DNA of 64,000 bases, taken from Bryobacterales bacterium. Its GTDB lineage: Bacteria; Acidobacteriota; Terriglobia; Bryobacterales; UBA6623. Both the position numbers and the translations under genes were made by a program. Position 1 is the first letter of the stretch. The number at the start of each line of letters is the position of its first letter. Below the pieces are notes generated by a model, which saw only the letters and a program-made list of their open reading frames with translations, did not search any database and was not told the origin of the DNA. Where the stretch lies: positions 37,201 through 101,200 of the forward strand of contig CBDBIU010000002.1 in assembly GCA_965206025.1 (NCBI GenBank), given 5' to 3'. This document shows positions 1-64,000 of the stretch, piece by piece.

Positions 1-1077
1 GGCGCGGGCTGGGACGCGCTGAGGAAAATGTTCCCTCGCGGCGCGAATCAACCGGAAACCTTCGCTTCCGTCCTCGAGCGGGGGTTGGGGCCGACGATTT
101 GCCGGGAGTTCTATTTCCCCTACGCTCGTAAGATTTGGGGGCTTGAGCCGGACCAGCTCTCGGCGGCCCAGGCCCGCCGGCGGGTTTCGGCGAATTCGCC
201 GGCCAAGATGGTGCGCAAGCTGGCAGCCGCCCTGCCCGGACTTGGCAAGCCGGGCGCGGGGCGGTTTTTCTATCCCCGGCGCGGTTACGGGCAGATCTCC
301 GAGTGTTTGTTCGAAGCAGCTAGGAAACAGGGGGCGGAGTTCGTCTTTGACGCTCGGGTGAGGGGAATCGAATGCGAAGGGGAGCGGGTGCGAGCGGTCA
401 CATTTGAACAGCGGGGAGAACGACAGCGAATGCCCTCCGAGCATGTCTGGTCGACTCTCCCGATTACCGTCACCGCTAGGGCCTTGACGCCGCAGGCCCC
501 GTCCGAGATTCTGAGCGCGGCGTCGGCGATGAGGTTCCGCGGGCTGATCTTGATCTATCTACTGCTTGAACAAGATCGTTTCAGCGAGTACGACGCTCAC
601 TATTTCCCGGAGGCCGAAATACCCATTTCAAGGCTTTCCGAACCCAAGAACTACAGTGCTGTCGACGAGCCCCGCGGGCGAACCGTCTTGTGTGCCGAGT
701 TGCCCTGCGATGAGGGATCGGCGGAATGGGCGATGAGCGATGACGAGCTTGCGGACGTGGTGACCCAATCACTGGCGGCGGCCGGGCTGCCCGCCGATAG
801 CAAGATACGCAAAAAGGTCACTCGGCGGCTGCGCTTCGCTTACCCCATTTATTCGCTCGGTTACGAAGATCATTTCCAGAAGCTCGACGGCTGGCTGGCG
901 CAGATCGATGGGCTGCTGACGTTCGGACGCCAGGGCCTGTTTGCTCACGACAACACTCACCACGCGCTCTACATGGCCTGTGCCGCGGCCAAGTGTCTTG
1001 ACCGCACGGGCGCTTTCGATCGTTCGCGTTGGACGTCGTTCCGCCAGGTGTTTGAAAGCCACGTGGTCGAAGACTGA
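1..1077 (+). CDS. FAD-dependent oxidoreductase (protoporphyrinogen oxidase / UDP-galactopyranose mutase-like), 5' part outside the window
   Basis: Frame is open from base 1. Motifs FFYPRRGYGQI, STLP, YPIY and GRQGLF are typical of this flavoprotein family. Confidence 0.72.
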   Translation, partial: GAGWDALRKMFPRGANQPETFASVLERGLGPTICREFYFPYARKIWGLEPDQLSAAQARRRVSANSPAKMVRKLAAALPGLGKPGAGRFFYPRRGYGQISECLFEAARKQGAEFVFDARVRGIECEGERVRAVTFEQRGERQRMPSEHVWSTLPITVTARALTPQAPSEILSAASAMRFRGLILIYLLLEQDRFSEYDAHYFPEAEIPISRLSEPKNYSAVDEPRGRTVLCAELPCDEGSAEWAMSDDELADVVTQSLAAAGLPADSKIRKKVTRRLRFAYPIYSLGYEDHFQKLDGWLAQIDGLLTFGRQGLFAHDNTHHALYMACAAAKCLDRTGAFDRSRWTSFRQVFESHVVED

Positions 1078-1087
1078 GGATTGCGTC

Positions 1088-1345
1088 GGGAAAACCAAAA
1101 CCGAACCCAAACCGGGACGGAAAACCCGGACGGGGGGAAACCGGGCGGGAAACCGGACCGGAAATCGGGACAGCCTCAGTTACCCCTATGGGCGGCTAGC
1201 AACCCTCAAGTTTTCAATATGATAGCTGGATTACAAAAACCCAAGCCCGGGGGCGTCATGAGGCAGCAAGCTACGTAGAATCAGCAAGTTGGAGTTCGCA
1301 ACAGGACTTACTTGAGGCTGTCCCGGTTTCCCTCGGTTTTCGGTT
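1088..1345. repeat. Palindrome-bounded intergenic element with stuttered flanks
   Basis: GGAAATCGGGACAGCCTCAG (1160-1179) and TTGAGGCTGTCCCGGTTTCC (1312-1331) are inverted repeats (18/20). Partial copies of the terminus precede it at 1088-1159. Confidence 0.75.
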
Positions 1346-1356
1346 GAAAGTACGCA

Positions 1357-3072
1357 CTAGCTTTCGGCCCGACGAAAATCCCGCAGGACCAATTGCCAGC
1401 CTCCCCAATAGTTGTCGCGCTCGATGGAGAAGGCGGCGTCCAGCGCCTGGCCGCGCTCCAGGCCATCGATGCGATCCCCCATCCGCCAGCCGATCGCGGC
1501 TCGGGAAACACCTTCTAGTTCCAAGGTCAGCTTTAGGTGCTTCTCTTTGACGAGCCGCGGGCGGTCGAGCAAACGCACGCCCGACGCCGAAAACACGGGC
1601 GTCGGGTTGCCGGCCCCATGGGGAGCCAATCGCATGATCTCTCCCATGGTTTCGTCGGTGATTTCTGGAAACGAGATCACGGAATCCACATTCAGGGTCG
1701 CAACAAAGTCTTCGGGTCGGATCACTCGGCGAGCGTGGTCGCTAAGCCGTCGCCGCAGTTCAGGAATACGCTCGATGGCCAGGGTACAGCCCGCCGCTTG
1801 GCGATGGCCACCGAAGCGCTCGAACAGGTCCGACACCGATTCGAGGCCCTCCAGCAAGTGGAACCCGTGGATGGTGCGGCCTGAGCCGGTGGCTGTTCCC
1901 TGTTTCCGGTCGAGACTCAAGATCAAAGTAGGCCGATGGTATCGCTCCACGATCCGGCTGGCGACAATGCCGATGACGCCCACGTGCCAAGCGTCGCCGG
2001 CCTCGACGATGCAAGGCGCCTCGTCCGGCGGGGGAATCTCCTTCAAGCGCTCAACGACTTCGGTAACGATCGCATCCTCCCTCTGTTGCCGGTCGGTGTT
2101 CAAGCGATCGAGTTTTTGAGCGATCTCGCCGGCGCGTTCCGCCCGGTCGGTTGTGAGTAGCTCGATCACCGATTGGGCGCTTTCCATACGGCCGGCGGCG
2201 TTCAGCCGGGGGGACAGCCGGAAGGCAATGTCTCCCGCGCTGGGCGACCGAGCCGCGCTGAATCCGGCCACATCGAGCAGGGCCTTGAGGCCCGGATTCC
2301 GGGGTTGCCGCAATCCCTCGATGCCGAGGGTCACAAACACACGGTTCTCTCCGAGCAGCGGTACGACGTCGGCGACCGTACCGATGGCAACGACTTTGAG
2401 CATCGAATGAAGCACGGCGTGCAGCCGCGAGGGCGTCCACCCGAGACCGGAGAGCAGCGCTTGTGACAGTTTGAAGGCCACCCCGACACCCGACAGATTC
2501 TTGTCCGGATAGCCGCAGCCCGGCTGGTTCGGGTTCAAAACGGCAAGGGCGGGCGGCGCCGCCTCTTCCGGCAAGTGATGGTCGGTGATGATGCAGTCGA
2601 TGCCGAGCTCGTTGGCCCGCTCGACGACGGCCCTTTCCCGGATCCCGGTATCGACGCTGACAATGAGTCTGACCTCGTCGCGGGCTGCTCGCTCGATGAC
2701 CTCCCGCCGCATGCCGTAGCCGTCCTTGACGCGGTGCGGGACGTGGGAGTCGGCGCTCCCTCCCGCCAACTCGATCGCCTTGCGAAGTACGACGACGCCG
2801 GTGGTCCCGTCGACGTCGTAGTCACCGTAAATTAAGATGCGCTCTTGCTGATGAATAGCTCGGAGCAGGCGCTCGACGGCGCGCTTCATGCCGAGCATGT
2901 CATAGGGATCGTGAAGCTGGGCTAGCTCAGGCTGGAGAAACCGGGCGGCTTGCTCGGGATCGCTGATACCACGCTGGGCCAACAGAACGGCGAGTAGGCG
3001 AGATATTCCGTTCTCCGCCTGGAGCCGGTCAACGACGGCAGGGTCGAACTCACGGTAGTGCCAACGTTTCAT
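1357..3072 (-). CDS. recJ: Single-stranded-DNA-specific exonuclease RecJ
   Basis: YGDYDVDG, TDHH, GTVADVVPL, PRLNAAGR and FGGH motifs; 571 aa. Confidence 0.97.
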   Translation of the reverse strand: MKRWHYREFDPAVVDRLQAENGISRLLAVLLAQRGISDPEQAARFLQPELAQLHDPYDMLGMKRAVERLLRAIHQQERILIYGDYDVDGTTGVVVLRKAIELAGGSADSHVPHRVKDGYGMRREVIERAARDEVRLIVSVDTGIRERAVVERANELGIDCIITDHHLPEEAAPPALAVLNPNQPGCGYPDKNLSGVGVAFKLSQALLSGLGWTPSRLHAVLHSMLKVVAIGTVADVVPLLGENRVFVTLGIEGLRQPRNPGLKALLDVAGFSAARSPSAGDIAFRLSPRLNAAGRMESAQSVIELLTTDRAERAGEIAQKLDRLNTDRQQREDAIVTEVVERLKEIPPPDEAPCIVEAGDAWHVGVIGIVASRIVERYHRPTLILSLDRKQGTATGSGRTIHGFHLLEGLESVSDLFERFGGHRQAAGCTLAIERIPELRRRLSDHARRVIRPEDFVATLNVDSVISFPEITDETMGEIMRLAPHGAGNPTPVFSASGVRLLDRPRLVKEKHLKLTLELEGVSRAAIGWRMGDRIDGLERGQALDAAFSIERDNYWGGWQLVLRDFRRAES

Positions 3073-3168
3073 GGGAATGTGGACGTTCTAGGAATCGGCG
3101 ACAGGAAGGCGTCAAGAATGGGGAGAGCCTCCGGTTATTGCACCGACCCACCCCTCGCGGCTCGCTCG

Positions 3169-3459
3169 CTACTTTCCCCTCGAGACGCGCCGAGCTCGCA
3201 AGAACGACGATACGCCGAATCCGCCGAAAAGCAGCACGAAAAAGCCGACCAGCAGCAGGCGCCCCCAGCCTCCCGGTTCGCTCTCCAAATCCTGGTAGCT
3301 GCGGATCAATCCTTGACGCCCAACAACAAAGAAAAGCGCCAGCGCCAAGAAGACGAAACCCATGACCTCATGAAATAGCTCCCGTGCCATCCGCCAAAGC
3401 TTAGGCACGAATTTCCGAACCTCATGGACGCCGACCGCCACCGCGCGCATGACCTGCAT
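3169..3459 (-). CDS. Small two-TM hypothetical membrane protein
   Basis: 96-aa ORF with two hydrophobic stretches, co-directional with recJ. Start uncertain (3450 is an alternative). Confidence 0.6.
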   Translation of the reverse strand: MQVMRAVAVGVHEVRKFVPKLWRMARELFHEVMGFVFLALALFFVVGRQGLIRSYQDLESEPGGWGRLLLVGFFVLLFGGFGVSSFLRARRVSRGK

Positions 3460-3594
3460 TGCAGTCTCATGCTAGCAAAGGGGAGAAAGGCCTTCCAACG
3501 TTTCGCCCAGCGTCCCACATTTCGAGTGCTCGCCAAACAGACTGGCTGCTACGATCAAATGTTAGCTGACGTTTTCCATTCCGGAGGGAGCCCC

Positions 3595-4191
3595 ATGAGT
3601 GAGGAGAATCGCCGCATCCGGATCGTCGCGGTCCCCGGCAGTGTCCGCCCGGGGAATTTTACTTCCAAAGCCATGGCCCTGGTCGTCGACGAGCTTGGCA
3701 AACAGGAGGACGTGGCGGTCGATCTGATTGATCCCGCCCAGGTCGAACTGGCGCTGCCCGGCACGGCGAAAGACGCCTCGGTCGCCGATGCTATGCAGCA
3801 GTCCGTCTCGACGGCTGCCGGCGTAATCTTCGCCACGCCAGAGTACCACGGCAGCTACAGCAGCGTGATCAAGCTCGTCATCGAGCACCTCGGGTTCCCC
3901 TCCGTGCTCAAGGGCAAACCCGTAGCCCTGTTCGGCGTTGCGGCCGGAGGCATAGGAGCCATCAAGGCCCTCGAACACCTCCGTAGCGTCTGTTCCCACG
4001 TAGGAGCTATCGTACTGCCCGGCCCTGTTTCGGTGGCGTCGGTTCACAGGGCCTTCGACCAAGAAGGCAACTGCCTGGACCCGGCGATTGAGAAAAGGCT
4101 GCGGGGAGTGGCCCGAGGGCTTAGCGACTACATCAGAACCACGGTCTGTCCGGGGATAGCTCTGGAGCAGATGGTTCGAGGCGGCGAATAG
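3595..4191 (+). CDS. NADPH-dependent FMN reductase (flavodoxin-like)
   Basis: GSVRPG and ATPEYHGSYS motifs; GGAGG SD before ATG 3595. Confidence 0.9.
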   Translation: MSEENRRIRIVAVPGSVRPGNFTSKAMALVVDELGKQEDVAVDLIDPAQVELALPGTAKDASVADAMQQSVSTAAGVIFATPEYHGSYSSVIKLVIEHLGFPSVLKGKPVALFGVAAGGIGAIKALEHLRSVCSHVGAIVLPGPVSVASVHRAFDQEGNCLDPAIEKRLRGVARGLSDYIRTTVCPGIALEQMVRGGE

Positions 4192-4369
4192 CGGAGGCGA
4201 TGTCCCGAGTCGGGAGCGTTCGGCCCCGAGACTCCGGGGTTTAGGGCCCCGGAACGCCGAGGGACATACCTCTCGGCATACCTCTCAGTTGACAGCTTGG
4301 AGAGCCAGCCTTACCATAGTAGGAGGATCGTAACAGGCTGTGTTTCAGTCTCTTAGCGCTAAAGGAGCC

Positions 4370-4756
4370 GTGGATTCCCCAGTGCAGAAAACCCGTCTGG
4401 AGAAATATCGTCGGCAGCTGGAGCGAGACTACCAGGACGCCCAGGCGCTGTTGTCTCGCACGGCCGAGGCCATTCGCAAGGAAGAGGGCGCTTCTCCTGA
4501 AGACGCCGCCGAGCAAGCGGTGAACTCCTACGCCAAGGAGCTTTTCTCCCATCAGAGCGACACCGAGCGTCTTCATCTTCAGCTTGTCAGGGAGGCGTTG
4601 GAACGTATCCCCTCGAAAGACTTCGGCTTGTGCCAGTCCTGCGGCGAGGCCATTGACCGTAAGCGTCTGGACGCGGTACCCTGGGCGCGGTATTGTCGCA
4701 GCTGTCAAGAGGCGGAGGAACAAAACAAAGCTGGTTACGAGGAAGAACCGAATTAG
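4370..4756 (+). CDS. TraR/DksA family C4 zinc-finger protein
   Basis: Coiled coil with DAAE followed by FGLCQSCGEAI...[14 protein letters not shown]. Start uncertain. Confidence 0.9.
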   Translation: MDSPVQKTRLEKYRRQLERDYQDAQALLSRTAEAIRKEEGASPEDAAEQAVNSYAKELFSHQSDTERLHLQLVREALERIPSKDFGLCQSCGEAIDRKRLDAVPWARYCRSCQEAEEQNKAGYEEEPN

Positions 4757-5628
4757 GGCGAGCGAGGTTAGTCTTCTCGAGTAGTGGTTCCATTTCCGCG
4801 AGCATCGGGTGGTTTCCGGTCGGGTCGCTCCGCAACCTGATCGAGCCGCTTTTTTCTGTCTTCTTTCCCGACGAATGCCGCTTGTGCGAGCGAGCGCTTG
4901 GCGGATTCACGCCGGCTCCGGTTTGCCGCGGGTGCCTGTCAGCAGTCCTCGCGTTCGAAGCGGAGTCTTCCTGCACTCGCTGCGGCCTGCCGTTTGAGGC
5001 CAACCTCCCGGCGAGTGGCCCCCATCTGTGCGGACTTTGCCGGCTTGCGCCCCCGGCGTTCGACACGGCGCGCAGTTTCGGGGTCTATGAGGCGGACCTG
5101 CGCCGCCTGATCCACCTGCTGAAGTACGACGGAATGAGGCCGCTGGCAAAGGTGCTGGCGGCGAAAATGGCGCCGGTAACGCCCCGCGTTGGGGCCGTTG
5201 AGTTGGTTGTTCCCGTACCGCTGCACCGCTCGCGGCGATGGAGTCGCCAGTTCAATCAGGCGGAATTGCTGGCTAGAGAATTGTCGCGTCTGACGGCGAT
5301 TCCCCTGCGTTCAAAATGTCTTCGGCGTGTTCGCTTGACCCTGCCGCAAGCCGGCTTGTCGCACCGCCGGCGACGGGACAACGTAAAGGGAGCGTTCGCC
5401 GCCGAGGACACTGTTAGCCTCAAAGGCCGGCGAGTGCTTTTGGTGGATGACGTGATGACCACGGGAGCTACGCTTGATGCCTGCGCTCAAGCGTTGAAGG
5501 CCGCCGGGGCGCGATCTGTAGCTTGCCTGACGATTGCCCGAGCGAAGCGCAGATTGATTGACCCCAACCCCGGGCGCTCGGCCAACGTCTCTTTCCGCCA
5601 AACCCGAGCGGCGGGGGAAACATGGTAA
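4693..5628 (+). CDS. comF: ComF family protein (double zinc ribbon + phosphoribosyltransferase-like)
   Basis: Four CxxC pairs, [14 protein letters not shown] and [13 protein letters not shown]. True start is probably downstream of 4756. Confidence 0.92.
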
Positions 5629-6149
5629 ACGGCGGCGCCCTGCGAGTCCCCGTGCTCGTCCTGAACGCCACCTACGAGCCGATCAATGTTTGCGGCGCTC
5701 GCCGGGCGTTGATCCTGCTGCTCAAAGGAGTCGCGGCCGAAGAGGAGCAAAGCGATCATGAAGTCCATTCGCCCACCAGGGTCCTTGTCGTACCGTCGGT
5801 GATTCGGCTGCTCGAATATCGCCGCATACCCCGCCAGACGCGCGCCCTCTCTCGAAAAAACATCCTCGTCCGGGACCGTCACACCTGCCAGTACTGCGGC
5901 AGTATCCACTCGGCCGGCGATTTGACGCTGGACCACGTCGTGCCGCGCTCGCGCGGCGGCAAGAGCACTTGGGAAAACCTTGTCAGTTGCTGCCGGCGCT
6001 GCAATAACCGCAAGGGGGACCGCCTACCCACGGAGGCGGGCATGGGTTTGGTACGGCATCCTCAGCCTTTCAATCTCCACACCAGCCGCAACCTGATGCG
6101 CCAACTGGGACACCACCAGCAGGCCTGGCGCAAGTATCTTTTCTATTAG
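5622..6149 (+). CDS. HNH endonuclease (McrA-like)
   Basis: [40 protein letters not shown]. Confidence 0.93.
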
Positions 6150-6212
6150 CCCACGGATGCCGCCCCGATAGCTGGGGCTGGCCCTGGGGTTCTCACCAGC
6201 TAACCACTTTCC

Positions 6213-6329
6213 GGCGCACAAAGGAGAAACTGCGTGGTGGCTGGGTACAGTCAGCCAATTTCGCGTCCGGACAGCGCCCGTAAGTTGTTGACTCTTTGGA
6301 GACGCGAAATTGGGTCCCCGCCCCGAGCG
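6213..6329. repeat. Palindromic repeat with central IHF-like site (family C, copy 1)
   Basis: CCAATTTCGCGTC 6255-6267 / GACGCGAAATTGG 6301-6313 flank TAAGTTGTTGACT. Homologous in inverted orientation to 19514-19636. Confidence 0.8.
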
Positions 6330-6443
6330 AAAGTCTCTGTAAGCCCCGTTCAACCTGCTCGCCTCTCCGGCAAGGGCAGGGCTAGCGGGTGCTTGACTCG
6401 CTGCGTAGGTGTAGCTTTAACTCGTCGATCTCGATCATGTTCG

Positions 6444-7229
6444 AAGCTCAGTGCGGTGCTGCGACAACCACCGGAACAGGCCGGCCTAGCGGCCAATCTC
6501 TGGGATGGGAAGACGCTGGCGGAGTATTTGCAGCGCCGCTATGGAGTGCGGTTGGGAGTGCGACAGTGTCAACGGCTGTTCCGCGCGCTGGGCTTTCGCC
6601 TGCGCAAGCCTCGGGCGGTGATCGCCCGAGCCGACCCGGAACGGCACCGGCAGCACAAAAAACCTCCACAATCCGGCGGCCGATCCCAGCGTTGACTTGT
6701 GGGCTGTCGATGAAGTTCACTTCCAGCAGTACGGTTCGCGTTGTCGGCTGTGGATTCCTCCCGAGGTGCGCGATCCGATTCTGTTGCACCACCCCACACG
6801 CCGTGCCGTGGGTTACTTCGGCGGCGTGCGGCTGCGAGATGGCCGCTTCGTCTATCAACGGGAAAGTGGCCGTTTCAACGGCGTCGCCTTTTTCGCGTTT
6901 CTGCGGCGCCTGCGCCTGGCCAGCCAGCGGCCGGACCGTCGGGTCGTCGTCATCGTGGACAACGCCAAGTACCACCATGCGCTTTTACACAAAGACTGGC
7001 GCAGCCGACACGCCAAACGCTTCGCCCTCGATTTCCTGCCTCCCTACAGCCCGGACCTCAACCCGATCGAGCGCGTCTGGAAACTCACCCGCCGGCTTGG
7101 TGTTCACAATCGCTACTTCCCGGACTTGGAAAACGTCATCGACGACGTCGAGGCTCAATTCAACTGCTGGCGCAGAGGAAACCAGACTCTTCGCCGACTA
7201 TGCGCAATTTATTGGGACGCTATGTGTAA
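6444..7229 (+). pseudogene. IS630 family transposase, 5'-truncated, two frames joined at an A-run
   Basis: wHTH WDGKTLAEYLQRRYGV, then frame change at CACAAAAAAC (~6654-6663) into a DDE domain: VDEVHF, IVDNAKYH, LPPYSPDLNPIERVW. Confidence 0.88.
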
Positions 7230-7325
7230 CTTTCGTAGCAGACGAAAGGCAAACTTTCTCCTGCTCGCCAAGCCTCAGGCTCACGCCCGCCGCAGGCGGT
7301 CGCGGTGCGCATCCCCGGCGCAACT

Positions 7326-8300
7326 TCACCGATCGCCGCTTAGCAGTTCCGCCAGTTTGCTGGGGAGGATGTTGCCTCCGCTGAGGATCAAAACCACATC
7401 CAGATTGCCGCTGTCGATCTTGCCGGATAGCAGCGCGGCGGCGCCGACGGCGCCCCCGGGCTCGACAACGAGTTTTTGCTCTTCGGCCAAGGTACGCACG
7501 CCTGCGATGATTTCCGCTTCTTCGACCAGCACCACCCGGTGGACACATCGTCGGACGATCTCGAAGGTTCTCTCGCCCGGGGTGGCGACGGTGAGCGCAT
7601 CGGCCAAAGTCGGCCCCGGCGTCACCGTGACGCGCTTCCCTTCCCCCACCGAGAGAGCCATCGATGGATTGGCAGCCGGTTGAACGCCGATGACGCGGCA
7701 TCCCGGCCGCAATGTCTTGATGACGCCCGCGATACCCGCAATGAGGCCTCCGCCGCTGACCGGCACGACGGCGCAGAAGTCGGACTCGATTTGCTCGACC
7801 AGCTCGAGCCCGATGGTTCCGTCGCCGGCGATGGTTTCTTCCGAGTCGAAGGGGTGAAGCAGCAGCCGCCCGGTTTCATCCTGAATCCGGAACACCGTCT
7901 TCCAGCGGTCTTGAAAGGTGTTCTCGCAGAAGACGACCTCGCCGCCAAGTTGCCGCGTCCGCTCGACCTTTAAAGGAGAAGACTTGCGCATCATGACGAT
8001 TTGGGCGTCGACTTTCAGCTCTCGGGCCGCGTAGGCGACGGCCTGTGCGTAGTTCCCCGACGACGAAGTGACCACGCCCCGCCGGCGGGCTTCGTCGAGG
8101 TGACGAAGCATGCCGTTCAGCGCCGGCCTGACCTTGAAGGAGTTCGTCGGTTGCTGGGTTTCGAGTTTGAGCCACGCGCGACCGTGGGCGTGCGAACTCA
8201 GCGGCTCGGAGAGCACCAATGGAGAGGGCCGCAAGTAGGGCGCAAGCCGTTCCCGCGCTTGCCGGGCTTGGTCAACAACGGTGGGCGCGGTTTGGGCCAC
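7326..8300 (-). CDS. PLP-dependent threonine/serine dehydratase family protein
   Basis: LKLE.QQPTNSFKVR, SSGNYAQ, VSGGGLI, VVEPGGA and LSGGN motifs; no regulatory ACT domain. Confidence 0.92.
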   Translation of the reverse strand: MAQTAPTVVDQARQARERLAPYLRPSPLVLSEPLSSHAHGRAWLKLETQQPTNSFKVRPALNGMLRHLDEARRRGVVTSSSGNYAQAVAYAARELKVDAQIVMMRKSSPLKVERTRQLGGEVVFCENTFQDRWKTVFRIQDETGRLLLHPFDSEETIAGDGTIGLELVEQIESDFCAVVPVSGGGLIAGIAGVIKTLRPGCRVIGVQPAANPSMALSVGEGKRVTVTPGPTLADALTVATPGERTFEIVRRCVHRVVLVEEAEIIAGVRTLAEEQKLVVEPGGAVGAAALLSGKIDSGNLDVVLILSGGNILPSKLAELLSGDR

Positions 8301-8333
8301 GGCAGGCTCCCGGCAGTTTCTCGGTATCCGACC

Positions 8334-10721
8334 TCACGACTTCACCCGCAGGAACAAGTAGGCGCCGCTGAGGCCGAAGATCAGACCCGGCGCCCAAGCG
8401 GCGATCAGAGGCGAGAGCTGATTGGCGCGCCCCAGCTGCTCAAAGAAAGCGTTGATGGCGTAGTAAGCCACCGTCAGGCCGATGCTCAAGGCGACCCCGG
8501 TCAGCGCTCCCCGATGGCCGGCCACGAGGGAAAACGGAACGGCTAAAACGGTCATGCCGAGAACAAAGAGCGGGAAAGCGAGTTTCTTGTGCCATTTGAC
8601 TTGCAGGCGCACGGTATCGAATCCGCTCTGGGTGAGGTCGGTGATGTAGGAGCGCAACTCCGTCCAGTTCATTTGCTCGTGCTGGCGTTCTTCCTTCAGG
8701 AAGTAGCCGGGCTCTTCTTCGAGGTCGGGGAAAGCTCTGGACTGAAACTGTTCGAAGTCGAGCACGCGGCTGCCGGCGATTTGGCGCACCCAGCCGTTCT
8801 CAAAGACCCAGGCGCTTTGTTGCTCGTCCCAGCGGGCCCTTTCGGCGGAGATGTGTCGCCTCAACAGAAACCGCTCAGGTTCGAAGTCGAAAACGCTGAC
8901 GCCGGCCAACTGTTTGTTGGCGGAGTCGAAGAACCGGTGGTAGAAGATTCGATCGCCCGCTCCGGCGGTCCACTGCCGGTCGGGACGCAGAAACGTGCGC
9001 ACCGGGCGTCCTTTGATCTCGTCCCGAATGGCATCTTGTTTGCGGTTCGTCTCCGGAAGATAGTAATAGTCGAGCGCGAACAACATGCCGCTGACGAAGA
9101 CGGCCGCGACCAGAATCGGAGTGGCTAGCCGGTACAGGCTCACTCCACAGGCTTTGAAGGCCATCAACTCCTGGTGCTTGGCCAGGATGCCGAAGCAAAC
9201 CAGCGTCGCTACCAGCATGCCCAGAGGCACGGTCTCATAGACGAGAAACGGCGTCAGGTAATAGATGTAGGGAATAAACAGACCCATTTTCTCGTGGGCC
9301 AGCATGTCGGTCAGCAGCTCAAAGAAGCTGAAGACGAACCAGATCATGACAAAGGCAGCGACGAGGATCGCAAAGTAGAACAGGAAAGTGCGAAGAACAT
9401 ATCGGTCAACGATCAGGAAGAACGGCACCCCTCTGGCGTTAGAGCCGTTCGAGCCCAGGCGCAGCCGGCGCCGCTGCTCCCTGACGGCGGAAGCACGGCC
9501 GGCTTCCGCGGATTCGGAAGCGCCGTTGTTGTTGGGTCGCAAACGCTCGAACAGCCGCCTTAACCGGCCGGAGAGCGCTGCCGTGATATCCCGGCGATTC
9601 GGAGCGTCTAGCTGCAGCAGCATGAAGGCGCCGACCAAACCAAAGGCCAGGTTCGCCATCCAGACGGCGGGGCCCACCGGCAGCCGGCCCTCTAAGGCCA
9701 GCGCGAAGCCGGCCAGAAGAATCATGTAGTAGATGAAGACAAGCACGAGGCTTAAAACAACTCCCACGGACTTGCCGGATCGCTGGGACGAAATAGCCAG
9801 CGGGATGCCGACCATCGGCAGAACCAGACAGGCGATGGGCAGCGCGAAACGCTGGTGCAGCTCGATGCTCGCCCTGAGTCGATCCTCTCCGCCCCGCACT
9901 CCAGCAGCCAATACGAATGTAGGGGTCTCGTCAAAGGGACGCCGGGAAGGGGAAAAACTGCTCGGCTGCGTTTCAAGCACCTGGTCGCTCTTAAGGAACT
10001 CGAAACTCTGGTATTGCAGCGGGTCGTAAGACTGCTCATAGGTATAAGCGTGGGGCAGATGAAGCTGAAGCCGATCCTGCTCGGGTCTGGGCAGCGCCAG
10101 CGCGTCCTCGGCGACCGTGATGCGGGGTCCGTCCACGGCGGCGTTGACGCCGGCGAATGAACCGCGCGCCGTGGGGTCCCGCATATCGGCCAAGAAAACT
10201 CCCTTCCAGCGGACAACCGGTCCGGCGATGACGTCGCGAACATAGAGTACGGTGTCGGGAAAACTCTCGATGAAGACGCGGGGTTGAATCTCCGCCGTGG
10301 CCTGGGAGATCTTCATCGATTCGGCGATGCGGCGAAACTTCTGTAGAGCGAGCGGATTCAGATACAACGTCGTCGCGGCGCACAAGATCGTCCCGGCAAG
10401 GGCCACCAGGCCGATCGGTCGTACGCACCGCCGCCCGGCAATGCCGGCCGCCCGCATGGCCGTAATTTCGCCGTCCGTCGACAAACGCCCCAAGCCGACC
10501 AGCACCCCCACCAGCACGCCGATCGGAATCGTGAATCGAAGCGTGTGAGGAACCGACAACGAAAATAGCAAAAGAACCTGACTGCCCGAGGCGCCCGGGC
10601 GAATCAGAAGTTCCATCAACTGGCCGACGGAACGCAAGAAGAGGACGAACGTGAACAGAAGCGTCCCGATCAGCGAACTGACAACGATTTCACGAACGAT
10701 GTAGCGGAAAAGTATGCCCAC
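8334..10721 (-). CDS. lptF/lptG: Fused LptF-LptG LPS export ABC transporter permease
   Basis: 795 aa with two YjgP/YjgQ repeats, beginning ILFRYIVREI (RLSTDGEITAMRAAG) and IVDRYVLR (ELMAFKACGVS). Confidence 0.92.
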   Translation of the reverse strand: MGILFRYIVREIVVSSLIGTLLFTFVLFLRSVGQLMELLIRPGASGSQVLLLFSLSVPHTLRFTIPIGVLVGVLVGLGRLSTDGEITAMRAAGIAGRRCVRPIGLVALAGTILCAATTLYLNPLALQKFRRIAESMKISQATAEIQPRVFIESFPDTVLYVRDVIAGPVVRWKGVFLADMRDPTARGSFAGVNAAVDGPRITVAEDALALPRPEQDRLQLHLPHAYTYEQSYDPLQYQSFEFLKSDQVLETQPSSFSPSRRPFDETPTFVLAAGVRGGEDRLRASIELHQRFALPIACLVLPMVGIPLAISSQRSGKSVGVVLSLVLVFIYYMILLAGFALALEGRLPVGPAVWMANLAFGLVGAFMLLQLDAPNRRDITAALSGRLRRLFERLRPNNNGASESAEAGRASAVREQRRRLRLGSNGSNARGVPFFLIVDRYVLRTFLFYFAILVAAFVMIWFVFSFFELLTDMLAHEKMGLFIPYIYYLTPFLVYETVPLGMLVATLVCFGILAKHQELMAFKACGVSLYRLATPILVAAVFVSGMLFALDYYYLPETNRKQDAIRDEIKGRPVRTFLRPDRQWTAGAGDRIFYHRFFDSANKQLAGVSVFDFEPERFLLRRHISAERARWDEQQSAWVFENGWVRQIAGSRVLDFEQFQSRAFPDLEEEPGYFLKEERQHEQMNWTELRSYITDLTQSGFDTVRLQVKWHKKLAFPLFVLGMTVLAVPFSLVAGHRGALTGVALSIGLTVAYYAINAFFEQLGRANQLSPLIAAWAPGLIFGLSGAYLFLRVKS

Positions 10722-11239
10722 CGAAAGTCGGGCCTCAAAAGCGGGGTAGATCCGGCTAAGAAGAAATTGTATCGCACCGGGCAGTTAGCCGGAAGGTGCA
10801 GGTTGCCGCCGCCGGCTCGTGAATAGGGAACGGACGGTTTTTGACCAGTTCCCCAAGAAGGGTGCGGGCCCCATCCCGCGGTGACGAAAAACTCCGCGAG
10901 ATAGAGCTGAGCGGCAACAGGAAAAGCTAAACCGTGATAAGTTAATAGGTTCAGTTTACAACTCCCCTCGTGCGGCTGAGGTCTCCGTTTTCCCTGGTGT
11001 ATTCGAATGGGAGGCCCCAGCGAAGGGGGGAAAGGTCCGAAACTTGACGGACGGCGGCAGGCGACTCCGCGATTGAAAACGATGTAACAGATGGACAAAG
11101 CCGCAGGCTACCGACAAGCCCCTGGGAAAAGCTGTCGGGGCTGCCGACCGTCGCGACAGGCTGCCCCGGGGCGCTTCCGAGCTGACGTTTCGTCGACCAA
11201 AGGGCGCGTTTAGGATTGCCTTCGGGCTGCGAGCGAGAT

Positions 11240-11908
11240 ATGGCTGACGTATTGATCCTAGGTCACCGCGGCGCTGCCCAAGTGCCGGAGAACACGATCC
11301 CCAGTTTCGAAAAAGCCTTCGAGTTGGGCGCCGACGGTTTCGAGCTGGACGTCAGGAAAACCGCGGACGGCCAACTCATAGTCGTTCATGGATCCGTGGT
11401 CGGCGGGCGAGCGGTTCAATCAAGCACCTACGAGCAGTTGCGGAAGTTGCCGCGCGGATTCGAGGTTCCGCTGCTGAAGGATGTCCTCGAGAAGTTCGAC
11501 CGGCAGGCCCACCTTTACATCGACCTGAAGACTCCCGGTTTTGAGCAGGAGGCTGTGGATCTGATCCGCGAATCGGGCAACCCGGCAAAGACTCTCGTCT
11601 TGGCTTTCCAGCCGCAGACGCTGACCAAGGTGCATGAAATTTTGCCCGATCTGGCGCTGGGTTTCATCTATAACCGCACCCAAGACGAGGAACTGCGGCA
11701 CAATTGCCCGATCGATGTTTTGATTCCCCAATTCAAGCTGGCGTCGCGCGAACTGATCGAGGAAGTGCACTCGGAGGGTTTGACGGTAGTCCCCTTTACG
11801 GTGAACGAGGTTTCGGAGATCAAAAGGCTGCTCCAGCTTGGCGTCGATGGCTTCATCACCGACCACCCGGAAAAAGTGGCCAAGGTGATAGGTAGACAAA
11901 CTTCGTGA
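11240..11908 (+). CDS. Glycerophosphodiester phosphodiesterase
   Basis: GHRGA, PENTIPSF, ELDVRKTADG and GVDGFITDHP motifs. Confidence 0.93.
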   Translation: MADVLILGHRGAAQVPENTIPSFEKAFELGADGFELDVRKTADGQLIVVHGSVVGGRAVQSSTYEQLRKLPRGFEVPLLKDVLEKFDRQAHLYIDLKTPGFEQEAVDLIRESGNPAKTLVLAFQPQTLTKVHEILPDLALGFIYNRTQDEELRHNCPIDVLIPQFKLASRELIEEVHSEGLTVVPFTVNEVSEIKRLLQLGVDGFITDHPEKVAKVIGRQTS

Positions 11909-11930
11909 CGGAACTGTAGAACGAGGAAGC

Positions 11931-12266
11931 CTAATTTCTCGCCCGCACGTTGTTGACGACCTTCTTTACCCCTTTCACCTTCCTGACAACCTTCTCGACG
12001 CGCCGGCGCAGCTTCTCGTTTTCCACCTCTCCGCCGACGGTCACGACCGCATCCTTCACGGAAACCTCCAAAGCGTTTGTCTTGAGTTGCCGATCATTGA
12101 CCAGCTTGCGAATGACGCGGTCATACATCAGGTCGTCGGGGGACTCGTCCTGTGCGGGAACGGGAGCAACGATGCACGCAAGGAAAAGGATTAGCGAGAA
12201 AACGCACAGGGCGCGGCCCCGAGACGTGGTGAGGCGAGAGGCCGTCCGGTGGTTCGTTGGCTCCAT
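11931..12266 (-). CDS. BON-domain secreted protein
   Basis: Signal peptide followed by LEVSVKDAVVTVGGEV...VKGVKKVVNNV. Confidence 0.85.
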   Translation of the reverse strand: MEPTNHRTASRLTTSRGRALCVFSLILFLACIVAPVPAQDESPDDLMYDRVIRKLVNDRQLKTNALEVSVKDAVVTVGGEVENEKLRRRVEKVVRKVKGVKKVVNNVRARN

Positions 12267-12283
12267 CGGCTGTCGTCGGTGAA

Positions 12284-12475
12284 CTAGGCCGCATTTCTCA
12301 CCACGGCGGCCGTGGTGAGGCCGAAAGGCCCAGCGGCCACGCATCGTGGCAACGATTTATGCACATCACCCAGCGTACAGTATGCCGGCAAGCGGCGATG
12401 AATCGCGCCCCTACATCCCTGACGGCGGGCATGCGCTTTTGTTCCTACCGGCTCCTGGTGAGAAATGCGGCCCAG
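12284..12475. mobile_element. MITE family A (CTAG-flanked) containing a GTAG-type REP hairpin
   Basis: CTAG-GCCGCATTTCTCACCA ... TGGTGAGAAATGCGGC-CCAG; internal GCGATGAATCGCGCCCCTAC. Confidence 0.75.
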
Positions 12476-12504
12476 GCCGTGCGGGCTCGGCATCCATCGC
12501 TTTC

Positions 12505-13440
12505 CTAGAGTGCCGTCGTGTCAGCGGCGTCTTGATCTCCCGGCCCGGAGCGGCCCAGCAGACGCCGAAAGTCAGTTTGGCTGACAAAATGAGTTTCATC
12601 CCGCCACTTGCCGCGGACCTTGACGAACATCTCCAGGAATACTTTGCGGCCGAAACGGGCTTCCAATTCCCGGCGCGCGGAAGTGGCCATCCGCTTGAGC
12701 TTCCCGCCGCCAGAGCCGATCAGGATGCCCTTCTGCCCTTCGCGTTCAACATACACCGTGGCGGTAAGCCGCAGCAAGGCCGGCGACTCTTCCCAAGAGT
12801 CGACCAGCACAGCCACAGAGTGAGGCACCTCCTGGCTCGTCGCCAGGATCATTTGCTCCCGAATCAACTCCGCGGCGAGAAACCTTTCCGGCTGATCGGT
12901 GATGAAATCTTCGGGGTAGTAGGGATGAGCCTCGGGCAGCCGGTCAAACAGGAGCCGGACCAGCAAGTCAAGATTGTCCTTTTTCCTTGCGGAAAGCGGC
13001 ACAAACTCTTCGAACTCGTGTAGCCGCCGGTAACGATCGATCTCCGGAAGCAGGGGCCGTTTGGAGGGCAGCAAATCAATCTTGTTGAGCAGCAGATAGG
13101 CCGGGATTTTCATCTTGCGAACTCGATCGACCGCGGACTGATCGTCGGTGCGGAAAGGTGCCGCTCCATCGACGACCAGCAGGACGAGGTGGCAGCCCGA
13201 CGTGGCGCGCCGAACCTCGCGCATCATGCGCCGCCCGAGCGCTTGCCGAGGCTCATGAATACCGGGGCTGTCGACGAAAACGATCTGTCCCTCAGGGCGA
13301 GTCAGCACGCCTTGGATCGCGTCGCGCGTAGTCTGCGGGCGGTTGGTGACGATGGAGACCTTAGAGCCGACAAGTGCATTCAACAGAGTCGACTTGCCGA
13401 CGTTCGGGCGTCCGAGAATGGCTACAAATCCGGACTTCAC
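12505..13440 (-). CDS. era: GTPase Era
   Basis: GRPNVGKSTL, QTTR, DSPG and NKID motifs plus a KH domain. Confidence 0.97.
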   Translation of the reverse strand: MKSGFVAILGRPNVGKSTLLNALVGSKVSIVTNRPQTTRDAIQGVLTRPEGQIVFVDSPGIHEPRQALGRRMMREVRRATSGCHLVLLVVDGAAPFRTDDQSAVDRVRKMKIPAYLLLNKIDLLPSKRPLLPEIDRYRRLHEFEEFVPLSARKKDNLDLLVRLLFDRLPEAHPYYPEDFITDQPERFLAAELIREQMILATSQEVPHSVAVLVDSWEESPALLRLTATVYVEREGQKGILIGSGGGKLKRMATSARRELEARFGRKVFLEMFVKVRGKWRDETHFVSQTDFRRLLGRSGPGDQDAADTTAL

Positions 13441-14753
13441 TGCTCACCTTCGCCCTGCTCGGACTCGCCGGTGGATTCGGCGGCTGTCGCAGCCGGCTCG
13501 GCCTCGGAGGGAAGACGGCGGACCTGGGCGCTCGAAACGCGCCGCTCGTCCGCGGCCAGGACCTCGATCAAGATAGCGTCCAGCGTCACCCGGGTTCCGG
13601 GGACGGGAACGCGCCCCAACTGCTCGCACACCAAGCCGCCCAAAGTCGTCGACTCGAACTCCTCGTCCGGGCGATAGCCGACCAACTCTTCGAGGCGGTC
13701 TACATCCAAGTTCCCAGAAACGACGAACGAATGATCGGCTTGCTCCACCACATCAGACGCAGGTTCCGACTCGTCTCGAATTTCACCCACAATCTCTTCC
13801 ATTAAATCTTCCATCGTGACGAGACCGGCCGTCTGTCCATATTCGTCGACGACAATGGAGAGCTGGGTGTTGCTGTCTTGCATCTCCCGCAGCAGTTCGT
13901 TGATCGGCTTCGTTTCCGGCACCAGACCGATCGGTCGCATCAGATCGCGCACCTTCATGCTCTGGCGTTCGTCTTCTTCGAGATCCAGTGTGTCGCGCGT
14001 ATGCACGAACCCGTCAATCCGATCGATCGACCCGTCATAGACCGGCACCCGAGAATACTCTTCGTCGATCAATAGCTGCCGCAATTCTTCCACCGACTTG
14101 CCGGCCTTGATGGCCACAATATTGGGGCGCGGCGTCATCACCTCGCGGACGGTCTTGTCCCCAAACTCGACGACCGACTGAATCAACTTGCGGTCCTCGC
14201 GTCCGATCAGACCTTCCTCTTCACCGGCATCGAGGAGAACCTCGATATCGTCCGATGGGGTCGAGGAGCGTTCTTCCGCGGGCTCATCGGTACCGAGATC
14301 CGCCACCGACGAGGCAAACCGGCTTAGCAGCACGAACGGTTGAACCGCCCACGCCATGACGCGCGCGAGCGCAAGCAGACGGAGCAGCCATTCCCCCCTC
14401 GTGCGGCGCGCCAACACCAACGGCGCCATCTGGGAGAAAACCACCAGCGCGGTGAGGGAGAGAATCAGCGCCTCGACGGCAGCCAAATAGAGGTCCTGGT
14501 CACGCAAAGCCAGCAAGACGATGTCCATCGACAGCAGCACCAGAGCGAGCTGGCGCACCAGCGAGTAGCGCGTCGCGGCCTCGGAGGCGTCAAACCCAAG
14601 GCGGGGCTGAAGTTCCTGTTCGAAAAACTTCAGTGAGCGAATCGTCTCCCTCGGGCGCAGACGCAGCGACTCCACGTAGAGAAGGTGCAGGTAGGAGGCG
14701 AGGAACACTACCAAGCACAGAAAGGGAGCCGCCATGTATCCCGCGATGATCAC
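13437..14753 (-). CDS. Hemolysin/CNNM family protein (TM + CBS pair + CorC domain)
   Basis: VREVMTPR, YSRVPVY, VVDEYGQTAGLVTMEDLMEEIVGEI. Confidence 0.92.
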   Translation of the reverse strand: MIIAGYMAAPFLCLVVFLASYLHLLYVESLRLRPRETIRSLKFFEQELQPRLGFDASEAATRYSLVRQLALVLLSMDIVLLALRDQDLYLAAVEALILSLTALVVFSQMAPLVLARRTRGEWLLRLLALARVMAWAVQPFVLLSRFASSVADLGTDEPAEERSSTPSDDIEVLLDAGEEEGLIGREDRKLIQSVVEFGDKTVREVMTPRPNIVAIKAGKSVEELRQLLIDEEYSRVPVYDGSIDRIDGFVHTRDTLDLEEDERQSMKVRDLMRPIGLVPETKPINELLREMQDSNTQLSIVVDEYGQTAGLVTMEDLMEEIVGEIRDESEPASDVVEQADHSFVVSGNLDVDRLEELVGYRPDEEFESTTLGGLVCEQLGRVPVPGTRVTLDAILIEVLAADERRVSSAQVRRLPSEAEPAATAAESTGESEQGEGEQ

Positions 14754-15205
14754 GCCGAGACCCTCTCGATGACGCCCGGCTCAAGGCCATACTTCTTGCG
14801 CCATCGGCGCTCGGCCTTGCGCATTCTCCCGTTGTCGGACTCGTGGTCGTAGCCAAGCAAATGCAACAACCCGTGGAGGACCAAAACCTTGATCTCCTCT
14901 TCGAGGCCGTGGCCGTACCGATCGGCCTGCTGCTCGGCCCGGCCGGCCGAGATCAAAATATCGCCCAAACGGCCCTGCTCCCCGTCGGGAAAGGAGAGGA
15001 CGTCGGTGGACGAGGATTCGCCACGAAACCGGCGGTTCGCCCGCCGCAGCGAGGCGTCGGAGGAGATCACGACGGCGAACTCCCGGCCGCCGGCAAGTTC
15101 TCGCCCGACGCGTCCGACAAACTCTCGAAGCTCACGCTCGTTGAAACAGACTTTCCTTTGCCGGTTGTAGTACCACGCCGGGTCGTCGTTTGGGGAGGAC
15201 GTCAT
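14750..15205 (-). CDS. ybeY: rRNA maturation RNase YbeY
   Basis: TDVLSFP and HGLLHLLGYDHE motifs. Confidence 0.95.
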   Translation of the reverse strand: MTSSPNDDPAWYYNRQRKVCFNERELREFVGRVGRELAGGREFAVVISSDASLRRANRRFRGESSSTDVLSFPDGEQGRLGDILISAGRAEQQADRYGHGLEEEIKVLVLHGLLHLLGYDHESDNGRMRKAERRWRKKYGLEPGVIERVSA

Positions 15206-15206
15206 T

Positions 15207-16250
15207 CTACTCGGGCGCGGATGAAGCTTGGAGGCCGGTTTCGACTTCCCCGGAATCTTGCTCTCTGGAATCGTTCGGCGGACGGACAGTATCTTCTCCC
15301 AGTCTGCCTCGGTCGTACTTTTCATAGGCTCGAACGATACGCTGCACGAGCTCGTGGCGAACGACATCGGTCTCGTCGAAATAGATGAAAGTGATGCCCT
15401 CGACGGAGCTAAGCACATCGACCGCCTCAAGAAGTCCGCTGCGCTTACCGGTCGGGAGATCAATCTGCGTGATGTCGCCGGTGATTACCGCCTTCGACCC
15501 CGACCCTAGCCGGGTGATAAACATCTTCATTTGCTCGGCCGTCGCGTTTTGACCCTCGTCCAAGATGATGAAGCTTTCGTTCAGCGACCGGCCCCGCATG
15601 AATGCCAGGGGCGCGATTTCAATGGTTCCTTTTTCGAGCAACCTCTCGACGCGATCGTAGTCCAGCATGTCATAGAGAGCATCGTAGAGAGGTCGCAGAT
15701 AGGGATCGATCTTTTGCTGCAGCGTTCCCGGCAGAAAGCCCAGCCTTTCACCCGCCTCGACCGCCGGTCGGGTAAGGATGATCCGGCGTGCATTCTTGTT
15801 CAGTAACTCCGAAACCGCCATGGCCACGGCGAGATACGTCTTCCCGGTACCGGCCGGCCCGATACCAAAGGCCATGTCGCAGCGCTCGATGGCCTCAAGA
15901 TAGCGCATCTGGTTGAGGCTGCGAGGAGCGATCGACCGCCGGCCGAAGGTGCGCTGTCGGCTGCTCAACACCAAGTTCCGGAGAGTCAGATTCGGGTCTT
16001 CCGCAACAACTTTGAGGAAGCTCTTGACGTCGCCGTTGGTGAAGCGGTGCCCTTCCCGAAGCAGGAATTCGTAGTCGGAAAGTATGTGCTCGGCGCGGCG
16101 GACAGGCTCGGGATCCCCCTCGATCTCGATGCTGTCATCGAGCAGGTGAGTGCTGACGCCGAGGGCCCGTTCGAGCAAACGGATGTTCTCGTCGCGGGTC
16201 CCGAAAAGCGACTCGATGCCTTGCGTGATACTGACGCGCGTCTTGCTCAA
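15207..16250 (-). CDS. phoH: PhoH family ATPase (YbeZ-like)
   Basis: GPAGTGKTYLA, LTRPAVEAGERLGFLPG, APLAFMRGR; AGGAGGAG SD before TTG. Confidence 0.96.
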   Translation of the reverse strand: MSKTRVSITQGIESLFGTRDENIRLLERALGVSTHLLDDSIEIEGDPEPVRRAEHILSDYEFLLREGHRFTNGDVKSFLKVVAEDPNLTLRNLVLSSRQRTFGRRSIAPRSLNQMRYLEAIERCDMAFGIGPAGTGKTYLAVAMAVSELLNKNARRIILTRPAVEAGERLGFLPGTLQQKIDPYLRPLYDALYDMLDYDRVERLLEKGTIEIAPLAFMRGRSLNESFIILDEGQNATAEQMKMFITRLGSGSKAVITGDITQIDLPTGKRSGLLEAVDVLSSVEGITFIYFDETDVVRHELVQRIVRAYEKYDRGRLGEDTVRPPNDSREQDSGEVETGLQASSAPE

Positions 16251-16294
16251 AGCCGGCTGCTACTCCTCCTCAACCGGTCCAACGGGATGGGCGA

Positions 16295-16415
16295 GAAATG
16301 GACGGCTTCCCGAATGCCTGGAGGGAAAGAATCCTGCTTGATAATAGGAACGTCCGTGGTGCTACGGAAAGTGCCCGAGGACGACCTGCTCGCGGGAGGG
16401 ATTCATCCATATTTT
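16295..16415. ncRNA. Candidate structured RNA in the phoH operon leader
   Basis: Nested stems ATGGA/TCCAT, TTCCC/GGGAA, GAATCC/GGATTC, CGTCC/GGACG and GGTGCT/AGTGCC. No family recognised. Confidence 0.4.
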
Positions 16416-16422
16416 CACTTTG

Positions 16423-16452
16423 AATATAGTCCCCGGGGGAACGTTAAGTCAA
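16423..16452 (-). promoter_or_regulatory. Putative sigma70 promoter of the phoH-ybeY-hemolysin-era operon
   Basis: TTGACT-18 bp-TATATT on the minus strand. Confidence 0.55.
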
Positions 16453-16499
16453 TCGGTCGTTTCGACAACTCGCGGGACCCGAACGCGTGGCGTACCATA

Positions 16500-16554
16500 T
16501 ACTGACGGGCTTCTCCCGCACTTCGCCCGCCACGTGGTCAGAAAAGCGCGCTAA
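16500..16554. mobile_element. MITE family A, single-end fragment
   Basis: Matches one end of 25322-25520 and 57328-57527; its terminal CTAA overlaps the stop codon of the neighbouring gene. Confidence 0.7.
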
Positions 16555-17435
16555 CCGATCCCGATGTCGCGCAGATAGTCGCGGTTGCGTTTACCGATGG
16601 GGAAGGGCTTGTCGAAGGGCGTGGGATACATGTCCTGTTCCACAACCGCCCAGCCTTGGTAATCGACTTCCTGCAAGACGTCGCGGAACGCCAGGAAATC
16701 CACCGCCCCTCGGTCGAGTTCGCAAAACACGTCCATTGCGACGGCCGGCGCGAAGGGGATTTTTTCGCGTTCTACCTTGTTCTGAATCTCTGACTCCACG
16801 CTCTTCAGGTGCAGATAGCGGATGCGCTCGTGATGGCGGCGCATAAAGGCGATCGGGTCGCCGCCGCGGTAGGCGTGGTGGCCGGTGTCAAGGCACATGG
16901 AAACTCGGCTGGGGTCGGTCTGCTCCAAAAGCAACTCGATCTGATCTTCGTATTCGACGTGGGTTTCAGCGTGAGGATGATAGACGAGGTTGAGTCCAAA
17001 CCGTTCAATGACGAGATCGGCGATTCTGTGAGTGTTTTCGATGAGCGTCTTCCACCCGTCGTCATCCAGCCGGCTGGGGCGGAGCGGCTTACCGTCAACA
17101 TCGGAATAGGTGTTGTCGATCAAGATGACAAACTCGGCGCCGAGGGTGGTCAGCGAATCGCCCACGCGGGTGGCTTCTTTCTCGATTTCCGGCCAGGCGT
17201 CTCGATCTTCCAAGTGCGGCATCACAAACGTTCCGGAGATGTTGAGTTTCCGGCGCTCGAGTTCCGAGCGGAGTACGGACAGGTCGGTAGGCAAATAGCC
17301 GTAGGGGCCCAGTTCCGTCCACTCGTAGCCGGCTTCGGCGATCTCATCCAGACATCGCTGCCAAGGGATTTGCTTGGGGTCGCTGGGAAACCAAACACCC
17401 CATGAATCCGGCGCGGAACCAACCTTGACGTTCAT
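16551..17435 (-). CDS. Sugar phosphate isomerase/epimerase, IolE (inosose dehydratase)-like TIM barrel
   Basis: GSAPDSWGVWF, ELGPYGYLP, YHPHAETHVE, CLDTGH, YLHLK and VVEQDMYP motifs. Confidence 0.85.
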   Translation of the reverse strand: MNVKVGSAPDSWGVWFPSDPKQIPWQRCLDEIAEAGYEWTELGPYGYLPTDLSVLRSELERRKLNISGTFVMPHLEDRDAWPEIEKEATRVGDSLTTLGAEFVILIDNTYSDVDGKPLRPSRLDDDGWKTLIENTHRIADLVIERFGLNLVYHPHAETHVEYEDQIELLLEQTDPSRVSMCLDTGHHAYRGGDPIAFMRRHHERIRYLHLKSVESEIQNKVEREKIPFAPAVAMDVFCELDRGAVDFLAFRDVLQEVDYQGWAVVEQDMYPTPFDKPFPIGKRNRDYLRDIGIG

Positions 17436-17652
17436 AGTCTCACTGCTCCAAACTTGGATTGCCCTTGGGCGGGTGGTCGTTGACTGACACGAGTGCCCCG
17501 AATATACGCCTATATGCTTTACATATGCAACGTCTTGCTGCCCGAAAATAGAACTCGCCTCCAGCCACGAGAGATTATGGCCGGAAGGAGGCCTATCAAA
17601 TAATGCTGGGAATGATCGCCGCGCGCTGCAAACTCGACCCTGGGAGGCTGAC

Positions 17653-19305
17653 ATGACGACCGTGGACGTCATCGCACACATCTTGAAACGGGAGGGCGTC
17701 GAATACCTCAGTGCGTTTCCGACGACGCCGATCATCGAGTCGGCCGCCGACGCCGGCATTCGCCCCGTGATTTGCCGCCAAGAGCGCGTTGGCGTGGGCA
17801 TTGCGGACGGCTATTCCCGGGTCACAAACGGGCGCCCGCCGGGCGTTTTCGCCATGCAGTGGGGCCCGGGGACGGAAAACGCCTACGCCGGGATCGCCAC
17901 CGCCTACTCCGACGGCGTTCCGCTCCTGCTGCTGCCGCTGGGACAGACCAGGGAGATGGACGGCGTGTTCCCGAATTTCAGCTCGCTGCGCAGCTATCGG
18001 TCCGTGACCAAGTTCATCGAACAGATCAATACACCGGATCGCGTGGTCGCGACAATGCGGCGCGCCTTCGCCGCCCTCAAGATGGGCCGCCCCGGCCCTG
18101 CGATGGTCGAAGTGCCTTTCGACGTCGCCATGGAAGACGTCGATGATTCGCTGATCGAAAGCTACAAACCTGTCCGGGCGACGCGCGCCCAGGCGGATCC
18201 CCAAGACGTGCTGGATGCGGCGCGAGCGCTGCTTGATGCGAAGAACCCGGTGATCCAAGCCGGGCAGGGCGTGCTTTACGCTGACGCCTGCCAAGAACTG
18301 CTGGAGTTGGCCGAGCTGCTTCAGGCGCCCGTGATGACCACGCTAGCGGGCAAGAGCGCCTTCCCGGAAAAACATCCTCTCGCGTTGGGCAGCGGCTCGG
18401 GAGTCGTGAGTGAAACTGCCTACCAATTCCTGAAAGACGCGGACTTGGTTTTTGGCATCGGAACCAGCTTCAGCAAGCACGGCCTGACCACCACGATACC
18501 GCCGGGCAAGGTATTGATTCACGCGACCAACGATCCCATTGACATTGGCAAGAACTACGACGTCGACCACCCCATCATCGGCGATGCCGGGCTCGTGCTA
18601 CGCCAATTCATCGCGGCCTGCAAGGAGCTGCTGGGAGACAAGCCGCGCCACGAGAGCCGTCTCGTCGCGGAACAAGTTGCGAGCACGCGAGAAAGCTGGC
18701 TGCAACAGTGGATGCCGAAGCTCACTGCAAAGGAGACCCCGATCAATCCCTACCGAGTCATTGGGGAGTTCATGAATTGCGTGGACCCGGCCGAAACCAT
18801 CTTGACGCACGACTCAGGCGGCCCCCGCTTCCAGCTCATGCCCTTCTACCAATCGGCGGGGCCGCGAACCTACCTCGGCTGGGGTAAGTCCCATGGCCTG
18901 GGGACGGGGCTAGGGCTGATACTGGGCGCGAAACTCGCCGCCCCGGAGAAGTTCGCGGTCAACTTTATGGGCGACGCGGCTTTTGGGATGACCGGCCTTG
19001 ATTTCGAAACCGCTGTGCGGTCCGACTTGCCGATCCTTACGATCGTCATGAACAACTCGACGATGGCCATCGAAACCGAGTCCTTGACTCGATCTCATGC
19101 GAAATACGGCACGCGGGACTTAGGGGGCGCCTACGCCGACATGGGGCGCGCTATGGGGGGCTGGGCGGAGCGTATCGAGGACCCCGAGGACGTCGGCCCC
19201 GCGATCCTGAGGGCCAAGAAAGCCACCGAAGAGGGGCGGGCTGCGCTACTCGAGTTCATGACCTGCGCGGAGAACACCTTTTCCCACCGCGCGGCTTTCG
19301 GATAG
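17653..19305 (+). CDS. Thiamine pyrophosphate-dependent enzyme (acetolactate synthase large-subunit superfamily)
   Basis: RQERVG..IADGYSR, GPG..NA and TPP motif GDAAFGM...VMNN; GGAGG SD. Confidence 0.9.
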   Translation: MTTVDVIAHILKREGVEYLSAFPTTPIIESAADAGIRPVICRQERVGVGIADGYSRVTNGRPPGVFAMQWGPGTENAYAGIATAYSDGVPLLLLPLGQTREMDGVFPNFSSLRSYRSVTKFIEQINTPDRVVATMRRAFAALKMGRPGPAMVEVPFDVAMEDVDDSLIESYKPVRATRAQADPQDVLDAARALLDAKNPVIQAGQGVLYADACQELLELAELLQAPVMTTLAGKSAFPEKHPLALGSGSGVVSETAYQFLKDADLVFGIGTSFSKHGLTTTIPPGKVLIHATNDPIDIGKNYDVDHPIIGDAGLVLRQFIAACKELLGDKPRHESRLVAEQVASTRESWLQQWMPKLTAKETPINPYRVIGEFMNCVDPAETILTHDSGGPRFQLMPFYQSAGPRTYLGWGKSHGLGTGLGLILGAKLAAPEKFAVNFMGDAAFGMTGLDFETAVRSDLPILTIVMNNSTMAIETESLTRSHAKYGTRDLGGAYADMGRAMGGWAERIEDPEDVGPAILRAKKATEEGRAALLEFMTCAENTFSHRAAFG

Positions 19306-19391
19306 GTCGCGCAGGCGCTCTTACATGTCCTTGGTCGCGAGGCGGCGGCGCGGGAAAGAAACCGGCAGCTCAGCGAGCCGCCTGACGGCGG

Positions 19392-19503
19392 CTAACCTGC
19401 ATTTCTCACCACTGTCACAGTGATTGGGGCGAAGGGCCCGGTGGCCAGGGCTGGCGGGCCTTTCGCCTCATCCAACGCAGCCGGGGTGAGAAACGCGGGC
19501 AAA
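19392..19503. mobile_element. MITE family A, short variant
   Basis: CTAA-CCTGCATTTCTCACC ... GGTGAGAAACGCGGGC; the interior is unrelated to the 200-bp copies. Confidence 0.7.
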
Positions 19504-19513
19504 ACAAGCTTGC

Positions 19514-19636
19514 CGCTCGTGGCGGGGACTGTTTCACCAATTTCGCGCCTTCAAAGGATCAACAACTTATGGGCGCATTCGGACGCGAAATTGGCTGACT
19601 GCACCCAGCCACCACGCAGCTTCTCCTTTTTGCACC
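19514..19636. repeat. Palindromic repeat with central IHF-like site (family C, copy 2)
   Basis: Reverse-complement homolog of 6213-6329; GATCAACAACTTA at 19557-19569. Confidence 0.8.
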
Positions 19637-19645
19637 TAAGAATAG

Positions 19646-21912
19646 CTAGTGTCCAGGGCGTGCGTGCTCTTCGATCCAGCCGGCGATCGCTTCAAGCGCG
19701 GCGGGGGCGATGGTTTCGGTGATCTTCGAGTATTCCGCCGGGAGACCGGTTCGGCTGGTCTGGAGTAGATGGTTCAACTCAGGCAGCTCCACCAACTTGT
19801 AGTCCTTGTTGCCCGCGGCCTTGAGCGCTTCCTCGATGGGCGGCATGTTCTCATCAGGCGGTACCTGAAGATCGCGTTCCCCGGTTACGACGAGCACAGG
19901 GCATTTGACTTGGCGCAGCGGCGGCGCGGGGTCGAAAGTCAGGAAATGGCGGAACCAAGGCGTCAGCAGCATCTTCGACTGCGTTCTTAGCGCCTCCTCA
20001 CCAGGGTAGCCGCGAGCCCGTTTCTCACTATCTGTGAGTCCGGAGAAGTGCTCTTGCTGGATCTCCAGGAGCTTCCCCGCGGCCGTATCGTTGTTCTTCT
20101 CCGCTTTCACCACGGCGAACAGTCGCTCCTGCATAGCGCGGTTCCGGCGAATCAGATCGTCCCCCACGCCCATGGCCCGCATCATGGCCGCGGACTGTAG
20201 ATAGAGCAGCTCTTCCCCTAGGACTCCGGGGGCGGCCACGAGCACGATGAACGCTACGTCTTCGGACATGGCGGCGGCCAGGCGCGCGACGATCGCACCT
20301 TCGCTGTGCCCTAGGATCCCGATCCGAGCCGGGTCGATTTCGTCGCGGCCGGTCAGGAATTCAACCCCGGCTAGCGCATCGGTTGCAAAGTCTTCCATGG
20401 TGGACTCAAAAACGGCTCTTCTGGGATTTTAGTGGCTGGCGGCGGTGAGTGACGGATCCCTCGCCACTGTGAGGCCGACCTCCCGGAGCCTGCTTCGGTG
20501 CCATTCAAGGGCTTCGTGACAACTCTACGGCCCCCAAGGCCGGGCGGCGACTGCGTTGGCCAAAAAGAATTACTGATAAACAAAGGGTTACGAGTAGAGC
20601 AAGGCTGCTGGCAGGTAGTCGTACAGTCTCCCGAAGGCTGTGAAATGCGGATCCACAACTGTCATCCAGTGGCCACACTCAAAGAGATAACTCCCTGTTT
20701 ATCAGTATCTTATTCCCTTTACGAGTTGCCCACGACCGGACTGGCGTGTAGGGTATTTGGGGATTTCTTGGCCGCCTTTTGGGCTCCGATGTGACTGCGG
20801 GCGACGTCGGGTCGGCAGGATGGAGGAGCCGGCTACCCGTTGGCCACCCACTAAAAACCCGGAAGAGCCTCAAAAACATTGCCGGTCGAGCCTCCTACAC
20901 CGCGGTCGTCAACCCGGAGTACGGCGATGCCGCGGCGTGTGAGGTAGTCGGCTAAGACCAAAAACGGGCGATGACCCATCAGGGTCTCATTGCGGTCCTG
21001 CGGACCTGACCCCGAGACAAGCAGAACCGCCGGTGCCCGATGTTTGGATCTAGGCAGCGTCAACGTCCCGGCGAACTTCACCACGGCTTGGTCGTTCATA
21101 AACGAGACTTCGACTTCGTCATAGGGATAAGGCCGGTTCGGATCTTGGGGACGAGCAAGATCAGGGACTTCTTCCTGGCGTTTGATGACCAAAGGCAGTA
21201 CGCCGCTGCCCTGTCGCCACTCGCCGCTGATCTGGGAACCGTCCTCGCTGATCGTGCCCTCGAATTCGGCTATAGGCTCCTTTAGCTTGAGCCGAACGGA
21301 ATCCCCATCGACCCGGATACTGCTGATCTTCAACCCCGCCGCGCCTTGATCGATGCTATCGATTGTTCCGCTCAGAGTGCCGTCCCCGGACTTTGAAATT
21401 CTGAAGAGCACCCGCAGGTTTAGGGCGCCGGTATTAAGCACCCCGAGCCAGATGCCTTCCAAACCTTCGCCGGGCATACCGGCGGGGATGACGACCCCAG
21501 CCGGCTCGGCGGGAACGTCGGGGCTCTCCCCGCTGCGATTGAGCACGAAGGGGAAATGGGCGCTTCCCTGGGTGAAATCACCGGAGATGTTCTCTCCCTT
21601 GTTCGACAACCTGCCGTTAAAAGACGGGTTGCCGGGGACGCCCTGCATCGAGAATGAAACCCGCGGACCGTCAATTTCGACGTTCGACAGGCGAAAATCC
21701 TTCACCCCTTGGCCTGGAATGTCGAGTTCTCCCCGCCATTCGCCTCCGTCCCCGTGAACAAGATCAACGACGATCTTCAGGGCTTGGCCGGGTGTCTCAA
21801 TCCGCCCCTGCCAGCGGCCTTGCGGGGTCGCTTCCTGCTGAGCCGAGGCCAGGCCCGTGCTCAAGAGAGCAGACAGCAGAAAAGCCGCCGCAATGGTGAC
21901 AAGTTTCCTCAT
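19646..21912 (-). pseudogene. Secreted alpha/beta hydrolase (S15/S33-like), interrupted by the 456-bp element
   Basis: N part has a signal peptide, SGSGPQDRNE and DDRGVGGS; C part has GHSEG and LNHL. Removing the insert and one TSD gives a 600-aa ORF reading GNVFE-STMEDF. Confidence 0.92.
20414..20869. mobile_element. 456-bp non-autonomous element with ISL3-type ends, copy 1
   Basis: TIRs GGCTCTTCTGGGATTTTAGTGG / CCACTAAAAACCCGGAAGAGCC; 8-bp TSD TCAAAAAC (20406-20413, 20870-20877). Confidence 0.95.
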
Positions 21913-21927
21913 ACCGGTCTCCTTATC

Positions 21928-22019
21928 GAGGCTCGCGAAATACAGTTATTTGGGAACATGGGCACAGCATGCTGTGCCCCTACAGTCTCAACACGGACGA
22001 TGCATAATTGGCGAGACTC
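21928..22019. repeat. Family D repeat (imperfect IR enclosing a GTAG-type REP)
   Basis: GAGGCTCGCGAAAT ... GGGCACAGCATGCTGTGCCCCTACAGTCT ... ATTGGCGAGACTC; homologs at 50669 and 53066. Confidence 0.85.
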
Positions 22020-22044
22020 AGTAAGCTTGGCCCGTTCCCCGCGC

Positions 22045-23325
22045 TCACTCAAACTGATTCGTGTCCCGCCAGGCATCGAAGCCGTCTGAAAAGAGAAGGC
22101 TCAAGCAGCTCTTGACCGAGTCACATCCCTCGGGGACTGCCTTGAGACGAGGCGTGTCGTCCCGTTTGTCGTACATCCCAAAGCCCCAGGCTTCCCCGGC
22201 GTCACGAGGCGAATCGTAAACCTGCCACAAGACGACCCAGGGGCACCCCCACTCGAGCGCTGTCTTCAGCGCGTAATATAAGCGCGGCAACAGCGGACCG
22301 GTCGGGAGATGCTCGAAGCGGTCGCGGGCGTATCCTAGTTCGCCAATCATGACGAAGTTCTTACCGAATCGACGCCGGCCAGCCGGCGAAAGGGACTTCT
22401 CGGAACGTGTCCGGATTCGTTCCAGGTCGCGGCGCAGGCGGGTGACCGTCTCTTGGGGGGGCACATCGCTCTCCCAGGTTTCAAAGGGGGAGTTGGCCGA
22501 TTCGTAGGCGGAGTAGGAAAGCAGATCGAAGACGACATGGGGGACGACATGCTCAAGCGTGGACCAACCCTGCTCGGAAGCCCCCTGCGTCAGGACGGCC
22601 TTATGAAATCGGGCGCCCCGCTTCACTAGGCGCAGGTTGACGACGTTAATCTCCAGGGCGTGAAAGATCCGCAGGCGAGCCTCCGGATAGCTCCTTCGAA
22701 CCTCGTCCAGCGCTTGAAATCGTGTATTTGTCCAATGCGTCAGAGTGTCGATCGCTTGCTCGGCTGATCCGGTATAGTTCATGATCTCGAGCAACTTTGC
22801 ATCGGCCTCGGAGTTGGCCAAAATCACGGTCTTCGGCATGTCTCCGAACTGCTGATAAAGAAACTCGCACAACTCTTTGGTTTGACTGTTTTCGATCTCC
22901 GCTTCGGCTTCGCTCCAGGGGCGCAGCAGGTTGATGTCATCGGGGCCGGCCCCGTAATCGCGAATCGGATAGACGGTCAACACGACGGTTTCGATGTCTC
23001 CGTCTTCCAATACGGATCGGTAACGGGGCAGCGCCAGGATCTTGGCCGGCGTCAAAGGCCCGTCCACACGGTCGCGACTAAACCGCCTAGGAGAAAGAGG
23101 GGGATGGAGATAATCGAAACGCGCGCCCAAATAGAGCCGGAACACGCGAGATCCCGTTTCCACAGTGCGCCGGCGCGCCCTAGTCAGCAAGTCCTCGTTT
23201 GCCTCGAAGCTCGGAGATCCGACCCACTGATAGAAGCCTATGCGTTGCTCAAGCCGGGTCTGAGCTGAAATGCCGCTTGCGATCAGAAGCAGCGCCGCGA
23301 AACCGCGCCTAAGGGCCCTCGTCAC
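22045..23325 (-). CDS. Secreted hypothetical protein (possible glycoside-hydrolase-like TIM barrel)
   Basis: 426 aa with a signal peptide; 4-bp overlap with the upstream gene. Fold guess rests only on LSYSAY, IGELGY and LWQVYD. Confidence 0.7.
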   Translation of the reverse strand: MTRALRRGFAALLLIASGISAQTRLEQRIGFYQWVGSPSFEANEDLLTRARRRTVETGSRVFRLYLGARFDYLHPPLSPRRFSRDRVDGPLTPAKILALPRYRSVLEDGDIETVVLTVYPIRDYGAGPDDINLLRPWSEAEAEIENSQTKELCEFLYQQFGDMPKTVILANSEADAKLLEIMNYTGSAEQAIDTLTHWTNTRFQALDEVRRSYPEARLRIFHALEINVVNLRLVKRGARFHKAVLTQGASEQGWSTLEHVVPHVVFDLLSYSAYESANSPFETWESDVPPQETVTRLRRDLERIRTRSEKSLSPAGRRRFGKNFVMIGELGYARDRFEHLPTGPLLPRLYYALKTALEWGCPWVVLWQVYDSPRDAGEAWGFGMYDKRDDTPRLKAVPEGCDSVKSCLSLLFSDGFDAWRDTNQFE

Positions 23326-24890
23326 CGGCGGACCTCGATCATGTGGGGATAGCTGGGGCGACCCTCCGCCTCGACTCGGACCCCGAGTAAGCCCGGCTCC
23401 AGGTTAGCCGGCAGCCTCACGTTGATCTGGCCAGATTCCACGTAGAGCACTTCCCCGGTTTCTTCGCCAAATAAAACGCGTGTCCGCTGGGGGACGAAGT
23501 CGTGGCCGAAGATCGTCAAGACAGCGTTTGGGCTAAAGGGGGGTGGCGTGTACCGGACCCCATCCACGATCCCGCCCGGCAAGATCGTGGGGAACTCGCC
23601 GGCGACCAGGGGCTGATCGGGGAGAGCCGCGGGAAAAACGCGCTGCCACCAGCTGGGGCGGTACTCGATTCGCAAGGTGACCGGTCCGGCGCGATCAGGG
23701 TCGATGATCATGTATCCGAGCGGGTCCGGCTGAATCGGCAAGCTGACCCAATGGTCGGACCCATCGAGCACAGCCGCTCGCCACTCCGGCCGGTTGGTCA
23801 GGCGGACGAGGATGACATCGGAGGGACCCAAATCAGCCCGGATTTCCGCCCGGCCTGCCGCCCTCCAATGGACACCCGCGGCTTCAGGGCGACCGGCCCA
23901 ATCGAGGTAAGCTTCCAGGCCCTGGCGATCGAACAACCCGCGGATGGGACGAAGCGTTTGCCCCGCCCAGCGGGAGACCACCACCGCCTCAGCCGGGTTG
24001 GGGCTCGGCAAGTAGTAAACGCACCACCCTTTTTCGTCGTACACGCAATCGAGGTCGGCCTGAAACTTCCTCCAATCCTTGCTCACGAGATACTCGACCG
24101 CCATGGCCTTGAGCCAAAGCAGCACGTCCTTGCGGCGCTCGCCGGAGCGAACGAATGCAGCGGCCTGCGCCAACACGGGATTATCCATGACGTCGATCGA
24201 AACAGGGCCGAAGACCCTGGCTCCTTGTGAGTGCTCGTCGATCCACTCGATTGCGCCTGGCGGCATGGGCGCCGGTCGAAACGAGTAGTGCGGCCGAAGA
24301 GCGAAAGCCCAAGCGGCGCAGGAGACAAACACAGCGAAACAGATCCCACGCGCCCGCGGCGATCCGAACGGCGGCCAAAGCGAGACCAGACCCACGAGCG
24401 CCAGTTCCGCCGCGGCAAGTGCGTCGAGGGAACGAGGCCGGTCGGGCAAGGTCGCAAGCAACAGTGTGGTGATACTCGCGACGAAGAGCAGGGCCGCCGC
24501 CCGAGGCTTACGCCGGCTGACATCGAGCGACAGAAGCAGGAACGGGACCAACGACCAGAACAAGACTCGGACTCCATCGGGCTGATCGAAGACCGTGTAC
24601 AGGCGCGAGGGCGCCAGAGCGTAGAGCAGTGCCGCCGTCGCCGCCGTTGGGCCTGTTGCCCGCAGTTGCCTCGCCAGCAGATAGACCCCCGCGCAACCCA
24701 CCGTGGAGGCAAAGCCAACCACCACGACGTATGCCCATGGCGTGGGGCAGCCCGTCAGGCCCACGACCGAGGCCACGAGCAACGGAAGCAGCGGCGAGAC
24801 GACCGAGAACGGTGGGAGGGTGCCGAGCTTCAACACTTGCTCCGCGGCTTGGATCGAAACCTGGGCAGTGCTGTCGGTGCCGTGGATCAT
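23322..24890 (-). CDS. Multi-TM membrane protein with a C-terminal IPT/TIG-like domain
   Basis: Hydrophobic N half; C-terminal LTIFG..F...VLYVESGQINVRLP resembles an IPT/TIG domain. Confidence 0.7.
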   Translation of the reverse strand: MIHGTDSTAQVSIQAAEQVLKLGTLPPFSVVSPLLPLLVASVVGLTGCPTPWAYVVVVGFASTVGCAGVYLLARQLRATGPTAATAALLYALAPSRLYTVFDQPDGVRVLFWSLVPFLLLSLDVSRRKPRAAALLFVASITTLLLATLPDRPRSLDALAAAELALVGLVSLWPPFGSPRARGICFAVFVSCAAWAFALRPHYSFRPAPMPPGAIEWIDEHSQGARVFGPVSIDVMDNPVLAQAAAFVRSGERRKDVLLWLKAMAVEYLVSKDWRKFQADLDCVYDEKGWCVYYLPSPNPAEAVVVSRWAGQTLRPIRGLFDRQGLEAYLDWAGRPEAAGVHWRAAGRAEIRADLGPSDVILVRLTNRPEWRAAVLDGSDHWVSLPIQPDPLGYMIIDPDRAGPVTLRIEYRPSWWQRVFPAALPDQPLVAGEFPTILPGGIVDGVRYTPPPFSPNAVLTIFGHDFVPQRTRVLFGEETGEVLYVESGQINVRLPANLEPGLLGVRVEAEGRPSYPHMIEVRR

Positions 24891-25321
24891 TCCGTCACGT
24901 GAATCTCAACCGCCGGAAACCCGCGCCGCCCTCACGTCGCCAGAAGGGTCAAATTGAACTCATAGAGCCGCGTCGTCGGACGAGTCAAAGAACTCCTCTC
25001 GGCTCTGCTGCGGACGACTAAGGCGGCGTAGCAGCAAGCGTCCTCTCGCGCCCGGCCATCCCACTCCGAACGCCTCCGCTGACCGACCATATTGGGCGAG
25101 GCCATCGAACAACAAGGGTAGCGGAAGGCGCGAAAAAAATCGACATCGGAGGAACGAGCCACTGCCTGCCGGCCCGCAGGGACACCCTCACCGCCATGTT
25201 GTGCACGGACTTGCCCGTGGCCTCGCGGCCGCGGCTTCCCTCAGAAGGACCGCCGTCCATCCCTTCAGGCAACAGGAGATTTTCGATCACCCTTATGGAT
25301 AAGCCTTCGGAGCAAAGCTCA

Positions 25322-25520
25322 CTAGCCTGCATTTCTTGCCACCTGACGGTCGAAGCACGCTATAGGCCACCATCACTGGGTTGCGCTTGCTCGCCGTGCT
25401 CAACGTACTGTTTAAGTAAGCCCGCGTGGTTCAAGAAAACCGGGCGCCGAGCGGCCCGCGGCTTGTACTGACGGCCTCTCACGGACCTCGCCTCGCCACG
25501 TGGTGAGAAATGCAGGCTGG
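25322..25520. mobile_element. MITE family A, full length (~200 bp)
   Basis: CTAG-CCTGCATTTCTTGCCAC ... GTGGTGAGAAATGCAGG-CTGG; colinear with the reverse complement of 57328-57527. Confidence 0.85.
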
Positions 25521-25683
25521 CGGAGCCGGCGAGCCTCGTCGTTTCATCTCTGTTTTCCGCTCTCGAGGTCTACCTTCCGTGTTTCGCGTTTTTTCGCGGG
25601 AAACCACTACGGACCCACCGAAAATATAGTAGGCTAATCTATGTTCGCGAGACCCGCGGGCCGCCGCATCCCGCCTCCGCGCT

Positions 25684-26310
25684 ATGAACCTGCCGAACTC
25701 GCTCACCGTACTGCGGATCTTCTTCGTGCCGCTGCTGTTGGCGGTCATGCTGCGCCGTAACATCGAGCTAGACACCGGCTGGGCGGTCATCTCCAAGGAA
25801 TGGCTGGCCCTAGCGATTTTCTTGATAGCGGCGTCCACGGACCTGTTGGATGGCTACTTGGCGCGGCGCCGGCGGCAGATCACCACTTTCGGGAAGCTGC
25901 TTGACCCTCTGGCCGACAAGCTGCTGATTTCGGCCGCCTTTATCTCGCTCGTTGAACTAGGGCGAGTCCCGGCCTGGATGGTGGTGATTATCGTCAGTCG
26001 GGAGTTCGCCGTCTCGGGGCTGCGAAGCATCGCCATCTCGCAGGGCTACGCGATTAGCGCCAGCGATCTGGGCAAGACGAAAATGGTCGCGCAGGTCATC
26101 GCGGTTTCACTGTTGCTGGTCGCGCCGTATTCGGCACTGGTGGCTGAAATGGCCTACGCCGCGCTGTGGTTCGTGGTCGTGTTCGCCCTCATATCAGCCA
26201 TCGACTACTTCCGGGCCTTCCGCAGAAAGGTCGAAGCCCGGGATGCTGCCGCGGTCGCTCCTAACGTCGTCGTTCTTCGCAAGGAAGGCAAAGAAAACTT
26301 GGCGAGTTGA
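25684..26310 (+). CDS. pgsA: CDP-diacylglycerol--glycerol-3-phosphate 3-phosphatidyltransferase
   Basis: MNLPNSLT..R and TDLLDGYLARR....T.FGKLLDPLADK motifs. Confidence 0.95.
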   Translation: MNLPNSLTVLRIFFVPLLLAVMLRRNIELDTGWAVISKEWLALAIFLIAASTDLLDGYLARRRRQITTFGKLLDPLADKLLISAAFISLVELGRVPAWMVVIIVSREFAVSGLRSIAISQGYAISASDLGKTKMVAQVIAVSLLLVAPYSALVAEMAYAALWFVVVFALISAIDYFRAFRRKVEARDAAAVAPNVVVLRKEGKENLAS

Positions 26311-26398
26311 CAGAGGACGGACACTGGTCCGCTGAGGCGTTTCGGCGGAGTCGCCCGCCCCATTTTCCCCGGCAAGTTTCTACGCCGGCAACCTTAAT

Positions 26399-26531
26399 CT
26401 AGTAGACTGTCGCAGACAAGACTTATATGATCGTTCTTACGACGTGGCGCGCTTTTCAGCGTGCTGTGGCGGGATTTCGAGCCCGACATTTCCGAATCCA
26501 TAGTCAACTCTTCTCCGCGACAGTCCACTAG
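26399..26531. mobile_element. MITE family E (CTAG-ended)
   Basis: Terminal inverted repeats CTAGTAGACTGTCGCAGA ... TCCGCGACAGTCCACTAG. Confidence 0.7.
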
Positions 26532-26651
26532 TGATCTAGTGGCCGGCTTCAAAAGTTGGCCTAGTTATTCCATGGCACCTGTCGGTCGCTGTCAGCGGGG
26601 GATCCCAGCTACTGTTTATCGGAAGGTCTAGCTCAACGGTCTCACTTGCGT

Positions 26652-27092
26652 ATGGCCTCCGCTCAGGCGCAAACCTACCGCACTCACTCTGCGGAGGAAA
26701 CCGTCCAGCTTGGTGTCGAGCTGGCACGCGAAATGAAGCCGCCGCAACTCGTCTTGTTGATCGGAGAGTTGGGCTGCGGTAAGACGACGCTCGCCAAAGG
26801 ACTGATCAGCGGGCTGGGGGTTGCCCCTGCCGCCGACGTCCTTAGCCCGAGTTTCTCGCTTATCCACGAATACGAAGGAGACCCCAAGGTCTACCACATC
26901 GATCTCTATCGCTTGGACCATCTGCCCGAGCTCGCAACCCTAGGGCTCGATGACCTCTGCGACCAGCAAGCCGTCATCCTTATCGAGTGGGGCGAAAAAT
27001 TCGCCGGCCAACTGCCCGCCTCGCCGGTAGAAATCCATGTCAAAGACCTGGAGGGCGACGAGCGAGAGATCGCGGTGACCAAACCGGAATAG
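26652..27092 (+). CDS. tsaE: tRNA threonylcarbamoyladenosine biosynthesis ATPase TsaE
   Basis: GELGCGKTT, SPSFSL, HIDLYRL and IEWG motifs. Confidence 0.95.
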   Translation: MASAQAQTYRTHSAEETVQLGVELAREMKPPQLVLLIGELGCGKTTLAKGLISGLGVAPAADVLSPSFSLIHEYEGDPKVYHIDLYRLDHLPELATLGLDDLCDQQAVILIEWGEKFAGQLPASPVEIHVKDLEGDEREIAVTKPE

Positions 27093-27333
27093 CCTGTTTG
27101 CCGCTGAGAGAAAGTTTCCCGTTTGCTCGTGGGGGAGATCCGGCCCATCTGTCTCCGGCAGACGGTGGGATTCAGAGGCTAGCGATGATGAGGGCGCGGC
27201 CTATCTTGGGACCATGTTTAAAGTCTGCTAAGCAGCAAGCTTGTTGACTCTAGCCGTTTCGGTCCCGGCCCGCGGACGCTGGTGATTGAGCGGCTATACT
27301 GGTTGCAGCGTTTCGCTTGCGAAGGAAGTCATC

Positions 27334-28920
27334 GTGGCATCCAGCCTGCGTGGGATATTTACCGTGGTCGCCGTGGCGGGCGTGTCGGCGCTGCTCGGTG
27401 GCTCCTACGGTCGCGGTCTGGGTAACGCCGCGTTCGTCGGACAAAAAGACGCGGTCAAGGACTACGCCCGTGAATTTGAAAACCTCCTCACCTTGGTCCG
27501 CCGGAACTATTCCTCTGAGATCGACGTCGAAAGCGTAATTTACCGCGGCGCGATCCCGTCAATGCTCCGCGAGCTGGATCCGCACTCCCAGTTCCTCGAT
27601 CCGCGTGCCTTCGCCCGCCTGCGGGAGGAGCAGAAAGGCAGCTATGCCGGCGTCGGCATGCAGATCCTCTCATTTAAGGGACGGACGATTGTCGATTTTC
27701 CATTTCCCGATACTCCCTCTTTTCGCGGGGGCATTCGGCCCGAGGATGAGATTGCCGCCGTAGACGGCCGCTCGACAACCAACTTGTCGGTCGAGGAGGT
27801 GGCTCGGCTGGTCCGCGGACCGCGGGGATCGGTTGTTCGTCTCAGCCTGAGACGTCGGGGCGTGGATAAGCAGCTCGAGGTCGAAGTCGTCCGGGCCCAG
27901 ATTCCTCGCCCCAGCATTCCCCTGGCGTCGTTTGTGGAATCGGGTGTCGGCTATGTCAAGCTGGAAAGCTTTAGTGAAACGACGGACGGGGAGATTGACA
28001 AGGCTTTGCGGAAGCTCTCGCGGAAAAATATCTCCGGACTGATCCTAGATCTTCGGGACAATCGGGGCGGGCTGCTGAGCTCGGGAGTACGGGTAGCCGA
28101 CCGTTTTCTGCCCCAGGGACAAACCATCGTTTCTCACCGAGGCCGCGCGTCGAGAGAGAAATCGTATCGGGTCCGTCAGGGTCACCAGGGAGATCTGTAC
28201 CCCATGGTGGTGCTGGTGAATTGCGGATCCGCCTCGGCGTCTGAGATTGTCGCCGGGGCGCTGCAAGACCATGATCGGGCTCTGATTGTGGGCTCGAATA
28301 CTTTCGGCAAGGGACTTGTTCAGTCGGTCGTGAACCTCAGGAGCAGTCCCACCGCCTTGGTGTTGACCACGGCACGCTATTACACTCCCAGTGGCCGGTT
28401 GATTCAACGTCCCTACCGCAACGTGTCGGCGGCGGACTACTACGCCGATGCTTGTAGCCCGGGCTATCGGCCCGCCAAGCAAGAAGTGAGCCTGACCGAT
28501 AACGGGCGTCGCGTTTACAGCGGCGGGGGAATCACGCCGGACATCGAACTGTCCGAGTCGCTCAACCCCTTCCAACAGCGTCTGCAGGTGGAACGAGCGC
28601 TCCAGGGCTTCGCTCAGCAATACTGCCTCAACCGCTCGGAGCTCCCCCCCGACTGGGAAGCGAACGCTGCGATCCTGGAACCATTTCAGCGTTATCTCTA
28701 CGATGAGCGAGTTGCCTTTACCGCGGAAGAACTCGTTGACAACCGAGGCTACCTCCGGCGTAGTCTGAAGAAGCACGTCAACAGGGCTTGTGTGGGCTGG
28801 AAAGCCGGCCTTCTGGCCGAAGTCGATCAGGACCCGGCCGTCCGGCGTGCGCTGACGCTGATCCCCGACGCTTCTGATTTGCTCAGGAACGCCCGGGGAA
28901 CGCTGGCATTGAAGCGCTAG
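27334..28920 (+). CDS. ctpA: S41 family C-terminal processing peptidase
   Basis: LDPHS, PDZ domain, LDLRDNRGG, SASASEIVAGALQDHDR, TFGKGLVQ. Start approximate. Confidence 0.93.
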   Translation: MASSLRGIFTVVAVAGVSALLGGSYGRGLGNAAFVGQKDAVKDYAREFENLLTLVRRNYSSEIDVESVIYRGAIPSMLRELDPHSQFLDPRAFARLREEQKGSYAGVGMQILSFKGRTIVDFPFPDTPSFRGGIRPEDEIAAVDGRSTTNLSVEEVARLVRGPRGSVVRLSLRRRGVDKQLEVEVVRAQIPRPSIPLASFVESGVGYVKLESFSETTDGEIDKALRKLSRKNISGLILDLRDNRGGLLSSGVRVADRFLPQGQTIVSHRGRASREKSYRVRQGHQGDLYPMVVLVNCGSASASEIVAGALQDHDRALIVGSNTFGKGLVQSVVNLRSSPTALVLTTARYYTPSGRLIQRPYRNVSAADYYADACSPGYRPAKQEVSLTDNGRRVYSGGGITPDIELSESLNPFQQRLQVERALQGFAQQYCLNRSELPPDWEANAAILEPFQRYLYDERVAFTAEELVDNRGYLRRSLKKHVNRACVGWKAGLLAEVDQDPAVRRALTLIPDASDLLRNARGTLALKR

Positions 28921-29070
28921 CAGCCCGTGGCGAAAGTCGCACGGGAGAGAAAATCGGGGACTGCCACCAATTCGCCCCCATCATGGCCTGGAAACAAAGA
29001 ACTTCACCTGAAGCGAATTGGCTGGCTGTACCCGATTTTTCGCGACGTCTACTTTACCACGGGCTGCTAA
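28917..29070. mobile_element. MITE family B, copy 1
   Basis: CTAG-CAGCCCGTGGCGAAAGT ... ACTTTACCACGGGCTG-CTAA; the left CTAG contains the ctpA stop codon. Confidence 0.85.
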
Positions 29071-29357
29071 GGACCTTCAGAACCGTTCGCCACCGGTTAC
29101 GAAGCAGATTAGGAACAGTGAGATGCGAATAACCTACCGCGGCTTCCCTCGGATAATCTTGTCTAACTCAAAGTCTAACAACGTTACCGACGCTCCTAAC
29201 AATTGTGGGAAGGTCCGGAAGCAGGGCCAATCTTACCTTGAGGCTTGTCGCTGCTTGGCTGGAAATCTTTGGCCGGAGACCCCCCGGGTCCGCTGACGTT
29301 GAGCCGTCTCCCGGCGCGGGTCATGTCCCTCTCGGGGCGCTGCGGCCTAGTTCCGGT

Positions 29358-29510
29358 CTAGCAGCCCGTGGCGAAAGTCATGCGGGAGAGAAAAGCGGGG
29401 GCGCCACCGATTCGGTCCGTCATGGCCGTTGCAACAAAGTGCTTAACCTGAAGCGAAACGGCTTGCCACACCCACTTTTTGTGACGTTTACTTTTACCAC
29501 GGGCTGCTAG
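29358..29510. mobile_element. MITE family B, copy 2
   Basis: CTAG-CAGCCCGTGGCGAAAGT ... ACTTTTACCACGGGCTG-CTAG; diverged direct repeat of copy 1. Confidence 0.85.
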
Positions 29511-29523
29511 ACTTGGGTGGACA

Positions 29524-29991
29524 ATGAACTCGCTCATCACGCGGTCCGACGAGGTATTCATGCGCGCCGCCCTGGCCCAGGCTGATGAAGCCGAGCGGCG
29601 AGGCGAAGTTCCTGTCGGCGCGGTAATTGTCGACGAGGGCGAAATTGTCGCCGCGGCAGGGAACGCCCCTGTGTCGAAGACGGACCCGACGGCTCACGCC
29701 GAAATCTCCGCGCTACGAGAGGCTGGTCGCAAGATGGGGAATTACCGGCTTCCCGGCGCCACCGTGTATGTGACCGTGGAGCCCTGTGCGATGTGCGCGG
29801 GAGCGCTCGTCGCCGCCCGGGTCGGCAAACTCGTGTTCGGAACGCGAGACCTGCGTTTCGGGGCCGTCAGAAGCAAGTTTCGCCTGGCCGATTCCGACCG
29901 GCTCAACCACCGAATCGAAATCGTCGAAGGAGTGCTGGCGGAGGAATGCTTGAAGAGATTGCAAGGGTTTTTCGCGCAACGCCGCGGATAG
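29524..29991 (+). CDS. tadA: tRNA adenosine(34) deaminase
   Basis: EVPVGAV, DPTAHAE, NYRL and EPCAMCAGA motifs. Confidence 0.96.
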   Translation: MNSLITRSDEVFMRAALAQADEAERRGEVPVGAVIVDEGEIVAAAGNAPVSKTDPTAHAEISALREAGRKMGNYRLPGATVYVTVEPCAMCAGALVAARVGKLVFGTRDLRFGAVRSKFRLADSDRLNHRIEIVEGVLAEECLKRLQGFFAQRRG

Positions 29992-30162
29992 CCGGACACT
30001 CGACCCGCACCCGGATCACCTCCCGCCGGGGACCGGCGCGTGGTCGCACTACCGGGCAGAGTCCTTTGGGTCGCCCTGGCAGGAATGGGTTTCGGGAGAG
30101 AGAAGGACGGTTGCAACTAGCCTTTGCGCTTTGCTTTCCTGCGGCCGGCCCAATACTTCTTC

Positions 30163-31461
30163 GGCTCTTCCGGGTTTTAAGTGGGCGAAGGAGCCAGATC
30201 GAGTTTCCCACAGTGGAAGTAGATGGCGTTGATGAAGTTCTGTTGATTGCGGAAACCGCGCGCCGTGGCCTTGACCCATTGAATCCTTGAGTTCAACCCC
30301 TCGCTGACCGCGTTCGTAATGCGGTGTTTCAGATACGTGAGTATGTTTTCGAGGCGAGCCGTCAACATCCGCGCTACGGTGACCATCGGCGTCAGCCGGC
30401 TGCGACTCGCCCAGCCGCGCCATTGCTCGAAGAAAGCTCGCGCCGCCGATTCGCGACGATAGTCGAACAGCCGCATCGCCGTTTCCTTCAACGCCCACGC
30501 CCGCGCCGTTTTCAAGTCGCTTTCGCGCAGCGCGCGGAACTCGCGCCAGGCGTCCTCGGAAAAGTTCGCCGGATGCCGCAGCCAAGCGTACTTCGTGCCT
30601 GTCAAACGTTCGTCGCCGAGGGCCAGTAAACGCTTGTTCTCCGCCCGCCGCACTTGGTCCACCGCCTTCGCCAGATGCGCCGCGATGTGATATTTGTCGT
30701 AAACGATCTTTTTCTCCGATTCGTCGAGATGCTCCCGGGTCGAGGCGACGTAAGGATCCCACATGTCCATCGCGACGGCCTCGACTCGGGCGAGTTGCTC
30801 TGCGCTCAACGTCTTCCAAAAGCCGTCCAGGCTGGCCTGGCGGCGTCCCTCGGCGACGAACAACACGCGCGAGCGGTTGAGATCGTTGACGACGGTGAGA
30901 TAGCGATGGCGCTTGCGGAAGCTCTTCTCGTCGACGCCCAGGTAGGGAATCGGCTCTGCCGCGCGACGTTCGAGCCCACGTTGCACGGCGCGTTCCAGGA
31001 TGCCGTGAATCTCGTCCCAGCTCAGCGCCAGCAACTCGGCGATGCCTTGCTGGCTGGCTTCCTTCAGCCACGAGATCGCGAGAGCTTCAAACAGCGCGGT
31101 GAAGCGGCTGGAAGCCTCGGCCCAGGGCAGTCGCACGACGCGCGGCCCGTGCTCGGAGCAGTCGCTGCGCGGCGGCCGGGCGTGCAGGATCGTGCGGTAC
31201 TGACAGGTGTCGAGGTGACGCCAGCGGCGTTCGGGCTGATGATCGTGGAGTGCGCACACGGCGCTGCATTGGCGGCACGGCCAGCGGACTTGCTCGTCGT
31301 GTTCGAGGAAGATGTGGACTTCGCCGTCGGCTCGGCGCAGCTCCACTCGCGCGACTTTCCAGGGACTTTCGATGCCCAGAATCTGGCGGTATAGCTCGCG
31401 GTCTTGCATCCCGCGAGACTACCACCGAGCCACACTCGCCCACTAGAAACCCGGAAGAACC
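30163..31461 (-). mobile_element. ISL3 family insertion sequence (1299 bp)
   Basis: TIRs GGCTCTTCCGGGTTTTAAGTGGGCGA / TCGCCCACTAGAAACCCGGAAGAACC; flanks ACTTCTTC and ACCTCTTC (7/8 TSD). Confidence 0.95.
30177..31409 (-). CDS. ISL3 family transposase, apparently intact
   Basis: Zinc finger CRQC...HLD...C.EHG; GVDE, MDM, DKYH and EGLNSRI...ARGFRN motifs. Confidence 0.95.
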   Translation of the reverse strand: MQDRELYRQILGIESPWKVARVELRRADGEVHIFLEHDEQVRWPCRQCSAVCALHDHQPERRWRHLDTCQYRTILHARPPRSDCSEHGPRVVRLPWAEASSRFTALFEALAISWLKEASQQGIAELLALSWDEIHGILERAVQRGLERRAAEPIPYLGVDEKSFRKRHRYLTVVNDLNRSRVLFVAEGRRQASLDGFWKTLSAEQLARVEAVAMDMWDPYVASTREHLDESEKKIVYDKYHIAAHLAKAVDQVRRAENKRLLALGDERLTGTKYAWLRHPANFSEDAWREFRALRESDLKTARAWALKETAMRLFDYRRESAARAFFEQWRGWASRSRLTPMVTVARMLTARLENILTYLKHRITNAVSEGLNSRIQWVKATARGFRNQQNFINAIYFHCGKLDLAPSPT

Positions 31462-31727
31462 ACCTCTTCATCCGCTCGGAGACCGCCTTGCGCGCGGCGG
31501 GGCTCATCTTCCTGCGACGGTGGGGCTTCTTCGGCACCGCGGCAGTGCCTCCAGGTTTGCGGCCTCGTCGCTTTGGTTCGGATTGCAGAATGTCGATCGC
31601 TCGGTTGAGACGGTCTCTTTCTTGAATGAGTAGAGTAAGTGCATCGATCATAGTCTACTGATCCTAACACAGAGTTACACGTGAAGATCAGAGGGCTTAA
31701 AACTAAATCTTTAGATAGCAACAATAC

Positions 31728-31870
31728 ATGGAAACAAGGAGTCTGTCTCATATCGATTTGACTCTCCCCCGAGTATGCATGGAAGCGATGACGTTTGGGT
31801 CCCAAACGGATCTCGCCGATGCCCGGCAAATGGTGATCGATGCTGGGATTACCTTTTTTGACACCGCCGC
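31728..31870 (+). pseudogene. N-terminal fragment of an aldo/keto reductase
   Basis: METRSL...RVCMEAMTFGSQ...DAGITFFDTA matches the AKR N-terminus, then similarity ends. Confidence 0.65.
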
Positions 31871-31936
31871 GGCACTTATGGGCGCGAGGATAGTTCTGCC
31901 GTGGTTCGGGGATGCTAGCCCTATCTCCGGATAAGA

Positions 31937-32497
31937 TTGAGAGTCGTGATCGAGCAATGCCTAGTTCGCTCGTCCCGGAGACGAAAGTCATGGCCGGTGT
32001 GGAGGTGCTTTCTCGCCGCTTTGCTCGTGATCGGCGTGGGCTGTTCCTGGTTCCAAGCTGACATCGAACCGCTCACCAGCAAAGAGTGGGCAACGGTCGT
32101 CGAGGCGCACAGGGGCCGCCTGCTGGTTGTCAATGTTTGGGCCGGCTGGTGCAGGAGCTGCCTCGATCTGTTTCCTTCTGTTGTCGACCTCTCGAAGCAG
32201 TACGAACCGGAGCGATTGCAAGTCCTCTCCCTCTCGCTTGACGACTCGAACGACTCGGCGGCCCTTGAGCAGGCGCGGGAGTTTCTTAATAGTCAGGACG
32301 CCGACTTTCCTCATTACCTTCTGACCCACGAAATCACGCGGGCGCTGGAAAGCCTTGGTCTGGAAAGTATTCCAGCCGTCATGATTTACGATGCCGAGGG
32401 GCGATTGCGCTACCGGTTGCAAGGCGATGACGATGAGATCGAGCTCACGCCGGCCGATGTGCAAGATGCCGTCGAATCGCTCATTGGAACCCGCTGA
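31937..32497 (+). CDS. TlpA/thioredoxin-like disulfide reductase, probably exported
   Basis: VVNVWAGWCRSC active site, IP motif and a hydrophobic leader. Start uncertain. Confidence 0.88.
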   Translation: MRVVIEQCLVRSSRRRKSWPVWRCFLAALLVIGVGCSWFQADIEPLTSKEWATVVEAHRGRLLVVNVWAGWCRSCLDLFPSVVDLSKQYEPERLQVLSLSLDDSNDSAALEQAREFLNSQDADFPHYLLTHEITRALESLGLESIPAVMIYDAEGRLRYRLQGDDDEIELTPADVQDAVESLIGTR

Positions 32498-33028
32498 AAC
32501 TCACCGCGCCGAATCAGCTGAAGGAGGCCTTGGCGCGAAGTTGTAGGACGCGACGGCTATAATGGTTCTGGATGGGGCGACCGAAAGCCGTTCACCTAGC
32601 CGTAGCCGCGCAGCTTCCAATTATCGGACATTTGTCCCTTCGATTCGTCGCCTCGCGAAGAGATCCGGCTTCCATGGCTCCTGAGAAGACGCGGCTGCGA
32701 CGGGTTGGCAAGGCGGTTCACGAATTCCGCATGATTCGCGACGCCGACCGTATCGCCGTGGGCGTTTCGGGGGGCAAGGACTCGCTCACGCTTCTCGACG
32801 CCCTGTTGTCTTTGCAAAGAAAGTCTCCGGTGAAATTCACCTTGCGGGCCTTCACCGTGGAACAGGGCAAATTCACGCGTCCTATCGAGCCGCTGGGGGA
32901 CTACTTGAAGGCGCGGAACATTCCCTGGACCTACTACCGGGATGAGCCTTCGTTTCAACTGCTGGCCGAGGATCCGGATCACGGCTGCGATCAGTGCAGC
33001 CGCTATCGGCGCCGGGCGGTGTATGAGA

Positions 33029-34694
33029 CCCGCATTTTCAATTTGATGTTTGACATCCCGACCTTCCAGCGGCCTTGAGCGTCTTTATTCATAGGGGCTA
33101 GAGCCCGATGAGGACGCCATGGAGGCCAACACCCAATGGGTGAAAAACAAACCAAGCCATTCCAGCTAAGTTTCAACGGCTTGTTGAAAGTCGATTTCCA
33201 GGGATCGCACGTCACTTCTGATGGTGGCCTGATTTTGGTTCGCGAACTGGACGAACGGCTCGGTCTCGGAGAACTGATTGACGAGCATCTCAGCGACTCC
33301 CGGCAAGGCACAAACAAGCAGTTCACGCTCGCTGATCTGTTGCGGCAGTCGGTCTACAGCCGCTTGGCGGGCTACGAGGACCTCAACGACGCCGAGCGGG
33401 TTTCGATCGATCCGACGTTTCGGCTGATCGGTTCGCAGAAGATCTGGGATCGCGGTGCGGCCTTGACCTCGACGCTGCACGGCTTCGAGACGGAGATGCT
33501 GGCGAGCGAAGAGAATCTACTGGGGCTGATGGCGCTGAACCGAGAGCTGGTCGGGCAAGCGGAGGCGTTCGACGACTCCGAGCGGGTCGTTCTGGACATG
33601 GACTCCACCGAGAGTCCGGTCCATGGCCAACAGGAAGGCAGTGCCTACAACGGACACTTCGAGTCGGTCTGCTACCATCCGTTGCTTTTGTTCAACGGTC
33701 ATGGTGATTGCCTCGCTGCAAAGCTGCGTCCAGGCAACGTGCACAGCGCCGACGACTGGGATGAGCTATTGTTGCCGGAGATCGAGCGCCAACAGGCTGC
33801 GGGCAAGCAGGTCGCCTTCCGGGGCGATGCGGCCTTTGCCAAGCCGGAGGTTTATGAGGCTTCGGAGGAACGCGGAGTACAGTACGCCATTCGCATTCCG
33901 GCCAACAAGAGCCTGGAGTTGGAGATCGAGGACATCCTGTTTCGGCCACCGGGCAGGCCGAGCGCCAAGCCCCTGGTGCGCTACAAGAGCTTCCGCTATC
34001 AGGCCGCCAGTTGGAGCAAACCGCGGCGCATCGTAGCGAAGGTTGAGCACCACCCGGGCGAACTGTTCGCGCAACCCGGCTTCATCGTCACCAACATGAC
34101 CCGGCCCAGTCGCTCGGTGGTGCGCTTTTACAACAAGCGCGGCACGGCCGAGCAGTGGATCAAGGAAGGCAAGCAGGCCACGAATTGGACACGGTTGTCG
34201 TGCCATCGTTTTCGCGCGAACGAAGTTCGCTTGCAACTCAGCGTCCTGGCTTACAACCTCGGCAACCTGTGGCGGCGGCTGGGACTGCCACCAAGCATCA
34301 AGAGCTGGTCGCTGACGAGCTTGCAGCAGCGGCTGATGAAGACCGGCGGGCGGCTGGTCAAGCATGCCCGTTACTACTGGTTGCTGCTGGCCGAGGGGCA
34401 TCTGAACCGGCGGCTGTTCGGTGACATGCTGCACAGGATCTGGGCGCTGCCGCTGCCGAGCGGGTAGCGTTGACCGGGCTAGGATCAACAGTTTTCGGCT
34501 CCAAAAAGGTTTGGCAGGGAGCAGTGTCGGCCGCAGCGCCGTTCAGGCCGCGCAATCAACGTCTGTGAGCGGACGGACGAGCCCTGGCGCCTACCGGCGG
34601 AGGGGATGTGCAGGGTTCAGCGCGAAAAGACGTGGCATTCGGGCCGGCGCGGATGTATACTGTGGCCGTGCCAAGGCCAAAACGGAAATCCTGG
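33029..34694 (+). mobile_element. IS1380 family insertion sequence (1666 bp)
   Basis: Imperfect TIRs CCCGCATTTTCAATTTG / CAAAACGGAAATCCTGG; ATGAGA duplicated at 33023-33028 and 34695-34700. Confidence 0.93.
33136..34467 (+). CDS. IS1380 family transposase
   Basis: TSDGGL, GYEDLND, LDMDST, RGDAAF and YNKRGTAEQWIKEGK motifs. Confidence 0.95.
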   Translation: MGEKQTKPFQLSFNGLLKVDFQGSHVTSDGGLILVRELDERLGLGELIDEHLSDSRQGTNKQFTLADLLRQSVYSRLAGYEDLNDAERVSIDPTFRLIGSQKIWDRGAALTSTLHGFETEMLASEENLLGLMALNRELVGQAEAFDDSERVVLDMDSTESPVHGQQEGSAYNGHFESVCYHPLLLFNGHGDCLAAKLRPGNVHSADDWDELLLPEIERQQAAGKQVAFRGDAAFAKPEVYEASEERGVQYAIRIPANKSLELEIEDILFRPPGRPSAKPLVRYKSFRYQAASWSKPRRIVAKVEHHPGELFAQPGFIVTNMTRPSRSVVRFYNKRGTAEQWIKEGKQATNWTRLSCHRFRANEVRLQLSVLAYNLGNLWRRLGLPPSIKSWSLTSLQQRLMKTGGRLVKHARYYWLLLAEGHLNRRLFGDMLHRIWALPLPSG

Positions 34695-35231
34695 ATGAGA
34701 TCGCCTCGGATTTGGGCGCGAATGTGGTGGCTCTGGGGCATACGGCCGACGACTTCTGCGAGTCGCTGCTGCGCAACACCCTCTACACGGGTCGGTTGAG
34801 TGCGCTGCCGGCGGTCACCTATTCTCGTTCCGGCGATTTTCGGATCATTCGGCCGCTGGTCTACGTCTCCGAGGAGGTAACGTCGTCGTACGCCGACCAA
34901 CGTGCTATGCCCATCACGCCTGGTGCGTGTTCCCAGCGCACCGGAACCGTTCGACGATCGCTGAGGGAGTTTTTGGCCGAAACCAAGAAAGATCACCCCC
35001 ACGTGCTTGAAAATATCCTTTCGGCCATGAGTCGCATTGATACGCCCCGGCTGCTCGACCGGCGATTTCTCGATTTCGACCAAGGGGGGCCGTTGCCCAG
35101 CGCCGAAACTCCTGAGCTGCTTCCGGTTTTGACGAAAGGGGATTGATGGTTTTCCCTACAGCGCCGAGTTTCCGATGGAGGGGCGCCGGGCGGAAACTGA
35201 CCGCACCCGGATCAAACGTGGAAGGCCCAAT

Positions 35232-35846
35232 ATGAAATTTCTCCCCAAAGACCAACAGTTCTTCGATCTCTTTGAGAAGCAGTCTCAGCTGATCGTCGAG
35301 GCCGCGGAGATGCTGCATCAAGGCGTGGCGGCGGAGGAAACCGACTGGAACACGCTGCGCATTCGGGTTCATCAGATCGAAAATAAGGGCGACGACATCA
35401 CCCATCAAACTCTGACGCGGCTCCACCGGACCTTCATCACGCCAATGGAGCCTCAGGACATACACGATATCTGTCTCCGGCTCGACGATGTCCTCGACAT
35501 GATCGACGAGGTGGCCGGGCGGTTCCACATCTTCAAGATCACGAGCCTTCCCAGCCGCGTTCAGACCATGACGCAAAACCTCGTCGCCAACAGCCATGCG
35601 ACGTCCGCGGCGGTGCAGGCCGTAGCCCAGGGGAAGGATGTGTCCTCGCTGCTTATCAAGATCCACGATCTTGAGGACGAAGCGGATCAACTGAACCACC
35701 AGGCTTTGACGGACCTGTTCGACACCGAGCAAGACCCCATCCGGCTGATCAAGCTCAAGGAGATTTTTGAGCTGATCGAAGAGGCCGCCGATTCGTTCGA
35801 GGATGTAGGGCATGTGCTGGAGGCGGCCGTCGTCAAGAACGCTTGA
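35232..35846 (+). CDS. DUF47 / PhoU-like phosphate transport regulator
   Basis: FLPKDQQFFDLF and L..TFITP..PQDI..I...LDD; lies directly upstream of pit. Confidence 0.9.
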   Translation: MKFLPKDQQFFDLFEKQSQLIVEAAEMLHQGVAAEETDWNTLRIRVHQIENKGDDITHQTLTRLHRTFITPMEPQDIHDICLRLDDVLDMIDEVAGRFHIFKITSLPSRVQTMTQNLVANSHATSAAVQAVAQGKDVSSLLIKIHDLEDEADQLNHQALTDLFDTEQDPIRLIKLKEIFELIEEAADSFEDVGHVLEAAVVKNA

Positions 35847-36128
35847 GGCGGCGGGGTGGCCTGTTTCGTAAATTCGGTTGCGCATGTGTAGAAGCCAGGT
35901 GGAAGATTGGGAACTTCGGGCAGGGCATGCCGTGCCGCTGCATTTCCAGGCGCGCATCAGAATCTGTAGGGGCGCAGCATGCTCCGCCCGCCTGCACGCG
36001 CTTGCCGGAGCGCTTAGGCCCGTCGGTGCGAATCCGACCTGGTTTTGGCCGCGAACGCGTGAACGGAGGGAAACTCGGCCGATGAGGCGCGGTCGGGAAG
36101 CCGGCGAGACGACGCTGCCGGGAGGCGA

Positions 36129-37157
36129 ATGGAAAATTTAGGATTTATCGTCTTGATTGTGTTCGTGGCGCTCGTTTTTGACTTTTTTAACGGGTTTAAC
36201 GACGCCGCGAATGCGATCGCGACGGTGGTCGCTACGCGCGTCCTTACCCCGGGGCACGCCGTGTTTTGGGCTGCGTTTTTCAATTTCGTCGCCGCCTTCG
36301 GCTTCGGCACGGCCGTGGCCAAGACGATCGGCCGGGGCATGGTCGCGCAGGAAGCCGTCACGCAGTACGTCGTGATCGGAGGCTTGCTCGGGGCCATTTT
36401 TTGGACCTGGCTCGCCTCCCACCTCGGTTTGCCCATCAGCGCCTCTCACGCCCTCGTCGGCGGCTATGGAGGGGCGGCGATGGCCTACGTCGGCTTGACG
36501 CGGGGCTGGTCTCAGGTGATGACCGCGCTGGTCGCCGACGGGTGGGTGAAGACGATCACGTTCATCTTTGTCGCCCCACTCATGGGGTTCGTTGCCGGAT
36601 CGCTGTTGATGATCGCGGTGGCCTGGATTTTCCGTCGCGGTCACCCTTCCACCTTGGATTACTATTTCCGGCGTCTACAGTTGTTTTCTTCCGCCGTGTT
36701 CAGCTTCGCCCACGGCACCAACGACGCCCAAAAGACGATGGGCATCATCGCCAGCGCTCTGTTCGCGCTCGGTCATCTGGAAACGTTTTACATTCCCTTC
36801 TGGGTCATCCTTTCCGCGCATGCGGCGATCGCACTCGGTACGTTGATGGGAGGCTGGCGAGTCATCAGAACGATGGGGCATCGCATTACGAAGCTGAAAC
36901 CGGCCGGGGGGTTCTGCGCGGAAACGGGCGGCGCCTTTACCGTCTTGCTGGCTGCCTGGTTGGGCATACCCGCCAGCACCACCCACACGATCGCCGGAGC
37001 GATCGCCGGCGTGGGGACGGCCCAACGCGTGCGCGCCGTGCGCTGGGGCAAGGCGAGGGAAATTCTTTGGGCTTGGGTGCTTACACTTCCCACGACGATC
37101 ACCGCCGGCGCCCTGAGCTACATGATCATCCATGCTTTGATCCCCGGGGCGGGCTAG
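36129..37157 (+). CDS. pit: Inorganic phosphate transporter (PiT family)
   Basis: NGFNDAANAIAT, GLPISASHA and AHGTNDAQKTMG motifs. Confidence 0.95.
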   Translation: MENLGFIVLIVFVALVFDFFNGFNDAANAIATVVATRVLTPGHAVFWAAFFNFVAAFGFGTAVAKTIGRGMVAQEAVTQYVVIGGLLGAIFWTWLASHLGLPISASHALVGGYGGAAMAYVGLTRGWSQVMTALVADGWVKTITFIFVAPLMGFVAGSLLMIAVAWIFRRGHPSTLDYYFRRLQLFSSAVFSFAHGTNDAQKTMGIIASALFALGHLETFYIPFWVILSAHAAIALGTLMGGWRVIRTMGHRITKLKPAGGFCAETGGAFTVLLAAWLGIPASTTHTIAGAIAGVGTAQRVRAVRWGKAREILWAWVLTLPTTITAGALSYMIIHALIPGAG

Positions 37158-37260
37158 CTCGAGCTAAATTTAACCCGCTTTTCTCACCGGCGGGAGTGGA
37201 AGTAAATACCCGCCATTAGTTGTTTTCACGATCCGTTGCCGTGAACGGGGTATGCCGGGG

Positions 37261-37920
37261 TGTCCCGCCTCAGCTGGAAATGGAGAGAGCGTTCCGCCGT
37301 TAAGCTAACGGAGGGGACGCATGAAAAAAGCACGGAAGCAGTACACAGCCGAAGAGAAGGTCGCCATCCTGAGGCGGCATCTGGTGGAGAAGGAGCCGGT
37401 TTCCGAAGCTCTGCGACGAGCTGGCGCTGCAGCCGACGGTTTTCTATCGCTGGCAGAAGGAGTTCTTTGAGAACGGAGCCGCCGCCTTCCAGACCAAGAA
37501 CCGCGGCAATCGTCAGCCCGAACAGGAACGCATCGCGCGACTGGAAAAGAAGATCCAGACCAAGGATGAGGTTCTGGCCGAGTTGATGGCCGAGCACATG
37601 GCGTTAAAAAAAGCCTTGGGGATGTCTAATCGCAATCCGGACGCCGCCCGACGTGCGCGACCAGATCGTCGATTTTGTCCGGTACTGGTCCGAGAAGACC
37701 GCGATCCGCGCCGGGCGCTTCATCGCGTGGCTGGGCATCACGCCCAGTAAATTCTACTCCTGGCGCCAGCGCTACGGCTGTGTCAATGAGCACAACGGGT
37801 GGGTGCCCCCGAGATTTCTGGCTCCGAAGAGTGGGAGAAGCAAGCGATTGTCGACTTTTATCGCCAGCATCCGCTGGAAGGCTACCAGCGGCTGACGTTC
37901 ATGATGCTCGACAGCGACAC
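37261..37920 (+). mobile_element. IS3 family remnant (left end, frameshifted orfA, truncated orfB)
   Basis: Starts TGTCCC. MKKARKQYTAEEKVAILRRHL...QPTVFYRWQKEFFE; orfB VRDQIVDFVRYW...GYQRLTFMMLD, then lost. About three +1 frameshifts. Confidence 0.85.
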
Positions 37921-38285
37921 CTAACTGAAGTCGCTCCCGCTTTCTCGCCTGACAATGGCGAGCCTCCTCATGGAAGCCGCGGGCGTTAGCCCGCTCCTGG
38001 CTATCGTGGCGCACGCATCTTGCGTGCCGTGTCGCCATTCCTGGCGACATCGATCCCCTCGTCCCATAGACCGAGTCGCGCCGGGAAAAGGTATTTGGAG
38101 CCTCGCGACACCTTGACCGTACCCTTGCGGGTGCGGCTCCGTTTGGTGAGCTTGCGAAGTCTCCGCATGACGTGGGTTCCCGGGCGCCGCGCGACGTCAC
38201 CGGACCGCTTGCTGACGCGCGCCTGTCTACACATGGTCCGCCCGTTCAAGTGCATGAACCGACATCGGACGGTCCTCGTGCGTTG

Positions 38286-39215
38286 TCACTGCTGAGCACC
38301 TCCCGTGATGGGCTGTGGCGACTGCTTCGCCACTAGAAGAATACCAGCGGCCACGGCGATCACCCCGGCCAGCAAGGCGGGCGAGAGTTCTTCCGAAAAG
38401 GCGATGGTGCTGAAGACTACGCCGAAAATCGGCGTCAGAAACCCGAACACGGACAAGACACCGGGCCGGTACCTCTGCACGAGCATGATCCACAGGATCG
38501 TGCACAAACCGTTGCTGACCGTGCCTTGATATAGGATCGCTAGGATGGATGCCGTCGTGACGGGACCCCGCGTAGGCTCCTCTATCAGGGCAGCCACCGC
38601 CAAGTAAAACGGTAGCGCGAAGGCGCTCTGCCAAAAGATGGCTCGGATCGGGTGGACGTGTTCGATGATTCGCTTGGTAAACACGAATCGCACTCCGAAC
38701 AAGCACGCCGTTGTCGTGCAGAGCACGTTGCCCAGCAGGGGCCGCGACGCCAGTTCGGGATCCGGACGCCCGAGGAACAATACCGAGATTCCACCGAAAG
38801 CAACGACCAGGCCGGCGACTCGGGTCCATGACAGATGGTCCCCGGGCACGACGAAGTGGGCGATCAAACTCGTCGGGATGGGGTAGCTGTTGAGCAGCAC
38901 CGCGCTGTAAGCCGCCGAGGTGAGATTCGTCCCCAGGTAGACCAGCGAAGTCTGCACGGTCATGATAGTCCCCAGCGCCGTCAGCGAAGCCCACTCGGAT
39001 CGCGGGGGCAGCAACGGAATTCCGCGCAGCAAAGCCCACAAACCGATCGTGGGTACCCCCGCACCCATTCTCCAGAATCCGCTCCAAAAGGGGGGGAAAG
39101 TTCCCAGGGCCAGCTTGATGGCAACCGCATTCGCACCCCACACCAAGTTGAGCAAGATGGCGGCCAGAGTCCCCTTGGTCCCCAGCGACCAAGCCGCTGC
39201 CGGCTGACTCCTCAA
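38286..39215 (-). CDS. EamA/DMT family transporter
   Basis: About 10 TM segments; LVWGANAVAIK, FLTPIFGV. Confidence 0.92.
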   Translation of the reverse strand: MRSQPAAAWSLGTKGTLAAILLNLVWGANAVAIKLALGTFPPFWSGFWRMGAGVPTIGLWALLRGIPLLPPRSEWASLTALGTIMTVQTSLVYLGTNLTSAAYSAVLLNSYPIPTSLIAHFVVPGDHLSWTRVAGLVVAFGGISVLFLGRPDPELASRPLLGNVLCTTTACLFGVRFVFTKRIIEHVHPIRAIFWQSAFALPFYLAVAALIEEPTRGPVTTASILAILYQGTVSNGLCTILWIMLVQRYRPGVLSVFGFLTPIFGVVFSTIAFSEELSPALLAGVIAVAAGILLVAKQSPQPITGGAQQ

Positions 39216-40162
39216 CGGGGCGCTCCGCGAACCGGCGACGGCGGGCAGGCGGGAGCCTCCGGCGCCTGCTGACTGGTTACGATTAACAGGCCCGCGGCAA
39301 CAGCCGCCAAGCCTCCCACGAGCGCCGGCGAGATTGTTTCAGAAAAGGTGATGGCGCTGAATGCCACCCCGAAGATCGGCGACAGGAACCCAAACATGGA
39401 CAATACGCCCGGGCGGTGGCTTCGTAGCAACCCGACCCAAAGGATGACGCAAACGCCATTGGCTATGATCCCCTGATACAGAATGGCCAGCACCGCTTCC
39501 CAGCTCACCCTCTGCAAGGTCATAGGCTCCAAGGTGACCGCCGTCACTAGGTAAAAAGGGACTGTGAATGCGGTCACGCAAAAGATGGTGCGGATATAGT
39601 CGATGCGCCCGATGACTCGCTTGGTGACGACGGTGAGCACGCCGGCAAGAGCCCCGGCCAGTGTTGTCAGCAGGTTGCCGGCCAGCGGACGCGAAGCCCA
39701 ATCCGTGTCCGGCCGTCCGAGAAACGTGATCGATACGCCCCCGAACGCGGTCGCCAGGCCGACGGCCCGAGACCACGAGACTTGATCGCCGGGGACGTAA
39801 AAATGGGACAGTAAATTCGTAAAGATCGGATGGCTGTTCAACAGCACGGCGGCATAGGCGGCCGAAGTCAGATTCACCCCCAGATAGACGGCCGCCATCT
39901 GCACGGTCATCAACAGGCCCAAAGCCGCCAGGGGGAGCCATTCCCCCGCTTGCGGCCTTAACCGGGTCCCGTTTTTCCTCGACCACAACAGGATGGGCGC
40001 CAGTCCAACAACCATGCGCCAGAAAGCGGCCCAAAAGGGCGGAAAAGTTCCCAGCGCCGTCTTGATGGCAACGACATTCGCACCCCACAGCAAGGTGAGC
40101 AAGATGGCGCCCAGAGTCCCCTTGATCCCCAGCGGTCGAGCCGTTTCCGGCTGACTCTTCAC
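39212..40162 (-). CDS. EamA/DMT family transporter (tandem paralog)
   Basis: LLWGANVVAIK, FLSPIFGV; GTG start at 40162 inferred from alignment with the downstream paralog. Confidence 0.9.
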   Translation of the reverse strand: MKSQPETARPLGIKGTLGAILLTLLWGANVVAIKTALGTFPPFWAAFWRMVVGLAPILLWSRKNGTRLRPQAGEWLPLAALGLLMTVQMAAVYLGVNLTSAAYAAVLLNSHPIFTNLLSHFYVPGDQVSWSRAVGLATAFGGVSITFLGRPDTDWASRPLAGNLLTTLAGALAGVLTVVTKRVIGRIDYIRTIFCVTAFTVPFYLVTAVTLEPMTLQRVSWEAVLAILYQGIIANGVCVILWVGLLRSHRPGVLSMFGFLSPIFGVAFSAITFSETISPALVGGLAAVAAGLLIVTSQQAPEAPACPPSPVRGAPR

Positions 40163-40222
40163 GAAGGCGCTCCCCGAATCTGTGCGGGAGGAGAGGGTAT
40201 CTCGCGTTGCGCTCGGTCGCGG

Positions 40223-40870
40223 GTGACAATGAAAATCCCGGTCAAGATCATCAAAAAGGTCGATGGGGGCAGCCCCGTCTATCAGCGCAATCCGCTCGAG
40301 GGCCTGGGCATCACTTTGGCGAATTTCGAGGTCAAGCTGTTCGACTACACCGATAAGGTGCGGGCTCAAATCGGCACCCAACAAACCGCCCTCATGGCGG
40401 TGGCCACGGCCCGAGCCAAGGCGCAGCAGGCGGAACAAGAGGCCCTGATGGCCGAGGCGGAAGGCAAGGCGAATGTGGCGCGGGCCAAGTACGAAGAAGA
40501 GGAGAAGAAAATCAGAGCCGTCGTCGGCGCGCAGCAGCGGCTCGAGGTCGCCGACCTCGATCGCCAAGCGGCAGCCGAAAAGAAGCAAGAGCAAATTCTG
40601 CTGGGGCAAGGTGAAGCCGAGCGCAAACGCCTCGTGTTGAAGGCCGACGGCGCCCTGAAGCAAAAACTCGAAGCCTACGTACAAGCCCAGAAGCTGTGGG
40701 CCAATGCATTTGCTCAACGGCAAGTTCCCAGTTTGGTCATGGGGGGCGGCGGCGCCGGCGACACGGACAAGTCGACCACGAATTTCGCCCAGATGATGCA
40801 GCTCCTGGTCGCCAAACAAATGGGGCTGGACCTTTCAATGCCCAAGGGCGCGATCAGCAGGCAACGATAG
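40223..40870 (+). pseudogene. C-terminal coiled-coil half of an SPFH/band-7-like protein, apparently 5'-truncated
   Basis: AEA-rich coiled coil, GQGEAERKRLVLKADGAL, VPSLVMGG; no N-terminal TM or SPFH domain in front. Confidence 0.55.
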
Positions 40871-41009
40871 CTAGCGCGCATTCCTCGCCAGCAGCCGTCA
40901 GGGAATGGAAGCAAAAGCGGGCTAGTGTAGTGCCACTAGCCCGCTTTTCTCACCACCTGAGGGTCGAAGCACGCAATAAGCCCGCCATGACTGCGTTGCG
41001 CTTGCTCGC
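40871..41009. mobile_element. Two MITE family A pieces (40871-40925 mini copy; 40936-41009 half copy) around an IS630-like terminus
   Basis: CTAG-CGCGCATTCCTCGCC...AAAAGCGGG-CTAG, then TGTAGTGCCA, then CTAG-CCCGCTTTTCTCACCACCTGA matching 57328-57527. Confidence 0.75.
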
Positions 41010-41150
41010 TTTCAGGTACTCGTGGCTGGCGATCTCGAGTTCGGGAACACTGCTGAACACGCCGCGACGGATGCGCTTCCGTGTCAGCTCGCGGAACCAG
41101 CGCTCGACGAGATTGAGCCAAGAAGAAGACGTGGGAATGCAGTGAAGCAA
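41010..41150 (-). pseudogene. IS630 family transposase C-terminal fragment
   Basis: PTSSSWLNLVERWFRELTRKRIRRGVFSSVPEL. Confidence 0.85.
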
Positions 41151-41297
41151 AGCCCCGCCGTTTGAAATGTAGGAGCGCGATTGATCGCGCCCGCTTACCC
41201 TTCAATCGGCAAGCTGGGCCTGCGTCTCGGGAATCCCAGATTCGGCTCATGATAATGCGCCTCCCGATGCAGTTGGATATGATGGGTTGAACCCTTC

Positions 41298-44200
41298 ATG
41301 AAGTACCCGCTGGCTGCGCCGCTGGCGGCCCTGGTAGCGGGAATCATCGCGGCGCAATTCGCACCTTTTTCGCTCCGGGAAACGCTGCTTTCCATTCTGT
41401 TGCTCGCCGGGTTGAGTGCGCTCGGGCTGCGCTACGGCGCCACTCGTGCGGCGGTCGTCGCTTGTCTCACCGGATTCGTGTTGACCGGGGCCATGCTGGC
41501 GTCGCGGTCCGACCCGCCGGACCCCTTTTTGATCACTGCGGTTCTCAAACGCGAGAGCGCTCGCCTCGAAGACCCTATCCGGCTCCGCGGTTACGTGCGC
41601 GTCCCCCCCGAGGTCATTGAGAACGCGGATCGATTTGTCCTGGAAGCCGAGTCGATCTTTCGTAACACCGTCGCCCACGGTGGCATTCGCGTCACCGTGT
41701 ACCGCCGGGAGAACGCTCCTCCTCTGAAGCTCGACTACGGCCAACGTATCGAGTTTCTGGCGCGAATTCGTAAGCTCCGCAATTTCGAAAACCCCGGCAG
41801 CTTCGATCGGATCGCATATCTCCATCGCCAGGGTATTCATTTGACGGCCACGGTGCGCGCCGGCACGCCCATCCTTCCTCTGGAGGGGGCCGGCGGAAAC
41901 GTGGGGCAGTCGTGGCTTTGGAGGCTTCGCGGGGCGGCGCAGCGAAGACTGGATGCGCTGTTTCCCCGGGAGCAGCCGGAAGATTCCGCCGGCAACGCCG
42001 TGCTGCGAGCTCTATTGCTCGGGGACCGGACTTCACTCGACCGGGAAACGACCACCGCATTTCAGCGCACCGGGACCTATCACGCTCTCGTGATTTCGGG
42101 TCTGCATATCGGTGTCGTGGCCTTTCTGCTGATGCTAGCTCTGCGAGTGGCCAGCGCTCCTCGGCTGTTCCGTGCTCTGATGGCGCTGGCTTTGGTGGCT
42201 ACCTACGCCTCCCTTGTCGGAGCACGCCTCCCGGTGCTCCGCGCAACGTCGATGTTCGCGGTCTTCTTGGCGGCCGGCCTCCTTTACCGACGACGCCGGG
42301 CGTTCAACGTGATCGCCGGCACGGCGTTATGCTTCCTCATAGTCGACCCAGATTTGCTCCTCGACGTCGGATTCCAGATGTCTTTTCTTTCGGTGGGTCT
42401 CATCGCCGCGGTCGCCCTTCCCGTGCTCGAGACGACGTTGGCACCCTACCGGCTGGCGCTTAGGGATATTGGCAACAAGGATCGCGACCTTCACCTGGAC
42501 CCCCGCGTCGCGCAGCACCGGGTAGGGTTGCGGCTGTATCTTGAACCGCTCGCGTCGCTCGTTCCCTTACCCGAACGGGATCTCTCTTTCGTCGTCTGCG
42601 GCCTGTTGCGCGTGCTGGTCTGGGCGGCGGAACTCTCCGTGGTGACGCTGGTCATACAGGCCGGCCTCGCCCTCCCCATGGCTGTTCATTTTCAGCGCGT
42701 GTCGTGGGGCGCCCTCTCGGCCAACCTGGCCGTCTTGCCGTTGCTGCTGGTCGCTGTGCCGGCGGGATTGCTGGCCATGCTAACCGGCTCGTCGTGGATG
42801 GCCGCCCTAGCGGCCTGGGCTGCCCAAGGGATGGCCGCGGTGGTTGATTGGCACGCTCACAACCTCGGCTGGGACGTGCGCGTGCCGCCGCCCCCGGCCT
42901 GGCTCGGGGTCCTGTTCGCCGCTTCGCTCGTCTTCCTAGCGCTCACGTTCCATCGTCGGCGCCGGTGGCGGATTGTAGCTGCCGGGATGACGATCTTCCT
43001 GCTGGCCTTGATCGTGGTTCATCCGTTTCCGCCCACCTACATGCCGGGACATTTGGAGCTGACGGCCCTTGACGTAGGACAAGGTGAGTCTTTATTTCTG
43101 GCTCTTCTGGGATTTTAGTGGCTGGCGGCGGTGAGTGACGGATCCCTCGCCACTGTGAGGCCGACCTCCCGGAGCCTGCTTCGGTGCCATTCAAGGGCTT
43201 CGTGACAACTCTACGGCCCCCAAGGCCGGGCGGCGACTGCGTTGGCCAAAAAGAATTACTGATAAACAAAGGGTTACGAGTAGAGCAAGGTTGCTGGCAG
43301 GTAGTCGTACAGTCTCCCGAAGGCTGTGAAATGCAGATCCACAACTGTCATCCAGTGGCCACACTCAAAGAGATAACTCCCTGTTTATCAGTGTCTTATT
43401 CCCTTTACGAGTTGCCCACGACCGGACTGGCGTGTAGGGTATTTGGGGATTTCTTGGCCGCCTTTTGGGCTCCGATGTGACTGCGGGCGACGTCGGGTCG
43501 GCAGGATGGAGGAGCCGGCTACCCGTTGGCCACCCACTAAAAACCCGGAAGAGCCTTATTTCTGGCGCTCCCCGACGGGCGCTCCATGATTGTGGACGGA
43601 GGTGGATTCCCGGAGTTTCCGGGCTTCCCGCCTCCTGCGATCGACATTGGCGAGTCCGTCGTCTCGCCTTACCTATGGTCACGCTCGATCAAGCGACTCG
43701 ATGTCGTCGCCGTCACGCATCCCGACGCCGATCACATGGGCGGTGTCCCCGCACTGCTGCGCAACTTCCGGGTAGGCGAGTTGTGGCTCGGAGCCGAGCC
43801 GGTCTTTGATGAGTACCGAACGCTGACGGAGCTGGCCAAGGGTCGTGGCGTCGAGATTGTCCGCCTGCGGCGGGGAGATGTTCGCTCTTTCGGTAACGTG
43901 CGATTCGAGGTTTTGGGGCCGGTTTCCCCGGGAAACGACGGCTGGTCCCGCAACGATCGGGCGCTGGTCCTTCAGACCACTTACGGAGGGCACAGATTTC
44001 TGTTGACGGGCGACATCGAGAGAAAAGGTGAGGATGGCCTACTAGGAAACGATCTTCTGCGGCACGGCGACGTCCTCAAGATTGCTCACCACGGGAGCCG
44101 AACTTCCTCGCATCAGGCGTTCCTGGACCATGTTCGGCCCACATTCGCACTCATCTCGGCGGGCCGGGCCAACTTCTACGGCCATCCACATCCGGAGGTG

Positions 44201-44347
44201 ATACGGCGGTTGGCGCGGCAGCGGGTCGCCGTCCTGCGCACTGACCTCGAGGGGGCCGTATCCATCTCGAGCGACGGGCGCCGCCTTTCCGTCACAAGCT
44301 ACCGCCGGCAGAGGCTGGTCAGGCGGCTCTCGCCTGGCCCAAACTGA
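41298..44347 (+). pseudogene. comEC: ComEC/Rec2 DNA uptake channel, interrupted by the 456-bp element
   Basis: NPGSFD, GTYHALVISGLHI, GFQMSF, LDVGQGES; after the insert THPDADHMGG, LLTGDIE, LKIAHHGS, YGHPH. Excision gives 861 aa reading GESLFL-ALPDG. Confidence 0.95.
43100..43555. mobile_element. 456-bp non-autonomous element with ISL3-type ends, copy 2
   Basis: Differs from copy 1 at 3 positions; 8-bp TSD TTATTTCT (43092-43099, 43556-43563). Confidence 0.95.
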
Positions 44348-44570
44348 GAATGGCCCGGTAGTTTGGTTCTCAGACGAGAGGGCGAGACTTGGTTAGAATC
44401 ACGAGGGGGGAGCTGATTGCGAGTTGATTGCCTAGCTACACCAGGCTGATCCGTTCGCAAACCACAGAGACCCTCTGGTGCCAAAAGCGCGTCCCTGCGA
44501 GTCAGACGTAAGCGCCAGCGCGTCACACGGAAGGCCAGCCAATTTAACCGATTTTTTCACACCTTCCCGT

Positions 44571-45068
44571 TCAAGGCTTCGAGGTGCGATAGTATTCTTC
44601 TAGGCCGGCCTCGGCAATCTTTTCGTGGGCGCTGAGAGCTTCGCTGACCACGTCGCTTACTCCGGTTTGGAAGGTCTGCAAGCTCGCGACGGTGCTGGGC
44701 TCCTGCAAGGATCGCCGCAACGCGGCCGCCGAAGGATGTCCGGACAGAGCCAGGCCCAAGACAGCGTACTTGCTCAAGTCGCGGTCCCGCTCCTCGACGC
44801 TGGCGGCATACGGGCTTGCTCCTGCGGGCCCCCGAGCGCTCCAAACTTGTGGATTCAAGCAATCTTTCAAATAGTTGAGGGCCTTCTCGTTACCCGTCTT
44901 GTTAATCAGATAGCCCATGGACATGATGGCACTCGTCTCGGCGGTGTATTGGGCGCGCGACATCGTGCCCTCCTCGCCCTTGGCGATGAACGCGATCATC
45001 GGATCCACGGCACTCTCCTCTCCGACGATCCCCAGGGCGACGACGATGTTCGACCAATACTCCTCTTC
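44571..45068 (-). pseudogene. 3' fragment of a helical (HEAT-like) hypothetical protein
   Basis: Protein-like reading EEEYWSNIVVALGIVGEESAVDPMIAFI...YYRTSKP-stop; the 5' end is replaced by the RHS fragment. Confidence 0.55.
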
Positions 45069-45510
45069 GCCGGAGCGTCCGTGCTGGACCCGCAAGCGTG
45101 GAACGGGTACGCGTACGTCGTCAATAACCCGTTGCGCTATGTCGACCCCGACGGGAGGAACCACGACGCACCGCCCCCCTCAGCCTATGATCGCTTAGCC
45201 AAACTCATGTTTTGGTGGTTGCTGTACGGCGAGAAGCCCCCGCAGGGAGGCGGAGGAGCCCCCAGGGGGTGGAGAGCCGAGCAAGCCTCAAACCCTGAAG
45301 CAATGCATCAATAGCTTGGGGGTCGGCGACCTCACTCTAGGTCAGCGGGCAGTTTCAGACGAGAGCGGCGTTTTCAATTTCAAGGATCTAAACGCAAATC
45401 GACGAATGATATTCCTCACGACTACTGCCGCGTTGGAACACCACGAAATCGATATCTCAAGAATTGACGATCACGGGATTTGGCAAGAGAAGTATCATAT
45501 TCGAAGGTGA
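45066..45510 (+). pseudogene. Orphan RHS repeat-associated core end plus degraded C-terminal tip
   Basis: AGASVLDPQAWNGYAYVVNNPLRYVDPDG followed by lower-GC sequence broken by a stop/frameshift. Confidence 0.8.
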
Positions 45511-45615
45511 CAAAGACTCTGATATCGTGCAGGATGTCAAGGACTCAGAGGAGTTCAAAAATGATCCATAGTGGGGCATCCATTTGACTCAGGTTGCAAC
45601 TAGATGTTGTGGTCA

Positions 45616-45732
45616 TGTCCCGGTTCAACTGGAAATGGAGAGAGCGTTCCGCCGTTAAGCTAACGGAGGGGACGCATGAAAAAAGCTCGGAAGCACTACA
45701 CAGCCGAAGAGAAGGTCGCCATCTTGAGGCGG
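45616..45732 (+). mobile_element. IS3 family left-end fragment
   Basis: Near-identical to 37261-37377 (TGTCCC...ATGAAAAAAGC...GTCGCCATC.TGAGGCGG). Confidence 0.88.
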
Positions 45733-45844
45733 GCGCGAGTGACTGACCGGCGGATTCCCGCGGATGCCGGGACCGCCCGCGAACCTATCGACGCAGTATC
45801 AGCACTCCCGGCTGCGATTTGCACCCGGGCCCGACAGCCGGTAA

Positions 45845-47269
<1,425 letters not shown>

Positions 47270-47282
47270 AACCTCGGGCCGG

Positions 47283-47347
47283 CGGCGAGCAAATGCGACC
47301 GAGTTACGGCGGGCTTTGACCCTCAGGTGGTCAGAAATGCGGGCTAG
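47283..47347. mobile_element. MITE family A, decayed end
   Basis: ...TCAGGTGGTCAGAAATGCGGGCTAG matches the end of 57328-57527. Confidence 0.65.
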
Positions 47348-47522
47348 TGCTTGGTGGCATAAGTTAGCGATCGTTTTATCGAAGGCAATTACTGACCGCT
47401 CTCTCACGGTCGCGGCTCGGAAGGTTCTGTGAACAAATCACATCCGGGTTGGTTCGAGCACAGATTAAGTCGACAGCATTGGGACTAACCCGCAACCGGA
47501 GCGCCGTTCCCCCGCTGAAATC

Positions 47523-48749
47523 GTGCATCAACCTACCGCCAAACAGGCACTGACGTTCGAGCAGGCGCGAGCGGTGGTGTCGGACCGCATGAATGGAATC
47601 GCTTCGACGCCTGCCGCGGAATCAGTCTCGTTGGGCGCGGCGCTAGGGCGGGTGGCGGCGGAAGATATCCGCTCCGACCGGGACTACCCGCCGTTCAACC
47701 GCTCGGCCCGGGACGGGTTCGCCGTGCTTGCTTCCGACGTCGCCAATCCTCCGGCACGCTTGAAAGTACTTGGCCAGACCCGTGCGGGAGAGCTTTCCCG
47801 GTTTCGAATCGAAAGCGGCGAGACGGTCGAAATTATGACCGGAGCCCCCGGTCCCGAGGGGGCGGACGCCGTCGTCATGTGGGAGTATTCGACCCGGGAA
47901 GGCGAGCACGTTACGCTCGAAAGCGGCGTCCCGGCGGGCAAAAATCTAATTCTTCGGGGCAGCGAGGCGAAAGCCGGCGACATCATCCTCGCGGCGGGTC
48001 AGAAACTCGACTATCCCGAGATCGCTTTGTTGGCCGCGACCGGCCACGGTGAGATCGAAGTCTATCGCCGGCCTCGCGTGGCGATCCTCTCGACGGGCGA
48101 CGAGGTCGTCGAGGTCACCGAAAAACCTGAGTCGTTCCAGATACGCAACTCGAATGCTCACGCGCTGGCGATGCAGGTTCGCCGCCGCGGAGGCGAGGCG
48201 ATCATTTTGTCCATCGCCCCCGACGAGATCAACCGCACCCGAGCGCTGATCGAGCAGGGGCTTGAGGCCGACATGCTGCTGCTATCGGGCGGCGTTTCCA
48301 TGGGCAAGTACGACTTCGTCGAGCGGGTGCTGGCCGATCTTGGCGCCGAGTTTTATATCACCCAGGTGCTGATCCAGCCCGGAAAGCCTTTGGTCTTCGG
48401 GCAGGTTGCCGGCACTCCGGTCTTCGGTTTGCCCGGAAACCCGATCTCGACCATGGTGACGTTTGAAATCTTCGCGCGCATGGCGCTTGACCGGTTGGCC
48501 GGACGCTCGGACTCGCCACTCCCTTTCTTCGCGGCCCGGCTTGGGGCGGACTTCAAGCACAAGCCCGTGCTCACTCGGTTTCTGCCCGCCCGATGGACCG
48601 GCGACTACGGTGGGGCAAGGGTGAATCCGGTAAAATGGCAAGGGTCGGGTGACCTGGTCGCCTTCGCCAAGGCCAACTGTTTTTTGGTGGCCTCCACGGA
48701 CCGGACCTCCTGGGAGGCGGGCGACTGGATTTCGGTTCTGCCTCGATGA
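47523..48749 (+). CDS. moeA: Molybdopterin molybdotransferase
   Basis: PPFNRSARDGFA, IMTGAP, STGDE, SGGVSMGKYD and GLPGNP motifs. Confidence 0.96.
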   Translation: MHQPTAKQALTFEQARAVVSDRMNGIASTPAAESVSLGAALGRVAAEDIRSDRDYPPFNRSARDGFAVLASDVANPPARLKVLGQTRAGELSRFRIESGETVEIMTGAPGPEGADAVVMWEYSTREGEHVTLESGVPAGKNLILRGSEAKAGDIILAAGQKLDYPEIALLAATGHGEIEVYRRPRVAILSTGDEVVEVTEKPESFQIRNSNAHALAMQVRRRGGEAIILSIAPDEINRTRALIEQGLEADMLLLSGGVSMGKYDFVERVLADLGAEFYITQVLIQPGKPLVFGQVAGTPVFGLPGNPISTMVTFEIFARMALDRLAGRSDSPLPFFAARLGADFKHKPVLTRFLPARWTGDYGGARVNPVKWQGSGDLVAFAKANCFLVASTDRTSWEAGDWISVLPR

Positions 48750-49225
48750 GCTCGCTTTCCCATTTCGACGACAGCGGGGCTGTTCGGATGGTGGACGTCA
48801 CGGAGAAGAAACCGACCCACCGCAGGGCCCGCGCTCATGCCTTTGTCAAGCTCTCCCCGGAAGTCATCCGCAAGCTGCCCGACAACCCTAAAGGAAACCC
48901 CTTGGAAGTCGCGCGCATTGCGGGAATCAGCGGCGCCAAACGCACGTCGGAGCTCATACCGCTCTGCCACCCCCTGATGTTGACGAGCGTCGACGTTCGC
49001 ATCGATCTCGGCGACGGCGGTGCGGAAATTCACACCGAGGTAGCCACGACCGCCGCGACTGGTGTTGAAATGGAGGCCTTGACCGCCGCTTCGGTCGCCG
49101 CGCTGACCATCTACGACATGACCAAGGCCCTCGACAAGTCGATCGAGATCAGCGACGTTTATCTCTTGGAGAAAACCGGCGGCAAAAGCGGTTCGTACCG
49201 TCGTGCTCGGACCGGCGCATCCTAA
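48746..49225 (+). CDS. moaC: Cyclic pyranopterin monophosphate synthase MoaC
   Basis: MVDV..K, LIPLCHP, TGVEMEAL, YDMTKA and KTGGKSG motifs. Confidence 0.97.
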   Translation: MSSLSHFDDSGAVRMVDVTEKKPTHRRARAHAFVKLSPEVIRKLPDNPKGNPLEVARIAGISGAKRTSELIPLCHPLMLTSVDVRIDLGDGGAEIHTEVATTAATGVEMEALTAASVAALTIYDMTKALDKSIEISDVYLLEKTGGKSGSYRRARTGAS

Positions 49226-49394
49226 AGAAGCAGCCGGTCCTTCTTGCCGGAACCGACCGGTGACGCCGAACGTAGTCTAGTATGGAGCCGTGTTAGCCTC
49301 GACCCATGACCCGAAGGCGGGCCGCGTCGCACGTCGATCCACTTCCGGAAGCGATTCGCCGGAACCGTGGCCGACACGACCGCTCCGGAAGCGA

Positions 49395-50573
49395 ATGAAA
49401 CGCCCCGCCCGAACACTCGCCTGGCCGATCCTGTCAGCTTGGGTGGCTTTTCAGGTGTTGTTTCCCACCGCCGCCCGAAGCCAAGGGTCCGGCACCCAAG
49501 ACGCTGGCCGGCCCGAGGTTCTGACGGCTAGCGAGGGCGCTGTCTTCGTTTCAACCGTGGACGTGGTGACCGTACCCGTAACGGTTCTCGGGCCGAGGGG
49601 AGAATACGTCTCAGGGCTGGAGAAGCCCGATTTCACCATCCTCGACAACGAAACCGAGCAGCGGATCGACAGCTTCGAGGTTGCCTTCCTGCCGATCTCG
49701 ATGGTGATCTGCGTTCAGTCCAGCGGTCGCGTGGAGAAGCTGCTTCCCGATGTCACCAAGACCGCCGTCATTTTCACGGACATGGTTCTGGGTGAGTTCG
49801 GCGAGGCGGCTTTGATCGCTTTCGATAACCGCGTGCGGCTGATGGAAGATTTCACGAACGACAACAAGAAGATCGAAAAAGCTCTCAAAAGGATCACCAT
49901 CGGTAGTGACGCCGTGCGGCTGAGTGACGGGGTGTATGAAGCGATCCGGTTGCTTGTTCGGCGGCCCGGCGAACACCGCAAGATCATCGTGGTCGTCTCC
50001 GAGTCCCAAGAGAACGGAAGTAACATCGGCCTGGGTGAAACCCTGCGCACCGCGCAATTGCACGACATCATGGTCTACCCGATTCGGCTTTCGACCGCTT
50101 CAGCGCGGGTCACCAAGTGGCCGAAAGTCAATCCCGACCCGATTCCCCCGGGAGTCCAGGCGCGACCGGTGGCGCCCGGCCAGGTGGCCACGCCCACGAC
50201 GATGCAACAGAGCCGCTACGACGTAACCGGTAATGTGATTCCCGTCGTTATCGACCTAGTCAGGGGCGTGAAGAATCTGTTCTTCAACAACCCCCTGGAG
50301 TTGCTGGCAAAGGGTACCGGCGGCAAGGATTATAGTCCTCGGACGGAGTCCGGTCTGCAGAAATCGATCGCCGCGATTGGAGAAGACATTCGCAGCCAGT
50401 ATCTTCTGACCTATCGCCCCAATAACTTGAACGAGAGCGGCATTTTCCACCGCATTAAGGTGACAGTGAACTACAAGGGGCTAAGAGTTCGATCGCGGCC
50501 GGGATACTTTCACGGCCCCGCCCCGGTTCCGGGCGGCGAACCGGCTGATCTCGGAGAGACCGCGGACCGGTAG
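49395..50573 (+). CDS. VWA domain protein (acidobacterial VWFA-related type)
   Basis: Signal peptide; VDVVTVPVTV...GLEKPDF.ILDN, TGG, IRSQYLLTYRP, VRSRPGYF. Confidence 0.88.
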   Translation: MKRPARTLAWPILSAWVAFQVLFPTAARSQGSGTQDAGRPEVLTASEGAVFVSTVDVVTVPVTVLGPRGEYVSGLEKPDFTILDNETEQRIDSFEVAFLPISMVICVQSSGRVEKLLPDVTKTAVIFTDMVLGEFGEAALIAFDNRVRLMEDFTNDNKKIEKALKRITIGSDAVRLSDGVYEAIRLLVRRPGEHRKIIVVVSESQENGSNIGLGETLRTAQLHDIMVYPIRLSTASARVTKWPKVNPDPIPPGVQARPVAPGQVATPTTMQQSRYDVTGNVIPVVIDLVRGVKNLFFNNPLELLAKGTGGKDYSPRTESGLQKSIAAIGEDIRSQYLLTYRPNNLNESGIFHRIKVTVNYKGLRVRSRPGYFHGPAPVPGGEPADLGETADR

Positions 50574-50668
50574 CGTTCGCGCGCAGCCGCGGTTCGCGCT
50601 ACTTTTCAAGCCTGGGCGCTTTCGCGGAGAGACGCCAACCCCCTGGTTTCCCTTATCCTCTAAGCATT

Positions 50669-50766
50669 GAGGCTCGTAAAATACACGGTGGCTTTGGAAC
50701 AAGGGCACAGCATGCTGTGCCCCTACAGTCTGAACGCGGACGACGCCACAACAATTTGCGAGACTC
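50669..50766. repeat. Family D repeat
   Basis: GAGGCTCGTAAAAT...GGGCACAGCATGCTGTGCCCCTACAGTCT...ATTTGCGAGACTC. Confidence 0.85.
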
Positions 50767-50790
50767 GGTAATTCAAGGAGAATCCGTTCG

Positions 50791-53067
50791 GTGCCGCTTA
50801 GCAATCAAGAGCTAACAGACCGCACAAAAGCCGGCTTCCAGACGCTCCGCTTGGATGCAGAGATCAAGCGGTCCGCCGTCGCCCATCTTAAAGACTGGCT
50901 CGACCACGACAAGTTTGCCTCTTTGCTCGACGGGGAATCGAGCGATTACCGGTCCCTCGTCGAGTGGATGATCACCGCCGAGAAGTTTGAGTTAGTCCTG
51001 GACAGTTTCTACCAGGTGATGCCGTTCGGCACCGGAGGACGCCGCGGACCGGTCGGCATAGGCCCCAATCGGATCAACCCCTATACGATCGCCTCTTCGG
51101 TTCAAGGTCACGTCGAATACCTGCGCCGGAAGTTCCCGGAGGGATCCGACCTCAAAGTCGTCGTCGCCTATGACGTTCGCCGTTACTCGGACCTGCGTGG
51201 GATCTACCCTCCGGATGTCCCGAATCCCGTCTCGGGACTTTCGTCCAAGGACTTCGCGCACATCGCCGCATCGGTCTATTGCGCCGCCGGAGTTGTGGTC
51301 TACATGCTCTCCGACGAACTGGACGACTACCTTTCCACGCCCGAGCTCTCCTTTCTGATACGCCAATTCGAAGCGCACGGGGGCCTCAACGTCAGCGCTT
51401 CCCACAACCATCCCGACGACAACGGCGGCAAGTTTTACAACAGTCGCGGCGGCCAGGAGATTCCTCCCCACGACGAGGAGATGGTCAAGATCGTCGAGAC
51501 CATCACTGATGTCAAGAGCATGCCCTACGAGGAAGCGCTGGAGTCTGGTTTGATCCGGCCGATTACCGACCTCCACCGCCAGGCGTACGTCGATCTCAAC
51601 TTGAGTTTGCGCCTGCGCACCGGGCCGGGCGGCGCCAAGATCGTCTACACACCCCTTCACGGAACGGGCCGAAACACCGTAGGCCGCTGCTTGCGGGCAG
51701 CCGGTTTCGAGGAGGGCAGGCAGTTTTTCACCGTCGAAGCTCAGCGCCCCTATCGCGGCGATTTCGCCAACGTCAAGTTCCGCACCCCGAACCCGGAAGT
51801 ACCCGAATCGATGGACCTAGCGATCGAGCAAGCCAGACAGGTAGGCGCGGATCTGGTGCTGGCGACAGACCCCGATGCTGACCGCATTGGCGCGGCGGTT
51901 CCTTGGGAAGATGACTTCGTGTTCGTCAACGGCAATGAACTGGCGGTGATATTGACCCGCTACCGGCTCGAGTCGCTCCAGCGAGCGGGGAAGCTGCCCG
52001 CCACCCCGCTGATCATCAAGACACAGGTGACGACGGACCTCATGGCGAGCATTGCCGAATCTTTCGGCGCTCGGGTCATCGGAAATCTGCTCGTGGGATT
52101 CAAGTATGTCGGGGATATTCTGGACCACCTCGAACGCAGCGGCCAATTTGATGGAGTGAAGGCCCGGCTCGAAGATTTCGTCCTGGCGGCCGAGGAGAGC
52201 CACGGGCTCTTGACTACCCCCGAAGTCCGCGACAAAGACGCTGCCGGCGCGGCGATTGTTCTGGCCGAGCTAGCGTCGGAGTTGAAAGAACAAGGAGGCA
52301 GCCTGTATCGCTATTTGATCGACACCTACAAGCGCTATGGGTATCACCGCAATCTCTTGCGATCGACCATCATGCAAGGCGCGGCCGGCACGGCGACCAT
52401 GGCGAACATTCAGCAAGAGCTCCGCGCGAACCCGCCCGATTCGATGGGTGGACTGAAGGTCGTCTCCGTAACGGACTACTGGGATGAGGGCGTCTTTGGG
52501 GCTTTTAAGTCCGGGACTGATCGGAGCTCGCGAAACTTGCTGACGATTACGCTCGAAGGCGGACTGCGAACGACTATTCGGCCCTCGGGAACCGAGCCGA
52601 AAAACAAGGTTTACATCGAGAAGTCATCGGAACCCGTTGGCCCCAAGGCCTCGGACGAGAAATTTTGGGAAGTCCGACGCAAGGTGGACGAAGAAGTTCT
52701 TGCCTTCTCAAACTCTTTCATGAAGTCGATGCTGGCGCTGATCGGCGTTGAGCTTCCCGACTACGCCCTTGAAATCTCCGACCTAGTCTCCCTCGAAAAC
52801 AAACGCCATTTCGCCGAGAAATTTATCCCCGCTTTCGAATCGCAAGCCGAGGCCCTCGTGAACTCGGGAACCACCGCCCAAGCCGTCAACGAGTGGATCG
52901 ACGCCCAGCTCGCCGCTTACGGCCCGGATGCGCGGCTGTTGGTCGCCAGGGCGATGCGGTCATACCTGGCGAGCGAGCGATCACGATCCCCGGACAAGGA
53001 GACAATCCTCGCCGGTCAAGAACAACTGTTTTTCGAGGATGGGCCGGATACCGCTCGTGGCTGTTGA
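50791..53067 (+). CDS. Phosphoglucomutase/phosphomannomutase family protein with C-terminal extension
   Basis: FGTGGRRG, SASHNH, DPDADR, EESHG and RPSGTEPK motifs; 758 aa. Confidence 0.93.
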   Translation: MPLSNQELTDRTKAGFQTLRLDAEIKRSAVAHLKDWLDHDKFASLLDGESSDYRSLVEWMITAEKFELVLDSFYQVMPFGTGGRRGPVGIGPNRINPYTIASSVQGHVEYLRRKFPEGSDLKVVVAYDVRRYSDLRGIYPPDVPNPVSGLSSKDFAHIAASVYCAAGVVVYMLSDELDDYLSTPELSFLIRQFEAHGGLNVSASHNHPDDNGGKFYNSRGGQEIPPHDEEMVKIVETITDVKSMPYEEALESGLIRPITDLHRQAYVDLNLSLRLRTGPGGAKIVYTPLHGTGRNTVGRCLRAAGFEEGRQFFTVEAQRPYRGDFANVKFRTPNPEVPESMDLAIEQARQVGADLVLATDPDADRIGAAVPWEDDFVFVNGNELAVILTRYRLESLQRAGKLPATPLIIKTQVTTDLMASIAESFGARVIGNLLVGFKYVGDILDHLERSGQFDGVKARLEDFVLAAEESHGLLTTPEVRDKDAAGAAIVLAELASELKEQGGSLYRYLIDTYKRYGYHRNLLRSTIMQGAAGTATMANIQQELRANPPDSMGGLKVVSVTDYWDEGVFGAFKSGTDRSSRNLLTITLEGGLRTTIRPSGTEPKNKVYIEKSSEPVGPKASDEKFWEVRRKVDEEVLAFSNSFMKSMLALIGVELPDYALEISDLVSLENKRHFAEKFIPAFESQAEALVNSGTTAQAVNEWIDAQLAAYGPDARLLVARAMRSYLASERSRSPDKETILAGQEQLFFEDGPDTARGC

Positions 53068-53161
53068 GGCTGGCAAAATACGGTTACTTTGGAACACGGG
53101 CACAGCATGCTGTGCCCCTACAGTCTGAACACGGGCTATGCCGCTATAATTTGCGAGACTT
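53066..53161. repeat. Family D repeat
   Basis: Same layout as 50669-50766; overlaps the phosphomutase stop codon. Confidence 0.85.
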
Positions 53162-53177
53162 AGTAAAAGACATCCCA

Positions 53178-55790
53178 TCACCCAACCCGCTCCATGTCCC
53201 GCCAGTTCTTGCCGACTTTGACGTCCGCGACGATTGGCACTTTGAGATCGTAAACGCCTTCCATCTCCTTCTTGACCAGGCGGGCGACGGCGTCGGTCTC
53301 CGCTTCGGGAACTTCAAACAGCAGCTCGTCGTGGACTTGGAGCAGCATCAGCGCTTCCCTCGCCTCGTCCCGCAAACGTTGGTCCACGCGAATCATGGCC
53401 AGCTTGATCAGGTCGGCGGCCGATCCCTGGATGGGTGAGTTGACGGCGGTTCGCTCGGCGAAGCCGCGCTGGGCGGGGTTTCGGCTGTCCATCTCGGGAA
53501 TGGGGCGCAGCCTGCCGAAAAGCGTTCGGGTGATGCCGGATCTTCGAACCTGCTTGAGCGTGCCGTCAATGAACGCCTTCACGCCCGAATAACGCTCGAA
53601 GTAGTCGTCAATGTACTTCTTCGAGTCTGAAACCGGGATTCCGAGCTGCTGCGACAAACCGAACGCACTGAGCCCGTAGACGATGCCGAAGTTGACCGCC
53701 TTGGCGCGGCGGCGTGCCTCGGGGCCGACCGACAAAGGCAGCACGCCGAAGACTTCCGCTGCCGTCCGCGTGTGGATGTCCTCGCCCTTCTGAAAGGCGT
53801 CGGTCAAAACACGGTCCCCCGACAGGTGAGCCAGAATCCGCAATTCAATCTGGGAGTAGTCTACCGCCAGCAGGTTCCAACCCTCGTGGGCGATAAAGGC
53901 GGCTCTGATCTCGCGTCCGAGCTCGGTACGAATGGGAATGTTTTGCAGGTTGGGATTGGAGGATGACAGCCGGCCCGTGGCGGCCCCGGTTTGGTTGAAC
54001 GTCGTATGCAGCCGGCCGGTCGAAGAGTCCACCAGCGCCGGAAGAGCGTCGACGTAGGTTCCCTTGAGCTTGGCCAGTTGTCGATAGTGGAGAATCTTGT
54101 CGGCGATCTCGTGCGACGACGATAGCCCCTCGAGCACGTCCGAGGCGGTCGAAAGCGCCTTGGTCTTCCCCCGTCGCGGAGGCGCGGGCAGGTTCAAATC
54201 CTCGAAAAGCACCTTGGCCAGTTGTTTGGGCGAGTTAATGTTGAACACCGAACCGGCCAGCTTGTGAATATCGGCGTTCAGCAACTCGATCTCGCCGTCC
54301 ATCCGAGCCGAAAGCGAGGCAAGAGCTTCCGAATCCAGCAGGACGCCGTTGCGCTCCATCCGCTCGAGCACCGGAGCAAGCGGCAGCTCGATCGTCTCAT
54401 AGAGATCCTTTAACTCCTGCTTCTCTAACTCAGAAGAAAACATCTCGCCGAGCTGGCGCGTGAAATAGGCCGCCTGCGCGAGTCCGGCGTCGAGTTTCGC
54501 GTCTAGGAACCGAGGTGCAAGCTTTGAAAGCGAATAATCCGCTAGTGTCGGGTGGACAAGGAACGTAGCCAGTTTTGTGTCATCGGCTGCGCCGGCAAGT
54601 GAAATGCCTTTCTGGGCGAGCTGCTTGATAGCCTCCTTGGAATCATGCACTCGTTTGGGTTGCGACGAGTCTTCGAGAAACTCATTCGCGGCCGACAAAA
54701 GCTCAACGGGCAACGCACACGCCTCTTCCGAGCTTCCACAAAACCCCAGTTCGCCTCCCGTCAACTCGTCGTCCGCGGATAGATCGACGGCCACCGAGAT
54801 CGGCTGTTTCTCGCTGCCGCTTCGGGCCGCATGCTCAAGCCAAGAGTTGAATTCATCCTCCGAGGCAAACGTCCGATACCGGATCTCGGATTCGCCGGCC
54901 GGGGCCTCGAGCTGCTGACGCAAACTGTGAAACTCGAGCTCGCGATAGAGCTCGGCCATCGCCTCGACGTCGGGCTGGGCCGCCCGCAGAGACTCGATGT
55001 CCCACTTCACGGGAACGTCCGTCGCCAGCGCGACGAGCCTCTTGCTGAGCAAGATCTGGTCCCGGTTTTGTTGCAGGCTCTCGCGGTAGGTCTTGCGTTT
55101 TACCTCCTCCGCGTGTTCGATGGCCCCTTCGACGCTGCCGTAGTCGTGAATCAGCTTGCGGGCTCCCTTGTCCCCGATGCCCGGCGCTCCGGGGATGTTA
55201 TCCACCGAATCGCCCTTGAGGGCCATCATGTCCACCACCCTTTGCGGCGGCACGCCCATCATCTCTTCAACGACGGCGCTGTCATAGACCAAATCGTTCT
55301 TCATCGGATTGAGAATGAAGATGCGGTCGCTCACGAGTTGGGTCAAGTCTTTGTCGCTGGAGACGATATAGACTTCGCGTCCCAGTCGGGCCGCTTGTTG
55401 GGCCAGTGTAGCGATCACGTCGTCGGCTTCGTAGCCGTCGTGGGCGAGGGTCGGAATCCGGGCGGCGTTGAGCCAGCGCTGGATGTAGGGCATCTGCTCG
55501 ATCAGCTCAGGCGGCGTCTCGGCGCGGGTGGCCTTATAGTCGCCAAAAAGCTCGTCGCGAAAGGTCGGTCCCCTGCCCTCCCAGACCGCTGCCAGGTACG
55601 CGGGCTGGTACTCGTCGATCAAGCGCTTGAACATGTTCGAGAAGATGTAAACCGCCTCGGTGGGGATCCCGGTCGAGGTACGCATCGGGGGTACCCCGCT
55701 TCTCGCCCGTCCGTAAAACGCTCGGAAGATCAAGCCGAAGGAGTCGATCAGGAACAGGCGTCCTGTCGCGGAGGGAGCCATGTCGTTCAC
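53178..55790 (-). CDS. polA: DNA polymerase I
   Basis: 5'-3' exonuclease (YEADDVI, GDSVDNIPG) and polymerase motifs (TGRLSSSNPNLQNIP, DYSQIELR, AKAVNFGIVYG, QVHDEL). Confidence 0.98.
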   Translation of the reverse strand: MNDMAPSATGRLFLIDSFGLIFRAFYGRARSGVPPMRTSTGIPTEAVYIFSNMFKRLIDEYQPAYLAAVWEGRGPTFRDELFGDYKATRAETPPELIEQMPYIQRWLNAARIPTLAHDGYEADDVIATLAQQAARLGREVYIVSSDKDLTQLVSDRIFILNPMKNDLVYDSAVVEEMMGVPPQRVVDMMALKGDSVDNIPGAPGIGDKGARKLIHDYGSVEGAIEHAEEVKRKTYRESLQQNRDQILLSKRLVALATDVPVKWDIESLRAAQPDVEAMAELYRELEFHSLRQQLEAPAGESEIRYRTFASEDEFNSWLEHAARSGSEKQPISVAVDLSADDELTGGELGFCGSSEEACALPVELLSAANEFLEDSSQPKRVHDSKEAIKQLAQKGISLAGAADDTKLATFLVHPTLADYSLSKLAPRFLDAKLDAGLAQAAYFTRQLGEMFSSELEKQELKDLYETIELPLAPVLERMERNGVLLDSEALASLSARMDGEIELLNADIHKLAGSVFNINSPKQLAKVLFEDLNLPAPPRRGKTKALSTASDVLEGLSSSHEIADKILHYRQLAKLKGTYVDALPALVDSSTGRLHTTFNQTGAATGRLSSSNPNLQNIPIRTELGREIRAAFIAHEGWNLLAVDYSQIELRILAHLSGDRVLTDAFQKGEDIHTRTAAEVFGVLPLSVGPEARRRAKAVNFGIVYGLSAFGLSQQLGIPVSDSKKYIDDYFERYSGVKAFIDGTLKQVRRSGITRTLFGRLRPIPEMDSRNPAQRGFAERTAVNSPIQGSAADLIKLAMIRVDQRLRDEAREALMLLQVHDELLFEVPEAETDAVARLVKKEMEGVYDLKVPIVADVKVGKNWRDMERVG

Positions 55791-56596
55791 CCGCTCGGCT
55801 GCTGGGCGAGGGGGCCGCTCGCCTTACCTCGCTGTCGGACTAACAGAACAATACCAGCCGCCACCAACAAGAGAGCGACCCACTGGGTACTGCTCAGCGC
55901 GCCGCCGAAAGGAAAGTTTCGCTCCGCTTCGTCTCGCAAAAACTCGACGCCGAACCTAAAAGCCGAGTAGAGGACCAGGTAAAGACCAACAATGGCTCCC
56001 GGCGGGTGGGGCTTCCCGAAGCACCAGAGCAGGATAAGCCCGATTAGTAGCGTGCCCCCGGCTTCGTAGAGCTGGGTCGGGTGCAGATGGATGTTGAGCG
56101 GCACCCCCACGTAGTCGTGGGCCGCCGGATCAGTAAAAGCCATCGCCCAGGGAAGCGAGGACGGCTTTCCCCAGCAGCAACCCGCCGCGAAACAGCCCAA
56201 CCTGCCGATGGAATGCCCGATAGCCACCGCCGGGGCGAACACGTCGGCTGTCCGCAAGGGGGGAAGTCCGTATTTTCGGGAGAACCAAAACGCGGTTCCC
56301 AGAGCCGCCAGCAAGCCGCCGTAAAACACGCCGCCGGCCCGCAGGGTGGCCAGCGAAAAGATCCGGCTGGGATGCTCTAGGTAGTAACCCGAATCGGACA
56401 AGACCATGAACAGCTTCGCGCCTACGATGGCGGAAAGGGCCAAGTACACGCCCAGGTTGGTCACGTGATCGGGATCGATCCCCACGCGGCGCCCGAGCCG
56501 ACCGGCAATCAGCAGTCCCACCAGCAGGCCGGCTACGACCAGCAGGCCGTAGGTGGGTAGGGAAAAGGAGCCAATGGTAAATAGCCGGGGGCACAT
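55787..56596 (-). CDS. lgt: Prolipoprotein diacylglyceryl transferase
   Basis: GGVFYGG, IGRLGCF.AGCCWG, HPTQLYE and RF.VEFLR motifs. Confidence 0.96.
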   Translation of the reverse strand: MCPRLFTIGSFSLPTYGLLVVAGLLVGLLIAGRLGRRVGIDPDHVTNLGVYLALSAIVGAKLFMVLSDSGYYLEHPSRIFSLATLRAGGVFYGGLLAALGTAFWFSRKYGLPPLRTADVFAPAVAIGHSIGRLGCFAAGCCWGKPSSLPWAMAFTDPAAHDYVGVPLNIHLHPTQLYEAGGTLLIGLILLWCFGKPHPPGAIVGLYLVLYSAFRFGVEFLRDEAERNFPFGGALSSTQWVALLLVAAGIVLLVRQRGKASGPLAQQPSG

Positions 56597-56605
56597 ACGC
56601 GTTAT

Positions 56606-57124
56606 CTAGTCTAACTCCGCCGGCCGGGCGTCTTGCCCGCGAGTCAAAAAAGCATCCAACACCAACAGGCCCGCGCCGACGGTGATACAGCTATCGGCGA
56701 CGTTAAAAGCAGGCCAGTGATAGGAGCCGACGAAGACGTCCAGAAAGTCCACCACATAACCATGGACGAGGCGGTCGTGAAGATTGCCGACGGCACCCGC
56801 AAGAATCAACGTCAGTCCGTATCGAACCCTACGGAGGCTCGACTCGGATTTCCAGAACAACACCAAAACCAACACGATGGCCAGTCCTGAAACGAGCGGC
56901 AGGATAATGCCCTTGACAAGGGGTCCACTGTCGGCGAAAAGACTAAAGGCCATCCCGGTATTGCGTGTATGAACCAACTCGAAAAAGCCGTCGATGATGG
57001 GCCTGGAGGTATGCAGGGGGAAGGCCGAAGCGATGGCCGCTTTCGTCGCCTGATCTAAAGCGATCAGCCCAGCCGCAAGAAACAAGTAGGGAAGGTGATT
57101 CCTTAGCTGGGGTGGGAGGCGCAT
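56606..57124 (-). CDS. lspA: Lipoprotein signal peptidase
   Basis: DQATK, NTGMAFS, GAVGNLHDR, VVDF and FNVAD motifs. Confidence 0.97.
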   Translation of the reverse strand: MRLPPQLRNHLPYLFLAAGLIALDQATKAAIASAFPLHTSRPIIDGFFELVHTRNTGMAFSLFADSGPLVKGIILPLVSGLAIVLVLVLFWKSESSLRRVRYGLTLILAGAVGNLHDRLVHGYVVDFLDVFVGSYHWPAFNVADSCITVGAGLLVLDAFLTRGQDARPAELD

Positions 57125-57294
57125 CTATTTGATTACTCAGAAGCCGTCAGTCTAGCGGATTCCGTGTTTCCGCGACGGCACTTCCCGGCCGGCGGTTCGC
57201 CGTGCCAGCGCAGGCGGAACCAAACAATCCACACCGTCGTCAGACCGGTTTTTCGCCGGTTTTCGGTAGCTTCGGCCCGATCCGGGCTTTCACA

Positions 57295-57323
57295 TTGACC
57301 ACCCCTCCGGGCGCGCCTATACT
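57295..57323 (+). promoter_or_regulatory. Putative sigma70 promoter of dnaE-accA
   Basis: TTGACC (57295-57300), 17-bp spacer, TATACT (57318-57323). Confidence 0.7.
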
Positions 57324-57327
57324 GATA

Positions 57328-57527
57328 CTAGCCCGCTTTTCTCACCACGTGGCGAGGCGAAGTGCGTGAGAAGCCCGTCAGTACAAGGCGCGCGCCGCTC
57401 GGCGCCGCATTTCTTGAATAATGCGGGCGTACTTGAACAGCACGTTGAGCACGGCGAGCAAGCGGAACGCAGTAATGGCGGGCTTATTGCGTGCTTCGAC
57501 CGTCAGGTGGTGAGAAAGGCGGGCTAA
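57328..57527. mobile_element. MITE family A, full length (200 bp)
   Basis: CTAG-CCCGCTTTTCTCACCAC ... GTGGTGAGAAAGGCGGG-CTAA. Confidence 0.88.
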
Positions 57528-57532
57528 CTTCG

Positions 57533-60500
57533 ATGTCGGTTCCCTTTGTTCACCTTCACTGCCACACCGATTATTCACTGCTCGACGGCGCCTGCGAGAT
57601 CACCCAGCTGATGAAATTGGCCGAGCGGCAGGAGATGCCGGCCATCGCCATCACCGATCACGGCAACCTCTTCGGAGCCGTTCAGTTCTATAACGAGGGC
57701 CAAGCCCGCGGGGTCAAGCCGATCATCGGCTGTGAGGTCTACGTCTCCCAAAAAGGGCACAAGACGCGCGGCGAGTCCGATCGCTATAACCACCTCACCC
57801 TGCTGTGCGAAAACCAACAGGGCTACCGCAATCTGATTGATTTGGTGTCGACCGGCTACCTCGAAGGCTTCTACTACAAGCCGCGGATCGACAAAGACCT
57901 GCTGGCCTCGCACAGCCAGGGGCTGATCTGCCTCTCCGGCTGTCTGCGGGGCGACCTCAACGAAGCTCTGATCGATAAGGGATACGAAGAGGGCCGCCGT
58001 CTCGCCTACACCTACCTCGACATGTTCGGGAAGGACAATTTTTACCTGGAGGTGCAAGACCACGGTCTCGACGCCGATAAGAAGGTCCTGCCGCTGCTTT
58101 TTCGCCTGAGCCAAGAAACCGGCATCCCGCTCGTCGCCACCAACGACGCGCATTACTTGACCAAAGAAGACGCCCACGCTCACGACGCCCTGCTCTGTAT
58201 CCAAACCGGCAAAACCTTGAGCGAGCCGAACCGGATGCGCTTCTCCACCCAGGAGTTTCACGTCAAATCGCAAGAGGAGATGCTGCGAACCTTCGACGGC
58301 AATGCCGCCCCCCTCACGCGCACCTGGGAAATCGCCGAGCAGTGCAACCTGCGGATCGAGCGCGTGAAGGACCCATTCCCGGCGTTTGAAGTTCCCTCCG
58401 AGCACACCGCCGATACCTATTTCGAGTGGGCGGCGCGCCAGGGGTTCGAGAAGCGAAGAGGGCGTCTGGAAGCCCTGGCAGCTCAAGGCTCGCTTAAACA
58501 CGAGCTGGCCGAGTACGAGGAGCGGCTCGACCACGAGATCCGCGTCATCCAGCAGATGAAGTTCTCGGGCTACTTCTTGATCGTCTGGGACTTCATTCGG
58601 TTCGCGCGCTCCAAGAACGTTCCGGTGGGGCCGGGACGCGGCTCGGCGGCCGGCTCGCTGGTGGCTTACGCCATGCAGATCACCGACATTGATCCCCTGT
58701 ACTACGGCCTGCTGTTCGAGCGGTTCCTCAACCCCGAACGCGTCAGCCTACCCGATATCGACATCGACTTCTGCATGAACCGCCGCGGCGAGGTGATCCA
58801 ATACGTCACCGAAAAATATGGGCGCGAACAAGTCGCGCAGATCATTACCTTCAATACCCTGGCGGCGAAGGCGGCCATCAAGGACGTAGGCAGAGTGATG
58901 GACATGCCCTACGCCGACGTTGACCGCCTGACGAAGCTCGTCCCGAACGTGCTGAACATCAAATTGGCCGCGGCCCTCAAACAGGAGCCGGCGCTCAGCG
59001 AGCAGGTCAAGAAAAATCGTCGCATCGCCGAGCTCATGGAAACGGCTCAACGCCTGGAAGGAGTTTCCCGCAACCCCTCGGTTCACGCCGCCGGCGTCGT
59101 CATCGCTTCGCGGCCGCTCAGGGAGTTGGTGCCGCTCTACAAAACCGCCAAGGACGAGATCGTTACCCAGTACGACATGAAGAGCCTCGACTGGTTGTCG
59201 TTGCTCAAGATGGACTTTCTCGGCCTGACCACTCTCACGGTGATCGATGAAGCGCTGCGTCTGCTCAAAGGGAAGCAGGGGATCGATCTGCGGCCGGAGG
59301 AACTGCCCCTCGATGACAAGGAAACCTACGCCCTGCTGTCGCGCGGCCTGACCAGCGGCGTCTTCCAATTCGAATCTTCCGGGATGCGTGACATTTTGCG
59401 GCGCTATCGGCCGGAACGCCTCGAAGATCTGATTGCCCTCAATGCGCTGTATCGTCCCGGGCCCATACAGGGCGGCATGATCAGCGATTTCATCGACCGC
59501 CGCCACGGTAGAAAACCCGTCCACTACAGCCTGCCGGTTCTTAAGGAGATCCTCGAGGAAACTTACGGGGTCATTGTCTATCAGGAGCAGGTGATGCAGA
59601 TCGCCCACCGCGTGGCCGGCTATTCGCTGGGCGAGGCTGACCTGCTGCGGCGGGCCATGGGGAAGAAGAAGCCCCAAGAGATGGCCGCGCAACGCGAGCG
59701 CTTCGTCACGGGCGCGCTGGAACGTGGTTACGAAAAGAGGAAAGTCGGCAAGCTGTTCGAGTTGATGGAACAGTTCGCCGGTTACGGGTTCAATAAATCG
59801 CACTCGGCGGCATACGGTTACGTGGCCTTCGTGACGGCCTATCTCAAGGCGCACTATCCGGTATTCTTCATGTCGGCGCTGCTTTCCGCGGAGGCCGGCA
59901 ACACCGACAAGGTCGTCAAATACATCAACGAATGCCGGGATATCGGCATCCGGGTTTTGCCCCCGGACCTCAACGCCGGCGACTGGAACTTTACGCCCGC
60001 GGGCGACAATGCCATCCGATTCGGTCTCGGGGCCATCAAGAACGTCGGACGCGCGGCGGTGCACTCCGTCCTCGAGGCTCGAAAAGAAGCAGGGACATTC
60101 GATTCGCTTTTCCATTTCTGCGAGACCAACGACTGGAAACATCTCAACAAGCGCATGCTGGAAAGCACCATCAAGGCCGGGGCCATGGATTCCTTCGGCG
60201 GACATCGCAGCCAACTGATAGCGGCGCTCGACCGCGCCGTCGAGCTCGGCCAGCGCGCGTCTCGGGATCGTGCCACGGGGCAGCATGGCCTGTTTGCCGC
60301 TCTTGAGGCCGGCGGCGCCCCCTCGGACGACATTCTGCCCGACGTGCCCGAATGGCCGGAAAAACAGAAACTGGCCGGGGAAAAAGAGACCTTGGGATTC
60401 TATGTAACCGGCCACCCTCTGCACGCCTATCGCGACAAAATCGAAGAGCTGGCCACCCACGACAGCTCGAAACTCGACGATCTTGAGCACGGCGCCCCCG

Positions 60501-61009
60501 TGGCCCTTTGTGGGATCCTCTCTTCGGTCACCCGCCGGCGCAATCGGGAGGGCAAGCCCTGGGCCGCCGGTGTATTGGAGGACCTGCAAGGCAGTGTCGA
60601 TCTGCTGGTTTTCGCCAACTACTATGAAGCCCTGTCGCCCATGCTCGACGAGGATCAGGCGCTCTTGGTGCGCGGCAGCCTGCGACCCGATGACAGCGGC
60701 CCTCCCAAGGTCGCCGTCAGCGAGGTCGTGCCGCTCGACGTGGCTCGCGTTCCCATTCCCGCGCAGGTCTCGATCACCGTTCGGCTAGGCAAGACGAACG
60801 GGCAGGCCAACGGTAACGAGGTGGCCGAGCGCTTACACCAGCTGTTCCGGAACAAGCCTGGAGAAACGGACGTTCGGCTGAGACTGCTCCGCAGCAAGGA
60901 TTTCCTGGTATCTTACGATTTAGCGGTGCGCGTTCAGGCGGACCGGGAATTCATCCGCGCCATCGAGGACATCTGCGGAGCCGGCTCGCTCGAAGTCCTT
61001 CACGTCTGA
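57533..61009 (+). CDS. dnaE: DNA polymerase III alpha subunit
   Basis: [37 protein letters not shown] and YGFNKSHS motifs; no intein. Confidence 0.98.
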
Positions 61010-61025
61010 ACCGGTCCCGCTTATC

Positions 61026-62033
61026 ATGGCCTCTCAAGCACCACAGCCTTCGCCGGAAGAATCCTCCGCCGCGGCTGGCTCCTCGGAAGAGCGCGTGAGC
61101 GAGCTGGAGCGCCAGATCGCCGAGCTGCGCCGGAGCCACCCCGAGCCCGATGAAGCCACCGAGACTCGTATCCGCGAGTTGGAAGCCACACTCCAGAGTC
61201 TTCGCTCCCAACCCGAAGCCGAAGCCGAGCTTTCGGCCTGGGAACACGTCCAGCTCGCCAGACACCCCCAGCGGCCTCACTCGCTCGATTATTTCCAGCG
61301 AGTGTTTACCGGCTTTCAAGAGATCCACGGCGACCGCCTTTTCGCCGATGATCCCGCCATTGTCTGCGGCTATGCCATGTTCCGCGGGACGTCGGTGATA
61401 GCGATCGGCCATCAGAAGGGCCGGGCCACCAAGCAAAAGCTTCACCGCAACTTCGGGATGCCGAAGCCCGAGGGTTATCGCAAGGCCCTTCGGGTCATGC
61501 AGATGGCGGCAAAGTTTCGGCGCCCGGTGATGACGTTTCTCGACACCCCGGGCGCCTATCCCGGAATTGACGCCGAGGAGCGCGGCCAAGCCGAGGCGAT
61601 TGCCAGAAACCTGTGGTCCATGGCTCAGTTGCCCGTGCCGATCATCGTCACTTGCATCGGGGAAGGGGGCAGCGGAGGGGCCCTGGCCCTGGGCGTAGGC
61701 AATCGCGTCCTGATCCTCGAAAACGCGATCTACAGCGTGATCTCGCCCGAAAGCTGCGCGGCTATCGTGTGGCGCGATTCCAGCAAGGCCGAACTGGCGG
61801 CGAACGCCCTCAAGCTTACGGCCCGTGATCTACTCAAGCTTGGCCTCGTCGACGAGATCGTCGAAGAGCCCGCCGAAGGCGCCCACACCGACTATGACGC
61901 CGCCGCCGCCAACCTGGCGGATGCTCTCGAAAAAACCCTTCGCGATCTCCAGAAGATGAGCACCCCCGAGCTGGTGGAGCATCGCTACCAGAAGTTCAGA
62001 AAGATGGGCAGCTTCTTCGACGAACCCGAGTAA
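61026..62033 (+). CDS. accA: Acetyl-CoA carboxylase carboxyltransferase alpha subunit
   Basis: [26 protein letters not shown] and GEGGSGGAL motifs. Confidence 0.98.
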
Positions 62034-62146
62034 GGGCCCGCCCGGTTCCAACAGCGAATCCCCGCGGAAAACGTCTTCGTCGCGGTTCGCAAGCTCACTA
62101 GGCGGTGTTGGCCGTTGTTGAGGGTCTCCTACTATATTGGTAGGGA

Positions 62147-63889
62147 ATGAAAACTTCCGCCCAGGCATCGATTCTCGTTTTCCTGACGGTGGTTTGCCTT
62201 GCGGGTCAGGGGGTCGTCTCGCGCGGCGTCAAACCCGTGCCCCGGGGCGAGCCGTCGGGTCTCCCGTTCCACGCCAAGTTTACTGATGTCGCCGCCGAGG
62301 CGGGGCTGCGCATGCCGGTCATCTACGGCGGGGTGGATTACAACGACTACATCTTGGAGACGGTGGGCTCGGGCGCGGCGTTCTTCGACTACGATAACGA
62401 CGGCTGGATCGACATTTTTCTCCCCTCGGGAACGCGCCGCAAGAACGCCCCCGAGGGGGCTATCAACCGGCTCTATCAAAACAAGCGCGACGGCACGTTC
62501 CGCGACGTGACCGCGAGTTCGGGCTTGGGGCGTTCCGGGTGGGCCTCGTCGGTCACCGTCGGCGACTACGACGACGACGGGGACGAGGATCTCTTCGTCA
62601 CCAATTGGGGAAAGAACGCCCTTTACCGCAATGAAGGCCAAGGCAAGTTCAGCGAGGTGACCGAAGATGCCGGCCTACTGCACGAAGGTACACGCTGGGG
62701 GGCGGGGAGCACCTTCATCGACTACGACCGGGACGGCCACCTCGACCTGTTTGTCGCCAACTATCTGGAGTTCGACTTCGAAACGACGCCGGGCAAGGGA
62801 ACAGGTGTAACCTGCCGTTGGAAAGGAGTGCCCGTAAACTGCGGGCCCCGCGGGCTGCCGACCGCGCGGCAGTATCTCTACCGCAACCAGGGGGACGGTA
62901 CGTTCCGCGACGTCAGTGAGTCGTCCGGCATTGCCCAAGCGCCCGAGGGATACGCCATGACCGCGGTGGCGGCCGATTTCGACGGCGATCGCTGGACGGA
63001 TATTTACGTGGCCTGCGACAGCACGGCCAGCCTTTTTTTCCGAAACAACCGCGACGGCACATTTGCCGAGGAGGGGTTGGAGCGGGGCGCGGCGCTTAGT
63101 GATGACGGCATGGAACAGGCGGGGATGGGCGTCGGCGTCGGGGACTACGACCTCGACGGGGACCTCGACATCTTTAAAACCCACTTTGCCGACGACACGA
63201 ATGTCCTCTACCGCAATGACGGCGACGGCAATTTCTCGGATGTAACCGTCCAGGCGGGTCTGGGCGTCGAAACGCGATTCGTAGGCTGGGGCGCCGCCAT
63301 CGTGGATCTCGACAACAACGGCCTTCCCGACCTTTTCTACGTGACCGGAAGCGTCTATCCGGAGGTCGAAAAGGAACTGCCGCACTACCCCTACCACACG
63401 CCTCGCGTGATCTTCCGCAACCTGGGGGAAGGCAAATTCGAGGAGCTGATCGGAGAGGCCGGTCCCGGCATCGATGCCGCTCACACCAGCCGCGGCGCTG
63501 CGTTCGGCGACTATGATAACGACGGTGATATCGACGTGCTCATCGTAAACTTGAACCAACCTCCGTCCCTGCTGCGAAACGATCTCGACACCGATGATCA
63601 CTGGCTGAAAGTCAAATTGATCGGCGTCGCCTCGAATCGCAGCGCGATCGGGGCGTCGGTGAAGATTCGCTATGCCGACCGCCAACAGGTGCAAGCCGTC
63701 CTAGCCCAAGACAGTTTCTACTCCGTCAGCGACCGCCGGCTGCATTTCGGGTTGGGCGAGGTCGACAAAGCCGATCTCGAAGTTCGCTGGCCGAAAGGCT
63801 CCACGGAAACGTTCAAGCGTGTCGCGGTTAATCAGCTGGTTACCATTCGAGAAGGACAGGGAATAGTGAGTAGCGAAAAGATGCCGTGA
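62147..63889 (+). CDS. CRTAC1 family protein (FG-GAP/VCBS repeats + ASPIC/UnbV domain)
   Basis: Repeated DYDNDG..D motifs; C-terminal SNRSAIGA...LHFGLG...VRWP; signal peptide. Confidence 0.93.
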   Translation: MKTSAQASILVFLTVVCLAGQGVVSRGVKPVPRGEPSGLPFHAKFTDVAAEAGLRMPVIYGGVDYNDYILETVGSGAAFFDYDNDGWIDIFLPSGTRRKNAPEGAINRLYQNKRDGTFRDVTASSGLGRSGWASSVTVGDYDDDGDEDLFVTNWGKNALYRNEGQGKFSEVTEDAGLLHEGTRWGAGSTFIDYDRDGHLDLFVANYLEFDFETTPGKGTGVTCRWKGVPVNCGPRGLPTARQYLYRNQGDGTFRDVSESSGIAQAPEGYAMTAVAADFDGDRWTDIYVACDSTASLFFRNNRDGTFAEEGLERGAALSDDGMEQAGMGVGVGDYDLDGDLDIFKTHFADDTNVLYRNDGDGNFSDVTVQAGLGVETRFVGWGAAIVDLDNNGLPDLFYVTGSVYPEVEKELPHYPYHTPRVIFRNLGEGKFEELIGEAGPGIDAAHTSRGAAFGDYDNDGDIDVLIVNLNQPPSLLRNDLDTDDHWLKVKLIGVASNRSAIGASVKIRYADRQQVQAVLAQDSFYSVSDRRLHFGLGEVDKADLEVRWPKGSTETFKRVAVNQLVTIREGQGIVSSEKMP

Positions 63890-63909
63890 GACCGAAATAC
63901 CGCTTTAGG

Positions 63910-63998
63910 CCAGGATTTCCATTTTGGCCCTGGCACGGTGAAAGTATACACCCGCGCTGCCCCGCATACCACGTCTTTTCGCGCTGAACCCTGCACAT
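63910..63998 (-). mobile_element. Right end of a second IS1380-related element, running off the window
   Basis: CCAGGATTTCCATTTTGGCC...CCACGTCTTTTCGCGCTGAACCCTGCACAT is a diverged reverse complement of 34606-34694. Confidence 0.85.
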
Positions 63999-64000
63999 GA

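What the first reader, a model, noticed from the sequence alone, without database searches (positions are those of the whole stretch)
20414..20869. 456-bp ISL3-ended mobile element whose whole length folds into a strand-specific rod
Seen: two copies (20414-20869, 43100-43555) differ at 3 positions, each has its own perfect 8-bp TSD, and there is no transposase homology inside. Beyond the TIRs, nested complementary pairs run to the centre: GCCGACCT 20474/GGGTCGGC 20809, GCCTGC 20488/GCGGGC 20797, TCGGTGCC 20495/GGCTCCGA 20782, TCGTGACAACTC 20514/GAGTTGCCCACGA 20723, TACTGATAAACA 20571/TGTTTATCAGTA 20696, GGCTGCTGG 20603/CCAGTGGCC 20666, GGTAGT 20614/ACTGTC 20658, apical ACAGTCT-cccga-AGGCTGT 20623-20641. 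Many imperfections are G.U on the + strand and would be A.C mismatches on the other strand. Two of the three inter-copy changes (C20605T, A20707G) turn Watson-Crick pairs into U.G and keep the fold. Known: MITEs are often structured, but they are usually shorter. Inference: a structured RNA or ssDNA under selection that uses ISL3 transposase for spread; its function is unknown.
Basis: partly seen in the sequence, partly recalled or inferred. Interest (0 to 1): 0.82.

Follow-up and report, generated by a model that had tools for sequence, protein, structure and literature searches.

The report
High-copy ISL3-type miniature transposon (MITE)
This is a 456-base non-coding miniature transposon that has very recently copied itself 186 times through the genome of an acidobacterium by borrowing the enzyme of a resident ISL3 insertion sequence, and its hairpin shape is a two-strand DNA palindrome typical of such elements, with no sign of a selected RNA.

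Summary
The two copies, their 3 differences and their 8-bp target duplications are real. The genome holds 186 full-length copies, 99-100% identical for 183 of them; 158 of 186 have perfect 8-bp duplications. Both window sites are precisely empty in same-genus genomes, and both copies split genes.

A 1299-bp ISL3 insertion sequence is the likely helper. It has 25 copies, one at window 30163-31461, with near-identical ends and the same AT-rich 8-bp target.

The interior arm-to-arm complementarity is non-random (z about 5) but equal on both strands. With the terminal repeats held fixed, folding energy matches shuffles: z -1.1 (+) and -0.9 (-). The + strand advantage is mostly G+T composition.

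- An 85%-identical copy in another genus keeps 13 changed pairs and breaks 22, with one compensatory change.
- Within-genome variants split 10 kept, 10 broken on either strand.
- Rfam gives no match.
- The right arm matches the 3' end of a different, decayed ISL3 element.

Verdict: a new, very successful member of a known kind. A selected strand-specific RNA is not supported. The scan had not met this sequence on other DNA.

The parts
20414..20869 (+). MITE copy 1 (456 bp). It differs from the family consensus only at element position 294.
20406..20413 (.). Target-site duplication of copy 1, left copy (TCAAAAAC). The right copy is at 20870-20877.
   Evidence: The site is present once and uninterrupted in 5 of 5 same-genus genomes.
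20414..20440 (+). Left terminal inverted repeat. Its partner is at 20843-20869 (27 nt, 89% complementary).
   Evidence: The roughly 23 terminal bases match the ends of the resident ISL3 IS.
20697..20839 (+). Right arm, element positions 284-426. It is homologous to the non-coding 3' end of a different ISL3 element.
   Evidence: 81% identity (92% for the G015 MITE copy) to the sequence starting a few bases after the stop codon of a decayed ISL3 transposase gene in G015 (L067/L069).
20571..20590 (.). Inner inverted repeat, left arm. Its partner is at 20688-20707 (20 nt, 85% complementary, with a perfect 12-bp core).
   Evidence: It is conserved in the G015 copy. The right copy opens the IS-derived arm.
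43100..43555 (+). MITE copy 2 (456 bp), with TTATTTCT duplicated at 43092-43099 and 43556-43563.
   Evidence: A single-junction empty site is seen in 4 of 5 same-genus genomes; in the fifth (G022) the MITE is also absent but about 1.1 kb of other DNA lies near the site.
30163..31461 (-). Resident 1299-bp ISL3 insertion sequence, the likely helper. The transposase gene is at 30177-31409 (410 aa).
   Evidence: Pfam DDE_Tnp_ISL3, HTH_Tnp_ISL3 and Zn_ribbon_ISL3. There are 25 full-length copies at 99.9-100%, and 17 of 25 have a perfect 8-bp duplication.
20851..21912 (-). N-terminal 353 codons of an alpha/beta-hydrolase-type gene cut by copy 1. The reading frame now ends inside the MITE.
   Evidence: The orthologous frame is 614 aa and uninterrupted in G022 (L115:742-2586).
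41298..44347 (+). ComEC-like competence gene split by copy 2 into a 606-aa piece (41298-43118) and a 253-aa piece (43586-44347).
   Evidence: The frame is 861 aa and intact in G017 (L120:696-3281). Competence and DUF4131 lie in the first piece and Lactamase_B in the second.

Best explanation
The element is a selfish, non-autonomous ISL3-type MITE, and the two parts of this reading carry different weight.

Mobility. It has no gene of its own. It is cut and pasted, or copied, by an ISL3 transposase supplied in trans. In this genome that is most likely the transposase of the 1299-bp ISL3 IS, which recognises near-identical roughly 23-bp ends and makes the same 8-bp duplication at AT-rich sites. 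The element entered this lineage recently and burst to 186 near-identical copies (about 85 kb, 1.5% of the genome), often landing inside genes.

Hairpin shape. This is a Watson-Crick DNA palindrome, imperfect and present on both strands alike. It most likely comes from how the element was built: the right arm is the 3' non-coding end of another ISL3 element, and the left arm is an old inverted counterpart or symmetric binding-site region. It does not appear to be a selected, strand-specific RNA.

Shown: the copies, duplications, empty sites, matching ends, arm homology, and the lack of covariation or strand bias.

Inferred: which transposase moves it, and how the palindrome arose. My confidence in that last sub-claim is only about 0.5.
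For: Copies and mobility:
- 186 of 199 blastn matches are full length. Of these, 183 are 98.7-100% identical and 169 are exactly 456 bp.
- 158 of 186 have a perfect 8-bp duplication, and orientation is 93 + to 93 -.
- Duplicated targets are 71.6% A+T in a 61% G+C genome.
- Both window sites are empty in same-genus genomes.

Helper IS:
- The ISL3 Pfam domains are present.
- There are 25 full-length copies; 17 of 25 have perfect 8-bp duplications, which are 68.5% A+T.
- Its ends match the MITE right end at 22 of 23 bases and the left end at 19 of 22.
- Of 434 end-like sites in the genome, 371 lie in MITEs, 51 in this IS and 12 elsewhere. The 12 are MITE fragments, two copies of a 406-bp derivative, and one further site (C4:684601) where one search shows an 81% match to the IS end.
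- The closest match in this genome to the decayed G015 ISL3 transposase is 43% identical.

Fold:
- With the ends fixed, z is -1.12 on + and -0.94 on -.
- Complementarity z is 4.98 (Watson-Crick only), 5.33 (+) and 6.28 (-).
- DNA-parameter z is -3.68 on + and -3.32 on -.

No covariation:
- Against the 85% copy, of 158 pairs 118 are unchanged, 13 kept (1 compensatory), 22 broken and 5 gapped. On the - strand 11 are kept and 18 broken.
- Substitutions fall at 44 of 316 paired against 25 of 140 unpaired positions; Fisher p is 0.32.
- Of 20 within-genome variants at paired sites, 10 keep and 10 break the pair on either strand.

Origin: right-arm homology to an ISL3 3' end.

Known kind: a MITE is defined as under 500 bp with TIRs, direct repeats, AT-rich targets and stable stem-loops (PMC10969869, section 2.1 and passages). 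An ISL3-mobilised 187-nt MITE with GGCTCTTCG ends and 8-nt repeats is in print (PMC11448079, passages).
Against: - The interior palindrome is real and specific. A 406-bp ISL3 deletion derivative in the same genome has none (z -0.88).
- Mismatches between the arms are saturated: 26 transitions against 46 transversions. A simple decayed inverted duplication would therefore have to be very old, which leaves room for a constraint on complementarity.
- The 85% copy folds better than its shuffles even with its ends fixed: z -2.35 on + and -3.19 on -.
- There is a weak excess of G.U-type over A.C-type mismatches on the + strand, 18 to 8, with p 0.076.
- Only one diverged full-length homologue was found, so the covariation test has little power.
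- The resident transposase is only 36% identical to the one whose 3' end the right arm resembles, so cross-mobilisation is inferred from the ends alone.
- An intact parent IS was not found.
- The element occurs in contigs of RNA libraries from 4 studies, so transcription is possible. Contigs cannot show it.
Confidence: 0.85

Rival explanations
1. The whole-length foldback is a selected DNA-level part of the transposon. Single-stranded or cruciform pairing of the arms, or symmetric subterminal binding sites, brings the two ends together and raises the efficiency of trans-mobilisation. That would explain why the MITE (186 copies) outnumbers its helper (25 copies).
For: - Complementarity is non-random on both strands and in both the outer and inner interior.
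- It is absent from a 406-bp ISL3 deletion derivative that has only 2 copies.
- It is retained at the same score (125) in the 85% copy.
- Arm mismatches are saturated, which argues against a recent duplication.
- Earlier scan notes report other rod-shaped ISL3-type MITEs. These are leads only and were not tested here.
Against: - Changes between the two lineages break more pairs than they keep (22 to 13), with one compensatory change.
- Paired positions are not more conserved than unpaired ones, with p 0.32.
- Folding energy is not better than shuffles once the ends are fixed.
- MITEs outnumbering their helpers is common without any such explanation (recalled).
Confidence: 0.1
2. This is the first reader's reading: a strand-specific structured RNA (or ssDNA) under selection that merely uses ISL3 ends for spread. 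It might be, for example, a long dsRNA-like rod processed by RNase III or acting on neighbouring genes.
For: - The + strand minimum-free-energy fold is 17 kcal/mol more stable and more rod-like (118 of 158 pairs collinear, against 72 of 145 on -).
- G.U-type mismatches outnumber A.C-type 18 to 8 on +.
- The element is present in contigs of RNA libraries.
Against: - The strand difference is mostly composition; z with the ends fixed is -1.12 against -0.94.
- In the 85% copy the - strand is the better and more rod-like one.
- Covariation is absent.
- Rfam gives no match at E up to 1.
- No promoter-like site was found in or around the element, and the one terminator-like hit lies outside it at 20963-20980.
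- Copies sit in both orientations equally (93 to 93), and both window copies lie inside disrupted genes.
- The right arm is recycled IS end sequence.
Confidence: 0.04
3. The copies are not a mobile element but an assembly or binning artefact, or a dispersed repeat spread by recombination.
For: The genome is a metagenome-type assembly of 5 contigs. 28 of 186 copies lack a perfect duplication.
Against: - 158 different perfect 8-bp duplications.
- Precise empty sites in independent genomes.
- The same element sits in other flanks in independent public runs.
Confidence: 0.01

Closest known systems
187-nt MITE of Microcystis aeruginosa PCC 7806, attributed to ISL3-family transposases (PMC11448079; passages read)
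   Same: - Non-coding element whose inverted ends begin GGCTCTTC.
- 8-nt direct repeats.
- Matching ends on resident ISL3 elements.
- Predicted stem-loop.
- Inserts into genes.
   Different: - 456 against 187 nt.
- Acidobacteriota host, not a cyanobacterium.
- 186 near-identical copies here.
- I could not compare the interior sequences because that sequence was not in hand.
- Here one arm derives from a different ISL3 lineage than the resident helper.
Prokaryotic MITEs, type I and type II, as defined in PMC10969869 (section 2.1 and passages read)
   Same: - Under 500 bp, with TIRs and target duplications.
- AT-rich targets.
- Thermodynamically stable stem-loop.
- Mobilised in trans by an IS.
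- Relative to the resident IS it is type II, because similarity is confined to the ends.
   Different: - It lies at the upper end of the size range and is G+C-rich (58%) where MITEs are typically A+T-rich.
- Relative to the decayed G015 ISL3 element its right arm is type I-like, so the element is a mosaic.
Whole-length hairpin MITEs such as Correia/NEMIS of Neisseria and ERIC of enterobacteria (recalled, not checked in a call beyond mentions in PMC10969869)
   Same: High-copy, palindromic over most of their length. When read through, they fold in transcripts of either orientation.
   Different: - Those are 100-160 bp and belong to other or unknown IS families.
- Processing of their transcripts is documented (recalled). 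Nothing of that kind is shown here.
ISL3 family insertion sequences (Pfam PF01610, PF13542, PF14690)
   Same: The helper at 30163-31461 has all three domains, inverted ends and 8-bp duplications.
   Different: The MITE itself has no transposase remnant.

Membership tests
MITE (non-autonomous IS derivative) | Short (under 500 bp) and non-coding | tested here: met
   The element is 456 bp. Pfam finds 0 families for 4 of the 11 internal ORFs listed. There is no significant tblastn hit to ISL3 transposases. Indels in the 85% copy break the longest ORF.
MITE (non-autonomous IS derivative) | Terminal inverted repeats and target-site duplication | tested here: met
   The ends are 27 nt and 89% complementary. 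158 of 186 copies have a perfect 8-bp duplication.
MITE (non-autonomous IS derivative) | Many copies, with presence/absence polymorphism | tested here: met
   186 full-length copies. The site of copy 1 is precisely empty in 5 of 5 same-genus genomes and that of copy 2 in 4 of 5; in the fifth (G022) the MITE is also absent but other DNA lies near the site.
ISL3-mobilised element | Ends and duplication length match a resident intact ISL3 IS | tested here: met
   The ends match at 22 of 23 and 19 of 22 bases. The IS has the ISL3 domains and 8-bp duplications in 17 of 25 copies. No other intact IS with such ends is in the genome.
ISL3-mobilised element | Shown to be moved by that transposase | not testable with these tools
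   This needs a transposition assay. A same-genus genome with at least 40 copies of the same IS has no MITE. That fits recent arrival of the MITE but proves nothing about mobilisation.
Structured non-coding RNA under selection | Folds better than shuffled controls beyond the parts explained otherwise | tested here: not met
   With the 23-nt ends fixed, z is -1.12 (+) and -0.94 (-). For the interior alone, z is -0.64 and -0.20 (100 shuffles each).
Structured non-coding RNA under selection | Compensatory covariation among diverged copies | tested here: not met
   13 pairs kept (1 compensatory) against 22 broken. Within-genome variants split 10 to 10. Power is low, with one diverged homologue.
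Structured non-coding RNA under selection | Strand specificity conserved in relatives | tested here: not met
   Complementarity z is 5.33 (+) and 6.28 (-). The favoured strand switches in the G015 copy.
Structured non-coding RNA under selection | Discrete transcript | tested here: inconclusive
   The element is in contigs of 4 RNA libraries from 4 studies, with other flanks. Contigs show neither strand nor ends, and DNA carry-over is possible.
Rfam families | Match to a curated covariance model | tested here: not met
   0 matches at E up to 1 in window 19000-45000.

The most novel reading that the evidence does not exclude
The 400-bp interior foldback is not a relic. It is a selected device that makes this MITE an exceptionally good substrate for a foreign ISL3 transposase, by pairing of the arms in single-stranded or cruciform DNA or by symmetric subterminal sites. 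If so, whole-length hairpin architecture would be a general, convergent adaptation of ISL3-type MITEs.
Probability: 0.1. Interest if true: 0.55.

Novelty: new member of a known kind. Interest (0 to 1): 0.25.

Why it matters
As a structured-RNA candidate it does not hold up, so it should not be carried forward as one.

As a mobile element it is a clean, very recent MITE burst. There are 186 copies, making up 1.5% of the genome, with gene knock-outs such as a ComEC-like competence gene. The host is an acidobacterium whose sequence turns up in runs labelled sponge metagenome, among others.

The element is a mosaic. Its ends fit one ISL3 element and one arm comes from another. Near-identical copies occur in three genera of the family, which points to recent horizontal spread.

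It is useful for annotation: these 186 loci and the genes they split should be flagged. It is also a natural test case for whether interior palindromy matters for MITE mobility.

Tried and rejected
- **More diverged copies for covariation.**
  - The family search (77 genomes) and order search (401 genomes, only the best 2 candidates scored per genome) gave one full-length diverged copy, in G015 at 85%. The rest were fragments.
It returned 4 loci with the element, all already seen, and 26 short chance matches.
  - Two metagenome scans found 0 matches.
- **Intact parent IS.** A protein search with the decayed G015 transposase piece in 77 family genomes found 2 decayed copies in G015 and two distant homologues (56% and 47%). 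None had MITE-like arms or ends nearby.
- **Solo right-end fragment.** The 52-bp fragments (three places) match the element's right end; the one I read (L103) is not attached to a transposase gene.
- **Interrupted copy.** One interrupted MITE copy turned out to carry an unrelated 1022-bp IS, not a parent.
- **Coding hypothesis.** Rejected.
- **Promoter or terminator cargo.** The scan found no promoter-like site, and its single terminator-like hit lies outside the element.
- **Gene context of all insertions.**
  - My open-frame test was too lax.
  - My GC3-based gene caller marks only 67% of 600 random positions as genic. Its figure of 64 of 158 insertion sites in genes is therefore rough.
  - When inside called genes, the + strand is co-oriented in 25 and opposed in 39, which I do not treat as significant.
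- **RNA evidence.** Only assembled contigs were available. They show presence in RNA libraries, not transcription, strand or ends. No cover of this locus's own flanks was seen.
- **Supplementary tables.** Those of PMC11448079 and of the bioRxiv MITE census were not opened, and they may list related ISL3 MITEs.
- **ISfinder.** It could not be queried.
Full report
**1. What is in the sequence**

The two copies at 20414-20869 and 43100-43555 are as described. Each is 456 bp. They differ at three positions (element positions 192, 236 and 294). Each is flanked by its own perfect 8-bp duplication, TCAAAAAC and TTATTTCT. The ends form a 27-nt inverted repeat that is 89% complementary.

The window lies in a 5.74-Mb, 61% G+C assembly of 5 contigs. 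An earlier scan note labels the genome as Bryobacterales, Acidobacteriota, and the titles of public records that hold the element agree.

**2. Copy number and mobility**

- blastn of the element against the whole genome gives 199 matches, of which 186 are full length. 22 are 100% identical, 161 are 98.7-99.8%, and 3 are 93.6-96.3%.
- 169 of the 186 are exactly 456 bp. 158 of 186 have a perfect 8-bp duplication. 93 lie on each strand.
- Variation is minimal. Only four variants are common: position 192 C/T in 12 copies, 236 G/A in 52, 294 G/A in 23, and a 1-base insertion after 170 in 12.
- Targets are A+T-rich, with duplications at 71.6% A+T.
- In same-genus genomes the two flanks of copy 1 abut with a single target copy in 5 of 5. 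The flanks of copy 2 do so in 4 of 5. The fifth genome also lacks the MITE but has about 1.1 kb of other DNA near the site.
- Both copies sit inside genes that are intact in relatives. One is a 614-aa alpha/beta-hydrolase-type frame. The other is an 861-aa ComEC-like competence gene, now split into a Competence/DUF4131 piece and a Lactamase_B piece.

Together this is a very recent burst of a mobile element.

**3. The helper**

The window itself holds a 1299-bp ISL3 insertion sequence at 30163-31461. Its 410-aa transposase carries DDE_Tnp_ISL3, HTH_Tnp_ISL3 and Zn_ribbon_ISL3.

- The genome has 25 full-length copies at 99.9-100%. 17 of 25 have perfect 8-bp duplications, which are 68.5% A+T.
- Its ends match the MITE's right end at 22 of 23 bases and the left end at 19 of 22. 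There is no similarity beyond the ends.
- Of 434 end-like sites in the genome, 371 are in MITE copies, 51 in this IS and 12 elsewhere. The 12 are MITE fragments, two copies of a 406-bp ISL3 deletion derivative, and one further site (C4:684601) where one search shows an 81% match to the IS end.
- No other intact IS with such ends is present.
- A same-genus genome carries at least 40 copies of the same IS and no MITE. The IS is therefore older in the genus, and the MITE is a newcomer that exploited it.

That this transposase moves the MITE is an inference from ends, duplication length and target preference.

**4. Where the interior comes from**

In another genus (G015), element positions 284-426 align with the sequence that begins a few bases after the stop codon of a decayed ISL3 transposase gene. 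That gene is frameshifted and interrupted by another IS. Identity is 81% to this element and 92% to G015's own MITE copy. Upstream of that point the IS has coding sequence, while the MITEs have something else.

That transposase is only 36% identical to the resident one. The closest match to it in this genome is 43%. The MITE is therefore a mosaic: one arm is recycled from one ISL3 lineage, and the ends fit another.

An intact parent was not found, so the origin of the left 283 bp is open.

**5. Is the rod real, and is it strand-specific?**

The tool's whole-element RNA folds give -199.2 kcal/mol (z -4.71) for + and -181.9 (z -3.49) for -. Two controls change the picture.

*Control 1: ends held fixed.* I kept the 23-nt ends, whose pairing is explained by transposase recognition, and shuffled only the interior (100 shuffles each).
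- z drops to -1.12 (+) and -0.94 (-). For the interior alone it is -0.64 and -0.20.
- The shuffle means themselves differ by about 17 kcal/mol between strands, because the + strand is G+T-richer (239 against 217). The + advantage is therefore composition.

*Control 2: direct test of collinear arm-to-arm complementarity of the interior.*
- The result is positive: z 4.98 with Watson-Crick pairs only, and 0 of 60 shuffles reach the observed score.
- It is the same on both strands, 5.33 (+) and 6.28 (-).
- It holds for the outer interior (z 4.18) and the inner interior (z 3.51).
- It is absent from the 406-bp ISL3 deletion derivative (z -0.88).
- With DNA parameters the two strands fold alike, z -3.68 and -3.32.

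In an unbiased arm alignment there are 140 matches, 18 G.U-type and 8 A.C-type transitions on +, 46 transversions and 32 gap columns. The 18:8 split has p 0.076.

In the G015 copy the strand preference reverses: z -2.35 (+) against -3.19 (-), with rod-like pairs 73 of 160 on + against 108 of 151 on -.

**6. Covariation**

Only one diverged full-length copy exists in the genomes I could reach: 85% identity, 69 differing positions.

- On the + strand fold, of 158 pairs 118 are unchanged, 12 are kept by a one-sided change, 1 by a compensatory change, 22 are broken and 5 are gapped. On the - strand fold 11 are kept and 18 broken.
- Paired positions are not more conserved than unpaired ones (44 of 316 against 25 of 140), with p 0.32.
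- Among the 186 copies, 20 variant sites fall on paired positions. 10 keep and 10 break the pair, on either strand.
Each has an even chance of giving G.U on a given strand. At position 294 the majority state is G.
- Rfam has no match at E up to 1.

**7. Other points**

- The longest internal ORFs have no Pfam match and are broken by indels in the G015 copy.
- No transposase remnant is detectable.
- The consensus scan finds no promoter-like site, and its one terminator-like hit lies outside the element.
- Near-identical copies (98.6-100%) occur in three other genomes, which lie in two other genera of the family. Of these, G012 shows no match to the resident IS at E 1e-20, and G044 and G008 show only fragments of it. 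This points to recent horizontal spread.
- Public runs that hold the element include runs labelled sponge metagenome and 8 RNA libraries. Contigs of 4 RNA libraries from 4 studies contain the whole element joined to other flanks.
- Contigs cannot show transcription, strand or ends, so expression remains open.

**8. Comparison with what is known**

The element meets every sequence-level criterion of a prokaryotic MITE as given in PMC10969869: under 500 bp, TIRs, direct repeats, AT-rich targets, stable stem-loop, mobilised in trans (section 2.1 and passages).

An ISL3-mobilised MITE with GGCTCTTCG ends, 8-nt repeats and a stem-loop is already in print for Microcystis (PMC11448079, passages).

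My two literature searches found no description of this element or of ISL3 MITEs in Acidobacteriota.

Earlier notes of this scan mention rod-shaped ISL3-type MITEs in other phyla and an IS1380-type MITE family in this same genome. The scan had not met this sequence before.

**9. Verdict**

The element, its mobility and its palindromy are real. Strand specificity and 'fold-preserving' variation are not.
ISL3-dependent spread holds. A selected structured RNA does not.
- It is a new, unusually large and unusually successful member of a known kind.
- The one open question of some interest is whether the interior palindrome helps transposition. A scrambled-interior transposition assay would settle it.

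Noticed in passing
window 19499-19649 (also 12276-12339, 19392-19447, 25314-25520, 40928-41010, 47304-47349, 57320-57526): A second short repeat family of about 150-190 bp, whose ends contain CTAG...GCATTTCTCACCAC. It has many copies in this and all five same-genus genomes searched.
   Followed up: partly
G000 C5:401991-403012 and 22 other places (not in the window): A 1022-bp IS in 23 places, 22 of them at 99.8-100% identity and one at 91% (one of the 22 spans 997 bp). One copy is inserted in a MITE copy. Its first codons resemble an IS1595-type transposase seen in G015 (a resemblance I recall; not tested with Pfam).
   Followed up: partly
G000 C4:660428-660833 and C4:1219017-1219422 (not in the window): A 406-bp element in 2 copies, with ISL3-like ends and 70% identity to the 3' part of the resident IS. 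It is a classic deletion derivative and has no interior palindromy (z -0.88).
   Followed up: yes
G000 C3:257593-258891 and C3:723570-724868 (not in the window): Two copies of the 1299-bp IS sit at the same CCGGGTTT target inside the right end of a MITE copy. Either the composite was duplicated, or that site in the MITE end is a hot spot.
   Followed up: no
window 21937-22028, 50680-50771, 53075-53166: Three copies (65-100% identical) of a roughly 92-nt repeat built around the palindrome GGGCACAGCATGCTGTGCCC. It may be another small dispersed element or a shared regulatory or terminator hairpin.
   Followed up: no
window 34606-34694 / 63910-63998 and 37261-37377 / 45616-45732: An 89-nt inverted pair (89% complementary) and a 117-nt direct pair (95%), each far apart. 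They could be the ends or fragments of further mobile elements.
   Followed up: no
L041:1-1422 (G044) against G000: The DNA next to the single MITE copy in G044 matches a roughly 1.43-kb repeat at 89-92% identity. That repeat is present many times in G000 (150 non-MITE matches), so it is another high-copy IS shared across genera.
   Followed up: no
L045:1501-2100 (G013): An ISL3-type left end plus 111 bp homologous to the MITE's left arm. It is followed by unrelated sequence and a membrane-protein ORF. It could be a truncated copy or a cassette-carrying relative.
   Followed up: no
window 62471-63243: Five spaced copies of a 38-nt coding repeat. Its translation resembles the FG-GAP/VCBS type (a recalled resemblance, not tested).
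   Followed up: no
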